DNA of 63,715 nt, filler included, from Polymyxa betae A26-41 (Eukaryota; Protista; Endomyxa: Phytomyxea): assembly GCA_003693705.1 (NCBI GenBank). It is 4 parts of 4 records of this genome, joined end to end, with 100 filler letters (N's around TTAATTAATTAA, not from the genome) between each part and the next. Parts side by side here need not be neighbours in the genome. Positions count along the whole stretch, not along the records: positions 1 to 31,873 come from RBZT01000195.1; 3 more parts are not named here. One strand, written 5' to 3'. A program made the translations under genes and the position numbers. The notes under the pieces are model-generated. The model saw only the letters and a program-made list of their open reading frames with translations. It ran no database searches and was not told where the DNA came from. Shown piece by piece: positions 1-63,715 of the stretch. Numbering within the stretch: position 1 is the first letter of the stretch; the number at the start of each line of letters is the position of its first letter.

Positions 1-660
1 GTCAACAGGCGGCGCTCTTTCCAAAACGCATGACTGGAAAATTCAGGCAATTTGCCCAGACAGATTCCAGAACCCCTTCAACCCGATTTCGGGGCGTTCC
101 AGTAATTCACCCATTTTTATAATTGTTGTTCGTAAGCGGCCCTATCAGCAGGACCTAAGAAAGCCTCGATAAGGTAATGTAGGCACCCGTCCAATCCAAC
201 AGGGACTCGAACCCATGTACCCTATCCTATCTAATACTCCCCTACTGGTTTCCCAGCTATCACCATGCGTCGCTAGATGTAACAGCCGATAGAATATGCT
301 GCAGCTAGAATTTTTGACATGAATTTGACGTGTGTAAACACTATACAGTGCGTCGTTGAAGACTGTAATGTTACGCTGTTCGTATTTCTTTCGATATTTT
401 TTCAGTTGATTTCTAATTTTTTTTAACATTTCAGGAGTTGATGTTCTATAGTCTCACTCTTTTTATTGCAGTGTCGATATTCATCGCTGGGCTCTATATT
501 TAGATTGTGTAAATGTGATCGAGATCGAATGTGTCCTGCTCATACTCTGTTTAATAGAGGGCTATGTAGATCTGATAGTATGTATAACCATCTCTACTCT
601 GTGTTTGAGAGTAACCATCTATTAGAGGAGTTCGTTTCGGATAGTTTGCAGATCCGCTTG
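1..660 (-). mobile_element. Decayed 3' fragment of an RNase H-containing non-LTR retrotransposon (LINE), including 3' UTR; cut by the window edge
   Basis: Closely matches 3750-4305 at DNA level; the minus strand carries the RTGH...C..C..ETI zinc-knuckle remnant and the same 3' UTR. Confidence 0.75.
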
Positions 661-1198
661 GTTTCAAGTCCCTTTACTTGCCACAGGAATGGTTTTGGTC
701 TGAAGTTACAAAGTGGCTTCCTCTTATGTCACGACTTCATGAACAGTAATACAATACATCACTGATCGAGTTAAGAGAATCGGCTGCAGGCTCTTCCCAC
801 GATTACTTCAAGAGTTTATAAAGAGAGTGTTTTTCAGGTGGAGCGAAATGTGTGCATGAATCGCACAAACAATTGACAAATGATATGAGTGTAAGTGGGA
901 ACGGGGCCGCGACTCATCCGAACTCGAATCCGCCGGCAACTGCTTCTTGGGGGTCGCTCTCGTGTTCGCCATTCGACTCTGAAAGCTTGATGTTAGATCA
1001 GCAATCCGATATATGTTCTGAGTATTTGGTTAAGTAAAACATTTCCNNNNNNNNNNNNNNNNNNNNNNNNNNNNNNNNNNNNNNNNNNNNNNNNNNNNNN
1101 NNNNNNNNNNNNNNNNNNNNNNNNNNNNNNNNNNNNNNNNNNNNNNNNNNNNNNNNNNNNNNNNNNNNNNNNNNNNNNNNNNNNNNCCCCAGAAGACC

Positions 1199-2809
1199 AT
1201 GAACATGGTGACTCTGCTCGTCGCTCTCCTCCTTTCGGCGTCGGCGGACCCCAACAGCTCCGAACTTACGACTGATAACGCTCCTATCGACCGGGCCAGC
1301 ACCATAACGGGCTCAGTTTCCGGCACGCCCGACGACCAGATCGGTGCTCTGCAGCCCGTACTGGCCCCATCGAACGAGGTGAGCGTGATCCACGGTGAAT
1401 TATTACTGAAGTGTATCATCAACTACTCGAAATTGGATCTGAATCTGGCATCATCGATCTGCAAGATGAGCAAAATGTGCTTCGAATTGATCAAGAAACC
1501 TCTCGCAGAATTGTGGCAGCTCGAACTGCAGCGACCTTCTTCGGACATGAACTATCTGCGTACTGTGGAGGAGATAATCTCGCAATCCGAACTGCTATTC
1601 GACCCCGAATCGTTCCTCGTTGCCATATTCGACGACGAAGCGGCCGCCCTGGTCATGAGACGTCTTCTCTTCGTCGCTGTATTTTTTCCAAATACGGTCG
1701 TGAGTATATTGGAGGTGATTGGAGGCATTCCTTCCGTGAACCGTCTCATATCGTGCTGGGTCGTACTGTTCCATGATATGCATACGAGCGATGACTATGA
1801 GGCAGAACAACCCGCTCTTTGGATTTGTTCGAAGATCTTGAAGACCACTCAGGCCTCGTTCAAATCGGATTTAATTAATGAGATTCCCGCTGATATTCTC
1901 GATACAGTGAAGGAATATCAGCAAAAGCGCATTACTGATGGGTTACGTCCTCATCTTCCAAAACCCTTCTCAAAGGTTTCGCACTGGGAGCTCACTGATG
2001 TTCAACGCCAAATCTCCGAACGTCATCAACATTATATCCGAGAACTCCCCAATCTGGCCTCGGTGTTGTTCTTCTTCGGAACTCCCTTCAATCTGGACAA
2101 GTTCGAACTGCACAAGTTCACGGACTCCGAGCTGAAACCTGTGCTGCAGTTCTGTGTCAATGCGCCCAAAGCGTTATCATCTCAGATCGTGCGCCTCAAT
2201 GAGGAGAATCGACACGACTTGATCCTTTCCATTATTCAATCTGAGAGCTTTCTAAGGGTGGATGGGGATTTTCAAAATTCTTATAACAACCAAGTCACTA
2301 TGGCGATTAAGAACTTAAAGGACCAGCCTGACCTGATAAAAGCTCTGGATGAAATTCTTGTAGAACTTGAAGAAACCATTAGTGCGGACCTTCTAGATAA
2401 GACAGATAATCTGCAACATGTTCTGAATGAGATCAGTTTGATCCTGGAGATGGCCAAAGATGTCGCTGATGAAGAAACTCTACAGACGGCGAAGTTGACG
2501 CTTCAGGACTTTGTCCGTAATCATTCCGGCCTAGACGACGAGAGGACGGCCAGTACGAACAAGTTAGATAAGGCCAAAGATTTTCGAGACGCTCTAGATG
2601 TGATAGAGACTTTGTTCATGGACCTTGACGATGGTGAAGCTCCTCAAAAACTTGTACAGATCGGTGATTTGCTGCATGAGGCCTCTGAGCGTCAGAAGGG
2701 CGGCCTGGACAATAAGAAGACTGCAATGATATTGGCTCAGGCTCGTGAGCGTATCGCTGATCCTGGTCCCGATTTAAATGAGACCGAGATCGGCAAGCTG
2801 TATGCCTAG
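1199..2809 (+). CDS. Secreted alpha-helical hypothetical protein (candidate effector), 536 aa, intronless
   Basis: Long open ORF; the N-terminus MNMVTLLVALLLSASA-D is a classical signal peptide; L/E/D-rich helical composition; no domain recognised. Confidence 0.75.
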   Translation: MNMVTLLVALLLSASADPNSSELTTDNAPIDRASTITGSVSGTPDDQIGALQPVLAPSNEVSVIHGELLLKCIINYSKLDLNLASSICKMSKMCFELIKKPLAELWQLELQRPSSDMNYLRTVEEIISQSELLFDPESFLVAIFDDEAAALVMRRLLFVAVFFPNTVVSILEVIGGIPSVNRLISCWVVLFHDMHTSDDYEAEQPALWICSKILKTTQASFKSDLINEIPADILDTVKEYQQKRITDGLRPHLPKPFSKVSHWELTDVQRQISERHQHYIRELPNLASVLFFFGTPFNLDKFELHKFTDSELKPVLQFCVNAPKALSSQIVRLNEENRHDLILSIIQSESFLRVDGDFQNSYNNQVTMAIKNLKDQPDLIKALDEILVELEETISADLLDKTDNLQHVLNEISLILEMAKDVADEETLQTAKLTLQDFVRNHSGLDDERTASTNKLDKAKDFRDALDVIETLFMDLDDGEAPQKLVQIGDLLHEASERQKGGLDNKKTAMILAQARERIADPGPDLNETEIGKLYA

Positions 2810-3711
2810 TTTCCTTACTAAGAAATCCCCTCATTGCTGATAGTATCAATTCTGTCTCCTTGTTTGTTGTTCAGACCCTGTCATTGTAACCGCAATGAAT
2901 CAAGACTGGGCTTCCTGTGGGCTCACGACTTCATCAACAAGAATACAATATATCATTAAACTAGAAGAGAATCGGCGGCAGGCTCTGCCCGAAATGATTT
3001 TGAGAGCTATTTTGGATGATATCTTGGCAGAAGGGTCAAGGAAGTTTATTAGAAACATATGGTGGAAATTCAATCCAGCGTAATGCTGAATGAGGATATC
3101 CGAGTCCGGAATCGTAATCATTTAGAGAGCATTGCTTTCACTTAGGATAATGGGCTATCAGACCGCAGATTGGAGCAGTTGCAGCCCGTCTTTCCTGAGA
3201 ATCGAGCTGTGCGTCACCGATCCATTGACTCTCCTTCTCTTCATATCGCTGTACGGAGCTCAGCCTCCCAATAGTGATAAACACAGGCTCCTGAGTCAAT
3301 CTTAACAGGATCCCCAAAATAATTCCTATTGCGCAGCCTTTTATCCTAGCGCAGCCTCTTGGTCCAGCGCAGCCCTTCTGTATAAATCTAAAAAGTTGTC
3401 TTTAGCTTATGGAGGCTCGCCTGTGTATCGTTGCCGTTTATTGAATCATGCATACTGTCGTCAAATCACCACAAGCGAAAGGACGAAATTTTTTGGTTCG
3501 CTATAGACTTCCTGCCATGTAATGAATCGGTGTCAGGCGACCTTCACAAAAAAGCGATAGATATTCGTAATCGCATACGTCGCCCTCTCTTTGCGAAAAG
3601 AACAACGTGACAGTGTTGATGTTTAGCGATAATAGATCGTGAGAGACGTTTTCCCCCATTACGCAAAGCATATTTGATGCCGGAAATTTGCTTCTAATCT
3701 GATGAGCTGTA

Positions 3712-4843
3712 TGGATTGGATTCGATTCGATTCGACTAGTTCGCTGATTTATAGTCATCAGGCGGCGCTCTTGCCAAAACGCATGGCTGGAAAATTTAGG
3801 CGAATTGCCCAAATAGATTCCAGAACCCGTACTACCGATTTCGGGGCGTTCCAGTAATTCACCCGGACCTATGAGAGCCTCGATAAGGTAATGTAGGCAC
3901 CCGCCCAATCCAACAGGGACTCGAACCCATGTACCCTATCCATATCTAATACTCCCCTACTGATTTCCCAGCTTTCACCATGCGTCGCTAAATATCACAG
4001 CCGAGAGAATTTGCTGCAGCTAGAATTATTTCTTTCGATATTTTTTCAATGGATTTTGAAATATTTTACATTTCAGCAGTTTATATTTTATAGTCTCACT
4101 CTTTTTATTGCAGTGTCGACACTCATCGCTGGGCTCTATATTTAGATTGTGTAAATGTGATCGAGATCGAGTGTGTCCTGTTCGTACTCTGTTTAATAGA
4201 GGGCTATCAAAGTAGATCTGATAGTTTGTATAAGCCATCTCTGCTCTGTGTTCGAGAATAACCGTCTATTAGAGGACTTCGTTTTTGGGTAGTTTGCAAA
4301 TCCGATTGAAAGATTGTAATGCGATGATTTCTGCTTCATAGCTTGACGTCACATGTTCTATCTGTATTGAGCTGTGGATCTCAAGTTCAAATATTGTACT
4401 GTGTGGATCTGGGTCCGAGATGTGCAGTATTGAAGCAGCTTCACTTGTTATGTACTCCGTATTTAAACTGTCTCTGTTGAAACTGCCGTCTGTCCAAAGC
4501 GAAATATCGGGATTGGTGGGAATCAATTGGGCGTTCTCGTGTTTTTCTAACGCTTCAGCTCTGGAACTCATGTGAAATTTACATTTTGCAAGTTGTTCTA
4601 GTATATAGGATTTCACTATTATCTGTGATGAGCGCTATATCTGTTTGTTGTAACTTCTACAGCTCTTCTAACAAGTCCAAAAGGGGTCCATCCATCAGCT
4701 GCACATCCTTGTTCGTCCCATTTTATGTAGTCGTCTCCTAATAAGTTGCCCTGAGCTTCTGCCTTGAGGACTGTTAGTGCCGAATCTGAAATGACTTTTA
4801 TTTCAAATTCGAAAAGTTTTTTTTTCAGGATTTGATGACTCAT
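3712..4843 (-). mobile_element. 5'-truncated decayed LINE (RNase H + C-terminal zinc knuckle + 3' UTR + GAATC/CAATC tail)
   Basis: RNase H motifs SLWTDGS and SSYEAEIIAL (4269-4616), then RVRTGH...CRHC...ETI...C (4026-4238). Ends in short (GAATC/CAATC)n repeats at about 3712-3733. Broken by stops and frameshifts. Confidence 0.8.
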
Positions 4844-5393
4844 TTTTCATCTATCGGGGTTAAGCTAGGGCTTAGGGTTTTAATAGGGCTCCCCGCCCGT
4901 TAATGGAGCATACACGTCTTGACGCTTCTGACGCAGGCTTCCTGTTTCCGCCGCCAAACTCCGTGGCGCTCCTGTTACAGCCACTGGATTCTCATTGAGC
5001 CCCGCTCCGGAGGCCGGATATCCATCAGCATTGACTGACCTCGAGATAAAATAACGCAACCCTCATTCCCATCACTCTCGATACGGAACAGATCATAGCA
5101 GCGACAATCTTAATGGAAGCGCGGATGCAGGTGACGTCATTCGGGGGCCCCAAGAACCCAAAACCGTGCAAGAATGGCCGCAATTCACCATATAAGCGAT
5201 CATGTAATGATGACAGTGCAGGCCGAATCTTTTGATGATAACTATCACGGGGTGTAATTCAAAGTCCGAGAAATTTGACGTCCATTTTGGAGGAAAGTTT
5301 GTGCATGTATTACCTGTCTTAGATGTTAATAGGTGTGAGCTAAAGTGATAAAATGAACTTGGAGATTGATATCATTGAGTGACTTTTCATTAT

Positions 5394-6727
5394 TCAGTTG
5401 TCAGAATCACTAACTGGAATCATGAATTTTTCAATCTCTGTTGGCAGAAGATCTGCAATTGAACATTGAATATCTGGGAATGTTGTCAATCTCTCTGATA
5501 TTACTTCATCAAGCATTTCAATAAGAAAATCGAAATATTGTTGTGCTGTGGCTTTGTTAGGAATTCTTGCGTAAGGCAGCTTGGTTAACCTGGAGATCGC
5601 CTTCTGAATAGTTTGATGCTCTTCATTATGAATATCATGAAGATATTCATACAGAGCCTGAACAACACAAAGTCCTCGTTCGAAGCATCTCTTCACGTTT
5701 GTAAAAGAGCCGCTTGAAAGAATATTTGACTTCTTGATATGTGACTCGAGAATTATACAGCGACTCGAAGATCTTTGATATAAGGTCAAAATCAGTAAAC
5801 TTTCTATACTTATAACGATATGGTTCAATATCAAGGTCTTCTTCAACATGAGCCAAAATATAGTCTTGAATTTCAGTATAATGAATGAAGCGACATAATT
5901 GAAGAAGTAGTTGGGAAAATCGAAATCCTCTTTGTCCGCAGAAATGTTTCAAAATTTGGAAGGTCTCAATCCTGATCAGAAGCTCACGGAACATCCAGTT
6001 TGATTCAGCTTTGGTGATGAATGAATAATCCGGGTTTTCCCATAAAGGATAATCAGGAGGATAACTCGGGTCGGAATCTTCATAAGTTGTATATCCAGTC
6101 TGAAATTGACTATCGTCTCGTTTTGGGAATTGAGGGAATATTTCATCTAAAAGATCGAGGAGAACTTTTAACCAAAGTTCTGGTGACAGTTTACAGTTTA
6201 GAATCCATTTAATCACCTCAAAACGATCATACATCCATCCATCTGTACCATTAAGTCTTTCTCCTTCATATTCATACTCATGATCAGAATTATGATCTTC
6301 AGATTCAGAACCATTTTGGTGAGATTCATTGTTGCAGAAATCGATTCGATTCATGAGAAGCGAAGGAGCACACAGCAGAATGTATTCTCGAAAGAATTCG
6401 AATTGATGATTCTCCAGAGTAATCTTCATCAATTCTTCGTTAAAGAACATTCCTCCAAATTTCAACTTGAACATCTGTAGCCACTCCATATCACCAGATC
6501 GTGCGGCCTCCTCCACTCTGTCACCAGAATGCAACTCGTCATATTCTTCTATATTCACACCTTCTGGGAACATACAGCCAATAGACCGTGTAGTGACACA
6601 AATCAAGACAGTAAAGATGACCAGAATACGACCAAGAAGATCATTGATAAAGGAGACTCGGGGAGGCAGCTGCTTTTTTTTCGTAGGGACTTGGATCCAA
6701 GAGTAGAGCTGTTGGCCCTAAGAGCAT
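5394..6727 (-). pseudogene. Frameshifted hypothetical membrane-anchored/secreted protein
   Basis: ORFs 5647-6606 and 5394-5849 overlap with a frame switch near 5700. The ATG at 6727 joins the hydrophobic LLGRILVIFTVLICV segment only if one base is removed from the A-run at about 6674-6681. Confidence 0.5.
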
Positions 6728-7646
6728 TCCGATTTGTGCGCAATTTTTGGCCTCAAGGTTTTGAATTGCAAAACATGAAATATTTCAAGAAACTGGAGTG
6801 GGACTCGTGACCTAGGGTTTTGCTGACAGATTGATGTGAGAGCGGTTTTTTGAATAGCACAACGTAATGATGTTGAATGAAACGTGATCAAGAGATCTGA
6901 AACTAGAAATACAGGACTCCCTTTACATTAGATTATAGTGGACATCTTTCTACCGTTGATTATAGGCATCTGTTGCGAATGTTTTTCAAACGAAAGTGGT
7001 CAAGAAAGGATGCAACGAACATTGAACTAACGATGAAAACGCTAACCCTAGCAATGATCAGGTGACGAAGCTCCCCGAAAAATGAGGATGACCCATTTCT
7101 ACGAAATTCGAATCTATTCTGTGAGTACTTGATGTCGATTTGGCCAGATTGCTGAGATAGATGAATGTTTAATTCAAGCAGGACATATCATGAATATGAT
7201 CGCGGCTGCACTTTCGACTGGAAATGGTGAAAAAAACTCTTTCGAGCATACACGGCACACAAAAACGATCAATAACACTAACGGCAGCGTTGTCTGTTGC
7301 AGTAGACTTCTCTGCGTTATGAGCTGAGGACGACATCTCTGTACGAAAGATAAGAGTGGGTCGCCTTGATTTTCCAAAGACCAAGTAAAAATCGGCGCCG
7401 AAAACGCAACCATTTTGCTTGAGAGTAGGTGACCCATTAAGACGCAACGAAACTGGAGAGAAAGCGGCTTGGCGCGGCCTGGTCGTTGGTGGATTTTAAA
7501 TTGCACCCCTGACTCGGAGTCACCGACACGGATTTGAATCCAAAAACTATTTGCATACAGATTTGCGCGTCATTTTCTGCCTCCGATTTTCTGTCGGAGC
7601 TCGCCAGCCATATTTCAAATGATGATATTTAATAGTTATCTCACCC

Positions 7647-10201
7647 TATATAGTATGGGTCGCCGACCTGACGACCCAGTCATTTGGCGACCTTACTGAA
7701 ATAATGCGTACAACGCATTTCTTGTAAAATACAAAATGCTTAGGAGTCGTTGTTCTTAATCTATTATAGTCGTCATCGCCAGCGGCATCATCCCGTCTGG
7801 TCGAAATGGCGCTGGTCGACGAAGACCAGCACAATACGATCACCATGGATCAGTCTATTGCTCAAATTGGCCAGCTTCATGTTGAAATGGAGCAGTCGGT
7901 TCACCGGACGTATGTGCGGGCGGTTCAGAATCGTGCCCCAAACACCTCAAAATCCTATACTGCGAAGCAAGACGAGTTTAAGCAATGGTGTCTTCGAAAA
8001 GGGTTCCCTCAAGATACCAGGTTCACCGTTTCTGGGCCCAAGCTCCATTTATTTCTCGAAGAAGAGGTGATTGGGCGGCGATCGCGTAAGAGGAGCCGCA
8101 ATGGCAGAACGATTGGAAAGTCCACCGTCGATTCGTATGCCGCAGCTATAGTGGACTTGCACAGCCTCCAGACCCGTTTGGGATGCAATTCAAATCCACA
8201 TCCTCGTAATGCTGACGTGCAAGCTTTATTGAAGAATACCTATTACGAACAAGAACGAGTCAGAAGAGCTAATTACGATGATCGGGGAGTTGGAACGGCT
8301 CTTGACGGCTACACGACAGCGGATCAACTAGGGAAGATTGCCAATTTTTTCTGGACTCGCTGTCGCGAATTCGGCCCTAATCTCAGGAATTGGGTGGCGC
8401 TTGCTCTATCACATTATGCAGTTCTTAGAGGGGAGTCCGCTAGAGGAATGGAACTACCGGATCTCCACTCAATTCGTCTGGAGAATGAAGGAATTAGTGA
8501 TTGTCATGCGCTTGTGATGGTGATGAGAAATGGCAAAACGAATCATTTCGGCAGAATCGAGGTGTCGACCTGCCTGAGGAACAAGAGAGTCGATATCTGT
8601 CCCTGGGGAGCTGTCGGATTCTACTTATTCTGGCGTTGGCATGTGGAAGGTGAACCATTTCCGGCATTTGTATCGAGTCGGGATTGGTATGATATCAAAT
8701 TGCTTAAGTGTGGAAGCGATCGAACGAAAGCTATGTCCTATACAACTCATTTGCAAGCGTTTAACACCGCATTTTCGTTTATTGGTCTCCAGTCGAGAGC
8801 GAAGACACACGTCGGGAGAGGATCAGGGGCGAGAATGGCTGAGCTCGCTGGAGCTAGCGAGGCCCAGATTCGTAGACTAGGTCGTTGGAATAACCAATCT
8901 ACGGAAAACTGCTATCTCAGCAGTCTACCTCGGCAAGCTTTAAGGACTTTAGCTGGGTTCGCTCCTGAAGCAGGCACTTTCTACATTAAAAGATCTGCTA
9001 TATGTCGTCCACAATCTTTGGCAAGGAAAATATTCCCTGATGTCGAAGTATGGATGAGAAGATTGGAGCTCGAAGGCTGTGAAGCTAATATAGCGGCAGG
9101 TGGATTTTTTCAGCTTCTTTTGCAACTTCGCACGGTTATACTGCAAGATTCAGTTTTGTTGCGTCGCCAATTTCCTTCGCATCCTATATGGAACCATTCC
9201 ATCTTTTCCGATGAGGAGTTCTCTGATTTCGCCGGCCGCCTTGAGGCTGTCATTGCACAGGCGCCTGACCCCACCGAAAGAAGACTGGAGCTCGTAATGC
9301 CAGATCTGACAAAGAATAGACAATCTCCACGATGACCTAAAAAGTAGCTTTACTTCAGAACTTCGCCCAATAACAGCCAAAGTGTCAAGACTGGAGTCGT
9401 TGTTCTTGGACCTTACCACAGGTGTTGCCCCAGTGCGCCTGAACGTGAGCTTTCCCTGGTCCAAATTCAGCTCGTGAAATTGTCCAAGCGCAGGTTGCTC
9501 CTGCAATTACCTCCCAAGAAGCGGTGATTACAGTAGTCGAGCAGAATGGGTCGCGAAGAGAATCAAACTGCGAGGCTTCTTCTCAATACAAGATGAGCAA
9601 GGCGATCGTCACCATAACGGATCTGTGGAGAGAGTGGAAATATGGCTTGGGAGGCTGGCCATCTATTGAGTCTCTAGAACGGAGCAGGGGGTCGGCGTGG
9701 TGTTCTACAAAGGCTGACCGAAGATTTTTCAATCGACGAAAACTTGTAATCGATTCCATAGAATCGAGAGCCCGTCAAATGTCAGGGGAACTGTCCGAAA
9801 CTGCCAACGTCGTGGCTCAGCAATTTGAGCAACAACGGGCGTCTCTAGGGAAAAGTATTGACTGGATATCCAAGAATCTGCCCGAGTTTCTAAACCATTT
9901 CGATGTTTAAAAAAACGCAATAAACAGCCGATACGAAACGAAAAACAGAAATTTGACTGGTCTGAAGAAAAGTCCGTAATTGGAAAAAGACAAAGGAAAG
10001 AAAACCAGATCAGATGAAAATTCAAAACTTTCCCGTCAAAACTATGTTTGTAAAATAGTATAGTGGCGACCTAGGCGACCTGCAGCGGAAATATGCGAAC
10101 TTATTTACAGGCTGAGCCTGTAAATAAGCGCACTTTTTGGGGTCAAAGGTCGCGGATCTAACTGAGTCCCGCACTTCGACTGGCGACCTTCACCGTTTAT
10201 A
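7647..10201 (+). mobile_element. Crypton (CryptonF-type) tyrosine-recombinase DNA transposon, apparently full length
   Basis: Encodes a YR domain plus a GCR1_C-like domain. Bounded by a TATA direct repeat (7647-7650, 10198-10201). GCGACC(T) motifs cluster at both ends, with a perfect 14-bp-arm palindrome at 10100-10128. Confidence 0.85.
7806..9910 (+). pseudogene. Crypton tyrosine recombinase (Ndc10-like YR + GCR1_C), with two +1 frameshifts in the linker
   Basis: Catalytic set intact: LRGES (R), GKTN (K), KTHVGRGSG (HxxR), LGRW (W), ENCYL (Y). GCR1_C-like TITDLWREWKYGLGGWPSIESLE...RRFFNRRKLVI lies in ORF 9524-9910. Bridging frames IDNLHDDLK (from 9316) and FPGPNSARE (about 9452) imply two single-base insertions. 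Confidence 0.85.
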
Positions 10202-11106
10202 ATTGTTGCGATCTGATTTAGTTTGCGAGTTTTGCGGAAGTTTTTGCGGTTTGCTGTTAGGTTCCTATCTCTTTTTGTCTGGACATCATTTTCATGCCTT
10301 CGCTGTCGAGTGGCAGTGGCAGTGGACCATGTCCAGAACTGCCGCTAACCGACAATTCTCTCGCGAGCCTCATGGCAGTTCGTCAAATGTGAGAATCGAT
10401 TCTCCGAACCCACATTCGTGCAAACGAAATCATATCAGCTAATACATCGAAATCGTACAAGTTGAATCCAAGCAATGGTGTATTGATTATTTATTGCATT
10501 AATAAAGCATCATCTCGCTGGCAATAAATTAAATACAATTGAAAGCTAACATTAGAAATGCTAACAGAAAAAGTCTTGAAAAATATAATAGGCAAATTTT
10601 CGATGAAACGTTGTTACCGAAACCCGGTGTGGCAGGCCTCGCAAGAGACATGAGGATGCTGCAGGTTTGATATCGCGATGCATAATGTGATTTGTTGCAG
10701 CTAGATGAGATAGAAAAGCGTCCATAAGAGATGAATGTGAAGCCGACAGGATGGCGAAAATTCGAAATCGATTAGGGTGATTGATGAGAGAGTTTGCAGT
10801 CAAACTATTGGGTGAAAGCGATCCATCGCAATTAATACTGTTTCACTAAGCATCTAAGCAAACTGAATATATAATTCCAGAAACTTTATAGCCGTTAGTT
10901 TGGGTCTCGCTGAGAATGAGCATTTCGCTCGCTTGTCTGCCTATGCACTTCATCATCGTACGATCGATGCTGTCCATTGCTGCAAACTCTGCTGCCGCTA
11001 TCATTTGCTGACAGCAGTTCCAGCTCCTTTTAAAAGAGAAAAAAACCATGTATTCGCAAGTTGTCGATAGCCAAACCGCTCGCCGAATTTGGCCGTATGG
11101 TTTAGA

Positions 11107-11247
11107 TATATATTGATATGGGTAGCGTAGCGACCTGCGCTGTAAATATTTACAGGCTGAGCTTATAAATATGCGCACATATTTGGGTCGCAGGTCGCGG
11201 GTCCTCACAGTGCCACGGAAAAAGAATGGCGACCTGGACCGTTTATA
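11107..11247 (+). mobile_element. Miniature non-autonomous Crypton-related element (141 bp)
   Basis: Starts TATATA..TATGGGT like the Crypton left end and ends TGGCGACCT..ACCGTTTATA like its right end. Carries the TATTTACAGGCTGAGC.T.TAAATA palindrome and GCGACC motifs. Confidence 0.75.
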
Positions 11248-11877
11248 TTTCAGCCCATGAATGTTATGTTATCAATTTATCATACGTGGAAGGGCGCAGC
11301 CTGCGGCGCGGACCAAGCCAAATGTCCGGAAACGAAAATGATCATTTCATGTCTACCAAGCTTCACGGTACTTGTCTGCTTTGATTCGGCTATTCTGTTG
11401 TTTAGTAAACATCTTAAAATAACCACTGGAAAGTTGTCTTCTATATGTATACTGTATACTAAACAACCTCTGAAATATGTCTGAACCTGCACATCAATCC
11501 TATACACAAGAACAGGAGGAGACTGCCGCCCAAAAGGTTTATGAAGCCCGCAACATGGACTCGGGTTCTGAAGGTAGCTGCTGTCTGAGACTGGTAAGAG
11601 CCCACGGCCACAAAGAGACCGGAGGGAGTCAGGGATATCCGCCTACAACGCGATGCTGAAGCGCGCGACTGTAAGACTGTGTCAATATAAAGGATGAAAT
11701 CGAAGCGATATGAATAAAAAAGTGTTCAATTGCAGATTCTCGATGATGGTTAGATAGGCGAACAGCATAGTTGATCATCAGCTGATAAATCTTGCATACA
11801 TTTGACGTCAATTTCTAAATAAATTTCAAACAAAAGAAGATCGCATTCATAATGAAGTGAACGACTAAACTATACGA

Positions 11878-14800
11878 TTATATATTATCGCGATCACTGG
11901 TATTGGGGGAACTAGTCACTTGGACAGACGCCTGCCGAATGATAATGTTATCAGGGCCAACAACTGATAGACAGCGCGGATCGGATCGAATCTTGGCGAT
12001 GGCTGCAGGTGGTGATTCGGGTGCCTCTTGTGACCCAGTCGGAATCATCCGAATAAATGATTTAAACACATCACGACCATGCAGCAAATTCTTGATGCGG
12101 ATCCGTTCGTCTTCCAAATGAGACTGACATGGCACGTTTAACGACACACCATACAGCATCAGCAGCGAACCTGATCCGAGGCTTGCCCGAACGCCAGATG
12201 AACGGCAGGAGCCTTTAACGTATCTTCCAAAAACCGGATCGTTGGCATCGTTCCTGATACCAGTCAAGAAGAAGCTGTATAGTTACGATAAACGAACCTC
12301 CTTCGCGAATCATGGCAGGTTGCTGATGCCAGACCTGCTCGATCGCTTGTGCAGCGGCTAAAAACCTTAATACGGTTCAATTCAGTTTTTTCCTCAAATT
12401 TCGTTCCGGTATGTAAAAAGAAAAATAAAATGATAGCATGATTAAGCAATCTTGATGCGACTTTAAAATTCGATTGACATAGAGTAGATCAAAACCCCAT
12501 AACAAAATCAGAATTGGAAACAGTTAGGATGGAAAGCTGAAGGACAGACAGAATAAACTATAGCTGACAATTGTGATTTTGGATCGCCGAGCCACCAGTT
12601 GCCTTGATGTCGAACCGTCACCGAAATCGTATTACTGGAATTCAGACGGCTAAATTCTCGCCGCACATGGGCGTCAAACAATTCAGTGATCTATTCATCA
12701 TAACTGTCAGGCTACAAAACGCATTCCATTGATAGCACAACGAACACGATCGATGCTCTGGTTCGGGACGAGCCGCATCGAAACTTCTGCGCGAACCGAT
12801 GCGCTGATAATGGAGCCGTGAGCCCGAGCTCGATCACCGCCTTCGATCGAATGAATGCTCAGACAAGGCTCTCTCCATCGGCTTTGTAAATGGCCGGCTA
12901 CATCTATAGATCATTCAGGATTAGATCACCATACAAAGAACACATAAAGAAATAAGAAAAAATGCTGAAGGAAACAAAAGAAAAGTAATACGTGTAAGCA
13001 TGAAGCTAACAACAGAGATAGAAAAGACTGGGTTAGCACCGATTTGAGAATGTTGTGTTTACCATTACGTCGCAGGCAATCAATGCCAATTTCACGCTTA
13101 TATCCGTCTAAATCAAAATCGAGATCCTGATAGAGCTGCTCTTCATCCTGGGTCATGGGCGCCACTTCGTCATAGAAACCATCGATCAAAACGTGACCGC
13201 TGGCATCCACCAAACTCGCAAGGACGTGCGTCATATCAACCATGGCCTCATGAAAAGCGCCCCCATGCACACCTAAAACATGCAACAGCAGTAAAGCCAA
13301 AGACAAATCAACCAACGGAGTCCGTTACGGACCTGAATGAAGATCAAGACTGGGACCCGAAATCTCGATTTCCATCCGAAGGACACCGCGGGTCCCGTAA
13401 CTGTACACAGTGGCCATCAGATATCACGGGCCAGTATGACCCCTGTCACGTTCCACTTACTTCAAGCAGGGTCGATCCTGTCCAGACCAGGTCGTATTGG
13501 CCAATAAAATGACGGTCGGTTGCGATAGCCAATCTTGACAGGAAACGTTCACGGAAAACGAACCGAGCAGAACGTCACGGATTTACCCAAAGCGGCCAGT
13601 ACGGCAGTTGGAAGGCCACTAGCAAACGGGTCGGTCTCAGCTTCGCCGTCGAGGATCAGGGCGACATCAATGGGCAGGCCCCCGTCTTCGATCATGAGTT
13701 CCTGAGCAGTTGCGTCTCAGAGAGGACATCGGCCGGTACGACCGCGATTTGTAACCACCCTGAGCGCAGCGATGAAGGCAGCAAGTGGGCCTTTGTTATC
13801 AGATGCACCGCGTCCGTATAAGTACCCGTTTCGGCCGGACAGCTCGAATGGAGGTGAGGACCAACGGTCGGCTATGGCTACAAGCACTGCAGTTAACAGC
13901 TGATTTCGAAAGACCAAATTGAAAGCCGACAAAAATCATGTTACAAGTTTCGGTAACCTCTGGAAACACAAAAGACAAATATGAAAACGTTTGAAAATGC
14001 TGAACCTGCGACAACGTCATAATGGGCATAGAAGACGAGCTTGCTGCCAGCAGTGTTTGGCAGAAACGATGTGAACTGAGCGATCAGAATCGGATTGGCT
14101 TCATGATGGACCTGAGTGATAGTCTCAACTTTGACGCATCGAGCAGACTCAACAAAGCGTACCTGACGCAGGCGTGTCTCGGCACCCATCCCCATCAGTG
14201 TTTGTTCGATTAGTCTGGCGCAATTCCACGCATCAGCACGTTTCCCTAAACTCATTCAGAACCAAGAACCAGCAACCAATTTGCAAACAATAAACGCGAA
14301 CGGGCAGTTGATACGGGCCAAAATTAAAATGCGAAGAGATACTCGGGTCTGAGCTAACGGTCGGCAGCGCAACAAGACGCTGCAAGAAATGCACGAGGTC
14401 GTCGTCATTAGAATTGCGCAGCGCACGGTGCACGATCCGATCAACCACGGCAACGATCTACGGAAAAGTATTCAGAGCTTCGCAACGCGGCCGAACGGAC
14501 TCGAGAACTTTACGGCGTGTCCCGAGTGAAACTCCGATTTCCTCCAAATCGCGATCGTTCAACAGTAACAGCGCCTCATAATCAATCTATATCACTTTCA
14601 GTACATGATCACAAACAACGTTCAAAGTGGGTCTGCACGACCTCATGCTCCGCGAACGTCTCCAGGTATTTTTCCGCCCCGGACGCAATCAGAATGTCGC
14701 GGAACGAAAGCGATTCAGGAACTTGAACATTCTGGAACGAGAACACTTGCCTGCGTGGAGGCCATTAGAGGCGGATCAGTACGGCAGAGCATGAGATGCG

Positions 14801-16359
14801 GGAACCTGGAGCGTTGTGGGCGGATGACCGGATATGTGAGATCGGCCGAGTTGATTTCGAATCTCCAAACAATGATGGTATTATCGGTGCCGCATGTGAA
14901 CAGGAACTGCCGATCTGCACACATATACAGAGTTGTATAGTCCGATTCGATTCTAAGAGCGACCATGATCAGTTGGATTATAACGACTTGGAAACAGCAG
15001 CCAAAGCGAGCCCGGAATATAACGAAAACCAACACAAAATACAAAATATTGAAACAAAGCGCTAAGTTGAACCGAGGAGACTGACATGCCTCTGGGAATG
15101 GGACGGAATGTCTGCAAATCCAGGGCCTGTATGACGTTGTTGGTGGTGGCGACAAACAGGCCCCAGTTGGTGACACAGAGACAGAGGACTGCAGCATCCA
15201 CTTCCACCGATCGGACTAAATGGCAGGAATCCAGGCCCCAGACCTTGATGGTTCCATCTCGACTACCTAAGTTAGGGTTTTAGGGTTTTAGGGTTTCACA
15301 AGCCGATCAACAACGGATTTGCTCAACCTGAAATTAGATAAGTGTCAGAGACGACCGCCAACGCCGTCACGCTGTCCGTATGGACTTGCATTGCTTTCTC
15401 AAACGACATTGTAGCCAGGTCCCAGACACCAATGTTGAAATCACCGGACGCACTGAACAGATGTGTCCGGGTCATGGCCAAAGCGTACTGGACCATCACT
15501 CAGCAGTACAGCAGATACATTGGACAGGAAGTGCTCACCACGAACCCCAGATGACGGCCGTGAAACTTGGCGGAGTCCGACAGATGAACGTGTACGGGGC
15601 CACCGTCGGCCGGCTTCGATGCGGACGCCATCGGGGCCAGTACGGCGCCCAGGTCCAGGACGGCGATCCGCGTATCGATACAGCCGGCATAGAGTTTGGT
15701 CTGGTCCAGCACCAGATCCAGGGCGCAACAGGACATGCGGTCCAGCACGGCCAGCGCCGTCATGTTGATTGCGTCCCATATCCGGATCGTATTGTCCCGC
15801 GCTATAAATCGCAGTGATTGGTGTTAGAAGATGAGACAACGACGAAATAAGGAACACCAGAAGCAACACAATGAAGGGGGAAACAGTCGATTAGGCGTAC
15901 AGGATGTTATGAGAGCATGAAAGGAGGAAATCGGGTTTGGTGAAAGAACCATAGACGTGATAGGACGGCGGTGTCCCACCAGCTCGCACTCATACGAAAA
16001 GGTGTTGAGCTCCTGGAGGGTTTAGGGTTTAGGGTTTCGGATTATATGTCTCAGCGGTCGCTTTTTCTCACCCAGACTATGATAAGACCATCCTGGTCTC
16101 CGCTGAAGAGATGATTGGTGCGTCGCGACACGACAACCGCCAATCTGAATGACGAATTGATGATCAAAACGGTTGCTGACTCAACAATCTACACTGAATC
16201 CTGATGTCGGGCGAGAACGTGCTCGCGTCGAAGAACGGAAGCACGGGAACGCCGAACCGGCGGATCGTTGTTGCCTGCACGTCCGCCCGGCGACGGCGAC
16301 CGCGGCGTCGGCGTATCAAACCAGTCTTGTGTGATGACAGCGATCGGTGACAAGGCCAT
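11878..16359 (-). CDS. DUG2: DUG2-like WD40 + M20A peptidase-family protein, many short introns
   Basis: WD40 exons [51 protein letters not shown]20 exons [62 protein letters not shown]. Probable ATG at 16359, stop at 11878. Exon chain read by hand. Confidence 0.85.
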
Positions 16360-16409
16360 GACGTCGTCTCGATAACATATGAAGTACTGCTACCTAGAAT
16401 ATATCTGCA

Positions 16410-16625
16410 TGATGTCGCGCAATTTCCTTCTCATTTTACATATTTCGCAATTCCCTTCTGATTTACATGGTACTACCGTAGTTGCGTAGTAGGTAGTTAC
16501 GCAATTCGCTTTTCTTTTAAGTGTCACGCAATTATTTTCCTTGTCATCTTTAAGTGACGCAATTCCGTCGTTACTTGTCACGCAAATGTTTTGATCATGC
16601 CACGCAATTTCCTTCTCATTTAATA
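16410..16625. repeat. Degenerate array of (CA)CGCAATT-core repeats in a divergent intergenic region
   Basis: About 7 CGCAAWT cores spaced 25-50 nt apart, several followed by TCCTTCTCATTT. Confidence 0.6.
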
Positions 16626-17123
16626 AAACGTGTCACTGACACATGTCACGTTCGTTTCTTCTCATTTACATACTGCACAAGACGAGTGAACGGCGGGACC
16701 GCGGGAGGGATTTGGAAATGTTCAACATTTACGTGCATCGGGGAGAACATTGCGTTCAGACAATCAGACAATTACATTTTGTATAATAGATTTTGAACTT
16801 CTTTGTCATATTTGCGCTGAGGAGCTGATGATACTCAGCATACAGAAGCGCCAAAACCCAAACTTCTCATCGACATTTATGTCTTGGGGAAATCATTTTC
16901 AGATTCTTCGATTTTTCAGCTAACATTTTAAAGGGCGAGATTTTTTGTCTTGGGAAAAATCCTTTTGTAAATTATTGGATATTTCAGCTAAAAATTCAAA
17001 ATAAAATTTGTTGAAAAAATTGTCCTCGCGTGCCTGTATCTATTTGTTCAGACGAATGCCAAGAAGCACCATGTCGGTGCGACGACTGAAATCGATCCAG
17101 ACTCCATCAAGATCGCTAAGCCA

Positions 17124-18415
17124 ATGCGCTCGTCGACCGGATATGCCCGGGCGCCATCATGTCCGTCGTACACACCCAATGATTGCTGGTTGCGTCATCC
17201 ACTGAGACGTTCCCGTGTCCAGGCTCAGCTGAACGTCTGCTGGAATTGCGACGCTACCTTGAGAGCGGCCGACGGGTTTCGGCAACAGCTGCGGGTCTGT
17301 ACGACTGCACCGCCCACCCAGCATAGGTTGAGTTGTGAACAGGGCTACGACGATAGGCCGCATGCGCAGAGCTTGCTGAAGCCGATCGCATCGATCGGTC
17401 TGCCCAGCGCCATCCGTGGTACGGTACGACCTGGTTTGCGACGCATTTCCAACTCGTGTCGTGCAGATCGAAAGCGCGGAGTCGACGTAGCCGTCGCTGA
17501 TCTGGTCCAGACCGTGAATGGAGCTCGGGACATTCCGAGATTCCGCGCCTTAGATGCACGATTGCGTATCACAGAGCAGCTGCAGGTTTTTAACGATCTT
17601 TCCGAGCAGCTTTTTTATCTTTTGGAAGCAATCTGCTAGCAGCTGCAGGTTTTTAACGATCTTTCCGAGCAGCTTTTTTATCTTTTGGAAGCAATCTGCT
17701 GTTTGCGGAATTTCTCGATTTAACTATTTTCGTTCAGATTGCAGTGATGCCATTCACGTTTTCTAATGGAGCTCATTTAGGCACTAACGAGGCTGTATTC
17801 GGAATTGGTTGACGCCATCGAGCACGGCTGGGAGCAAGTTGCTAACCAATCTGAAGATTATGAACGCGCCCGCGTCGATCTGGCGCGCTTGTCGTTTGCA
17901 GTGAACGCTACCAATCTCGACGAATTGGTGAATGGCCTCAAGATCGATAATGATGTTCGCGAGCTCACCAAAATGATTCGCAGTTTCGACCGAGAATTCA
18001 TTGACGATCAGCCAACGTTAGAATTTCAGCGTTTGATTTACACTTACAGGCATTTGATCCATCTGTTTTCCAACATTGCCTCGGTTGCTTGAACGATTTT
18101 GCGTTTTTTCTTTTAGCTAACAGCAATCAGGATTTCTTCTCTTCCGCCAGCGCAAGCCTCATTTGCCCAGAAACTGAATCTTCAGTCCAAGTTTCTGATA
18201 TTAATGAAACGGTTCGAACCCATCATCGAATCAGCTGTGACTCCGACTAACCTAATGTCCACAGACGTCTGGCTGGTTATCAGGATGCGATGCCATCCCT
18301 GACGTCGTTGATTGATCGTTATGGATCGGTTGATAATGTAGCTGCCACCATTGAGTCGTTAGCTGCCGAGAACTCGAGATTACGTCTGAAAGTCACGGGA
18401 CCAGACCACCCATAG
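17124..18415 (+). pseudogene. Multi-exon hypothetical protein interrupted by a 63-bp tandem duplication
   Basis: Coding-like ORFs 17124-17639 and 17805-18092 and a last exon ending TAG 18415. The exact duplication 17575-17637/17638-17700 creates an in-frame TAG before a GT donor. Confidence 0.45.
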
Positions 18416-19294
18416 CTCCCATTCATATTCAATGCTGACGCTGTGATCAAGAGGGCTTTCTTGTAGGCGGCTCTCATGACCACCGTAATGCTTCCCATAT
18501 TGTCATCATCTATAACTTTTGTCTGTCATATATCGCGCGATCAATGAACGATACTATTGCATTGTGTTGGAGATTTGTGGAGTGTTATCTGGACTTTGAT
18601 CTATTCTACACATCAGCAATGAGGACAGCGTTTTTTTGATAAGAACGGCACAGGCGGATCCTGAACTGGCCAAATACCCAACACTATCCGTGATTTCGCT
18701 CCAGCTTTGCATCACTTCTTTGTCGCCGCATCAGGATGCAGTATGTCTCGAGAAAAGGTTACATTTGAGCTGCTTACAAATCAACTATGCGAAAGCAAGA
18801 CTGTACCCGAAAACGGGGACGACAACCTCCAAATGATTCTCGGCAATAAAAATGTTGCTGATTGTGATACTGATAGATTCGGAAGATGAATCTTGGAATG
18901 ATTGCCAACTCGTGCACACGAGACAATGGAAATAATTATGTGATGGTCATTAAGAGGTAACGAAGTGGGAAGCGACTCATCATTTACCCATCATCATCCG
19001 GTTCTTGGCGGTCAACTGACGGTCGTCTATATTAATATATTTCAAAGAGCAGTTAGTGATCGTTTTGATGAACAAGGACACTATTTTAAGAAAGGTGGAT
19101 TTCCTTGCTGTTTCAGCACTTTTACATTTCAGATCTCAAGCAACTTTCCCTATTGTAAGAAAGAGTGGTAATGTCGTAATGGTGCTGTATGACTGTATCC
19201 ATATTTGTTAGTGTTGTTTGTAGTGGGCGATATTCGGAAATCTCCAGAAATTAAAACAATTTTTAATACTGTTCTGCAAACCGTTTGCGATCCA

Positions 19295-21160
19295 TCACGG
19301 TTTACAAAATGCTCTCAAAGTGCTCATCGTTGGAACCATGAGAACTTCTGCACATGTTGGACACCGGCAAGCTGAATGACGTTTAACCTTCTCAATACAA
19401 GCTCGGCAAACTCGATATCCACATGATCCACAAAACACGATCTCTTTTGGCAGCTCATCGTCAACCGTTTGTTCGCATTCCTCTAGCGCAGAAGGAAGAA
19501 TCGCTGCTTTTCTCTCAATAGATTCATCGGTACTCTCTGGTTCTTCTAAGGCATTTAAATCTTGTTCTGTCTCTTGCCAAGAAAGAGCTTGGCTATGTTT
19601 TCCCTTTCCTTTTCTTTCAGGCTTGAATTCTAACAACTCTAATGGAGAAAGACCTTCACCAGATCTGAAAGGACTGATACAGATATCGCAGTAGGTCTGC
19701 CAGCAACTCGGCAATCTACGTTTGATTTCTGCTGATCTCTCTATCATGGCCATTTCTGCCAGGTATTTAGATGCTTGTTGGCCGCGGCTCATAAATGCAT
19801 GTTCGATCGCTTTCTCGTCTTGGGTTTTCTGCCGCTTTTTCAGAATTGACATAATCTTCATCAGAATGCTATGATTGATATGAAGGTCCTTCGTTTTTGT
19901 CAGAAATCTGTGATACTGCTCTCGCCATCCTCGAATTTGGCTGGGCGTCAGCAATCCACTTTTTTCAACAAATCCCTGAATATTATATAAGTCCAAATTC
20001 AAAACCGGTTCGATTTTCTCCAAAAGCTGTAGGAACTGTTCGCAGTCTTCATCAGAATAATCAGAAAGTCGCATCGTCGCCTGCGGCGATGAATTCAAGA
20101 GCGTCTGCGGCAGGATATCCAGTAGATCGTTGCTAAGACCAAGAGCTTCGAGTAATGCACGTCGGGTAGGATCTTGCCCAAGAAAAGGAAGGAGGCCCAA
20201 TGCGGCTAAATCCAATGTGCTCAGGAAAAGATTGACGTGTCCTGAAGAGTCATCACGATTTATCTGATAGTCGGTCAGTGATCGAGAATCTTCTGATTCG
20301 CTGTCAATCGATGGACTATATACAGATAGAATCTCAGTAGTATGTGAAGATTCTGGTTGCCCATTCCTTGTTATATGCACAGATCCTTGCAGAGCATTTC
20401 CAGTATTATGGACAGATTCTTGTTGTTCAATGCTATGGATTTGCTGACCTTCAGAAGATATAGAAAACGGTTCTTCAAAAGAGGCGAATGGGACTGAGCT
20501 TGCATCGAGCACAGGACGGGAATCAGGAGTTCTAAAGCAGGAGAACAGCCAATAGAAGAAATGCCGAAATCGCGATTCCCGCTTTCTTCGCAGTAAAATT
20601 CCCTGACGAAGACGTTGGAGAAGCACGAATTTCTCACTGTCTTCAATATGCGGCACAGAAACTGTACGATTTTCCGATTTCGTTCTGAAAACATCAATCT
20701 TGGCGCACAGCTGGCTGAATTCAATAAACATGGATTCAGTGCTATGCAGCCTGGCGATCTGAACACCGAGTTGCAAAGCGCGATCAAGGAGTTTTTCCTG
20801 CATATCTTCAAAATGGGCCATGATGGCACATAACAGGTCAAATGTCGTAGGGTTGAGGTCGGGCCTTAAGTGCAAATTGATGTATAGATCAAATAATTCT
20901 CTGTATTGCTGGTTGTTGATATCCGATCCGAGCAGGAAAAGTTGCATAGCTCGAAAAGCCCCATTTTCAAATAAATCGAGATCAGACTATGCCAAAATTC
21001 AGACCCTTTTTTAAAAATAAAACAAATCCTTGAAATTGCAAACAAAACAATGCGAAGTGGAATGCCCTACTGGAAGTACAGCATTGACGGCTGCAGTAGA
21101 TGGATTCGTGATTAACGCCAGCTGACAAACAAGTATGGTTATAGACACTAGTGATGACAT
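19295..21160 (-). CDS. Secreted protein with C-terminal C4C4-type RING finger (candidate E3-ligase effector)
   Basis: Exon 1 (21160-21071) encodes signal peptide MSSLVSITILVCQLALITNPSTAA. A GT-AG intron (21070-20987) joins it in frame to the 550-aa ORF. C-terminal CDIC-x82-CGSCGYRVCRAC-x-CPTC. Confidence 0.75.
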
Positions 21161-22142
21161 AATCACGTCAATGTATGTACAATTGTAATTGACTATTACG
21201 ACTTATGAGGGATCCTAAGAGGCCAGTCTCGATTTGATACTGTCTTGGACTTGGCGCGCAGAAAATGTCTCTGCAACTTGTTGATTGTCATTCACTGGTC
21301 GTTGCTCTGAATAGATCCCATAGGTAATATTTATGTCATCACTCTACCAGCTATTCAGAACAAATTCCATATTAATATCGAGTCAAGCCTGGATTTGATA
21401 AGTTGCCAGGAAATGACTGGCAGCGCTCCAGAATTAGCATCATGTTGCGTTGAAATGAGAAAACAACCTATGTTCGAAAGCGCTCAGAACTGTCGCTTGT
21501 GAAAATTGTTGACCTATGATGAAAATACCTACAGGAAAAGTTGCTAGCGTTTGCTCCGTTTCATTTCTCCATGCCAATACTCTTAACAACATAAAACAAG
21601 CATCAGTTTGGGCATCATTCTTTGAAACGAACCCAGATTGCCGAAGCCTAGGGCATGGCTCTCCTAACACAGATCCATTTAATATCTACAGTCGGCCTGA
21701 TCATCCTCATGGTTTGTTGATACAGCGAACATTGGAGGGATGCGACAATAAGGTCAAATGCATTGATGATACGGTGGCAGGGCCAACCAGGGGTTGACTG
21801 TTCATGACCTTAGGCTATCATCTTGACTGTAGCAAATGTCAGCTTTCGACATGAAGCATTCACAATAGAGCACATGAAAAGAGCCGCCGTTGTAGTGAGG
21901 GAGACAGATGCAGACACAAGACGGAATGTCGAATGCCGAGAGCTTGGCTCCAATTTCAGCCCAGTTTGAATGGCAGGCCAATGGCAAAATCCGGTATACG
22001 TACTAACCCTTCAAATGTAAATGGAATAGTTGCAAGCAAGCCGTTTAAAGTTTTATACTGTATTAAAACAGGATTACCCTCAACGATGAGACAAATTGAT
22101 AGATTCTCTACATATTGATTTATAAGCGTCAGAAAAATCGGA

Positions 22143-23870
22143 TTACTGAATATTAAGCGACGTCAGAATACTCTTGATTTTGTCTGGAGTCCGTGCCGGG
22201 TCGAATCCTGCTGGTAAGCGTGCAGTGAAAGGTGGCAGTCTGACCTTCAGTGGAAGAGCCTGATTTCCTCGTACAGCTCGAATTAAACCATGATCCTGAA
22301 CAAAAAATATTAGAAAGCCGAGGCATTGATGTTATTCGAATGGAGAACTGATACCTGTTGTTTAGCCAAACCATTAAGAAGGGCATGGCAGACGTTGTAA
22401 GGGTTCGAACTGCCTATCACTTTGCAAGTCGCATCGCGAATTCCGAGAAGTTCCATAAAACATCGAATTAGCTTACTGCAGCGTAAGCCTAGGAACGTCT
22501 GAATGTATCAGAAGGAATCCTCCAGAGAGATACCTCGACCGGATGGAACAGCTTGAATCAGCACCTTCGTAGCGCCTTTGGTACCTACGGAGAATTAAGA
22601 GAGAGAGATGCAAACTGAAAAGTGGCAAAAAAATCTCCAAATAAGCAACGGATTGATAATCGCCTTCCAAGACACATGTTGACGCTTTCTTAGCTCAACA
22701 TAAAGTGCAAATCAGCAATGAACGAAAACAATGCAAATCGGCAGAGGGCAAAAGCTATACCCAGAATTGTTGCTTACCAACTGTATCTTGATAAAGTGAT
22801 TCTTCAAAAAGTCGTGGTACAAACATCAATCGTTTTGATGCTTTTCTCATAGCTTTGCGTTGGGCTTCCACACTGGTCGAACCACGGCCAACAGCGAAGC
22901 CTGCCAGACCGTTGCGATTTCCAGCAGCAACCAGAGCCGAGATAGACATCACACGGCCGCTTTTTGTGACCTGTTATTTAGAGCAATCAGAAATCAACGA
23001 GCCGCTGGAAAACATATTCACCTTTGTTCGACGATCTATAGATAAAATCGCATAGGAAAGGTTTGGATCCGTCTGCGTTTCTTCGTCGTCTTCGTCTAAT
23101 TTGTACAGACGAAACTGCTGGCGCTCTTCATCAAATATTTCCTCTCGGAAATCCGCTGGCTCCTCCAGGTCTTTTCCAGGCCCTGCGTTTGAAACACGTT
23201 ATCACCACAGGATCGAAAAATGTGACGCGTTGTGCATACAGAAATGGGTGTCAAGATCTGTGCTCGCCCAGACATCGCCACCTTCGTCGAAGTCGACCGC
23301 TGTTTACAAAGATGTGAGCTTAGATAGATTGATAAATCTCAAACATACGTGGAACTGGAGGGCGACGTCCACCTAGCAGATTTGGTAGTTTATCGACATG
23401 ATTTCGCATGATTTTTTGATACTCGTGTTCTTCGAGATCCTCCAGTGATAATAAATTCTCGATTCGAAACTTTCCCTCAGAACTACTTTAACAGTTGATC
23501 GAAAGTAATTGTTAGCAATTGTGTACTGACTCTGGCTGAACCCCTTCACGTTCGGCAGAAAGACGAATCAGTTCGTTATCAATTTCAGCGTCGGTTTTGC
23601 GAAGCCATTCAAAAGAGGGCGTCTCGGCAGGTTTCACAGCGAGATCTTTATCAGCCAAGTCATTAGGATTGATTTCGGTTGTTAGCAATTCCCGATCGAG
23701 CTCGTCCATTTCTTCGATTGGATCGTCGCAGTCATGGAGCTAAGAAACAACCATATTAAGTCTCTAGCACGACCAAGAACAGGGCCGACCTGTCCCGGTT
23801 TTGGTCCTGATAATGCCCTGGCTAAGTTAGGGCGAAGCCATGGAGTGATACGGCGTGATAATGACAGCAT
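22143..23870 (-). CDS. MRPS5: Mitochondrial small-subunit ribosomal protein uS5m, multi-exon
   Basis: Transit-like MLSLSRRITPWLRPNLARALS; S5 motifs VTKSGRVMSISALVAAGNRNGLAGFAVGRG and GIRDATCKVIGSSNPYNV; stop TAA at 22143. Confidence 0.85.
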
Positions 23871-24333
23871 GGTTACGACTGCCAAAATGAGATAACTTCT
23901 TGCACATGTATGCTCAAAGAGGGTTCCGCAATCCAGTCGCGCAAAATTTTGAAATTTGTTTACAATTTTAATGATGGCTGAGCCCAGGCGCAGACTCGCG
24001 CTTCTTTGAACTCCAACCTCCAAACGCAGCTGGATTATCTTATAGGCAAACAAATGATCTCGCTCGCATATTGCAATATGTAGAGGTGAGAGTTTGGCGA
24101 ATTAAGCGGCTATCAGGCAATTTACTGGTTATTGTCAATAAGGGAAGGTCAAAACTTGATGATGCATGCGTGTACAAATTGTTAAACGAGTTTGATTGAA
24201 AGCACCTAAATCAAATTCGCAACCTAGATCGCGAAAAGATCGAGTTCGCCCCTTAAATCGATCAAAGACGTTGAAAAGAGGCCCCGCTTTTCCGTGGTAG
24301 CGCAGCTACAATCTCGACCCCATTTTATACTTT

Positions 24334-25334
24334 ATGGCATCATCAGCTGATCGAGAGCACTCTCATATGGCAGAGAGTGCTGCATCCATCGCTGCCGCCT
24401 CAATTGGCGCTGTCCAAATGGGCGAAGACGGACGCCCAATTGAACTGACGACGCTCAAGCAAAGCATCTCTGACCAGGCCCAGAATGTCATCGAGAAGAT
24501 CATGCCGATGAAGGTTATCAAATTGACTGAACTGTACAAAGTCAGGATATGGACCCTTCCGGTTACGATGTTTTTGATTGAAAACTTTTTAGAATTCCCA
24601 ATTATCTTCACATGACGTTCTGGAGAAAACCAGTGGCGGTGCCCTGCCTAATAAGGTAGACAAAGAACATTGCATCGCCTCAGATTAGTTTATGAAAATC
24701 AACTAGGGAGTAACTGAATTGCTTGAAATGCTTAAAGTTGAAATCTTGGAGCTTATTCAGCATCTTGATATTCTGAAATTATGGTACTCTTTCTCTAGTG
24801 CTCTTTCTATCATTTACCGTTTGTGTAGGGTTCAATTAAACATTCCTAGTATTCAAGACGGCAATAATTTCGGCGTCTCCATTCAAGAAGAAATAGCAAG
24901 TATGCTAGAATCTGGAAAAAACAGCGGCCTCAGCTTTCTGGATACGGTAAGACGAAATCCGGGCGTTGCAACATTGCTCAACGTTGCTTTAGTTTACTAA
25001 ATACTATGCCACCCGTGGAAAGATGGTTACTAAGGTATTAAACCATAAAAAGCAAGTACTTTCGTTGTGCTGACTTCGCTCACTGCAGATGAACAAATAT
25101 CCAAATGTTGAAGATTATCAGCGGGGTATTGGCGAACTTGATGAGAAGAAACACCTTCTTCTTCGCCATTGCTGTCTAGATCTTCGCAACAACTATGCCG
25201 TTCTATTTGATATGGTTTGCGTTTATGTTCCCATGTTATTCCCTTTTTTTACGTGCTGCTTTCAGATTACAAAAAACAAAGACAGATTAGAAAGGCCTCG
25301 AGGGCATACGAACCATGTATCCACCATGTATTGA
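24334..25334 (+). CDS. PSME3: Proteasome activator PA28/REG (PSME3-like), multi-exon
   Basis: Activation loop VQLNIPSIQDGNNFGVSIQEE; KYPNVEDY and DLRNNYAVLFD motifs; C-terminus ERPRG...STMY. Confidence 0.9.
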
Positions 25335-26177
25335 TTGTTCATTTTTCCAAGTAAATATACATTTCTTAATACATCTATTCAATTTTTGCTCATGTTTAGT
25401 CTACTGTAGATTTTTGTATCTTCCTTACATGTTGCAATGATGCTTGTTTAGATAACAGTTTGCTTTGCCTTCAAATATGCCAAAATATTTCACCCGTGTT
25501 CGGGTCTCAGCTGTTTGGCCGTGCTGCATCATTGTTCGTTGCTTTCTCATCGACTTACATCGTGCTTTTTTTGGCCATCTAATGTTGGCGTACATGTGCT
25601 TCCAATACCGCTCAAACCACAAGCTTCGCGTTAAGTGACATTCTCTCATATTGAACTGGTATTCAGATTGGGGACCAAAAGAAGTCTATGCAACCCTTAA
25701 AATTGAGGTCAACAACAGTCGTGCTGCTCTATGATAATTTCCACTGGCCAATGTCGTGATGAAAAATTCAAGTACAAAGACGAGTACAAGGCAAGGCTAC
25801 AGACATAGCTGATTGAAAGAAATCACCAAGATCTTACTTCATTAGATGATTTAAGTATTGCTACCCTGAATTTGAGCTCTAACCGAATTGATCTGATGGG
25901 TTTCGTTGCAGGATTGTTTAAGATTCGGTTCGAAAGAGTGACATTTGCAAATGAATCCGATGCAAAACCCTTGACTGATCGTCATCCAGATCGCATCGCT
26001 GCGCCACTGACGCAGGTAGAACCCAATCTATAAATCTGAAGCTCAATTGTTGCATATTGATTCATCGAAGCATCTGTCTGTGTGTGTGTCAGTGGTTAAT
26101 GTAACACAGTGCTATAACGGCGCGACCACCATCACATCTTACAGTATCTGTTCACCTTTGCGCTGTTAAAGCTGCTC

Positions 26178-28885
26178 ATGGCTTCACATGCCGCCGATTA
26201 TGCAGCGATCCATGCCAGGACAATCCGTCTGGCTGCCCGACTATCAGATCTCAGTCGACGGCTGAATGTATCCGATAAGCTCGAATACAATCGAGACACG
26301 GCCGATCTTATCCATCGCTTACGAGAGGACCCAGACCTGCTCGTCCAGATCGTCTCCCACAACCGCTTTCTGCTGGAGCCTGCCGTCCTGTTTATTTTAC
26401 GCTCGAACTCAGCTGCCCAGGACCTCCCTGTTACGGTTCGATTTGTCACCCGTCTGCTTCAGCGCTGCCCTGCTGCAGAGACCGCCCTGTTTCGAGCGCT
26501 CTGGCTCCGCTTTGGCGGCGCCGAATTTGCTGCCGCCGCTTTCGGCAATTTCTTTAATGCCTTATTGGGGCCGCTGGATATCAATCTCGATCTCGATCTT
26601 CAGGCCGTTGTCAGGGCCGTCAACGACAGATCAGTGGTGTCGGTCCTGAGGGCATCGTCTGATGCTCCAAATGCACCACGTTATTTCTCATTCGCTCGCG
26701 AGTCGCCGTCGGAAAACGGCGCCGGGCATGTTCAGGAGCGTACGCGAACGATTCGACGCCGTCTTGAGGCCCGGGCTGAACTCTGCACCCAGATCGTCTT
26801 AGAACTGATTCGTTCTGCCTACCGGAACCTGGATGCGTTCCCGCCAGGATTTATCGTGGTTCTGAAAGCGTTTCGGGACAGGCCTGAAGTCCGTCATGAT
26901 GACCCTTGCGCCCAGCGACAGCTTCGTGTTGTGTTCCTGGACGCCGTCTTAAGTTACGTCCTCGACAAGCCTGACTCCTTCGACTTCATCCCGCAATACT
27001 TTCTCGACAAGCGTTCTAGGTAGTTCAACATGCCCTACTGGTTTCTATATACGTTTGAGTTTTCTGGCTCGGGCTTTCCTGGGTGTCCATTAAACGCCAT
27101 TCGTTTTTGGTGAATTTTTCTTATTATTTTTTTATTTTTAACATATAACGTAAATCGTGTTTCACTTAATACAGCTTTGAATTGCCCCATGTTGGTGGTC
27201 CGATACCCCTTGTGATTAATTCGCGCCTCAGGTTATCTCTGAAGCAGTTGAGCCAGATCGTCAGCTGCCTGGGTTCAGGGTCGCTCACCGTCGGCTGCTC
27301 TGCCCAGATCATCAATGCTTTCGTCGAAGAGCACGGCGTGTTGGTCGATCAGCTAATTGCCGATCTGCTGCGTCCGGTCGAGCTCACAGTAGCGTCGCCG
27401 CTTCAAGGCACCTCCGTTCAGCATGTCGCTTTATCGAAATCGCATTTGAATGCGTTCATGGTCGCTGCTGCACAACAGTCGGAATCGCACGCCATGGATG
27501 GTCTCTGTGCACGGAAATTTTCCAATTCTGACGAATTTTCCTCCTCGTCTAAAGACCTGCACTTAAATTGCTTCGATCAGTTTGATACAACGCTAAAGGC
27601 AATGCAAATAGGCGCTGGATTGTCGGCAATCAATCTCACAATGCCCAATGGTGGCTTTGGCAAACTCCTGTTCGAATGTCTCAGCCGGTTACCAGTTTGC
27701 GGTATTGTTCAATCTGGTGACAGTTTCCTTCAATATCTTCAACATACGGTAGCGTTTGCTAGAGTCAAAGCTGAACGCCACCACACTTCTGATCTGAACA
27801 CGGTCATCTCGCATTTATCAGGATTTATCGGGTTTGCTGTTAGCAAGCAGCCCGAAGCCGACTGGGTTCTGGAGCTCACATCATATATGGATTCGGCTTT
27901 GACACAGCACGAACAGCAGATTAACGACCATCTCAAGGCTTTTGAATCATCCCAGCTTTCACTGGCAATTATCAAAAATGTCATTCAAAACGTGAATATC
28001 GCTCGGGATTCGCTGAAGGCTCAACAAAGCGTTCAGAATTTCATTAGGAACGCTCGATTCAACTTCAAAATCGTCATTAGGAATCCGAGGAACGTTTCGC
28101 GGTCCTTAACAAAAAAATCAGCTGCAAAGAAAGCGCCTTCTGAAGCCATCGAAATTCAATGTCGATATCTGGATCAGATCGTCCATGATTTCCGCGATCT
28201 CCTGTTGCAGGACAGCTGCGATGTCGTTCCTTCAGTTTTGGATTCTATATCAAAACGGATCGCTTTAGCTGTCGAGCAAGATCTTGCTGGAGTCACTGAT
28301 GCTAAAAAATACATCAACACCTTCCTCATGGTCAGACTCTATCCACATCTTTTTGCAAGCTGTTCGTCGTCAGACATAGAGAATCAAACCCTGCACGAGC
28401 AATTGGAAAAATTCAGTGAAATCAACCTAGAAAACCTGGACATCGCTTCGTCGCCGATTCTGCAAACATCTCTGCTGCTTCCAATTTCAGAGATAGGCAA
28501 GATTAACCAGTTTATTTCGCCGCATAAGAAAGTTGAATGCATCGTTCGCGCTACCAGACAAGCAATGGAAGCACTTAGGTTGAATGCCTCCGAATCAGGT
28601 TCAATTCCAGGATCGGACCAACTCTTGCCAGTTGTGGTGTTTGTCATCCTCAAGGCTCGACCGGCTGAATTGCATCGTAATTGCAGCTTTTGTCGCCTGT
28701 ATTGGAACGCCGAAGATCAGTTCGTAGACAATCAAGATATGCAAAGCCTGTATCGATTCTGTTTTATTCAGTTCCAGTCGGCGGTGAAATTCATTTCTCA
28801 AATGACTCCTGGTTCTTTATCTATGCCAGCTGCTACGGCTGAACCGGAACAGAATAGCTCCGACAAGAACGCGTTGGCTGCTTAG
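26178..28885 (+). CDS. VPS9-domain Rab5 GEF with RasGAP-like N-terminal region (GAPVD1/RME-6-like)
   Basis: Two ORFs joined in frame by intron 27020-27231. VPS9 motifs SPHKKVECIV and GSDQLLPVVVFVILKARP; AFPPGFIVVLK resembles a degenerate RasGAP segment. Confidence 0.75.
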
Positions 28886-29324
28886 ATTCTTGCAACTCAT
28901 CATTCATTGTCATAAATATTTATTGATCTCTGCTTGTTTAATTTTCTATCTTGAAACAGATCATAGCATTCAGTGTAGTGATGCATTCCATCAGAGAAGT
29001 CAATCATATAGAATTCGAGTTGCCAGTAACAGATATTTCGGGTCGATTCGCTTGGAATCAGAAAGATACCTAGACAGTCAATGCATAGTCACCATTTACA
29101 CTAAAGTACCCTTCGATTCAACATTGTTGTGATTGAAATGGTTACGCTGTAGTTATTGAGCGTTCAATATATAATCAGTGTTGTCGATATCAAAGTTTAT
29201 TCAAAAACGAAACGACGATCTCATTTCACAAGCTTCAATCATAGGGAGACTGTCATTGTCAATATCACTATAGAAACCGCCTAAAGTCATCTTGTTAAGC
29301 GAAGCTTCGAAACGATAAGGTATA

Positions 29325-30130
29325 CTAGCTGTTGATTATTGTTGTTTTATGTTTCCATTTGAGAGGAGAAAGTTTTCGGAATAAGAAATTATTATCACAT
29401 TTAACAGGACGTGAAGCATCAAGTCTATGTCTGAAATGAATAAGGTGATATTGTTGTTGTTTGGGGTCAGAAACGGATTTGATGATATCCGCTTTACAAA
29501 CACTGCAGCTTAAACTACTGTAAAGAGTTGTTAATCGATACAGAAAAAATTTCCAGGGTTGATATCCTTGAAGCATACTACAAACAAGGTCAGTTTCCCT
29601 TCCACACAGCCCTATTGAGGCTCATACCAGGTTTCCTCTAGAAAATCAGGTTGCTGTATTGCCCAGGCAGCTAATCGATGGCATAAAGCCTCATCGAATC
29701 GATTGTTAAATACGATCTCGAGCAGTTCGTAACTATCAGGCAAAGAAGGAGCGAGATTCTGACAGGTAGCACGAATTCCACTGCAAAGATATCTGTCGCT
29801 GATATAGAGCATATCCTTGAGAACAGCCTCGCTGAAGGGGCGTCCTCCTATGGGATAGATCCAATCAAGAAATAGGAGGATGCGATCTGCCTTCTCCTGT
29901 TCAATCGTGACTTTGGTAGATTCGAAACCGTCTTTGTGATTTTCAACCCACGTTGATCCAGGTTGAAACATTGTTTTGAAGAATTGAGAATTTAGGGAGA
30001 GCATGAACTTATGGACTTTGAATGATGTCGGTGGATCGCCCTTCACCTCTAGAATAACATCGCCATCATCATACCAGTGCGGTTTGGCAGCATTAGACTT
30101 GGCTTTGGATCCTGCAGACTCAACTGCCAT
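29325..30130 (-). CDS. BTB/POZ protein with small C-terminal Cys/His domain, tandem copy 1
   Basis: DGDVILEV...FKVHKFMLSLNSQFFKTMF BTB motif; an ~50-nt GT..ACTGAC..TAG intron joins the two ORFs in frame. Confidence 0.85.
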
Positions 30131-30466
30131 TTCAGAAAAGTAACTGGGATTATGGATCGCCGGTCGTGTTCGACTTGCGATATTTACGATGGTTCGACGA
30201 AATAAGAATCTGAGTGTGGTTGCACTAAAGCAGCCTGGTTCAAAGGATCGTTTTTAAAACTTCATCATTTTTATTAGAGCTGAAAAGTTACACTGAGTAA
30301 GTCTCTTGAAGCAGACCGCTGACTATAAAGCCATACACAACCTCTTGGTTGGGTGCATAACAGGGCCGTCCGACTTAATCGAGACAGGATGTCGGAAGTT
30401 TATTGAAAAACATTTCCTTCACTAAATCATGCCAAGACTGTAGGTTAGATGATGACAGATCTGCGA

Positions 30467-31250
30467 TCATTTCCATTTAAAAGGAATAAGTTTTCCAATT
30501 AAGACCTTAACATTGTCACATTTAAAAGGACGTGAAGTATCAGCGATATGTCTAAAACCCATGAGGTGAAATTGTTTTTGTTTGGGGTCAGAAACGGCAT
30601 TGATGATAACCGCTTTGCAATTGTTGCAGCGTAAACTACTGTAGAGAGTTGTTAATCGATATAGAAACAATTTCCAGGGTTGATATCCATCAAGCATACT
30701 ACAAAGAAGGTCAGTTTCCATTCCACACAGACCTATTGAAGTTATACCATTTTTCTTCAAATAGATTAGGTTGCTGTATTGCCCAGGCAGCTAATCGATG
30801 GCATAAAACCTCATCCAATCGGTTGTTAAATACCATCTCGAGCAGTTCGAAGCTATCAGGCAAAGAAGGAGCGAGATTCTGACAGGTAGCACGAATTCCA
30901 CTGCAAAGATATCTGTCGCTGATATAGAGCATATCCTTGAGAACAGCCTCGCTGAAGGGGCGTCCTCCTATGGGATAGATCCAATCAAGAAATAGGAGGA
31001 TGCGATCTGCCTTCTCCTGTTCAATCGTGACTTTGGCAGTCTCGAAACCGTCTTTGTGATTTTCAACCCACGTTGATCCAGGTTGAAACATTGTTTTGAA
31101 GAATTGAGAATTTAGGGAGAGCATGAACTTATGGACTTTGAATGATGTCGGTGGATCGCCCTTCACCTCTAGAATAACATCGCCATCATCATACCAGTGC
31201 GGTTTGGCAGCATTAGATTTGGCTTTGGATCCTGCAGATCCAACTGCCAT
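30467..31250 (-). CDS. BTB/POZ protein with small C-terminal Cys/His domain, tandem copy 2
   Basis: Exon 1 nearly identical to copy 1, same intron position, diverged exon 2. Confidence 0.85.
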
Positions 31251-31917
31251 GTCAGAAAAGTAACCGTGATTATCGACAGCCGGTCGTGATCGAATTGCGA
31301 TATTTACGATGGTTTGACGAAATCTGGCAGAATCTGAGAATGATTACACTAAAGCAGCCTGGTTCGGAGAATCGTTCTACAAATCTTCATCATTTCATAA
31401 GGGCTGAAATTGAACAATGAACAAGCTGTGGGCAAAGCGATTCCCTCATCATTCTGGTGCTCTGGTTTACCATACGTTCTTCTTACAACCATTCGATAGA
31501 GAATGACTTCACCTTGAGATCGACGAAAGGCTCTGAGACTGCGGAGAAGCTGGATTCTTCAAACTGGACTTCCCCAAAATCTGACATGATCTGCTGTGTG
31601 CAGAATTACCAACGAAATCTTTAGGATATCATATCACTTCAAGATGCGCAATTCTAAAAGAAGGGTTCGGTGGCGATTTTCTGGTCCAAAACCAGACAAG
31701 GCTGAGAAATAGTGATTGAAAAAGCAGCCAGACGTTCTACGAGGAAAATTAATTGAAGATACGAACATACACAGCCACTGGCGGAGGGACTTCTACATCG
31801 AACGCGTTATTCCCTACCCCCTCTGTTGATGTAAATACCGTAGGCTCTCTTATAATTAATTCTCTTATAATTANNNNNNNNNNNNNNNNNNNNNNNNNNN
31901 NNNNNNNNNNNNNNNNN

Positions 31918-31929
31918 TTAATTAATTAA
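31918..31929. other. Artificial contig linker TTAATTAATTAA inside an N run (also 55569-55580 and 60164-60175)
   Basis: The same 12-mer, with stops in all six frames, is embedded in N runs three times. Confidence 0.95.
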
Positions 31930-32182
31930 NNNNNNNNNNNNNNNNNNNNNNNNNNNNNNNNNNNNNNNNNNNNTTTCTACTTTTCAAAAGTTTCTTCTTT
32001 TTCAAAAAATTTGTCTTTTTTTTATCTGTTTTTCATTTTTTGATTGTTTTGAATTTTTGGAATTCTGAAAATCTCTCCTTTTTTTTAAATTTCATCTTTT
32101 TTCTTGTGTTACGTTGCTGTTTCAGCGTAGTTTCGTGGAGATTTTCCTCTTGATTCTCTGTGTCCGAATGATGTCTGTTCAG

Positions 32183-32719
32183 GTGTTCGTCGTACACGGC
32201 GGTCTGACCACCCGATCTAATATCAGCATCTCCGAACTGAATAGTCGCATCAATCGTCGGCAGCAGCCGTCCGCTTCCGGACCCGATACGATCATGTTCG
32301 ACCTGCTCTGGTCCGATCCGCAAGACGAACAGGGCGTCGGCCCATCGAAACGTGGCTCCCGAATCAAGAACTTCGGCCCGGATATCACCGAATCGTTCCT
32401 CACGAGAAACAACGTCAAACTGATCGTCCGATCGCATCAGTCCGTCGATCAGGGATACGAAGTCAAACACGACGGTCGCGTTGTAACCGTGTTCTCGGCT
32501 CCGAACTGTAACGCCAACAGTCGTACTGGATCGTGTTGTCTGAAGTGTGGTCTGTAGACTGCGGGAAACAAAACCTGGCCGCGTACCTTTTGTTCGATCA
32601 TGATCTGCGTGCGATCCCCTGCCAGTTTAAGGCCGTGGTAGGGCTGGCGGATTGTTAGGGTTTCTCGGCCCTGATTTTTGCTGCAGGATTTTCCATCGGA
32701 GATGTGCTCGTTTCTGTAA
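32183..32719 (+). CDS. 3' exons of a PPP-family Ser/Thr phosphatase (PP5/PPEF-like); 5' part lost in the gap
   Basis: VHGGL, DLLWSDP, PSKRG...FGPDIT, IVRSHQ...GYE and TVFSAPN motifs. Confidence 0.85.
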
Positions 32720-34282
32720 ATGTGATCCGGAGTTCATCTGAGTTAAATTTATTGCAATAAAGAATTGCTCGTGATTGGCTCGGCGAGATTTTTCAGTGAA
32801 TATTGAGTGCTACGAAATGCAGTCTGAAGTTTGTCCCATTCTCGATCGATGGCAATGTGCTGGCCCTGTATTAGGGTTAGGGTTTGCTGGTGTTATTTCA
32901 TCCAATTCGAAAGTCGTTATGGATTTGATTGGCGGCAGCGATCGCCACGCACTCTTGATGGCAGAGCTCGACGACCTCTGCCACATAAATGGTGCAGCTC
33001 TTGGCCGCCACGACCAAGGCGATCGGTATCGAGACTACAGCGGACACCTCAGATGATCAAGCGCGTTGGATCAGAGCGCATATCTCCTACGTACTGGGCT
33101 GATCAAGGTCGTACACGACTCTCTAGATCCATTTCGAGCTCGAGCGGATCCTCATTCCTCGGTGGTCCGGAAACTGTTCCGGAATCCGGATTTGGGTAAA
33201 ACGGACCTTTTATGACGATGAGCGTGCTGTGACATCCAAACACAGTCTTTTCTGAGCCAAGCCGAAAGCCGCAGATTTCCGCAGGTCGGGGGCCAGCACG
33301 GCACCCCGTGACCGTTGAACAAGCACGCGCCCACTTTCAGATTCGTCCGCTGCTTGAGCCAGCACTGTGGCGGATACAACCGCACCAGTACGACCTGCAG
33401 CGGTATGTGGTCGTACTGGGACTCCGGGGAGAGCTCCGTGATGCCCGCGCTGCTGACACCAACGGCGACCAGGCCGCAGCCGTTCCAACAGGACAGCGAG
33501 AGATTCAGATTTCAAAGCGCTAACCCGACACATTGCGCAGGAATGAAATTCTCCGATCTCAGTCTGGTCTCGAATGTAACGTATACTTGGCGCAGGGGAC
33601 AGACCGAGGGCCAGTACAGAAGTTACGACCGATTCGGAGTAGTTCCCCCGACTACCGCATTGAAATACCGTTTCTTGTAAGAGAATTTGTTAGGGATGGC
33701 TGTTAAGAAGGCAAAGCTGGTGATGGATGGCTCATCTCTTCGAACGGACGTTCACCATGAGATAGGCAGAGAGCCCATCCGCACATAGCGGAATACGATG
33801 TCAGGCTTTCTTACATTAGCAGTAGAGCAGCATATATTCATCAGAACATTTAATATCTCAAACTGAAAAGGCTCCGAATTAGTTTTATCTCAATGAGGGC
33901 ATTCGTCAAAATCCCTCTAATAGGAGGAGTTAGAAAACTGAATTGCTGTTAGAAATCCCGTTTGGTTTGACAAATATTCCAACATGACGACTTTGGGAAA
34001 CTCTCAGCGATCGGATTCGAGCCTCTAGCAATGGAGGCCCGATATAGCCTTCTTCTAGATTAAATGAAATGAAGGCGTATTGGATTATATTGGGCAAACA
34101 CGCTTCACGAAAAAATTTGAGGCAATACTGCATGCATATGTTTGGCAAGTTCCAAATGAATTCAATTCTGAACTGCAATTTTTGGCGTGAAACCTGAGAT
34201 TCATAAGTCTGTGCCTTGTTGAAGAACTTCGAGGAAGCCGTAATTGAATGCTAAAATCGCCTTCGTAGAGTTTTCGAGATAG

Positions 34283-34355
34283 GCTCTGCTAGCTCAGTCG
34301 GTAGAGCATTGGTCTAATAAGCCAAAGGTCGTCGGTTCGAGCCCGGCGCGGAGCA
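34283..34355 (+). tRNA. trnI-AAT: tRNA-Ile (anticodon AAT)
   Basis: 73-nt cloverleaf: GCTCTGC/GCGGAGC acceptor stem, GCTC/GAGC D stem, TTGGT-CTAATAA-GCCAA anticodon arm, GTCGG-TTCGAGC-CCGGC T arm. Followed by a T-rich Pol III terminator. Confidence 0.97.
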
Positions 34356-34449
34356 TTTCTTTTTTGTTGTGGCCGATTCAGTTCTGAGCACCAAAAGGCA
34401 ACTGTGCGTGATTAGAAGAACTGATCAAGAGACCGTTTTTATTCTCGAA

Positions 34450-34740
34450 TCAGTAACTGGAACGAAAATTTCGGATTGTATCGACCTTGTCTTCAAACAG
34501 CAGCCATTCATTTGTCAAATTCGCCGCTGCGTCAGCGAATAGGAACTCTGAGATCTTGCCCTTTGCTTTGGTCAGCTTATCTTCTACAATCGAAAGTTCC
34601 GTATCGATTTGGAAGCCAATATAGGTTTGGGAGGTTGATGGGCTTTGCCGTTTCTTGTAGTCAAGACTTGACTCCGAGTCTCTGTGCTTCTTGTTGAAAG
34701 AAAAGTTGGCTCCGACTTTCTTCGACTGCGTAATAACCAA
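34450..34740 (-). mobile_element. Possible relic of a DIRS/Ngaro-type reverse transcriptase
   Basis: KRQSPSTSQTYIGFQIDT...IVEDKLTKAK resembles the post-YxDD LGFxIDT segment of YR-retrotransposon RTs; short and degraded. Confidence 0.35.
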
Positions 34741-34894
34741 GCCGAGAATGCTCTCGGTGTACTTTGAGCTGTGATATCAAGTATTCATAGTTCAGCCAAA
34801 GTTGTACTATGAGTGCCTGCCGTACAAGCTCTGCACGAATAGTCCGTTGGAAAAATCGCAAAATGGCATCGGGGTCATCGAGGGAGCTCATACG

Positions 34895-35243
34895 CATGCC
34901 AAACTAATGTCAAAGTTTCTAGCAAAAGCATATTCTCGCCGCTGTTACATTTTGCGACACATGGTGAAAGCTGAGAATCCAGTAAGGGAGTAGTAGAAAG
35001 GATAATTAGGCACATGGGCTCGAGTCCCTGTAGGATTGGGGGCTGGCGCCTACCTTAACTTATCGAGGCTCTAGGGCCGCTTATGATCAACAATTATCAA
35101 AATGGGTGAAATACTGTACAGCCCAGAAATCGTTAGTAGGGGCTCTGAAATCTATTTGGGTAATTTGCCAAAACTTTCCAATCATGCGTCTTAAGACTAG
35201 AGCCGCCTGTTGACAAGAAAACTAGTCGAATCCAATCCAATCC
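34895..35243 (+). mobile_element. LINE 3' UTR-only fragment (same family as 3712-4843)
   Basis: Colinear with the reverse complement of 1-320 and 3712-4025; ends ACTAGTCGAATCCAATCCAATCC. Confidence 0.8.
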
Positions 35244-35760
35244 ACTTTTTCACGTAGATGCCAATCCGGTCTCACTCTCAAGATTACACTAGTTAAATTT
35301 ACTATGTCCTGCTTTGGACGCTCTATCACTAAAGAGATTGTTGAGGATGCGCCCGCATCCGCTTCGGCAATGAATCATGAAAACAATCACGATATCACTT
35401 TAAGTGAAATCTTTTCATTCTAAAATGACCACATTGATTACGACTGCCTTCTAACGTAGAAGCTTCATCATCAGTAAAAGACGTGTTACAAAACAAACGG
35501 GATCTGCATGAATGAAGTCGGATAACGCTTCAATCCAGTATGGAGCCCGTAGGCTATACTGATAGCAGTAGCTTTGGTTGTGTAAGATTTGAGTGTTTCC
35601 GAATTGTCTAGGGTTTGTTTAGGCACCAAAGAGCTAGAATGAGTTTACGATAGGCTGATTTGAGTACTCAACATCAACTGTCAGTAATCCCTTGAAAAAA
35701 TTGGTTTAGGGCAATATATGCTTCAGGTATTTATTTGCATGTTCAAAGCTTTTCGACAGT

Positions 35761-38700
35761 TTACAGATTCAGTAACTGAGTTTGCATCTGAGCAGGACAT
35801 TGTCCAGTATGTCCAGGACAGTAGTTCTGTTGGAATTGATAATGATCTATATAATGCCCAAATGTATGAGTGAAATAATCCGCATCATTATTACAATGAT
35901 GTTCAAGACAGTATAATATTGGATTTAGAGAATCTTGGAGATATTCACTCAGATCAGATGAATATATCAGATTCTGCTTCTTCAGGTAATTATCCATTAG
36001 CTGAAGACACTCCAATATGATCTTCTGTGATATATTCAGAAAATACAACTTCACTTGAACACAGTAATACCGTCTCAATTCCTTTCAGAGAATATCTCAA
36101 TAGACAATGAGAAAGGCCTCTTCTATCACAAACTAGTTGTGATTTGATGGAGTATCTGTAATGGTCACTGACAATGAGAGTCCCAAATCCGCACTTGCCA
36201 TTGTGCCTCGAACAAAGCTTCCGAAAACGACTATGCAAAAACGGATTTCCCCATCGAGATTGAAAAGTCCGAAGATCATTCTGACAGCATATTCTAACAC
36301 ACAAAAGTACTGGGCAAAACGTCCGCGTTTGCCAACTTTGACAGCCTTCACGAATCAGGTTCAATTGCGGATCGATCATCTTGGCCCGAACTAATTTTAG
36401 GCATAAACTGGCCACCAATATCAACTTCTCTAACGTGGTCTTCGAAGATGAGATTTCCGAGATTTCGGTCAATATGAGCTGATCATCGAGAACGTTGATA
36501 ATCACGGGGTCTTGTGGAACATATCTCGTGCTAATTGATGGTTTGAAAATGGTATTGTCTGTAACAAACGCGTACTCGTCACCATCAGGCTGCTTTTTCT
36601 GAAAAATAGTTTCAGCGTCAGATTCCGTATTCAATATGAATAAAACTCACGAGAAAAGCGCACAAAGTAGTGTAGTCTGTGATGTTCTCGACATCAAAAT
36701 CAAACAATTTCGCAAATTCAGGTAAAGCCTTGAACACGCTCGAATTGAGATTATTTGGTGTTGATCGAATTTTTTTCTGGTTTACGGACGGATGTTCGTC
36801 TCTCTATAGAGCAGGATGGTCAATACTTATGAGAGATGAAAGAACGATCTCGGACCTGATTCATAGACTGATCGGCAATTAGCAGTTTCGATGGGCATTC
36901 ATATTCGGGACATCGCTAATGGAATGCCCAATGATTGAAGCGATTCCCCCAGGCTGTCTGAAACATTCGGAGATCTTTCTGACAGCATTCCATGACACAT
37001 CGCAATACAGGACGACACACCTCATAGATCCATTTCCGTATCGAGCAGCTTGCCTTTTTCAAAGGCCATTCGTATTTCCGGGAAGCCCAGATCAGTTTCC
37101 GATACAGATTCGCTATCAGAATCAGCTTTTGTAATGCGCTCTGAGCATAACGGATTTGTTGGGTTTCGCCCACATACAGATCATGTCCATTGATATTGAT
37201 AAACACTTGGCCGGTCAGAATGGAGCATAGACCTGCATCACCATCGGAATTTGAAAACAGGAAATGAAGTTCCGCAGGAGAACGGGACACGTCCGTCCTG
37301 ATTGCGGCAGTCGATAACGATACTGGGTAACGTTAACAACTGCGACACCAGCAGGAAATCGTTCTTTTGAAACGCAACATGCAGAAAGTCGCATCCAGCG
37401 GTGCATCGTGCGAAAAGGCTCCGCGGCACTTCACTCGCCACCATGTAACGTAACAATTCCGGATTCCGTTCCTGTAACAGGTGACAGGTGACCGTAACGA
37501 AGCGCTCCCGATCCGTGTAAGCCATTTGAGAGAGAATGAAGCCGAAGCCAATCATACGGAGATTCCGATATGTAACGTAATAAAACGCTGTATGTCCGGA
37601 ATTGTCCTGTACTGCAACGTCAAGGTTGCGGACTTGCATGACCGAGGCCAGAATTCCGGGGACCGCTGCCTTCGCAGCCCAGTGCAGGATCGTGTGTTTG
37701 TCGTGCCCGTAACGATGATTGATGATGTCCGTCAGGACTCCGGATTCCAGCAACAACTTCACATTTTGGTTGTCGGACTTGAGCGCAGATTGCTCCATAT
37801 ATGCGAACAGAGAATCGGGATTGGCGCGAATCAAGTCCGCGAATTTGTCAGCGGGCACGCGTTGTAACAGCAAATTCAGTCTGACGCCGTGTTCAAAGAA
37901 ACATGCAACCGCGGGCCTTCCGAAGTGCCGATCCCGACAGTCAAGATCAAGACCGGGGACTCGTAACAAAACATTTAGAAATCGCCCATTTTCAAAGGCC
38001 GTATGTAGGAGCGGAGTGTCTCCGCCAAAACCGTTAATGAGGTCCGAGGCATAGGGCTGCGCACAAATGAACTCTAGGAACTCGACGACCGAGTCACTAA
38101 GCCAGGGTGCGCAGCGCATCACTTTATGTAACAGATCCGCAAACAGGTTCTTCTGGGAGAGAATAGCGTCACGGACTTGCGGGATCTGGACGAATGCGAT
38201 CGCAAGGTCGCAGCGGTGGTCGTTGACCAGGAGATTTCGACAGAGTTCGGAAATTGCATGCAGAAATCCGCTACGACCATCCAGGGAGGGTTTTCGTAGT
38301 AGCGGGTAGAGCTGCGGCAATAATTCAGGAGAGGGCTGCACACGGCGAATGAATTCCGTAAAATCGAATCGAATTCCGTGACTGAGTAGATCGAGAAGAA
38401 CATTGTAGCTCTTGAGCAAGTCAGGACTGCTCATACGGAGCAATTGTAACAGGCGGTTGGTGGAGGAAACGTTGTGTGGGAAAGCTGACGCAACCAGCTC
38501 ACGGATTTCACGGACTACATGGTCCGGGATACCATGGTCCGCAAGATTCGGTGTCTGCTCCAATATGTGGTGAACCTTGTCAACAGCCTCCATCATATTC
38601 TCGTGGCAGCTGACGGAGGGAGGTTGCGACCACTGAGGGCAGGCTCCGGCTACAAACTGCCGCGGACATTTCCGGAGATCCGCTCCGATGATCACGTCGC

Positions 38701-39169
38701 CGAACACTGCAACTTGATCCATCAATACATTCAGAATCTCGACCTTCTCCGCATCGAGCAGTTCCTCGCAATCCAGCAGGCGGTCATACAGGCCCAGGGC
38801 CTCGGCGTGGGACATGTCATGGATGGAATGATCGCGATGACCGCGTATGTGGTTGAGATAAGCGGGGACATGGTGGGCGAGAGCGGCGCCGTAGACGGAA
38901 TGATGAAAGAGGCGGAGTGGCTCAAGAAGAGGCTGCAGCAGGTGGTGAAAATATCGAGAAGTGAGAATCAGGCGGGCGATCGAGCCGCGGTCCGTAATGT
39001 GGAAGCTGATCTTCAGGACCAGCACCGGAGGCAGGTTGCCCAGGCCTTCGGACTCGCAGGGGGTCATGTTGTCCGGCCAGGCTGCGCCCAGTACGCCCAG
39101 AACCAGACACAGGGACACGAACGACGACAGCATGATTGTAAAGTGGAGGCGATCCATTGATTCCATCAC
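35761..39169 (-). pseudogene. Secreted F-box + ankyrin-repeat protein with two copies of an unrecognised Cys-rich repeat; recently disrupted
   Basis: Signal peptide MLSSFVSLCLVLGVLGA; F-box-like LGNLPPVLVLKISFHI...LILTSRYFHHLL; ankyrin motifs GDTPLLHTA, HTILHWAAK, SGHTAFYY. A 7-bp insertion (37282-37288) and a TAG (36916-36918) break a frame that otherwise splices through three short introns to the stop at 35761. Confidence 0.7.
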
Positions 39170-39811
39170 GGTCCGCTGCGCACTTCTTCAGTCCGCGAAG
39201 GGACTACCGAACGCGATTCATTTCAAAATTTTAATCTCTATTATGCTTAGGAACTTTTCTGTATCTTCTTTATTTTTAGATAATTAGTCAAATAAATGGC
39301 CGAAGAGATAGGAAAGATGCGGGCCTGGGAGGCCGTGACTGTAGAGAGTGAGGCAAATCTGACGCTTTTGCCAGACATTTGGAGACAATGCCGCGAACGA
39401 CATCGGCCAATGTCTGCAGCCGGGACTTAAACTCATCGGACTCAGTGTGCTGGACGAGGCAGCGGCGATCGACTCGGGCTGAACGGGGTGCGGCTCGGTT
39501 CTTGACTGCGGCGGCAAACAACGTCGACGTGCGCCGATGAAAGATATTTGGGTTATGAAAGATATTTGAGCTTATAAAATAATTTATTATCTACGGCCGT
39601 TGGAGGCAGGCCGGCCCTGGCCAGGCGGGGCTACCTGGCAGGGGGTCGGATCGGGGGGCTCACATCGCGGCTCCCGGCAGAAAATACCTCCGCCACCCCG
39701 GCAATGGGCAGAGGAAAAGCGCACCCGATCTCTTGGGGAGCTGGAAGTCGAATTCTTGTTTTTGTCGTCATGAGTCCTCATTACATTTTTCGATTGTGTT
39801 GTCCGATCTAT

Positions 39812-40616
39812 ATGAAGAGCATGAGCAGCCTGAAAAACTCTCCGAGGGTATCAGCCCGACGCAGCGCCTTCAATAGCGTCAAGACTCTGGAGGCGCTCTT
39901 CAACCAGCAATCCTGCTGTAGTGACTTGATACTCATGGCCAACGATACCAAGTTCTTCTGCCATCAGTCCGTGCTGGTCCCTTGCAGCGGGTATCTGGCG
40001 GGGTTACTGCTCTGGACGGGACTGAAACCGCACAACAAGAACTCGAAAAATTTCAAAAAAGAGTTCATCAAAATCAGTTTACCGAATATCGTGATCCCGA
40101 AATACTTAAGGCCAAAGAAGAGACCAGCAAGGGGTACTGGTTTGAGAGGTTCTTGAAAATCGTGTACGGCATGATCAATATTGATGAGGATTGCCCGGCA
40201 GAAGTCTTCGTCATGGCTCAGATCGCAGATGTCCTTGATTGCGAGTCCATGATCAAGCATGTGATGATATATTGAGCTTGATCTCACACACGATGGAGAA
40301 TTCTCTTGATGTGGCGTTATTCTGTCAGAAACATCCTCTCTCAATCACATTTCATGAAGTGAAGAAAGTCATCGCCAAGAATATATACTTTTCCTATAGA
40401 AACCCCAAGCTCTATGAAATCGAACGTAAGTACTTTCTCGATATTATGAGATTGCCCACTTCAGATCGATTTTGTCAGTTTTTTGTTGCCTACTGCTATG
40501 TAACGAACAAATTCATGGAACATCTTTCAATTCAAAAAAACCTATCATCAATGCTGAATTCCGTGAGCTTTCCGCACAGTAGTGCAGGGGAGCAGCCTCC
40601 AATGGGAACGTGCTGA
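39812..40616 (+). pseudogene. BTB-BACK protein pseudogene
   Basis: CSDLILMANDTKFFCHQSVLVPCSGYL (BTB), FERFLKIVYG and ACDDILS..TMENSLDV (BACK) are spread over three frames with no intron signals at the switches. Confidence 0.7.
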
Positions 40617-41560
40617 CGTAGTGGAAACGGTCAAAGACGCCTTCAAGCACGCCATATTTGAGGGATATATCGAAGATCAGGCCTTCCTCTACAAAGTATT
40701 CACTGATTGTTATCATCGTCTTGATAATCCTTCTGCGAAAAAGCTATAGCCTAAACTGTTTCACTAAACAGAATTTTGCTTGTTTCGCAGCAACTACGGC
40801 AGCTGGATTAAACACTGGCTAGCACGAAACCAATTGAGATGAGTTTGGTAAACAGTTCTAGTGAGACATTTTCTTGCAGATTCATCTTTGACGCCAGATG
40901 AAAGTGAAGGAAAATTCCATTGATATTTATCGTCCTGTATTGTGGTGGTTAGTGACGCGCGATGTCCTGTATCCCGATGTGAATTCTACATGAAAAGGCA
41001 GAGGCGCCAGAGGAAGCTTAACGCAAATGCCAGCTGGTGCGCTGCAACATACAGAGCGACGCCGATTCTGATGTCATAACTTTGGGGTGCCTGATTGTCT
41101 CCGCTCTCCACGGGTTATTTCCACACATGTCAGAGGTGTTGTTCGGACGAGAGTCTGGATATACATCAAGGCGGGCCTGATCATTTCCCAGAGCTGCTGC
41201 GGTTTCGGAAACTTTTTGGGCATAGACCGCTCCAGAACATACATTCGGGTGCGGTCAAAAGGAATATTGTTACAAATTCGTATCAGAAATTGCTGCTTGC
41301 ATACACGGTTAAAGATACCTGTGAAATGCAAGAAATCAAATCACACCCTTTGAGCTTTGTACCCAGCCTGAAAACAAGGTATTTGCCAAATTGGACGAAC
41401 AGCATCGAATATCATTCGCGGCTGCAACTTGCTTTTTTGCTAGATCTTGCTGCTCCGGTTCTCATTTCTACCAGAACGTGATCTAATTTTAAAAAGGCCA
41501 CAAATGTCTTCAATAAAAATGCCTTGTCGGCACAGGAAACTTTGTTCCAGAGACCTTATA

Positions 41561-41680
41561 GGGTGCGTTTAGATGCGACCCAAAATCCGGTTTTTGATCG
41601 GAAGACCCAAGTCAGAATAGGATTTTAAAAATGAATTTTGGCGCAAAAAACCGGATTTTGTGTGGCATCTAAACGCGGCC
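41561..41680. mobile_element. Tourist/Harbinger-like MITE, 120 bp
   Basis: 35-bp imperfect TIRs: GGGTGCGTTTAGATGCGACCCAAAATCCGGTTTTT versus the reverse complement of AAAAACCGGATTTTGTGTGGCATCTAAACGCGGCC (4 mismatches). Confidence 0.8.
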
Positions 41681-42160
41681 TTTGGGTGCTATTACTGTCG
41701 ATGAATTCCAGATTGCTAAAATGACATTCAACATACCGCCAACTTGCTCACGTTTCCAGTTTACATTTCGTGTAAAGTTTTTCAACTTCTTATGCTGGCT
41801 CATATCGGGGGTTTCGTGCAAATGCAGTGGATTGTCTTGCAATGACACAATGGCAGTTAAATACAAAGAGAGGATATCAGAAGGATTGAATATCCTTTCT
41901 ATTGGCGAAACCTATGGTCCTAAGCAGCTTTTGTACTATATCTAAAGCAGTTGGCAATGATCGTTAATCTGTTTTTTATCAATGCAATACAACCAAATAG
42001 GTTACTACTTAGAATAAAAGCATGGTCTTACCGACAAGCATTGACATCGTCCGGGGCTGATTCAGTGATGTGAACGCCAAATTGTGCTTACAAAACAAGT
42101 GTTACCCATAATTGTCAGTAAAGACATAAACGCTTGCTCATGTTTAGTTGCATATCGCAT

Positions 42161-43308
42161 TTAAAAGTTGAATCGATGGGCACAGGCGTGGTCCTCTTCA
42201 ATATGGATCTCTCCTTTGGTTCGTGGATCGTATGAGATGCGATATATCTTGCCTTCCTCCACATTTTTTTGTAAGGCGGACAGAAGTTTGTCTGCGAATG
42301 CCAGGCAGACGTCACGTGACCACGCCTTTGCTCTCTGGGCATCGACGAGCAGTTCTTTAGTTTTGATTTCCTCTACCTTGCGGAGAACGTTGTCGCCAGA
42401 ACGGAAGCCCAGCATGATTGTCGATGCTCCGATAAGTGCGGACAGGATCCAATACCGCAAAGACTTCCTCTTAAGAAACTCGTCTGGCGATGTTTGAAAG
42501 AACGCCGTATGGAGCTTGATATGCTCCTTATTCCCGTTCCAGCAATCGATATCTGAAGCCAGTATGATTTTATGCTGACCCAAACGCAGATTGAAGAGGG
42601 AGAAGAACGTCGACTGACTCTCCAGGGGAGGCGGGATTGTGTTTGGAGCGGGCTCACGACTGACAACCTGATAACGGAACCCCGTATACGAGAGAATGGA
42701 TTCGTCTTCATATCCGAGGCGCTGGAACCCATTAACCACATCCAGGTAGATGACATTGTAAATGCGAGTAGCCATTATTTCCCAGGCGTGTTTCTCCTGG
42801 TAGGCAGTGGCCAAGATCCTACAAGCATTTCCCATCGTCAATGTTTAGCCTTTTGTTCAAAAAAGTTTCATCTTGATATCGGCAAAAACTTCAATCAATT
42901 GAGCAGCCGCATAATTCCAGACCTCTTAAGGTTTTCCCGGTACGAGACAAATTGTACTTTGTTACGTTCAGGGGAGTAGTTCACCTTAGCAAGAGCGTCC
43001 ATCACGTATTTTAATTGCAGGTTGTCGTCTGAGACATTAAAAAACGGTCCCTGAGCAGATGGGTCAAAACCAGTGGTGAGATCTTCTCCGAGTTCAGGAG
43101 CTGTATAACGCCACTATGAATGATGTCAGAATCAGCGATTGCGAATAAGAATGTGGATTCTGTGTGCTAATACGGGATGCTCTTGTGCCATTTCGAAGTG
43201 GCACCATCTGTCGACCATATAGGAGGCGATCCTCTGGGGACGAGGCGACAGGAAAACCGGTGGTGACCGCGACAGCGATTGTCGGCTGAACTCTAACAGG
43301 ATCGTCAT
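42161..43308 (-). CDS. DXO/Rai1/Dom3Z-family protein with degenerate active site, 3 exons
   Basis: DLTTGFD, QFVSYRENLKRILATAY, VIYLD, SYTGFRYQ, LASDIDC, IKLHT and RYWILSALIGASTIMLGFR follow the DXO motif order. ATG at 43308, two GT-AG introns. Confidence 0.8.
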
Positions 43309-45138
43309 GGCTGTTATGCAACAATAGGAAATGCCGGGATGGGAAACAACACGACCATATTGGAGATATTACGCAGTCCGACAAGTCACTGAAGGCACAC
43401 TTGCCTTCAGTGCGAAGACAGTCACGCACTTTTCCATCTGTGTCGCTTGCTGTCGAGAGATGCACAAACATGCCCAGGATCTCTCTTTCACTCTCTTTCA
43501 CACTCTTGGCCACACTTCTGCCTATGAATGCGATGGATTATAATGTTTCCTCTCAAGGGTGTAGGCCTCCGAATTTTGTATTAGTAGGAGAGCCATGGAC
43601 CTTCCGGTCTATGCCCCGCACTAGGGTAAAAGTGCCGCCCACCTTGCCGAAAGGCACAATAACTAGTACAATCCTATCCGATCCAATATAATTTCCAGCT
43701 CGGTGGTGTCGATACCATATAAGGCCATTCCCGATCTACACGCGCTCTGTCAGATCGGAAACCCATATTAGGGACAAGATGTGCAGCTGCGGACTCAGTT
43801 CTGTTGCCAGTGTTGAAAAGAGGGAAATCTTCCACAACATGAAACACCCTCCATTCCATTCATATCTTATCAGCAATATATGTGGAAAGAATATTTCCAT
43901 GTTTATATGAAGAAAATTCTCTTATTCCTGAAGATTTTTTCCAAAAAGAATCATAAAGCATAGGTTCTCTACAATTGGCAATTGGATTTTAGAAAATGTT
44001 ATTTTCCCTTAGGGCACTATCTATTGCAAAAAAGTTGTCAATGCTGAGGCGTTTGAATCAAGTTATCGTGAAAACGATCGTCCATAGATCTGAAGGACCT
44101 TGCTGGATCGTCCGATATACAGCATCATGGAAATATGCAGCAATCATGCATGACCCAATGCTGTTATGGCCAGTTGAGGGCCCAATGAAACAAGGTTGGG
44201 TGCGTCGAAGACCAATCGAAGGCCTTTTCTAAGCCGCGCTTCGATTCAAAATACATTTCATTCTGCAGATGGTGATTACCGATACACCCTCTCAGACAAA
44301 ATCATGAGGAGGCCAGGCGCCTCATCTCTAAATTACCATAGAATTTTTCAGTAAGCTGAGCTTGAAATGTTAATGACCCAGTCATTTTGGATTTTTCCTT
44401 CTTAGAGGAATTGATGTTTTTGAAAATTGGAATTTGATTTTTCTGATAAACAGACGAAAAGCGATCAAGTATGCATGTGCATACCATATTTCAAACAAAA
44501 TTTCTAGTAAAATGGATTCTAGCTCACTGGCCAGTAGTTCTGTTTCTGTGATATCATCTGCAGACCGGCAAGAAAAGACGTCTTCTATCAGCAACTTCTC
44601 AAGTTTTCTGATCTGGCCATATTCTGTCAGAAATAATCCACTTATGGAATACGTTTCAGACGGTGAAGAGGAACCCAGCATGTAACATTTACCCACTCAG
44701 CAGTAACGGCAACCTGAATGATGTTGAAATGCGCAATTTTACTGATATCATGGAATGGCCGTCTTCTAACAGGTGCTATAGTAAACATTTATGCTCGAAC
44801 TCATTCAGTAAATATGTTTGTGTAGAAGTGGCTGAACGTCATGCCGGGCCATGCCTGAGAAGGCGTTTTCCCATCCATCAGGGTTAGGAATTTTTCTGGA
44901 TCTTCTTTAAGGTCCTCTGAAGAACCTGCTTTATATATTTCAATAAATTTTTACATCATTCGAAAGCTTGCAAAAAATCCCGACGTTCTATCTTTGTAGA
45001 TTGGCAATTGTTAATTCTCAACTCTCAGGAATGCCATTCGAAGTCATTTGATCGCTCGTCATTAGGAGTGACAAAAGATATCGCAACCACGGAGAGCGCA
45101 AATTCTGTCTCCTTGCAACCAGTCACTACCATCCCATT

Positions 45139-45305
45139 GTGGAATTCCACCTTATTAACGTGAATTCCACATTTATAAACGTTGAATTCCACATTTTCCA
45201 CTGTGGAATTCCACATTTTCCACATTTATTCACGTTGAATTCCACATTTGAAAACGCTGAATTCCACATTTGAAAACGTTGAATTCCACAAGTATTCACG
45301 TTGAA
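45139..45305. repeat. Minisatellite with GAATTCCAC core (about 22-bp period)
   Basis: Seven GAATTCCAC cores, consensus ACGTTGAATTCCACATTT. Confidence 0.85.
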
Positions 45306-46977
45306 TAATTTATATACAGCTCCCCTTACCCCTTTTGGGGGTTAGGGATTGAAGAAACTCATCCGCAGTTTCGCTCTATCACTCACGCACTCCCTGTAAA
45401 CAGGTATAGACATCCATTCTTCTGCACCACAACTTATGCGTGCCCGCAATACGTTAAAGATAGAAGGAAGGAGACGAACGATGGATGGCGAACTTTTTCT
45501 ACTGCCACTCTTTTCCCTTTCTTAAAGATCGTCATTTCCAACACCTGTTGGATTCGATTCAGGCGCTGATTAAACAATCAGTATTTATTTTTTTCAATTA
45601 TAAAAGTTCATCAATAGTGCTAATCTAGACCCTCTTCAATTTAATTTAAGTTTGTGGTGGACACGACGTCGGCCTCTGAAGGAATCGCGCTGTAAGCTGC
45701 TGAGTACTCTGGCAGTATGAAACGTGCTGCAATGATACACTACATGTCTGTGGCCAGCCAAGCTTCCAGCTTGGAACATTTCGAATTCTTCAAGAAATTC
45801 ATTCATGGCAATGCAGTCCCGCTCTTTTGTTGAATGCTGGTATGAGGCTGGTTTTATATGAGGTTGAGGCTGGGATAACGAGATGCGCGACGTGACCCAG
45901 GGGTCATTCATGCAAGTGTTTCTCGAGCTTATAATTGTTAGTTTCCAGGCGCGCCCAATGACTGCAGAAATTGTTAGTACTTAGTGCTCTGATGTCAGGT
46001 TTCTAGGTATCACGGACCTATACACCATGGGGGAATTGGTGTTTTTTCTCAAAAACCCGATTCGATTCTGAGTAGTAGGGAGAAATGTGCCCGGACTGCA
46101 ATCGGTCGCTCCGTCCAGATCTGTCGGCGTCGTCGGTCAATCTCACTCACTTTCTGATCTTCGAACCAAGTTTTCCAGAAGCGCATTCTCCATGAATCTC
46201 GTGTTCGTACCGGCCCTGTGCATCCCCGTCTGCCTTACGGCAGCAGCGCCTGGCCTCTTACGGCAGCAGGCCCAGCATTCATCTGAGCGACAGGCTGCTG
46301 TTTCTGTATTCGGTGTGAATCTTCTGCAGATTGATCAGAATCGCGATGATGTTCATGATGGGGTTCCGGCGTCGCAACGCCCGTAGCAATCGCATTCGAT
46401 CATGATGTCGTACGATGAAGACATGGCCAGGAGAGTCTGTTCGCAACCGTGCGGCGGTTTCGACGATTGTCGGCTCTTTAATCTAAGATACAGTCAGAAT
46501 ATAGGCGGACAGAAAGGCCCATCCGATTTCACCAGAAACTTGCAAAGACTGTAATAGTCATTGATATCAGTGACATCGTGATTGAAGGAATACACAAGGT
46601 CGGTTGGAGATGATGTCTCGCCAGAACGGGGGCGCTTCCGGGAGGTTTTGACTGCTAAATCATTCAAATTAGGAAAAATTTCAGCGATTTTGAGGACATT
46701 ATACTAGATAAGGAATCATTACATTGATAGTTTCCTGAATAGGAGATAAAGCTGGAACAGTATTTGTATGGTGTAGTAACGACGCGGGTGTTGATGACGT
46801 TCCAGAATCAGGAAGGGTGTCCAACATTACGCGAAAAAATTCATTGTCAGGTAGTATCTGAATCATATATCAGTTTTTACAGAATTATTTCATCTATCAT
46901 TTACATCCAGATCAAACGAAGGATGCAAGTGGTTGTTTAAATAGGGAAAATCAGCGTATGCTTGATTTGGATGTGAA

Positions 46978-47196
46978 CTATGGGGAATCGGTTCCTATAA
47001 TGCATGTTAAAGAACAGAGATGGGACCAAATCTGACAGAGCAATCTTACTCGGGTGTCTGTAAGGAGAGGGTCGGGAAGAGAGGCTCTAGCAACGGTCTC
47101 TTCCCGAGAGTCTGTAACATTACTTGGCCCAGAACTGAGTGTAGCCAAGCACCCAGATACGTTCAGTATCAGGAAGACAATGGCTGGGCCAACCAT
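46978..47196 (-). CDS. First exon of a probable small multi-exon secreted protein
   Basis: MVGPAIVFLILNVSGCLA is signal-like; coding-like segments bounded by GT/AG continue toward about 46700. Confidence 0.35.
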   Translation of the reverse strand: MVGPAIVFLILNVSGCLATLSSGPSNVTDSREETVARASLPDPLLTDTRVRLLCQIWSHLCSLTCIIGTDSP

Positions 47197-48719
47197 GACG
47201 GATAATAGATGTTCTACCACAGGCCGACAGTGAGCCATTGTCCTTTCTCACAGACGCACTTTTTTGTCGCCTACTTTTTTGCCTACTTCACACTTCTTGA
47301 ATATAACCTACGATTCCCTACCACACCGTAAACTCTTAGTAGCTGTCTGACGTCTCCGTGCGAGCTCAAATATATAGATAGTACTGCGTGACATGGAGAA
47401 GCAAGAATGATTGTTAGATTTAAAAAATTACCGAAACATACTCGGTGCCAATGCGCATTGGTACGGGCTTTTCTAGAACAAAAGATTGTATCACGCAAAT
47501 TTAACTGCGTCACTGCGCACTTGATTCCCTCTGTACTGTCTTCTAATCGCCTCTTCTTAGTCTTGATCGTCCGCCACGATCATCGTCCGATCTGCCTTCA
47601 TTTCCGAACATCCACAGTGGACGGCGCTAACGTCTTTGGGTCATAGTATGCGCCCATTCCCTGTAGAGATTTCCCATTATGATGGACTCCACGGTAAGTA
47701 TTGCAAGGTCATCATACATACGGGCAAATCTCTCCCGATGCCTTGTGATCACAAAGTCGATCCCAAATTCCCAACCATTGGTCACAGATTTCGCACCTTC
47801 CTGGAAGATATCCCGTTGCGATATTTATGAGCTATATTGTGATAGTTTTTCTGAGAAGATGTTCTGCTGCCACTTTCAGCCAAGTCTCCATTTAAGAGGG
47901 TAGCTCAAAGTTATTTTCTCCAGTGTTTAGCGTTTCTGGTTCTTGGGTCCTCTGACTCTGACTATTCGGTGTTTGGAGTAACCACCTCCCCAACCTGGTT
48001 TTTTGAAATCACCGATAAGTTACAGCCTTTTAAAACTTTTAAGCTGCACCGATAATAAACTGAGAAAATCTGTATGAATATTCTATCTCAATGGACTGTT
48101 TTGATGATTTGCAAGGCCTTGCCAAAATTTGTATTACATCATACAGATAATGCTCCGGCTCAGCAGCACGTCTCATTTGGATGAGTCGAGTTCTCGTGGC
48201 TGCTGGGATCGTCATGGTTTGAGGACATCATCAATGAACACAGAGTTTTTACTGTTCATTTATTTGCAGTCGAATTCGGTCGATGGAAGGATGTGCGCTA
48301 TTCCAAAATCCAAATCATTATTCAGAATCTGGTGAAAGCGCACTGGAATACCTGACTGGAGATAGCTGCCGCATTTTGCAATTTCAGACGCTCTTCTGTC
48401 AAAATTTCCAAGCAAATAAGCCAAGGTTCGTTCAATTTGTCAATGAAACTGTCGATTGTTGAAAGATTGAGGGGCTCTGGGGTCTCTACAAACGTCAACA
48501 CTTCAAGCGAATTCTGGGCAATCATAAAAAGGGCATGTAATATTGGGAACAGGTATCAAGTTGAGCTGGCATTCCGTGCGTTAAGGGCCAACGTCGACTT
48601 TATATCCAGTTTGAATTTATAACGGGTCTCAGTTACTGCCGCGAATGCCGTCAATAAACAACCATTTCGTTTTCCACTCGCTTGGATGTCAATCATTCCC
48701 AGAAAACTGTATAAAGAGC

Positions 48720-48913
48720 CGACAGCGCAGCCCTAGGATGCGGCCTCCTCCACCAAGCGCGGTCTCTCTCTAGTTTTTTTTTACTAGTTTTTTGAACGAG
48801 ACGACGGCGCAGCCCTAAGACGCGGCTTTCTCCACTAGGCGCGGTTTTTTGAAAAATGTTTTTTAACAGCCGACGGCGCAGCCCTAGGACGCGGCCACCT
48901 TCACTAAGCGCGG
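48720..48913. repeat. Three ~44-bp GC-rich direct repeats separated by T-rich spacers
   Basis: CGACRGCGCAGCCCTARGAYGCGGC..CYYCACYARGCGCGGT at about 48720, 48802 and 48871. Confidence 0.85.
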
Positions 48914-48961
48914 TCTCTCTCTTTAGTTAACGACGACAAAACCCTTTCAGATAGGCAAATC

Positions 48962-50211
48962 GTGTGGTGCCGCTCACCTGGGACGAACGTCTCTGTGTCT
49001 CCCGGCCCTAAACTCGATCATGATTCGCCGCCCGAGGCAGCCAATGTGACCCTGATAGCCTTTCTCGAGACAGCTGGCTATCGCCTGCTTCTTCGATATT
49101 TGAACAGATATGACATTGGGAACTTGATGTCGACCTCAACGACTGTCTATGAATGTTGTTGCTACAATTGACCGCTGTGCCCCAACCGATTATTTTTTTA
49201 GGCTGCGCCAGAGCCGCTATTCGCTTAAGAAAATCCAACGCAAAAGACTGCCACGAGCAGATCAGTAACTGGTACCGATACCGATTGAAGCCATTGAGTC
49301 ATATGCTGGTCATACGAAGGTTTTTTCACAGTTTTAAAGTTTCTACAAATGAGAGGTTCTATCTGGTTCCCCTACAGGTAACCGTATCAGACATTTTTCG
49401 ATATTTCTCCCGGCTCGAGGCCGAATCGCTCCCTTCCCCGCTCAAAATAGAATATCTCCCTCCGCTCGATATCAGTATTGTCCGAAGGATTTTATCTAAA
49501 GCTGGTTTCACTGCTGAGCATCATCCGACCGGGGCATTTTCCAGCCCGCAAATTACTCGATTTGCCACCGGCAGTCAATCTCAAATACGCCTTCATACGA
49601 TTTTAAAACCCGGGTTTTGTTACATGTTGAAATATCCGACACGTCTCTGGTCAGTCGATGGGATTCGCCCTATAAGGTTTTGTGTTTATGGACAAGCTCT
49701 AACAGAATGGTCCCCTGATCCGGATATCCGAGAAATAGAATTCGGCCAATTACGTCGCATTCTGAATCCTTTAACTTTCAAGGAAGCTGTCGAAGATCCT
49801 GTTGCAGACAGATTCCCATTGATAGTCCGATATCTGCAAGAAGGGGGACATTTGCAGATTCAAAGGAGGAAATTCTGTCTGAAACTACCCAGCCAGCTGA
49901 AGGGTCTCTATGATTGTCACTACTATTCACCGGGGACATCTTCGATGCTGTCAGTCCTGCAACAGATCGATCGCCTTCTGCAAACTGAATATGGCGCCAA
50001 TCATTCGACGAACTTAGAATTCGGAGATTGTTCGCACTGCCAATGGCCATTCATCATCTCGAATTTCAGTGTCCCATTGTATATAGAGTATATTAACAAC
50101 GAGTATGTCCTCATGACTCATCTATATTTCCGCTCGTTCGACCCAGAGGTCCTCAAGCTCACGTTTCAGTCGTTATTCTCATTATTGACGTTTGCCGATT
50201 GGTGGTGTTAA
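48962..50211 (+). pseudogene. Hypothetical protein with N-terminal F-box-like motif, frame switch near 49150
   Basis: YRLLLRYLNRYDIGNLMSTSTTVY is F-box-like and overlaps the start of a 352-aa ORF in another frame; no clear ATG or intron. Confidence 0.45.
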
Positions 50212-51300
50212 GAGCAACAGAGATCGAGTTCTTGAATGTGTTCGCATTAGCTGCAAAATATGACGCAGCTTCGCGTAAGGAATTCGATTGGCCATTGTTC
50301 TGGTGCCGGATCTGACCTGCGCTGTAGTGAAGACGTTATCGTCGGTTAAAGGGTCTTGCTCTGTAATGTGACGTTTACCAGAACTTGTATATCTGTGCAT
50401 ACAATATCACCATAATGTTTGGGCTGGCTGCAGCTTTCAACTGCAAAACGAGGCTACAAAAGGTTATTGATGTTCAGATAGGTCAGATTTCGTCTGGCGA
50501 TGGATCTGGTTTCGGAAAGTTTACACCACCAGCGGCCAAAGTTTGGGCTCGATTATGCGGACCTCCATCCAGTATTGCCACATCAACGTGGATACAGAAT
50601 ATCATAATTGTCCTAGGTCTGATAAAAGCCCTCTATGATATCGATGGTGTAGCGTCTCTTGCAAGCTGTCTTGGTTTTCCCGTCATCGCTCTCGATGTCT
50701 TCGTGACCATGCTTTCTGTTACTGTAGATTGGATGACAACAACCATTTGTCGAAGCGATGTGTTGTATCATGTCCAATAAGGAATGATTCTTCTTTTGTG
50801 AAAGAAATTATTGTCTGGGTTTTAGAACATGGATCCTTATATTCTATACTGCGTCGCAGAGGGGATTTTCGATCCGACAACAGACCGTAGACCTGGGCTG
50901 ATTAATTCATCCATCAACAAGTCTTTACTAGAGAATTATGATACCGATTTAACTCGCTATGAAACAATTTTAGCTCAGATTTTACCCTTGAGCAAAACCA
51001 GCTCAGAATACGGTCACAGAACCCTAATCCTAACTGCAATGAAAATCCGAACATCTCCAGGCCCTGACCCACGATAACGATCTTTAAAATTCAGGCTTCA
51101 TCTGCGTTGTATGGAAGTTTGGGGTTCGGCGGTGCCTTCTAGGATGTAACCTGCCCATAGCCGTGTGATGGGGTGACCCCATGACCCCATCTAACATCTC
51201 GATCCAGAAGCGTCCAGAACATCTCGTCACCTTTTGATCGTGGCGCGACACTCTCTGTCTTATTTCGAATTCAGACGGGCACTGCCTCACGCCCTTAATC

Positions 51301-52185
51301 ATGAGATCTCTGATGATTCTCTCCTGTGTAATCTCCGTAGCCATCGCCGCGGAACTCGACTTCACATATGCGGACCAGCAGGCTTGGCCCATGCTGCCGC
51401 AGTCCCAATGCGGCGGGAAACGTCAGAGCCCCATCAACCTCGATCTCAACCAAGCTGTCGTAAACCCTAATCTGGGTCAACAATTCGCCTGCACATGGCA
51501 ACGTCATGGCGCTATATTCGGCGGTCAAATCACAAACACCGGACGGACTATCGAGATGGAAGTCGATACTTCGCATGTTTGTCGCGGGGTTCCCGGCGTC
51601 GAAGCCTCCGAATTCCGTCTCGCTAAAGTCCATATACATTACGGCACGAGAACCGGGGAAGGAAGTGAGCATACGATCAACGGACGAGCTTCGGATTTAG
51701 AGATGCATCTCGTCCATTTCGATACTCGATTCAAGGACTTGGACCAGGCTGCGCTAAACCCTAACGGCATTATGGTGACGGCGATCCTATTCGACGAAGC
51801 TCAGGAGTCGTTCAGTAACTGCGGACTGTCCAGAATGGCGGTTCTGTCCGCCACGGCGTTGCAGCAAATCAAAACGAAAACGTCGTTTCATCTTTCTGCA
51901 GGATCGCTGATCGCCGGCACCGGGCTACAGCTGCGCCAGCCGCAATTCGCTACATACGCGGGGTCGCTGACCACTCCGACCTGTAACGAAGTGGTAACGT
52001 GGGTCGTGGCCTCGCAGACGGGCCGGGTCGGGTCGCAGACGTTACAGATGCTGCGGGCCGCGCCCGGTTTGAAGCCCGGCACGAAACTGGCCCCGAATTT
52101 CCGTCAGCTACAGCAGCTGAATGGCCGGAAGGTGACGACCTCCTTCAAGCAGGCCCAGCCGCAGCAATTGGTCGGCCATAAATGA
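51301..52185 (+). CDS. Secreted alpha-carbonic anhydrase, intronless
   Basis: Signal peptide; CGGKRQSPINL; zinc ligands HIH and EMHLVH; GSEHTING; YAGSLTTPTCNEVVTW; NFRQLQ.LNGRKV. Confidence 0.95.
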   Translation: MRSLMILSCVISVAIAAELDFTYADQQAWPMLPQSQCGGKRQSPINLDLNQAVVNPNLGQQFACTWQRHGAIFGGQITNTGRTIEMEVDTSHVCRGVPGVEASEFRLAKVHIHYGTRTGEGSEHTINGRASDLEMHLVHFDTRFKDLDQAALNPNGIMVTAILFDEAQESFSNCGLSRMAVLSATALQQIKTKTSFHLSAGSLIAGTGLQLRQPQFATYAGSLTTPTCNEVVTWVVASQTGRVGSQTLQMLRAAPGLKPGTKLAPNFRQLQQLNGRKVTTSFKQAQPQQLVGHK

Positions 52186-53159
52186 GGACCGAAATCTTTT
52201 CCCGAAAATCTCCTCCGCTGCGGTGATGATTTTGCTCCTATTTCTCATGTCAAACCCTGTCAATATTCGAATGTAAAAACACTGAGTTGTTTTCTCGCAC
52301 TTTTCGCATAGTGGTTGGCGGTCGTCTGTACGTCGATTCAGTGTCGTGCGCTTACTGGAATTTCAAAGTTGTTTAACCTTAGCTTTTTGTCAACAAAGAT
52401 TCACAAACTGCGTCACTGAAACTTATTTTATGCGTTCGCAGTTTATTTTTTCCTTAAATTCAGTCTCTGCGCTTTGCTGATGGCGCCAGATAAACCGGCC
52501 CAGATCTGTCCTTAGAGCAGAACTGATGATATCGGACAGACCTGTTGGATACCCTACAGAGCGAATGTGTCGGACTGCCCTTCGATCATCTTTCGGCACT
52601 GGCCGTCTTCATTAGGAGTCCCTTCTCTACAAACCATTGCCGGTCGGCGTTGAAGGCACGGCATGGTACAATCGTCTCCTTTCAATGCTTTGATCGACGG
52701 TTTCCATAAAAATCCTCCAAACAGCAGTCGCTATTGAATTTTCGTATTCTTGATGTCAATTCGAACCTGCTACGTACGCAGCCGACGGCGTACAGGCCCC
52801 TGTGTGCGTTTTTGTACTATCCCTCATTAACATATATTTTGGTTCTCGTCCCTGGAATTTTCAGCCTTTCGTCTCGATCGGTCTCCGATTACTGTGTCGA
52901 TTAGCTTCGACAAATCAGCGGAATGTTTTCGTATCGAATGTTTTCCGATATTGACAGTTCCGACGAGACCCACGATAGCGCCGCTCTGCAGCAACTTCTG
53001 AGCAGCGACCAAGAATTTCATGATGAGCGCGAGGCTGCAGGTGAGCGAGCTGTGCCCATACAAACCTTAAGCCCTTAACGGGCCCTTTTAATGGAGCACC
53101 TCCCGCAATTGGGATGATGAACTAACATTGTAATGAAGAGATTTGGACACTCTTTCAAA

Positions 53160-53678
53160 CTAGAATTGCTCTTCAACGACGCACTGTAATCGCACGCCAG
53201 ACTCACCGTAAAGTTTCTAGCAAAGGCATATTCTCACGGCTTACATTTAGCGACGCATGGTGAAAGCTGGGAAACCACTTCGCTTGTCTACTTTGTCGTA
53301 ATCGTTTGTATCGTAATCGGCAGCACGAGCGGCAACGAAGCGAACAACACGGGAGCGGATCAGGGATCCGGCTCGATCATCAGCAACACGCAATCTACCA
53401 CATCACTTTCTCAGAAAATATAGGGTACATGGGCTCGGGTCTTTATATGATGGGCGGATGCCTACCTTACCTTATCGAGGCTCTATTTGGTCCTGCATAT
53501 AGGGCCGCTTATGATCAGCAAGTATCGAAACGGGAGAAATACTGTAAAGCCCCGAAACCATTAGTAGGGTTTCTGGAATCTATTTGGGCATTATGCTTAA
53601 ACTTTCCAGCCATGCGTTTTGAAAATAGCGCCGCTTGTTAACCCAAATCAACGAACTAGTCGAATCGAATCCAATCCT
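53160..53678 (+). mobile_element. LINE 3' fragment (same family) carrying an ~135-bp internal insertion
   Basis: Colinear with the other three copies; unrelated segment at about 53277-53412; ends GAACTAGTCGAATCGAATCCAATCC. Confidence 0.75.
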
Positions 53679-53897
53679 ATCTGGGCAGTTTCAATTTCTA
53701 TAGTTCATACCGTTGCGGACAGCTTAACTCTGATTTTTTTTTAAGAGTGACGTTGCGGCTTTATAACTCTTTCCCAAGACAACCCTCTAGAGGAAACTCA
53801 GCGCCTGTCGATAGATCTCAATGAATGCTTTCGAACAGAATGCACATTTTTCGAGAAAAAAAATATTGCGCAGATATATTGTAGAGCTGAGTCAAAT

Positions 53898-55422
53898 TTA
53901 ACATTCTTTACTGATTATATACTCTGGTCAGCATGAACAGCAGATAGAGCAGGACATTGTCCAGTAGGTCCAGGACAGTAATTGTGTTGAAGTTGATAAC
54001 GATCTATATAATGTCCAAATATATGAGAAAAATAACCTACATCATTATTACAATGATGTTCAAGACAGTATAATATTGGATGAANNACTCAGATCAGATG
54101 ATGGATTCAGATTCCGCTCCTTCAGTTCATCATTCATTCGCTTAATACACTCCAACATGAGCTTCTGTGATATATTCAGAAAATACAGATAAACTTGAAC
54201 ACAGTAATACCGTCTCAAACCCTATTATAGAATATCTCAATAGACAATGAGCACGATCTTCTCTATCACGAACTAGTCGTGATCGGATCGAGTGAAGCTT
54301 ATTGTCACTGACAATGAGATTCTCAAATCCGCACTGTTCACTCTTGCCATTGTGCCTAGAACAAAGCGCACCAAACCGACTGTGTGGAAACGGATTTCCC
54401 CATTGCGATTGAAAAATTCGAAGATCATTCTGACAGCAGATTGAAACGCATGACAGAACTGGGTAACATGTTCGCTTCAGCCAATCATCACAGCCGTCAT
54501 GAATCACGTCCAATTTCGGGTCGGTAATCTTGGCCCGACCTATTTTTAGGCTTAAACTGGCCGCCAATATCAACTTCTGTAACGTGGTCTTCGCTTTTGA
54601 GATTTCCGAGGTTTCGGTCAATATGAGCTGATCATCGAGAACTTTGATAATAACGGTTTTTTGAAGCGCATTCTCTGCTATTTGATGGGAACAATATGTT
54701 CGTATCAGTAAGAAACGCGTTTTCGTCATCATCAGGCTGCTTTTTCTGAAAAACAGTTTCAGTGTGACATTCCCCATTCAACCAACAGGAATAAATCGCA
54801 TCAGAAAATCACACAGAGTAGTGTGGTGTGTGATCTTCTCAACGCCAAAATCAAACGATTACATAAATTCAGACAGCACGCTTCCTGTTTTACCAACAAG
54901 TTGTGATTCGATTAAGTATTTCGTATTGTCACTGACAGTGAGAGTTTCAAATCCGCACTGTTTACTCTTGCCATTGTGCCTAGAACAAAGATCCCGAAAA
55001 TGGCTATGAAGAAACGGATTTCCCCATCGAGATTGAAAGATCCGAAGATCATTCTGACAGCATATTGAAACGAATGACAGAACTGGGTAACATGTATAAT
55101 TCAGCCAATTATCACAGCCTTCACGGATCATATTCAATTTCGGGTCGGTAATTTTGGCGCGGCCTATTTCTAGACATCAACTGGCCACCAAAATCAGCTT
55201 CTGTAACGTGGTCTCCGAAGTTGAGATTTCCGAGGTTTCGGTCAATATGAGCTGATCATCGAGAACTTTGATCATAACGGGGGGTTTTGCAGCGCGTTTA
55301 AAGACCTTTGATGGGAACAATATGTTCGAATCAGTAAGAAACGCGTACTCGTCATCATCAGGATGCTTTTTCTGAATGACAGTTTTAGAGTGTGATACCG
55401 TCGCGGACATCTTAACTGTCAT
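53898..55422 (-). pseudogene. Paralogous 3' half of the 35761-39169 gene, with two Cys-rich repeats and premature stops
   Basis: Two tandem KVLDDQLILTETSEIS...LQKLIL...CCQNDLRIFQS.WGNPF.HS.F..LCSRHNGK units. In-frame TGA at 55177 and TAA at 54859, and a GT>AT donor change. Same terminal exon (LYCLEHHCNND...NYCPG.TGQCPA). Confidence 0.8.
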
Positions 55423-55623
55423 AGATTACTAAGGGAGTAACTCGATTAAACAATGCTTGCCCGGGTAACCCTTCTGTCAATATCAAAGGCCGTTTTCGAA
55501 TATATCTCGTCGAGAGGAACAAAANNNNNNNNNNNNNNNNNNNNNNNNNNNNNNNNNNNNNNNNNNNNTTAATTAATTAANNNNNNNNNNNNNNNNNNNN
55601 NNNNNNNNNNNNNNNNNNNNNNN

Positions 55624-57600
55624 NGAAGGCCGTAACAACGTCAAGATGATGAGGTTGTACCTTGACTGAAGCACAATACGCGAAGAAGATGCGTAGACTG
55701 GTCATGGAAATTACAGGTGCGAAGACGTCAGTGTAATCAGTCCCGTATTGCTGGGAGAACCCTTGGGCTACAATGCGAGCTTTGTAACGTTCTGGATTTC
55801 CGGCAGAATCAGTCTTGAGCTTGAACACCCACTTAGAGCCGACAATGTTAGCATTCAAAGGTGGAGTAACTAAATCCCAGGTCTTGTTATTCTTGTGACT
55901 TGATAACTCTTCGACCATTGCTGCGTGCCAAGCGTCAGATTCTTTGGAAGATATAGCTTGGCGGTATGTTTGTGGAGTAATGACAGAATTTGAAGAATAT
56001 AAGCAAAAACCAACTCTTTGATGCCTATGAGGATCGGGAGGAGTATAACGATTGTTTGGTTTGATAATTCTGCCGGATCGAGTTTGAAGAAGTTCAGATT
56101 CAGCATCAAAGTACTCAGTAGTATCACTCGAAGAAGCGTCCGTATCGGAGTTTTGAACGTCATCGGAAGTTACGCAATTGTCAATAGATGCAAGGTCTGC
56201 GGGTTCTTGAGCCTCCTGTTCAGATACGGGGACTTCGATAGCGTTATCGGGTCTCCCACTTGGTCCCTCCTGACGCGGTAACGTAACAGAAAGAACAGGC
56301 TCTTCCGAAGCATCGTCAAATCCGCGGACTTCAAGTGATACTGTCAGTAAACCGGATTTTAACCGTATCAGATATCCTTGCCCTCCTGAAGCGATGCCTA
56401 CAAAGCGGGCTGGTTCGGACTTAAAATCTAACTTGGCGCGGAGTTCATCAGGAATCTTAGCGTACACGCTCGAGCCAAAACGATGAGCTATAGAAAGACT
56501 ACAAGGCTTACCAAAGCGGCGTGTGAATGGGATCTCACCATTGATAGAACGAGATGGTGATCTGTTACGGATATATGCGGCGTAAACCACAGCCTCGGTC
56601 CACCACTGCTTTGGCGCATCACTGTCCGCCAGCATGCACAAGGTCATCTCCTGAAGGGTTCGGTTCATACGTTCGGCGACCCCGTTCTGCTGGGGGGTAT
56701 AAGGAGGAGATGGTAGGTGATTGATGCCTTTTTCTTGAAGGAACTCGATGAATTCTTGACCGACATATTCTCCTCCATTATCCGAAATTAACGTTTTGAT
56801 ACTGCGAGCTCCGAGTTCTGTCTCCATAATGTCGGCGAATGTTTTTAAGCATTTCAATACATCCGATTTTCGACGAATTGCGTAAACAGCAACATGACGT
56901 GAAAAATCGTCAGCGAATTCCACAAAATATTGCTCACCTCGGCGACCACGAACTGGCATTTTGCCGCACACATCAGAATGGATGATTTCTCCGGGTGCTT
57001 GAGATCGAATTGGATCAGGGCGAACGCCAAACGGAGCACGAGAATGTTTGCCTTGAAGACAGGGGCCGCACGGAGTTGTAGGGGCAGCACCGGTAGCCTT
57101 GATAATTCCGGACTTGTCTAGTTGACGGATTGACGCAAATTCCAAATGGCCAAGCCGTGCATGCCAGTTGGAGATGGTATCAGCAGGTGCGGAGTCCGAA
57201 GATATCTTGGCTGATAGGGCTGCATTGGAATCTAACCGGAATAAATTTCCCGTACGCGAACCTGTTGCCACGGTGTTGCCTGCTTGCTTGAATTCGACAG
57301 TGTTCCGCTTAAATGAAACTTCATCAATTCCATTGTCGAGAGCTTGTGAGATTGATATTAGATTCTCTTTCATACCTGGAACATACCACACATTGTTGAG
57401 CTTGACAGATCCGGTAACAGCATCAGCGACAGAATCGACCTTGAGAACAGAGCCATCAGCTGTAGTAATTGAACATGGCTGAGGCAGAAAACGGCGATCA
57501 GGCTGGAGAAGAGTGACATTACCTGTCAAGTGCGAAGTAGCACCCGAATCGATAAACCATTCTCGTCCAGTATCAGATAATTGAACACCAGTAAAGAAAG
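55624..57600 (-). mobile_element. Ty1/Copia pol segment (protease, GAG-pre-integrase, integrase, start of RT)
   Basis: WFIDSGATSH, WHARLGH, IHSDVCG, SDNGGEY, TPQQNGVAERMNRT, KWVFKLK...YKARIVAQGFSQ, HHLDVVTAF; runs into a gap. Confidence 0.92.
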
Positions 57601-59633
57601 CCGCACGACCGCGGCTGATGTCATCTCCGGGTTGGTCGTTAGCGGGACCGTGCAAAAGGACCATAGTATCCACGTTGAATGTGTCTTCTTGGCCTGAACG
57701 GATGTGTTGTAGGCGGTAATTGTTGTTCGGGAGCTGTTCAAGTACCCTCCACGGGCCGGAACCGTGCGGCGTGAGCTTGCGGGTGCGGCGTGTTGGGTCG
57801 AGATTCTGGCTCTCGGGCGGTATTCGGTAAATTAAGACGAGCTGTCCTTGCTGAAATCTCACTTCGTGTCGGCCTTCGTTGTATCTTTCTGCATTGTACT
57901 GGATCGTCTTGGCGTCTTCAGCAATGGCGAGTTCTCGAGCTCGTTGTAAACGCTGGACCATCTTCCCGCGCCATTGTCGGATGTCCTCGGGCTCAGTCAA
58001 CGTTTTGGCTGGCGGAACGAGCAACTCCTGGGGCATGCGTGGGTCTCGGCCGCGTTCTAGGAAGAACGGCGTTTCTCCCAGAGCAGGGTGGACGCAAGAA
58101 CGGTAAGTAAGCGAGATTAGGCCTGTGAGCTCGTTCCAATCGGTCTTATCTGTATTGCAGAGCGAGGTCAGTGCGGTGCGCAAAAAGGCATGCGGACGTT
58201 CCGCGAGGGCGTTGCCTTTCGGGCGGTGCGCTACTGTTGTCACTAGCTTCATGCCGATGGCCGTAGAGAGTGCATCGAAAAGGTGGGACCGAAATGACTG
58301 GGCGCGGTCGCTGGTTATCCGGAGCGGGAATGACTCCTGTGTGAATAGGTCGAGGAGGACAGAGGCAGCTTCATGGGCGCCCTTGTCTTTCACCGGGATG
58401 AAACGGACGGACCTTGATGTGACGCAGACGGCGGTCAGAATGTACCTGTAATTACCGCGCCTTGATCGGTTAAGGGGTCCGAAGTGATCGATGTGGATGT
58501 AGCTCCATGCGGGCTGGAAGTTTGGAGTCCTTGTGATCATCATTCCTGTTCGATCAGGTTTGATAATTTTTGCTTTCTGACACTTTAAACAATAGTTAAC
58601 GAACTTTCGTACATCAGAGGTCATACCGGGCCAGTACGCGAACTTCGACAGCAGCTGTAAGGTCCTATTTTGTCCAAAATGGGCGCCCGGTCGTGTGCTG
58701 TGTGCCATCTGGATATACTGGTTTCGGAATTGTGTCGGGATGAGGGTCTGTACGTGGCCTGATCGGGGACATCTCCGCCGCAGTAGACCGTGTTCGTCGG
58801 ACTGGGCTCCGGGGACCTTCCGCAGGTTCGTGTCGTCGTTTTGCGCCTTGGTAAGCTGCTCTAAGTCAATCTCGATAGGGATCTCCGATTTCGGGTTCAG
58901 GATAATGACAAGGATGTCGTCGAATAGGTGCTGCTCGTCGTCTACGATGTCGGAGTTGTCACGGCAGCAGGGTTCCGGGTGGCAGCGAGATAAGGCGTCG
59001 GCGTCAACATGGCGTGGGCCTTCTTTGTAGACGACGTCGAAGGTGAAATGTTCCAGCTCGTTTACGACACGCTGTAACTTAGCATCGTCTTGTGGTTTTC
59101 TCAGGAAAGCGAGCGAAAGGTGATCGGAGACGACCTTGAAATGCTGGCCTTCGAGGTACTGGCGCCAGCGCTTGATTGCGTACCATAACGCTACCGCCTC
59201 CCCCCTTCTTGCAGAATAGGTAGATTCCTTGCCTTGGCATCGGCGGGAGAGGTATGCGACTGGATACTCATTACCGTCGTCGTCAAATTGCGTCAGAACG
59301 GCGCCGATAGCCAGGTGAGAAAAATCAGTTTTCACGAAGAACATTTTACTGAAATCTGGGTACCGTAGGACGGGTGCCGATGTAAGGCGATCACGGAGGT
59401 GGTTGGATGCCCGCTCTTGCTCTGCGCCCCAGCTAAATGGCACGCCTTTTCGTAACAGGATCGTTAACGGAGCGGAGATTTCGGCGAATTGGTCGATATA
59501 GATTCGGTAGTAGCCGGAGAGACCGAGGAAGGATCGGACGTGGGCGGTTGTTGTTGGTCGTGGGAACGATTTAACCGCATCAACCAGTCGCTGGTCCGGT
59601 TTGGTGCCTTCCGAACTGATGATGTGGCCAAGG
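57601..59633 (-). mobile_element. Ty3/Gypsy pol segment (RT thumb, RNase H, integrase), in frame with the Copia segment
   Basis: LGHIIS, VRSFLGLSGYYR, LTSAPVL, TDFS..AIGAVLTQ, ADALSR, H..HFG..C..C zinc finger, IHIDHFGPL, SDRAQSF, GPWRV. Confidence 0.92.
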
Positions 59634-60219
59634 TCACCGGAACTCCGTAGGTCTGCCTTTTACTGACGTTACAGATGCGTTTTCTAGGAAAATATTGTGC
59701 GCAAAAACATGCGTAGCGCTCCTGCGTTTTTTAGGGATCATTTCGCAGTTGCAGCGCGCGCAGAAATGCGTCAAGCAGAACCATGCAGTAAAATGCGTGA
59801 TGAAAGCATTGTCCCGCATAAAAACGCAGCATTCAGACTGCATCCCATTGCAGGGGATTGCAACCAAACGCAATATCCGATATAGGCATTTCCAGGCGAT
59901 TTTTTGCAAAATAAGTGATTTTGAGTAGACGCTGTGAAATGATAAATATGTGATTAAAGTTTATTGAAAATTGTTAGTAATGTAGCCAGAAATGTACTGA
60001 TTTTGATTTTTCAGGTACATCAGTTCGATCCCGATAATGTACTTAGAACTTCTTGATCAAGTAAAGGAACACAACTTACTCTAGTTCTAAACTATCTTCG
60101 CGTCTCTCCGCCTCTCTGCNNNNNNNNNNNNNNNNNNNNNNNNNNNNNNNNNNNNNNNNNNNNTTAATTAATTAANNNNNNNNNNNNNNNNNNNNNNNNN
60201 NNNNNNNNNNNNNNNNNNN

Positions 60220-61333
60220 TAACGAATATACTTTCGAATTGTACTCCGGAATACTTCTACTCATCCACCTGGTAGCCATTAAAAACTGCTGTAAATCTCT
60301 AGCCGTCTTTGGCTGCGGAATATTTGTTAAAGCAGAAATCCGTGCTGGATCATGAGACACNNNNNNNNNNNNNNNNNNNNNNNNNNNNNNNNNNNNNNNN
60401 NNNNNNNNNNGTGTAGCCAGTTCGAAAACTCTTTCCAAAATAGCAAACCATTGATCTAAAGTAGAAGCATGACCTAATAGATCATCAATCCAGATAATAA
60501 GCTTATCAAATATGAGCTCTTTGAAAACTTCATGCATCCTGGACTGAAACTGAATGGCTGATTTCAATGCTCCTTGTATAGATCTTCTAGGAGTGAAGAT
60601 AGCTCTATCTGTCATGAAAGAAAACATCTCTTGACATTCTTCTGCAAGAGGCATAAGCCAGAAGCCTTTAAAAGCATCTAGCTTGAACCAAAATTTTAAA
60701 TTGCCCAAATGTGTCACTATAGACTCAAGATAGGGCATTGGCCAAACAGTACTGTCAGGCATGGCATTTAGTGCTCGTAAATCTACGCACATTCTTTGAC
60801 CATCACCTTGCTTTTTTACCACCAATACTGGTGAAGCCCATTTCGAATTATGATTCTCATAAATGAAATCTTTGTTTACTAGATCATCAGTAAAGTTGTT
60901 TAGGAGCTCACTCTGCTCCAATCTGTACTTTATGGGATGGCATTAATACGGCTTAGCATCTGGCTTTAGCGTAGTAATAAACGGAGTCACCTTTGCAGGT
61001 ACATCTGGTCCCATCCTAATTCTAAGCACATTTACGTACTTATTCGATAATGCACTTAGTTTACTGATCAATTGCTGAGGTAATCCCGCACTGGTTGCTC
61101 GAGCACTTGCTCGCCCAATACTAACTCTGATTTCTTCCTGTTCAAGATCATTTAGAGTGTACTCTTTCTAACCTTGAGGCCTGGCTTTCTGAAAATTCGA
61201 AGGTGTCAAATCTTCAAGAGCTTGATAAAAATCAATGCCTATGGATTCCAAAATGTCATTACCTAGTATCATTTCTTCACCTGGAATATCCCAAACTAAA
61301 TATTTGCAAATTTTCATTGGCACCTGGACAGAA
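60220..61333 (-). mobile_element. Decayed Ty3/Gypsy protease-RT segment (second family)
   Basis: EMILGNDIL (protease), SKWASPVLVVKK, RMCVDLRALN, LDAFKGFW, IIWIDDLL. Confidence 0.9.
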
Positions 61334-61531
61334 TAAAGGTGTCCGCAAATGTGAGTGAACTTTAACCCTCAACTGTCTGTCACTGGAAGAACTTTGCAGT
61401 TGTTCGTATATGTCACAGATCTTTGCAAATATCTGTGAAAACAACCAGTTACACATAAAAGCGCCTAATAAAAGCGATTTATTTTTGAAAATGGATATCT
61501 TCTTGGGCTACAAAAAAGCGGCGATGAACGT

Positions 61532-62641
61532 TTGATCGATCAGCTTTTTGAAGACGATCTATTTGCCATCTCATCTGCTTATATGGCAGCCTCAAATTCT
61601 TGCAACCTATTCACAGATGACGAGTTGTTAAACGAAGATCAGAACTTTGTCGATCCTGAAGATGGCGTTCGTGATCAGCTAGTTCTGCTGCAACGTACTC
61701 CTTCTTATTTTCGAATTATTACCAACTTTTCTGCAGAAGAATTCGAGCTCTCAACTCGAGTCTGTCCGATTCTTGCAACAACAGCCCGCTCAACAGGACA
61801 GCAGCGTTCTGTCTTTGGAAGGCAGCCGAAGCTCTCACCTCAGCAACGTCTGTTGCTGTTTGTGCTGTATTTGAAGCACGACAACACTGTGCGAATGAAC
61901 GCTTTTACCTGGAACTGGGCGAAATCGTCAACAAGCGATGACATCTTGTTTGTCTCTTCCTGAATCAATGCCGCCTTGCACGATGAATTGCGTTGGCCTT
62001 CTGAATCGGAGCGTTCTGTTTCCGCTCAAGTAATTCCTGGTTTCGACGGATGTGTAGGGTTTATCGACGGCACGCTAATACCAATCAGGCGTTCCTCCAA
62101 TGTTGACAGTGATAGACCATGGTATAATAGATGTAAGTCCATGTATTGCTTAAACAATATGGTGGAGATTGATCATCGTGGTTTATTTATTTACATAGAC
62201 ACTGGATATCCAGGATCATTTCATGATGTAAACTGCCTTCGGCAGTCTGATCTTTACAAGAACTGGCGACAATACTTCACTCACAGCGATGATTATTTTG
62301 AATACTTATTAGGCGATCTTGGTTACGTGGAAGAGGAGATGTTTATAATGCGGCGAATAGGGCGCAGAGAGATCCCTGAAGACGGCAACGTAGATGTGAT
62401 TAACGCTTTCAACGCTATGCATGCGGGATACCGCGTTCGCGTTGAATGGGGCATTGGAGGTCTGATAAAACGAAAATGGAAAATATTCATGAAGACGTTT
62501 GAATCATCACGTGATAGATTTCCTCATCTTTTTCGCAGTGCAACAATACTGACCAACTTTCTGCAACGACGACGGCAGGATATGACCGCTGAATTGGAGG
62601 AAGGCCTGGATCAGAATATTGGCTGGGATGTTGCTGAATAA
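61532..62641 (+). pseudogene. Harbinger DDE transposase (HARBI1-like) with one in-frame TGA
   Basis: HTH region LSPQQRLLLFVLYLK; catalytic GFIDGT, LLGDLGY, RVRVEWGIG; PGSFHD. The two ORFs share a frame across the TGA at 61961-61963. Confidence 0.9.
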
Positions 62642-62686
62642 ACAGCCAGAAAGCAAAGTGCTGATAGTCTGGAATAAATTTATTAA

Positions 62687-63482
62687 TTACAACAGCAAGG
62701 CTCGCGCCTTAGCGTTGAACTCCTCCTGCTGGAGGAGACCAAGCTCCAGCGCCTGCTTTAATTTCTGCAGTTGCACCAGATCTGCTTGGTGTTTAGTTAA
62801 ATTTTCTTGAGCTCGGCGGGACTGAGCATAATTTTCGCTGATTTTGGATATAGAATCAGCCTGCTCACTGAGAGTTTGGGCTTTCGTTTAAGGCGGTTTT
62901 TTGTTGGAGTTGAGGACGTCACTCCTGTTGGCGGTTGATTCTCCTTACTGGACATAAAACTGCCCATAATTTTTTCTTGCTTTGCCGGCTAGTTGCGTTT
63001 AGCATGAGGATTGCCGGCTCTGATTTTCTCTAACATGTCCGAAGACTGAAGAGAAACTTTTCCAGACGCATCGTCGGAATCTCCAGTTTTGAGACCGATT
63101 TTCTCGGCTCGTATGTGAGCCTTCAGCACTTTTTCGCTGATGGTGCAATCAGGATATTCATTTTTATATTCAGAGTATATCTGCAAAGAGAATCAACTTA
63201 TCATTGCAACGCGTGTTTGTGAATTGCCACCTTAGGCCATATTTCTTTTGGGATGACCTGTGTTCCAGCTTTCTTGCGGCCATTTGACCATTCTGCATAG
63301 AATAGTCGGTGTGCTGCAAGTAATACGCTGGTTATAACTGAATCCACGACTTCTCTAGCAGTAAATTTCAATTTTTTACAGGGTGGAAAACTGTCTGGAC
63401 CCAGAGCTGATGCTGATTCTTCATTGCTAAGATCAACAGCTGCTGTAGATGATATATCAAATACAATATCAACTTGGTCCAT
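62687..63482 (-). CDS. Harbinger second gene (Myb/SANT-like DNA-binding protein with SHOCT-like tail), spliced, possibly decayed
   Basis: Convergent to the transposase; IWPK|IYSEYKNEYP joined by a GT-AG intron; ends LQKFKQALELGLLQQEEFNAKARALLL. Confidence 0.6.
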
Positions 63483-63715
63483 ATTGATATTTTTCTGCAA
63501 AAGTTTGCTAGAGTCGAAAGTCTGTGAAACAGTTTGAGGGACGTTTTATTGGGCTTCGAAAAGTTTGCAGGATCTTTATCAATGACTGTTTGCACCCGGA
63601 GGCTCCCCTGAATTTTTGAGTGAAAAGTCTGTCACTCACAGACTTTTAAAGCCTTTTGCGAACATCTTTAATGTGTCAAAATTTTAATATCCAAATTCAG
63701 AGTTTCATGAACCTC

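Follow-up and report, generated by a model that had tools for sequence, protein, structure and literature searches.

Unlike ends and a putative six-base crossover core in nested CryptonF elements of Polymyxa betae

Recombination systems of the lambda integrase and Tn916 type combine a complex donor site carrying extra boxes with a simple target, a second DNA-binding domain and an overlap of 6–7 bp. The model of Crypton transposition is said to have been based on bacterial systems since 2003. In the literature that we searched, the Crypton circle is still termed hypothetical and no binding sites are given; a search outside Repbase, subscription journals and the original 2003 paper found nothing on Crypton subterminal binding sites, and one outside Repbase and subscription journals found nothing on Cryptons in Polymyxa or Plasmodiophora.

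The closest described elements are the CryptonF transposons of oomycetes and fungi (CryptonF-1_PI, CryptonF-5_PI and CryptonF-1_PS; Kojima & Jurka, 2011; PMC3212892), which resemble the locus described here in having a recombinase with GCR1_C, no terminal inverted repeats (TIRs) and a 6-bp terminal repeat. The GATAAT/ATTATC repeats given there for Phytophthora CryptonF (PMC3212892, supplement 1) overlap ATAAT of the core of the present families. Six-base repeats, those of Phytophthora included, and non-autonomous Crypton derivatives are therein already published; internal-deletion derivatives such as CryptonI-1N1_RPro, CryptonA-1N1_OL and CryptonS-N1_PS keep both ends and outnumber their parent (PMC3212892), like the non-autonomous element N1 described below, although the N1 copy studied here carries an element of another family in place of its left end. 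In Chlamydomonas, integration between a donor motif and a target motif and clean excision have been observed for CryptonF (PMC9977147). CryptonF-1_cRei is similar to the present element in its short donor motif at one terminus, its near-identical target and its rearrangements at bare targets, but it is an active element with the motif CACCG/CAYCG, whereas our copy is frameshifted (PMC9977147). The Starship Hephaestus, likewise an element of eukaryotes with a tyrosine recombinase, forms a circle whose junction runs through a short microhomology (bioRxiv 10.64898/2026.09.21.753150). It differs in its recombinase family and giant cargo, and its circle was shown by reads and experiment, whereas a single sister-family contig suggests one here; the same 2026 preprint calls the circle hypothesised for Cryptons.

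There are distinguishable differences between published CryptonF and the present locus. The first is the host, a plasmodiophorid rhizarian, which is absent from the host table of PMC3212892. The second lies in the ends, since the parts of that paper covered contain no description of subterminal boxes, of left/right asymmetry or of box-to-core spacing. The third is the orientation of the ORF relative to the ends, which is the reverse of that in oomycete-type relatives. The family is thus a known one, and the site anatomy and the R-core-L junction reported below may be new relative to the literature searched; an earlier Repbase annotation is conceivable.

Here, we describe positions 7625–11250 of a 63,715-nucleotide stretch of P. 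betae A26-41 DNA (the window). The explanation that we favour, at a probability of roughly 0.7, is that a family 1 Crypton and a non-autonomous element, each with unlike left (L) and right (R) ends, became nested through a short core, in line with a circle-type model of recombination.

The family 1 Crypton and its recombinase

Positions 7625–10204 are a CryptonF transposon of 2.58 kb (family 1), whose gene lies in two pieces:

7806–9335, + strand: tyrosine recombinase ORF (NDC10_II; Pfam E = 4e-64, alignment, structure model, tblastn frames)
9310–9910, + strand: remainder of the gene, out of frame, comprising a linker and GCR1_C; second frame break near 9451–9456

The NDC10_II ORF together with GCR1_C (Pfam) bears out the Crypton of the sequence-only reading, which had also proposed conserved end boxes. 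As in other CryptonFs, the R-H-R-Y residues of a tyrosine recombinase are accompanied by a C-terminal GCR1_C, TIRs and long direct repeats are lacking, the terminal direct repeats are short (~6 bp), and the copies are dispersed with differing flanks. No reverse transcriptase or DDE transposase ORF or Pfam match was found within 7625–11250. The assembly searched (27,085,814 bases, 1,001 contigs) contains dozens of Crypton-like loci (79 matches); the published draft, built from 2 x 250 bp reads, is given with the same number of contigs (1,001) and 27,085,946 bp (PMC6328671).

The catalytic and related residues R208, K244, H335, R338, W361 and Y370 are invariant in an alignment of 14 homologues, and a structure model predicts a fold like that of Ndc10, Cre and Flp. 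The nearest named proteins, from Riccia, Phytophthora and Aphanomyces, are 47–58% identical. A closer homologue, P0001, is an intact protein of 722 aa encoded on the metagenomic JGI contig L079; it is 68% identical to the window protein and its sister at 100/100. The window recombinase retains its catalytic residues and is followed by two frameshifts, near 9312 and near 9451–9456 in the tblastn frames relative to P0001. The GCR1_C domain at 9524–9907 (Pfam E = 3e-19) is accordingly in a frame other than that of the recombinase ORF. The extra base at 9451 is missing in contigs of the runs X1, X2 and X8 and present in a contig of X3.

Ends, core and the non-autonomous partner

Comparison with other copies places the ends and cores as follows:

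7625–7630, + strand: left core ATATTT, the true left boundary (register with eight non-autonomous left breaks and the L079 junction core)
7631–7710, + strand: L-type end, with 6 nt, a TATCTCACCC box at 7637, GGTCGC at 7658, CCGACC/ACGACC/GCGACC at 7663/7671/7687 and AAATAATGCG at 7699
10066–10198, + strand: family 1 R-type end, with GCGACC boxes at 10066, 10075 and 10183, an inverted box at 10148 and a palindrome at 10100–10128
10199–10204, + strand: family 1 right core ATAATT, at which the non-autonomous element is joined on (three other copies diverge directly after it)
10205–11100, + strand: interior of N1, its first ~105 bp missing, with a decayed 5' piece of a family 2 recombinase gene at ~10351–10509
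11101–11244, + strand: R-type end of N1, with boxes at 11130 and 11229, inverted boxes at 11186 and 11193 and an imperfect dyad at 11147–11171; the 'mini-element' of the sequence-only reading
11245–11250, + strand: right core ATATTT, repeating 7625–7630 perfectly in direct orientation (ten other copies break there)

TATA direct repeats had been proposed as the boundaries. The true left break lies at 7625–7630, 22 nt outside the TATA at 7647, and the TATAs at 7647 and 11107 are internal. The left breaks of eight N1 left ends fall at the position of 7625–7630, in independent agreement with sister family L079; on the right, ten other N1 or family 2 copies cease to match beyond the position of 11250, and three other family 1 copies beyond 10204. 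A second family 1 left end, on C259, matches exactly only from 7639 onward, and its core is likely 2 nt further out. With break hexamers of ATATTT, ATAATT and ATATTT, the crossover core is predicted to be the 6-bp ATAWTT rather than TATA. Left cores (n = 9) vary at positions 1, 4 and 5 and right cores (n = 15) at positions 5 and 6, position 4 being family-specific on the right, and TA at positions 2–3 is constant in all of them. This pattern, from a small sample in a register that may be off by one, suggests staggered exchange in a 6-bp overlap. Target flanks have nothing visibly in common beyond the hexamer. Inverted symmetry around it is not clear in families 1 and 2 or L079; in oomycete-type relatives, TTATC lies close to each end.

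Every element has two unlike ends, L reading core, 6 nt, TATC box and GGGTC/GACC boxes, and R reading (C/G)GACC, 9–10 nt and core. The L-type end at 7631–7710 is 86–88% identical to non-autonomous left ends and 76% identical to that of L079 (0 of 3000 shuffles), and the R-type end at 10066–10198 is 95–98% identical in three other copies. The GCGACC boxes noticed earlier in both orientations at both ends hold up: of the 21 occurrences in the window, 10 lie in the ends, which total 400 bp and where 0.14 would be expected, and GCGACCT was found 10 times, against 2.7 +/- 1.5 in shuffles. The perfect palindrome at 10100–10128 was also read correctly; with its 14-1-14 form it is the sole case in the window with arms of at least 10 bp and a loop of at most 3 nt. 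It is conserved between families 1 and 2 and lies beyond the part of L079 available.

The sequence-only reading regarded the last 141 bp of the locus as a free-standing element, separated from the Crypton by a spacer. Genome searches with the 141 bp and with the 'spacer' match the same contigs, and in C838, C858, C738 and C826 one unbroken alignment covers 10203 to 11250; homology of the copies thus continues ~900 bp leftward through the supposed spacer, which is the interior of an element. About 105 bp precede this match in the four contigs, the first 74 of which resemble window 7637–7710. Full N1 copies measure 1142–1188 bp from core to core and have both parental ends and no intact gene, as expected of a non-autonomous Crypton; the copy in the window is without its left end. 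The N1 interior is 93–98% identical (ungapped) to four near-full copies. C435 carries a decayed autonomous copy with which N1 aligns block by block in the same order; the ORF of that copy and the window ORF are ~70% identical, and N1 retains a remnant of the start of that gene (tblastn E = 0.001). We therefore take 10205–11250 as part of a multicopy ~1.15-kb non-autonomous Crypton derived from a second family.

The resemblance of the 141 bp to the family 1 right end is real in similarity (77% between 11147–11250 and 10102–10204) but does not extend to a perfect palindrome, since the dyad of the N1 right end has two mismatches. As the 141 bp are the right end of a second-family element, the shared motifs are the footprint of two families and not a minimal substrate left by deletion. 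Searched genome-wide, copies of the 141 bp share their right boundary and not their left. With no copies alike at both boundaries, a 141-bp MITE or mini-element was ruled out. A local duplication of the right end was rejected too, because the copy is one of a dispersed family that has an interior of its own. On C479 and C496 lie two short fragments consisting of the right end only, with differing and unrelated left breaks.

The L079 junction and the ends of relatives

Contig L079, which encodes P0001, reads in order 45 nt like the N1 right end, a single ATATTT, a left end and the ORF. Its right-end part finds its best match in the whole window at the N1 right end, with a score reached by 1 of 3000 shuffles; that of the left-end part was reached by 0 of 3000. 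As in the window, 10 nt separate GGCGACC from the core and 6 nt separate the core from TATCTCACCC. On this single contig, the R-core-L order has the appearance of the junction expected of a circle or a head-to-tail dimer, which are inseparable there because the contig stops short of its own right end.

Related CryptonFs with two unlike ends, Phytophthora included, range from 51 to 68% in protein identity. L081, L101, L102 (Phytophthora cinnamomi) and L100, at 51–55%, carry these two end types as well, and their ORF runs the other way round relative to the ends. One end of these distant relatives reads core, 6 nt, TATC and GGGTC/GACC boxes, and the other GGACC, 9 nt and core. The box-to-core spacing of the window recurs in L079, L081, L101 and L102, and in L100 for the L-type end, its R-type spacing being unsure. 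L081 has ATAATG at both ends, and the core of L102 deviates at position 1 in the L end and at position 6 in the R end, matching the prediction from N1. When L-type ends of the distant relatives were aligned locally to the window, 0, 18, 23 and 101 of 2000 shuffles reached the score, so that just some of these matches are strong individually. In the 250 bp upstream of 11 related ORFs, AGTTAT, GGACC, GACCC, GCGAC and CGACC are enriched over a family-wise shuffle threshold. The boxes are weak or missing in the most distant relatives (L104, L105 and the Riccia locus L080). Scans of JGI metagenomes and IMG/VR with the left-end pattern gave 3 and 6 matches, all chance-like and with no recombinase near, and no relatives were found in viral contigs.

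Proposed recombination, rival readings and meaning

The sequences show unlike L and R ends, a fixed box-to-core spacing, bare hexamer targets and joins at the core. From tyrosine-recombinase chemistry and the Crypton model (PMC3212892, PMC9977147), we infer that the recombinase would pair R with L, that staggered cuts would lead to strand exchange within the hexamer, and that a circle carrying R, a single core and L would be released. This circle would integrate at a bare ATAWTT, much as a complex attP does at a simple attB. The likeness to lambda and Tn916-type systems is by analogy, with the C-terminal GCR1_C as the second domain; unlike in those systems, no excisionase or host factor was seen for the window Crypton. 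Speculatively, GCR1_C would read the (C/G)GACC boxes in an arm-like manner. The one support for this comes from the GCR1_C protein Hot1, which is reported to bind GGGACAAA-related sequences through its C-terminal region (known from a title cited in PMC12963334). Likewise, the recombinase domain would read the TATC/GTTAT boxes, and the palindrome would be a putative accessory site. The relatives independently suggest the core/arm analogy through their fixed box-core spacing, their bare targets and the R-core-L junction.

For the composite, family 1 would have recombined via its 6-bp core into a core-like hexamer ~105 bp inside the family 2-derived N1. In C838, the N1 copy closest to the window (97.8% ungapped identity), the hexamer at the position of the join is ATAATT, where other copies mostly have AAATTT. 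Since N1 continues at the family 1 right core, and C838 has ATAATT there, family 1 was probably joined to N1 via the core; the C838 hexamer may be an earlier unoccupied target or a later footprint. The resulting 3.6-kb unit has the family 1 left end and the N1 right end outermost, within a perfect ATATTT repeat. In the simplest reading, which we place near even odds, the unit moved using the family 1 L and the N1 R, being cut out and re-inserted as one piece while the N1 left end would stay behind.

Somewhat short of even odds is the reading in which nesting and cores are the same and the composite never moved as a unit. Either family 1 inserted into a resident N1 and the left 105 bp of N1 were then deleted between two left cores, or the right core of a resident family 1 copy recombined with an N1 copy elsewhere. 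Cryptons are documented to cause inversions and translocations whose breakpoints carry bare target sites (PMC9977147), and a solo 105-bp N1 left end marking the donor site was not found. The window left core is followed by no N1-specific base, so that any deletion would have occurred exactly at the core; the same observation disfavours a homologous exchange of the two left ends, which are similar. This course of events requires, however, a left-by-left exchange freeing a ~105-bp circle, or a second event, and the perfect outer ATATTT repeat suits movement as a unit equally well.

It is possible, if rather doubtful, that the junction on L079 reflects a head-to-tail dimer in a chromosome or an assembly chimera and that free Crypton circles do not exist, or that the window contig is a chimera of two family 1 copies. 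Such elements insert into each other, as the window itself illustrates, and L079 has no end overlap and stops before its own right end. The window comes from a short-read assembly, in which segment 7630–9013 has about twice the depth of its flanks. Nevertheless, the family 1 right end and N1 share just 6 bp at the join, which is insufficient for a graph misjoin, neither assembled family 1 left end is preceded by the N1 left end, and a dimer with one core would itself be a product of the same crossover. Read evidence was taken from Logan contigs of four runs, contigs being a form that drops rare variants. The left flank–element junction is bridged in contigs of X1, X2 and X8 and the right flank junction in X1, and the window copy is present in every run covering its junctions; no displayed contig of the four runs bridges 10204/10205. 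Neither an empty site nor a circle or end-to-end junction of the window element was found in the assembly (by pattern search for the junction) or in the contigs of the four runs.

The main rival on the role of the boxes, which we consider improbable, is that they are promoter or regulatory sequences (for example, for autoregulation by GCR1_C) or functionless inherited sequence, and that the hexamer alone matters. GCR1_C is found in yeast transcription factors (PMC3212892), the L end lies directly upstream of the ORF, and some identity is expected between families 1 and 2 as they are related. Against this, the boxes occur at both ends at a constant distance from the core, are kept in non-autonomous copies, and stay with the L and R ends in relatives with an inverted ORF. 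Misassembly of the window is less probable still. The original version, a TATA-bounded, free-standing 141-bp mini-element serving as minimal substrate, can hardly be right: it does resemble the family 1 right end, mainly in the boxes and the dyad, and two right-end-only fragments exist, but homology runs on leftward to finish in an L-type end, the left breaks of those fragments are unrelated and the TATA is internal.

The locus and its relatives define candidate sites of ~80–150 bp and predict an overlap, and they include P0001, a naturally intact recombinase encoded beside its own R-core-L junction. This makes the circle model directly testable. Tentatively, and as a conjecture that we hold to be less probable than its negation, a CryptonF clade from rhizarians to oomycetes would share a two-part code: a 6-bp ATAWT-type overlap, and (C/G)GACC boxes read by GCR1_C with TATC/GTTAT boxes read by the recombinase. 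It would form a free R-L circle as on L079, ends of mixed families would move composites, and the DNA preference of Hot1 and other domesticated GCR1_C factors would be inherited from arm-like sites. The sites matter for the question of how Ndc10, Gcr1, Msn1 and Hot1, all CryptonF-derived, came by their DNA specificity, and for judging if a eukaryotic recombinase whose target has 6 bp could be an integration tool.

One-sided and altered Crypton ends

At least seven copies in the Polymyxa betae genome combine a precise right end with truncation on the left at unrelated points, and one piece, on contig C613, is left-only. This excess of right ends over left-only pieces may point to one-ended integration.

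Right-end copies with unrelated left cuts (locus, contig)
L002, C1001
L004, C218
L005, C224
L078, C237
L039, C479
L042, C496
L066, C435

The last of these is a decayed autonomous copy of family 2, the second Crypton family, and its right end is split, directly after an internal ATATTT, by a Ty3/gypsy remnant with a chromodomain (L066:1469-4643; domains RVT_1, SH3_Tf2-1 and Chromo). A second left end of family 1, the CryptonF family of the window element, lies on C259 (L067:1-60); identity starts at 7639 and the outer 13 nt differ, the core (the 6-bp crossover hexamer) being likely placed 2 nt further out. GGTCCC and GGGACC also stand beside the crossover of the Starship Hephaestus, whose circle-junction 40-mer has one on each side (bioRxiv 10.64898/2026.09.21.753150), a likeness to the Crypton ends that is possibly coincidental.

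Candidate transcripts in run X3

One contig of sequencing run X3 matches window positions 8977-9789 (minus strand) exactly, save for the absence of 9455-9509, which is a GT-AG intron on the minus strand. The run is RNA-like in appearance, and the contig looks like a spliced antisense transcript spanning the linker between recombinase and GCR1_C. A family-1 copy on C186 (L071) has 9014-9756 deleted internally and breaks after 9883. Since the joint of this deletion recurs in run X3, the deleted copy may be transcribed.

Other features of the window

1-660 and 3754-4308: repeat of about 600 bp, 80-88% identity
1199-2809: ORF of 536 codons between the repeat copies, for which Pfam gave no match
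after 11314: departure of two run-X1 contigs from the window sequence, 64 bp right of the element
29352-31409: two BTB-domain genes in tandem, 940 bp at 90% identity

The repeat is possibly LTR-like or of another type. The departure at 11314 marks either the edge of a further repeat or a structural variant.

Relatives outside Polymyxa

A chromosome of the liverwort Riccia sorocarpa (L080) carries a CryptonF-like gene, 55% identical, with no end boxes nearby. This gene is an old insertion or a domestication, and perhaps arrived by horizontal transfer. Two intact metagenomic CryptonF contigs, L079 and L100, share one source, JGI sample 3300067093, L079 pairing as sister with one P. betae Crypton family and L100 with another; the sample therefore probably contains a related plasmodiophorid.
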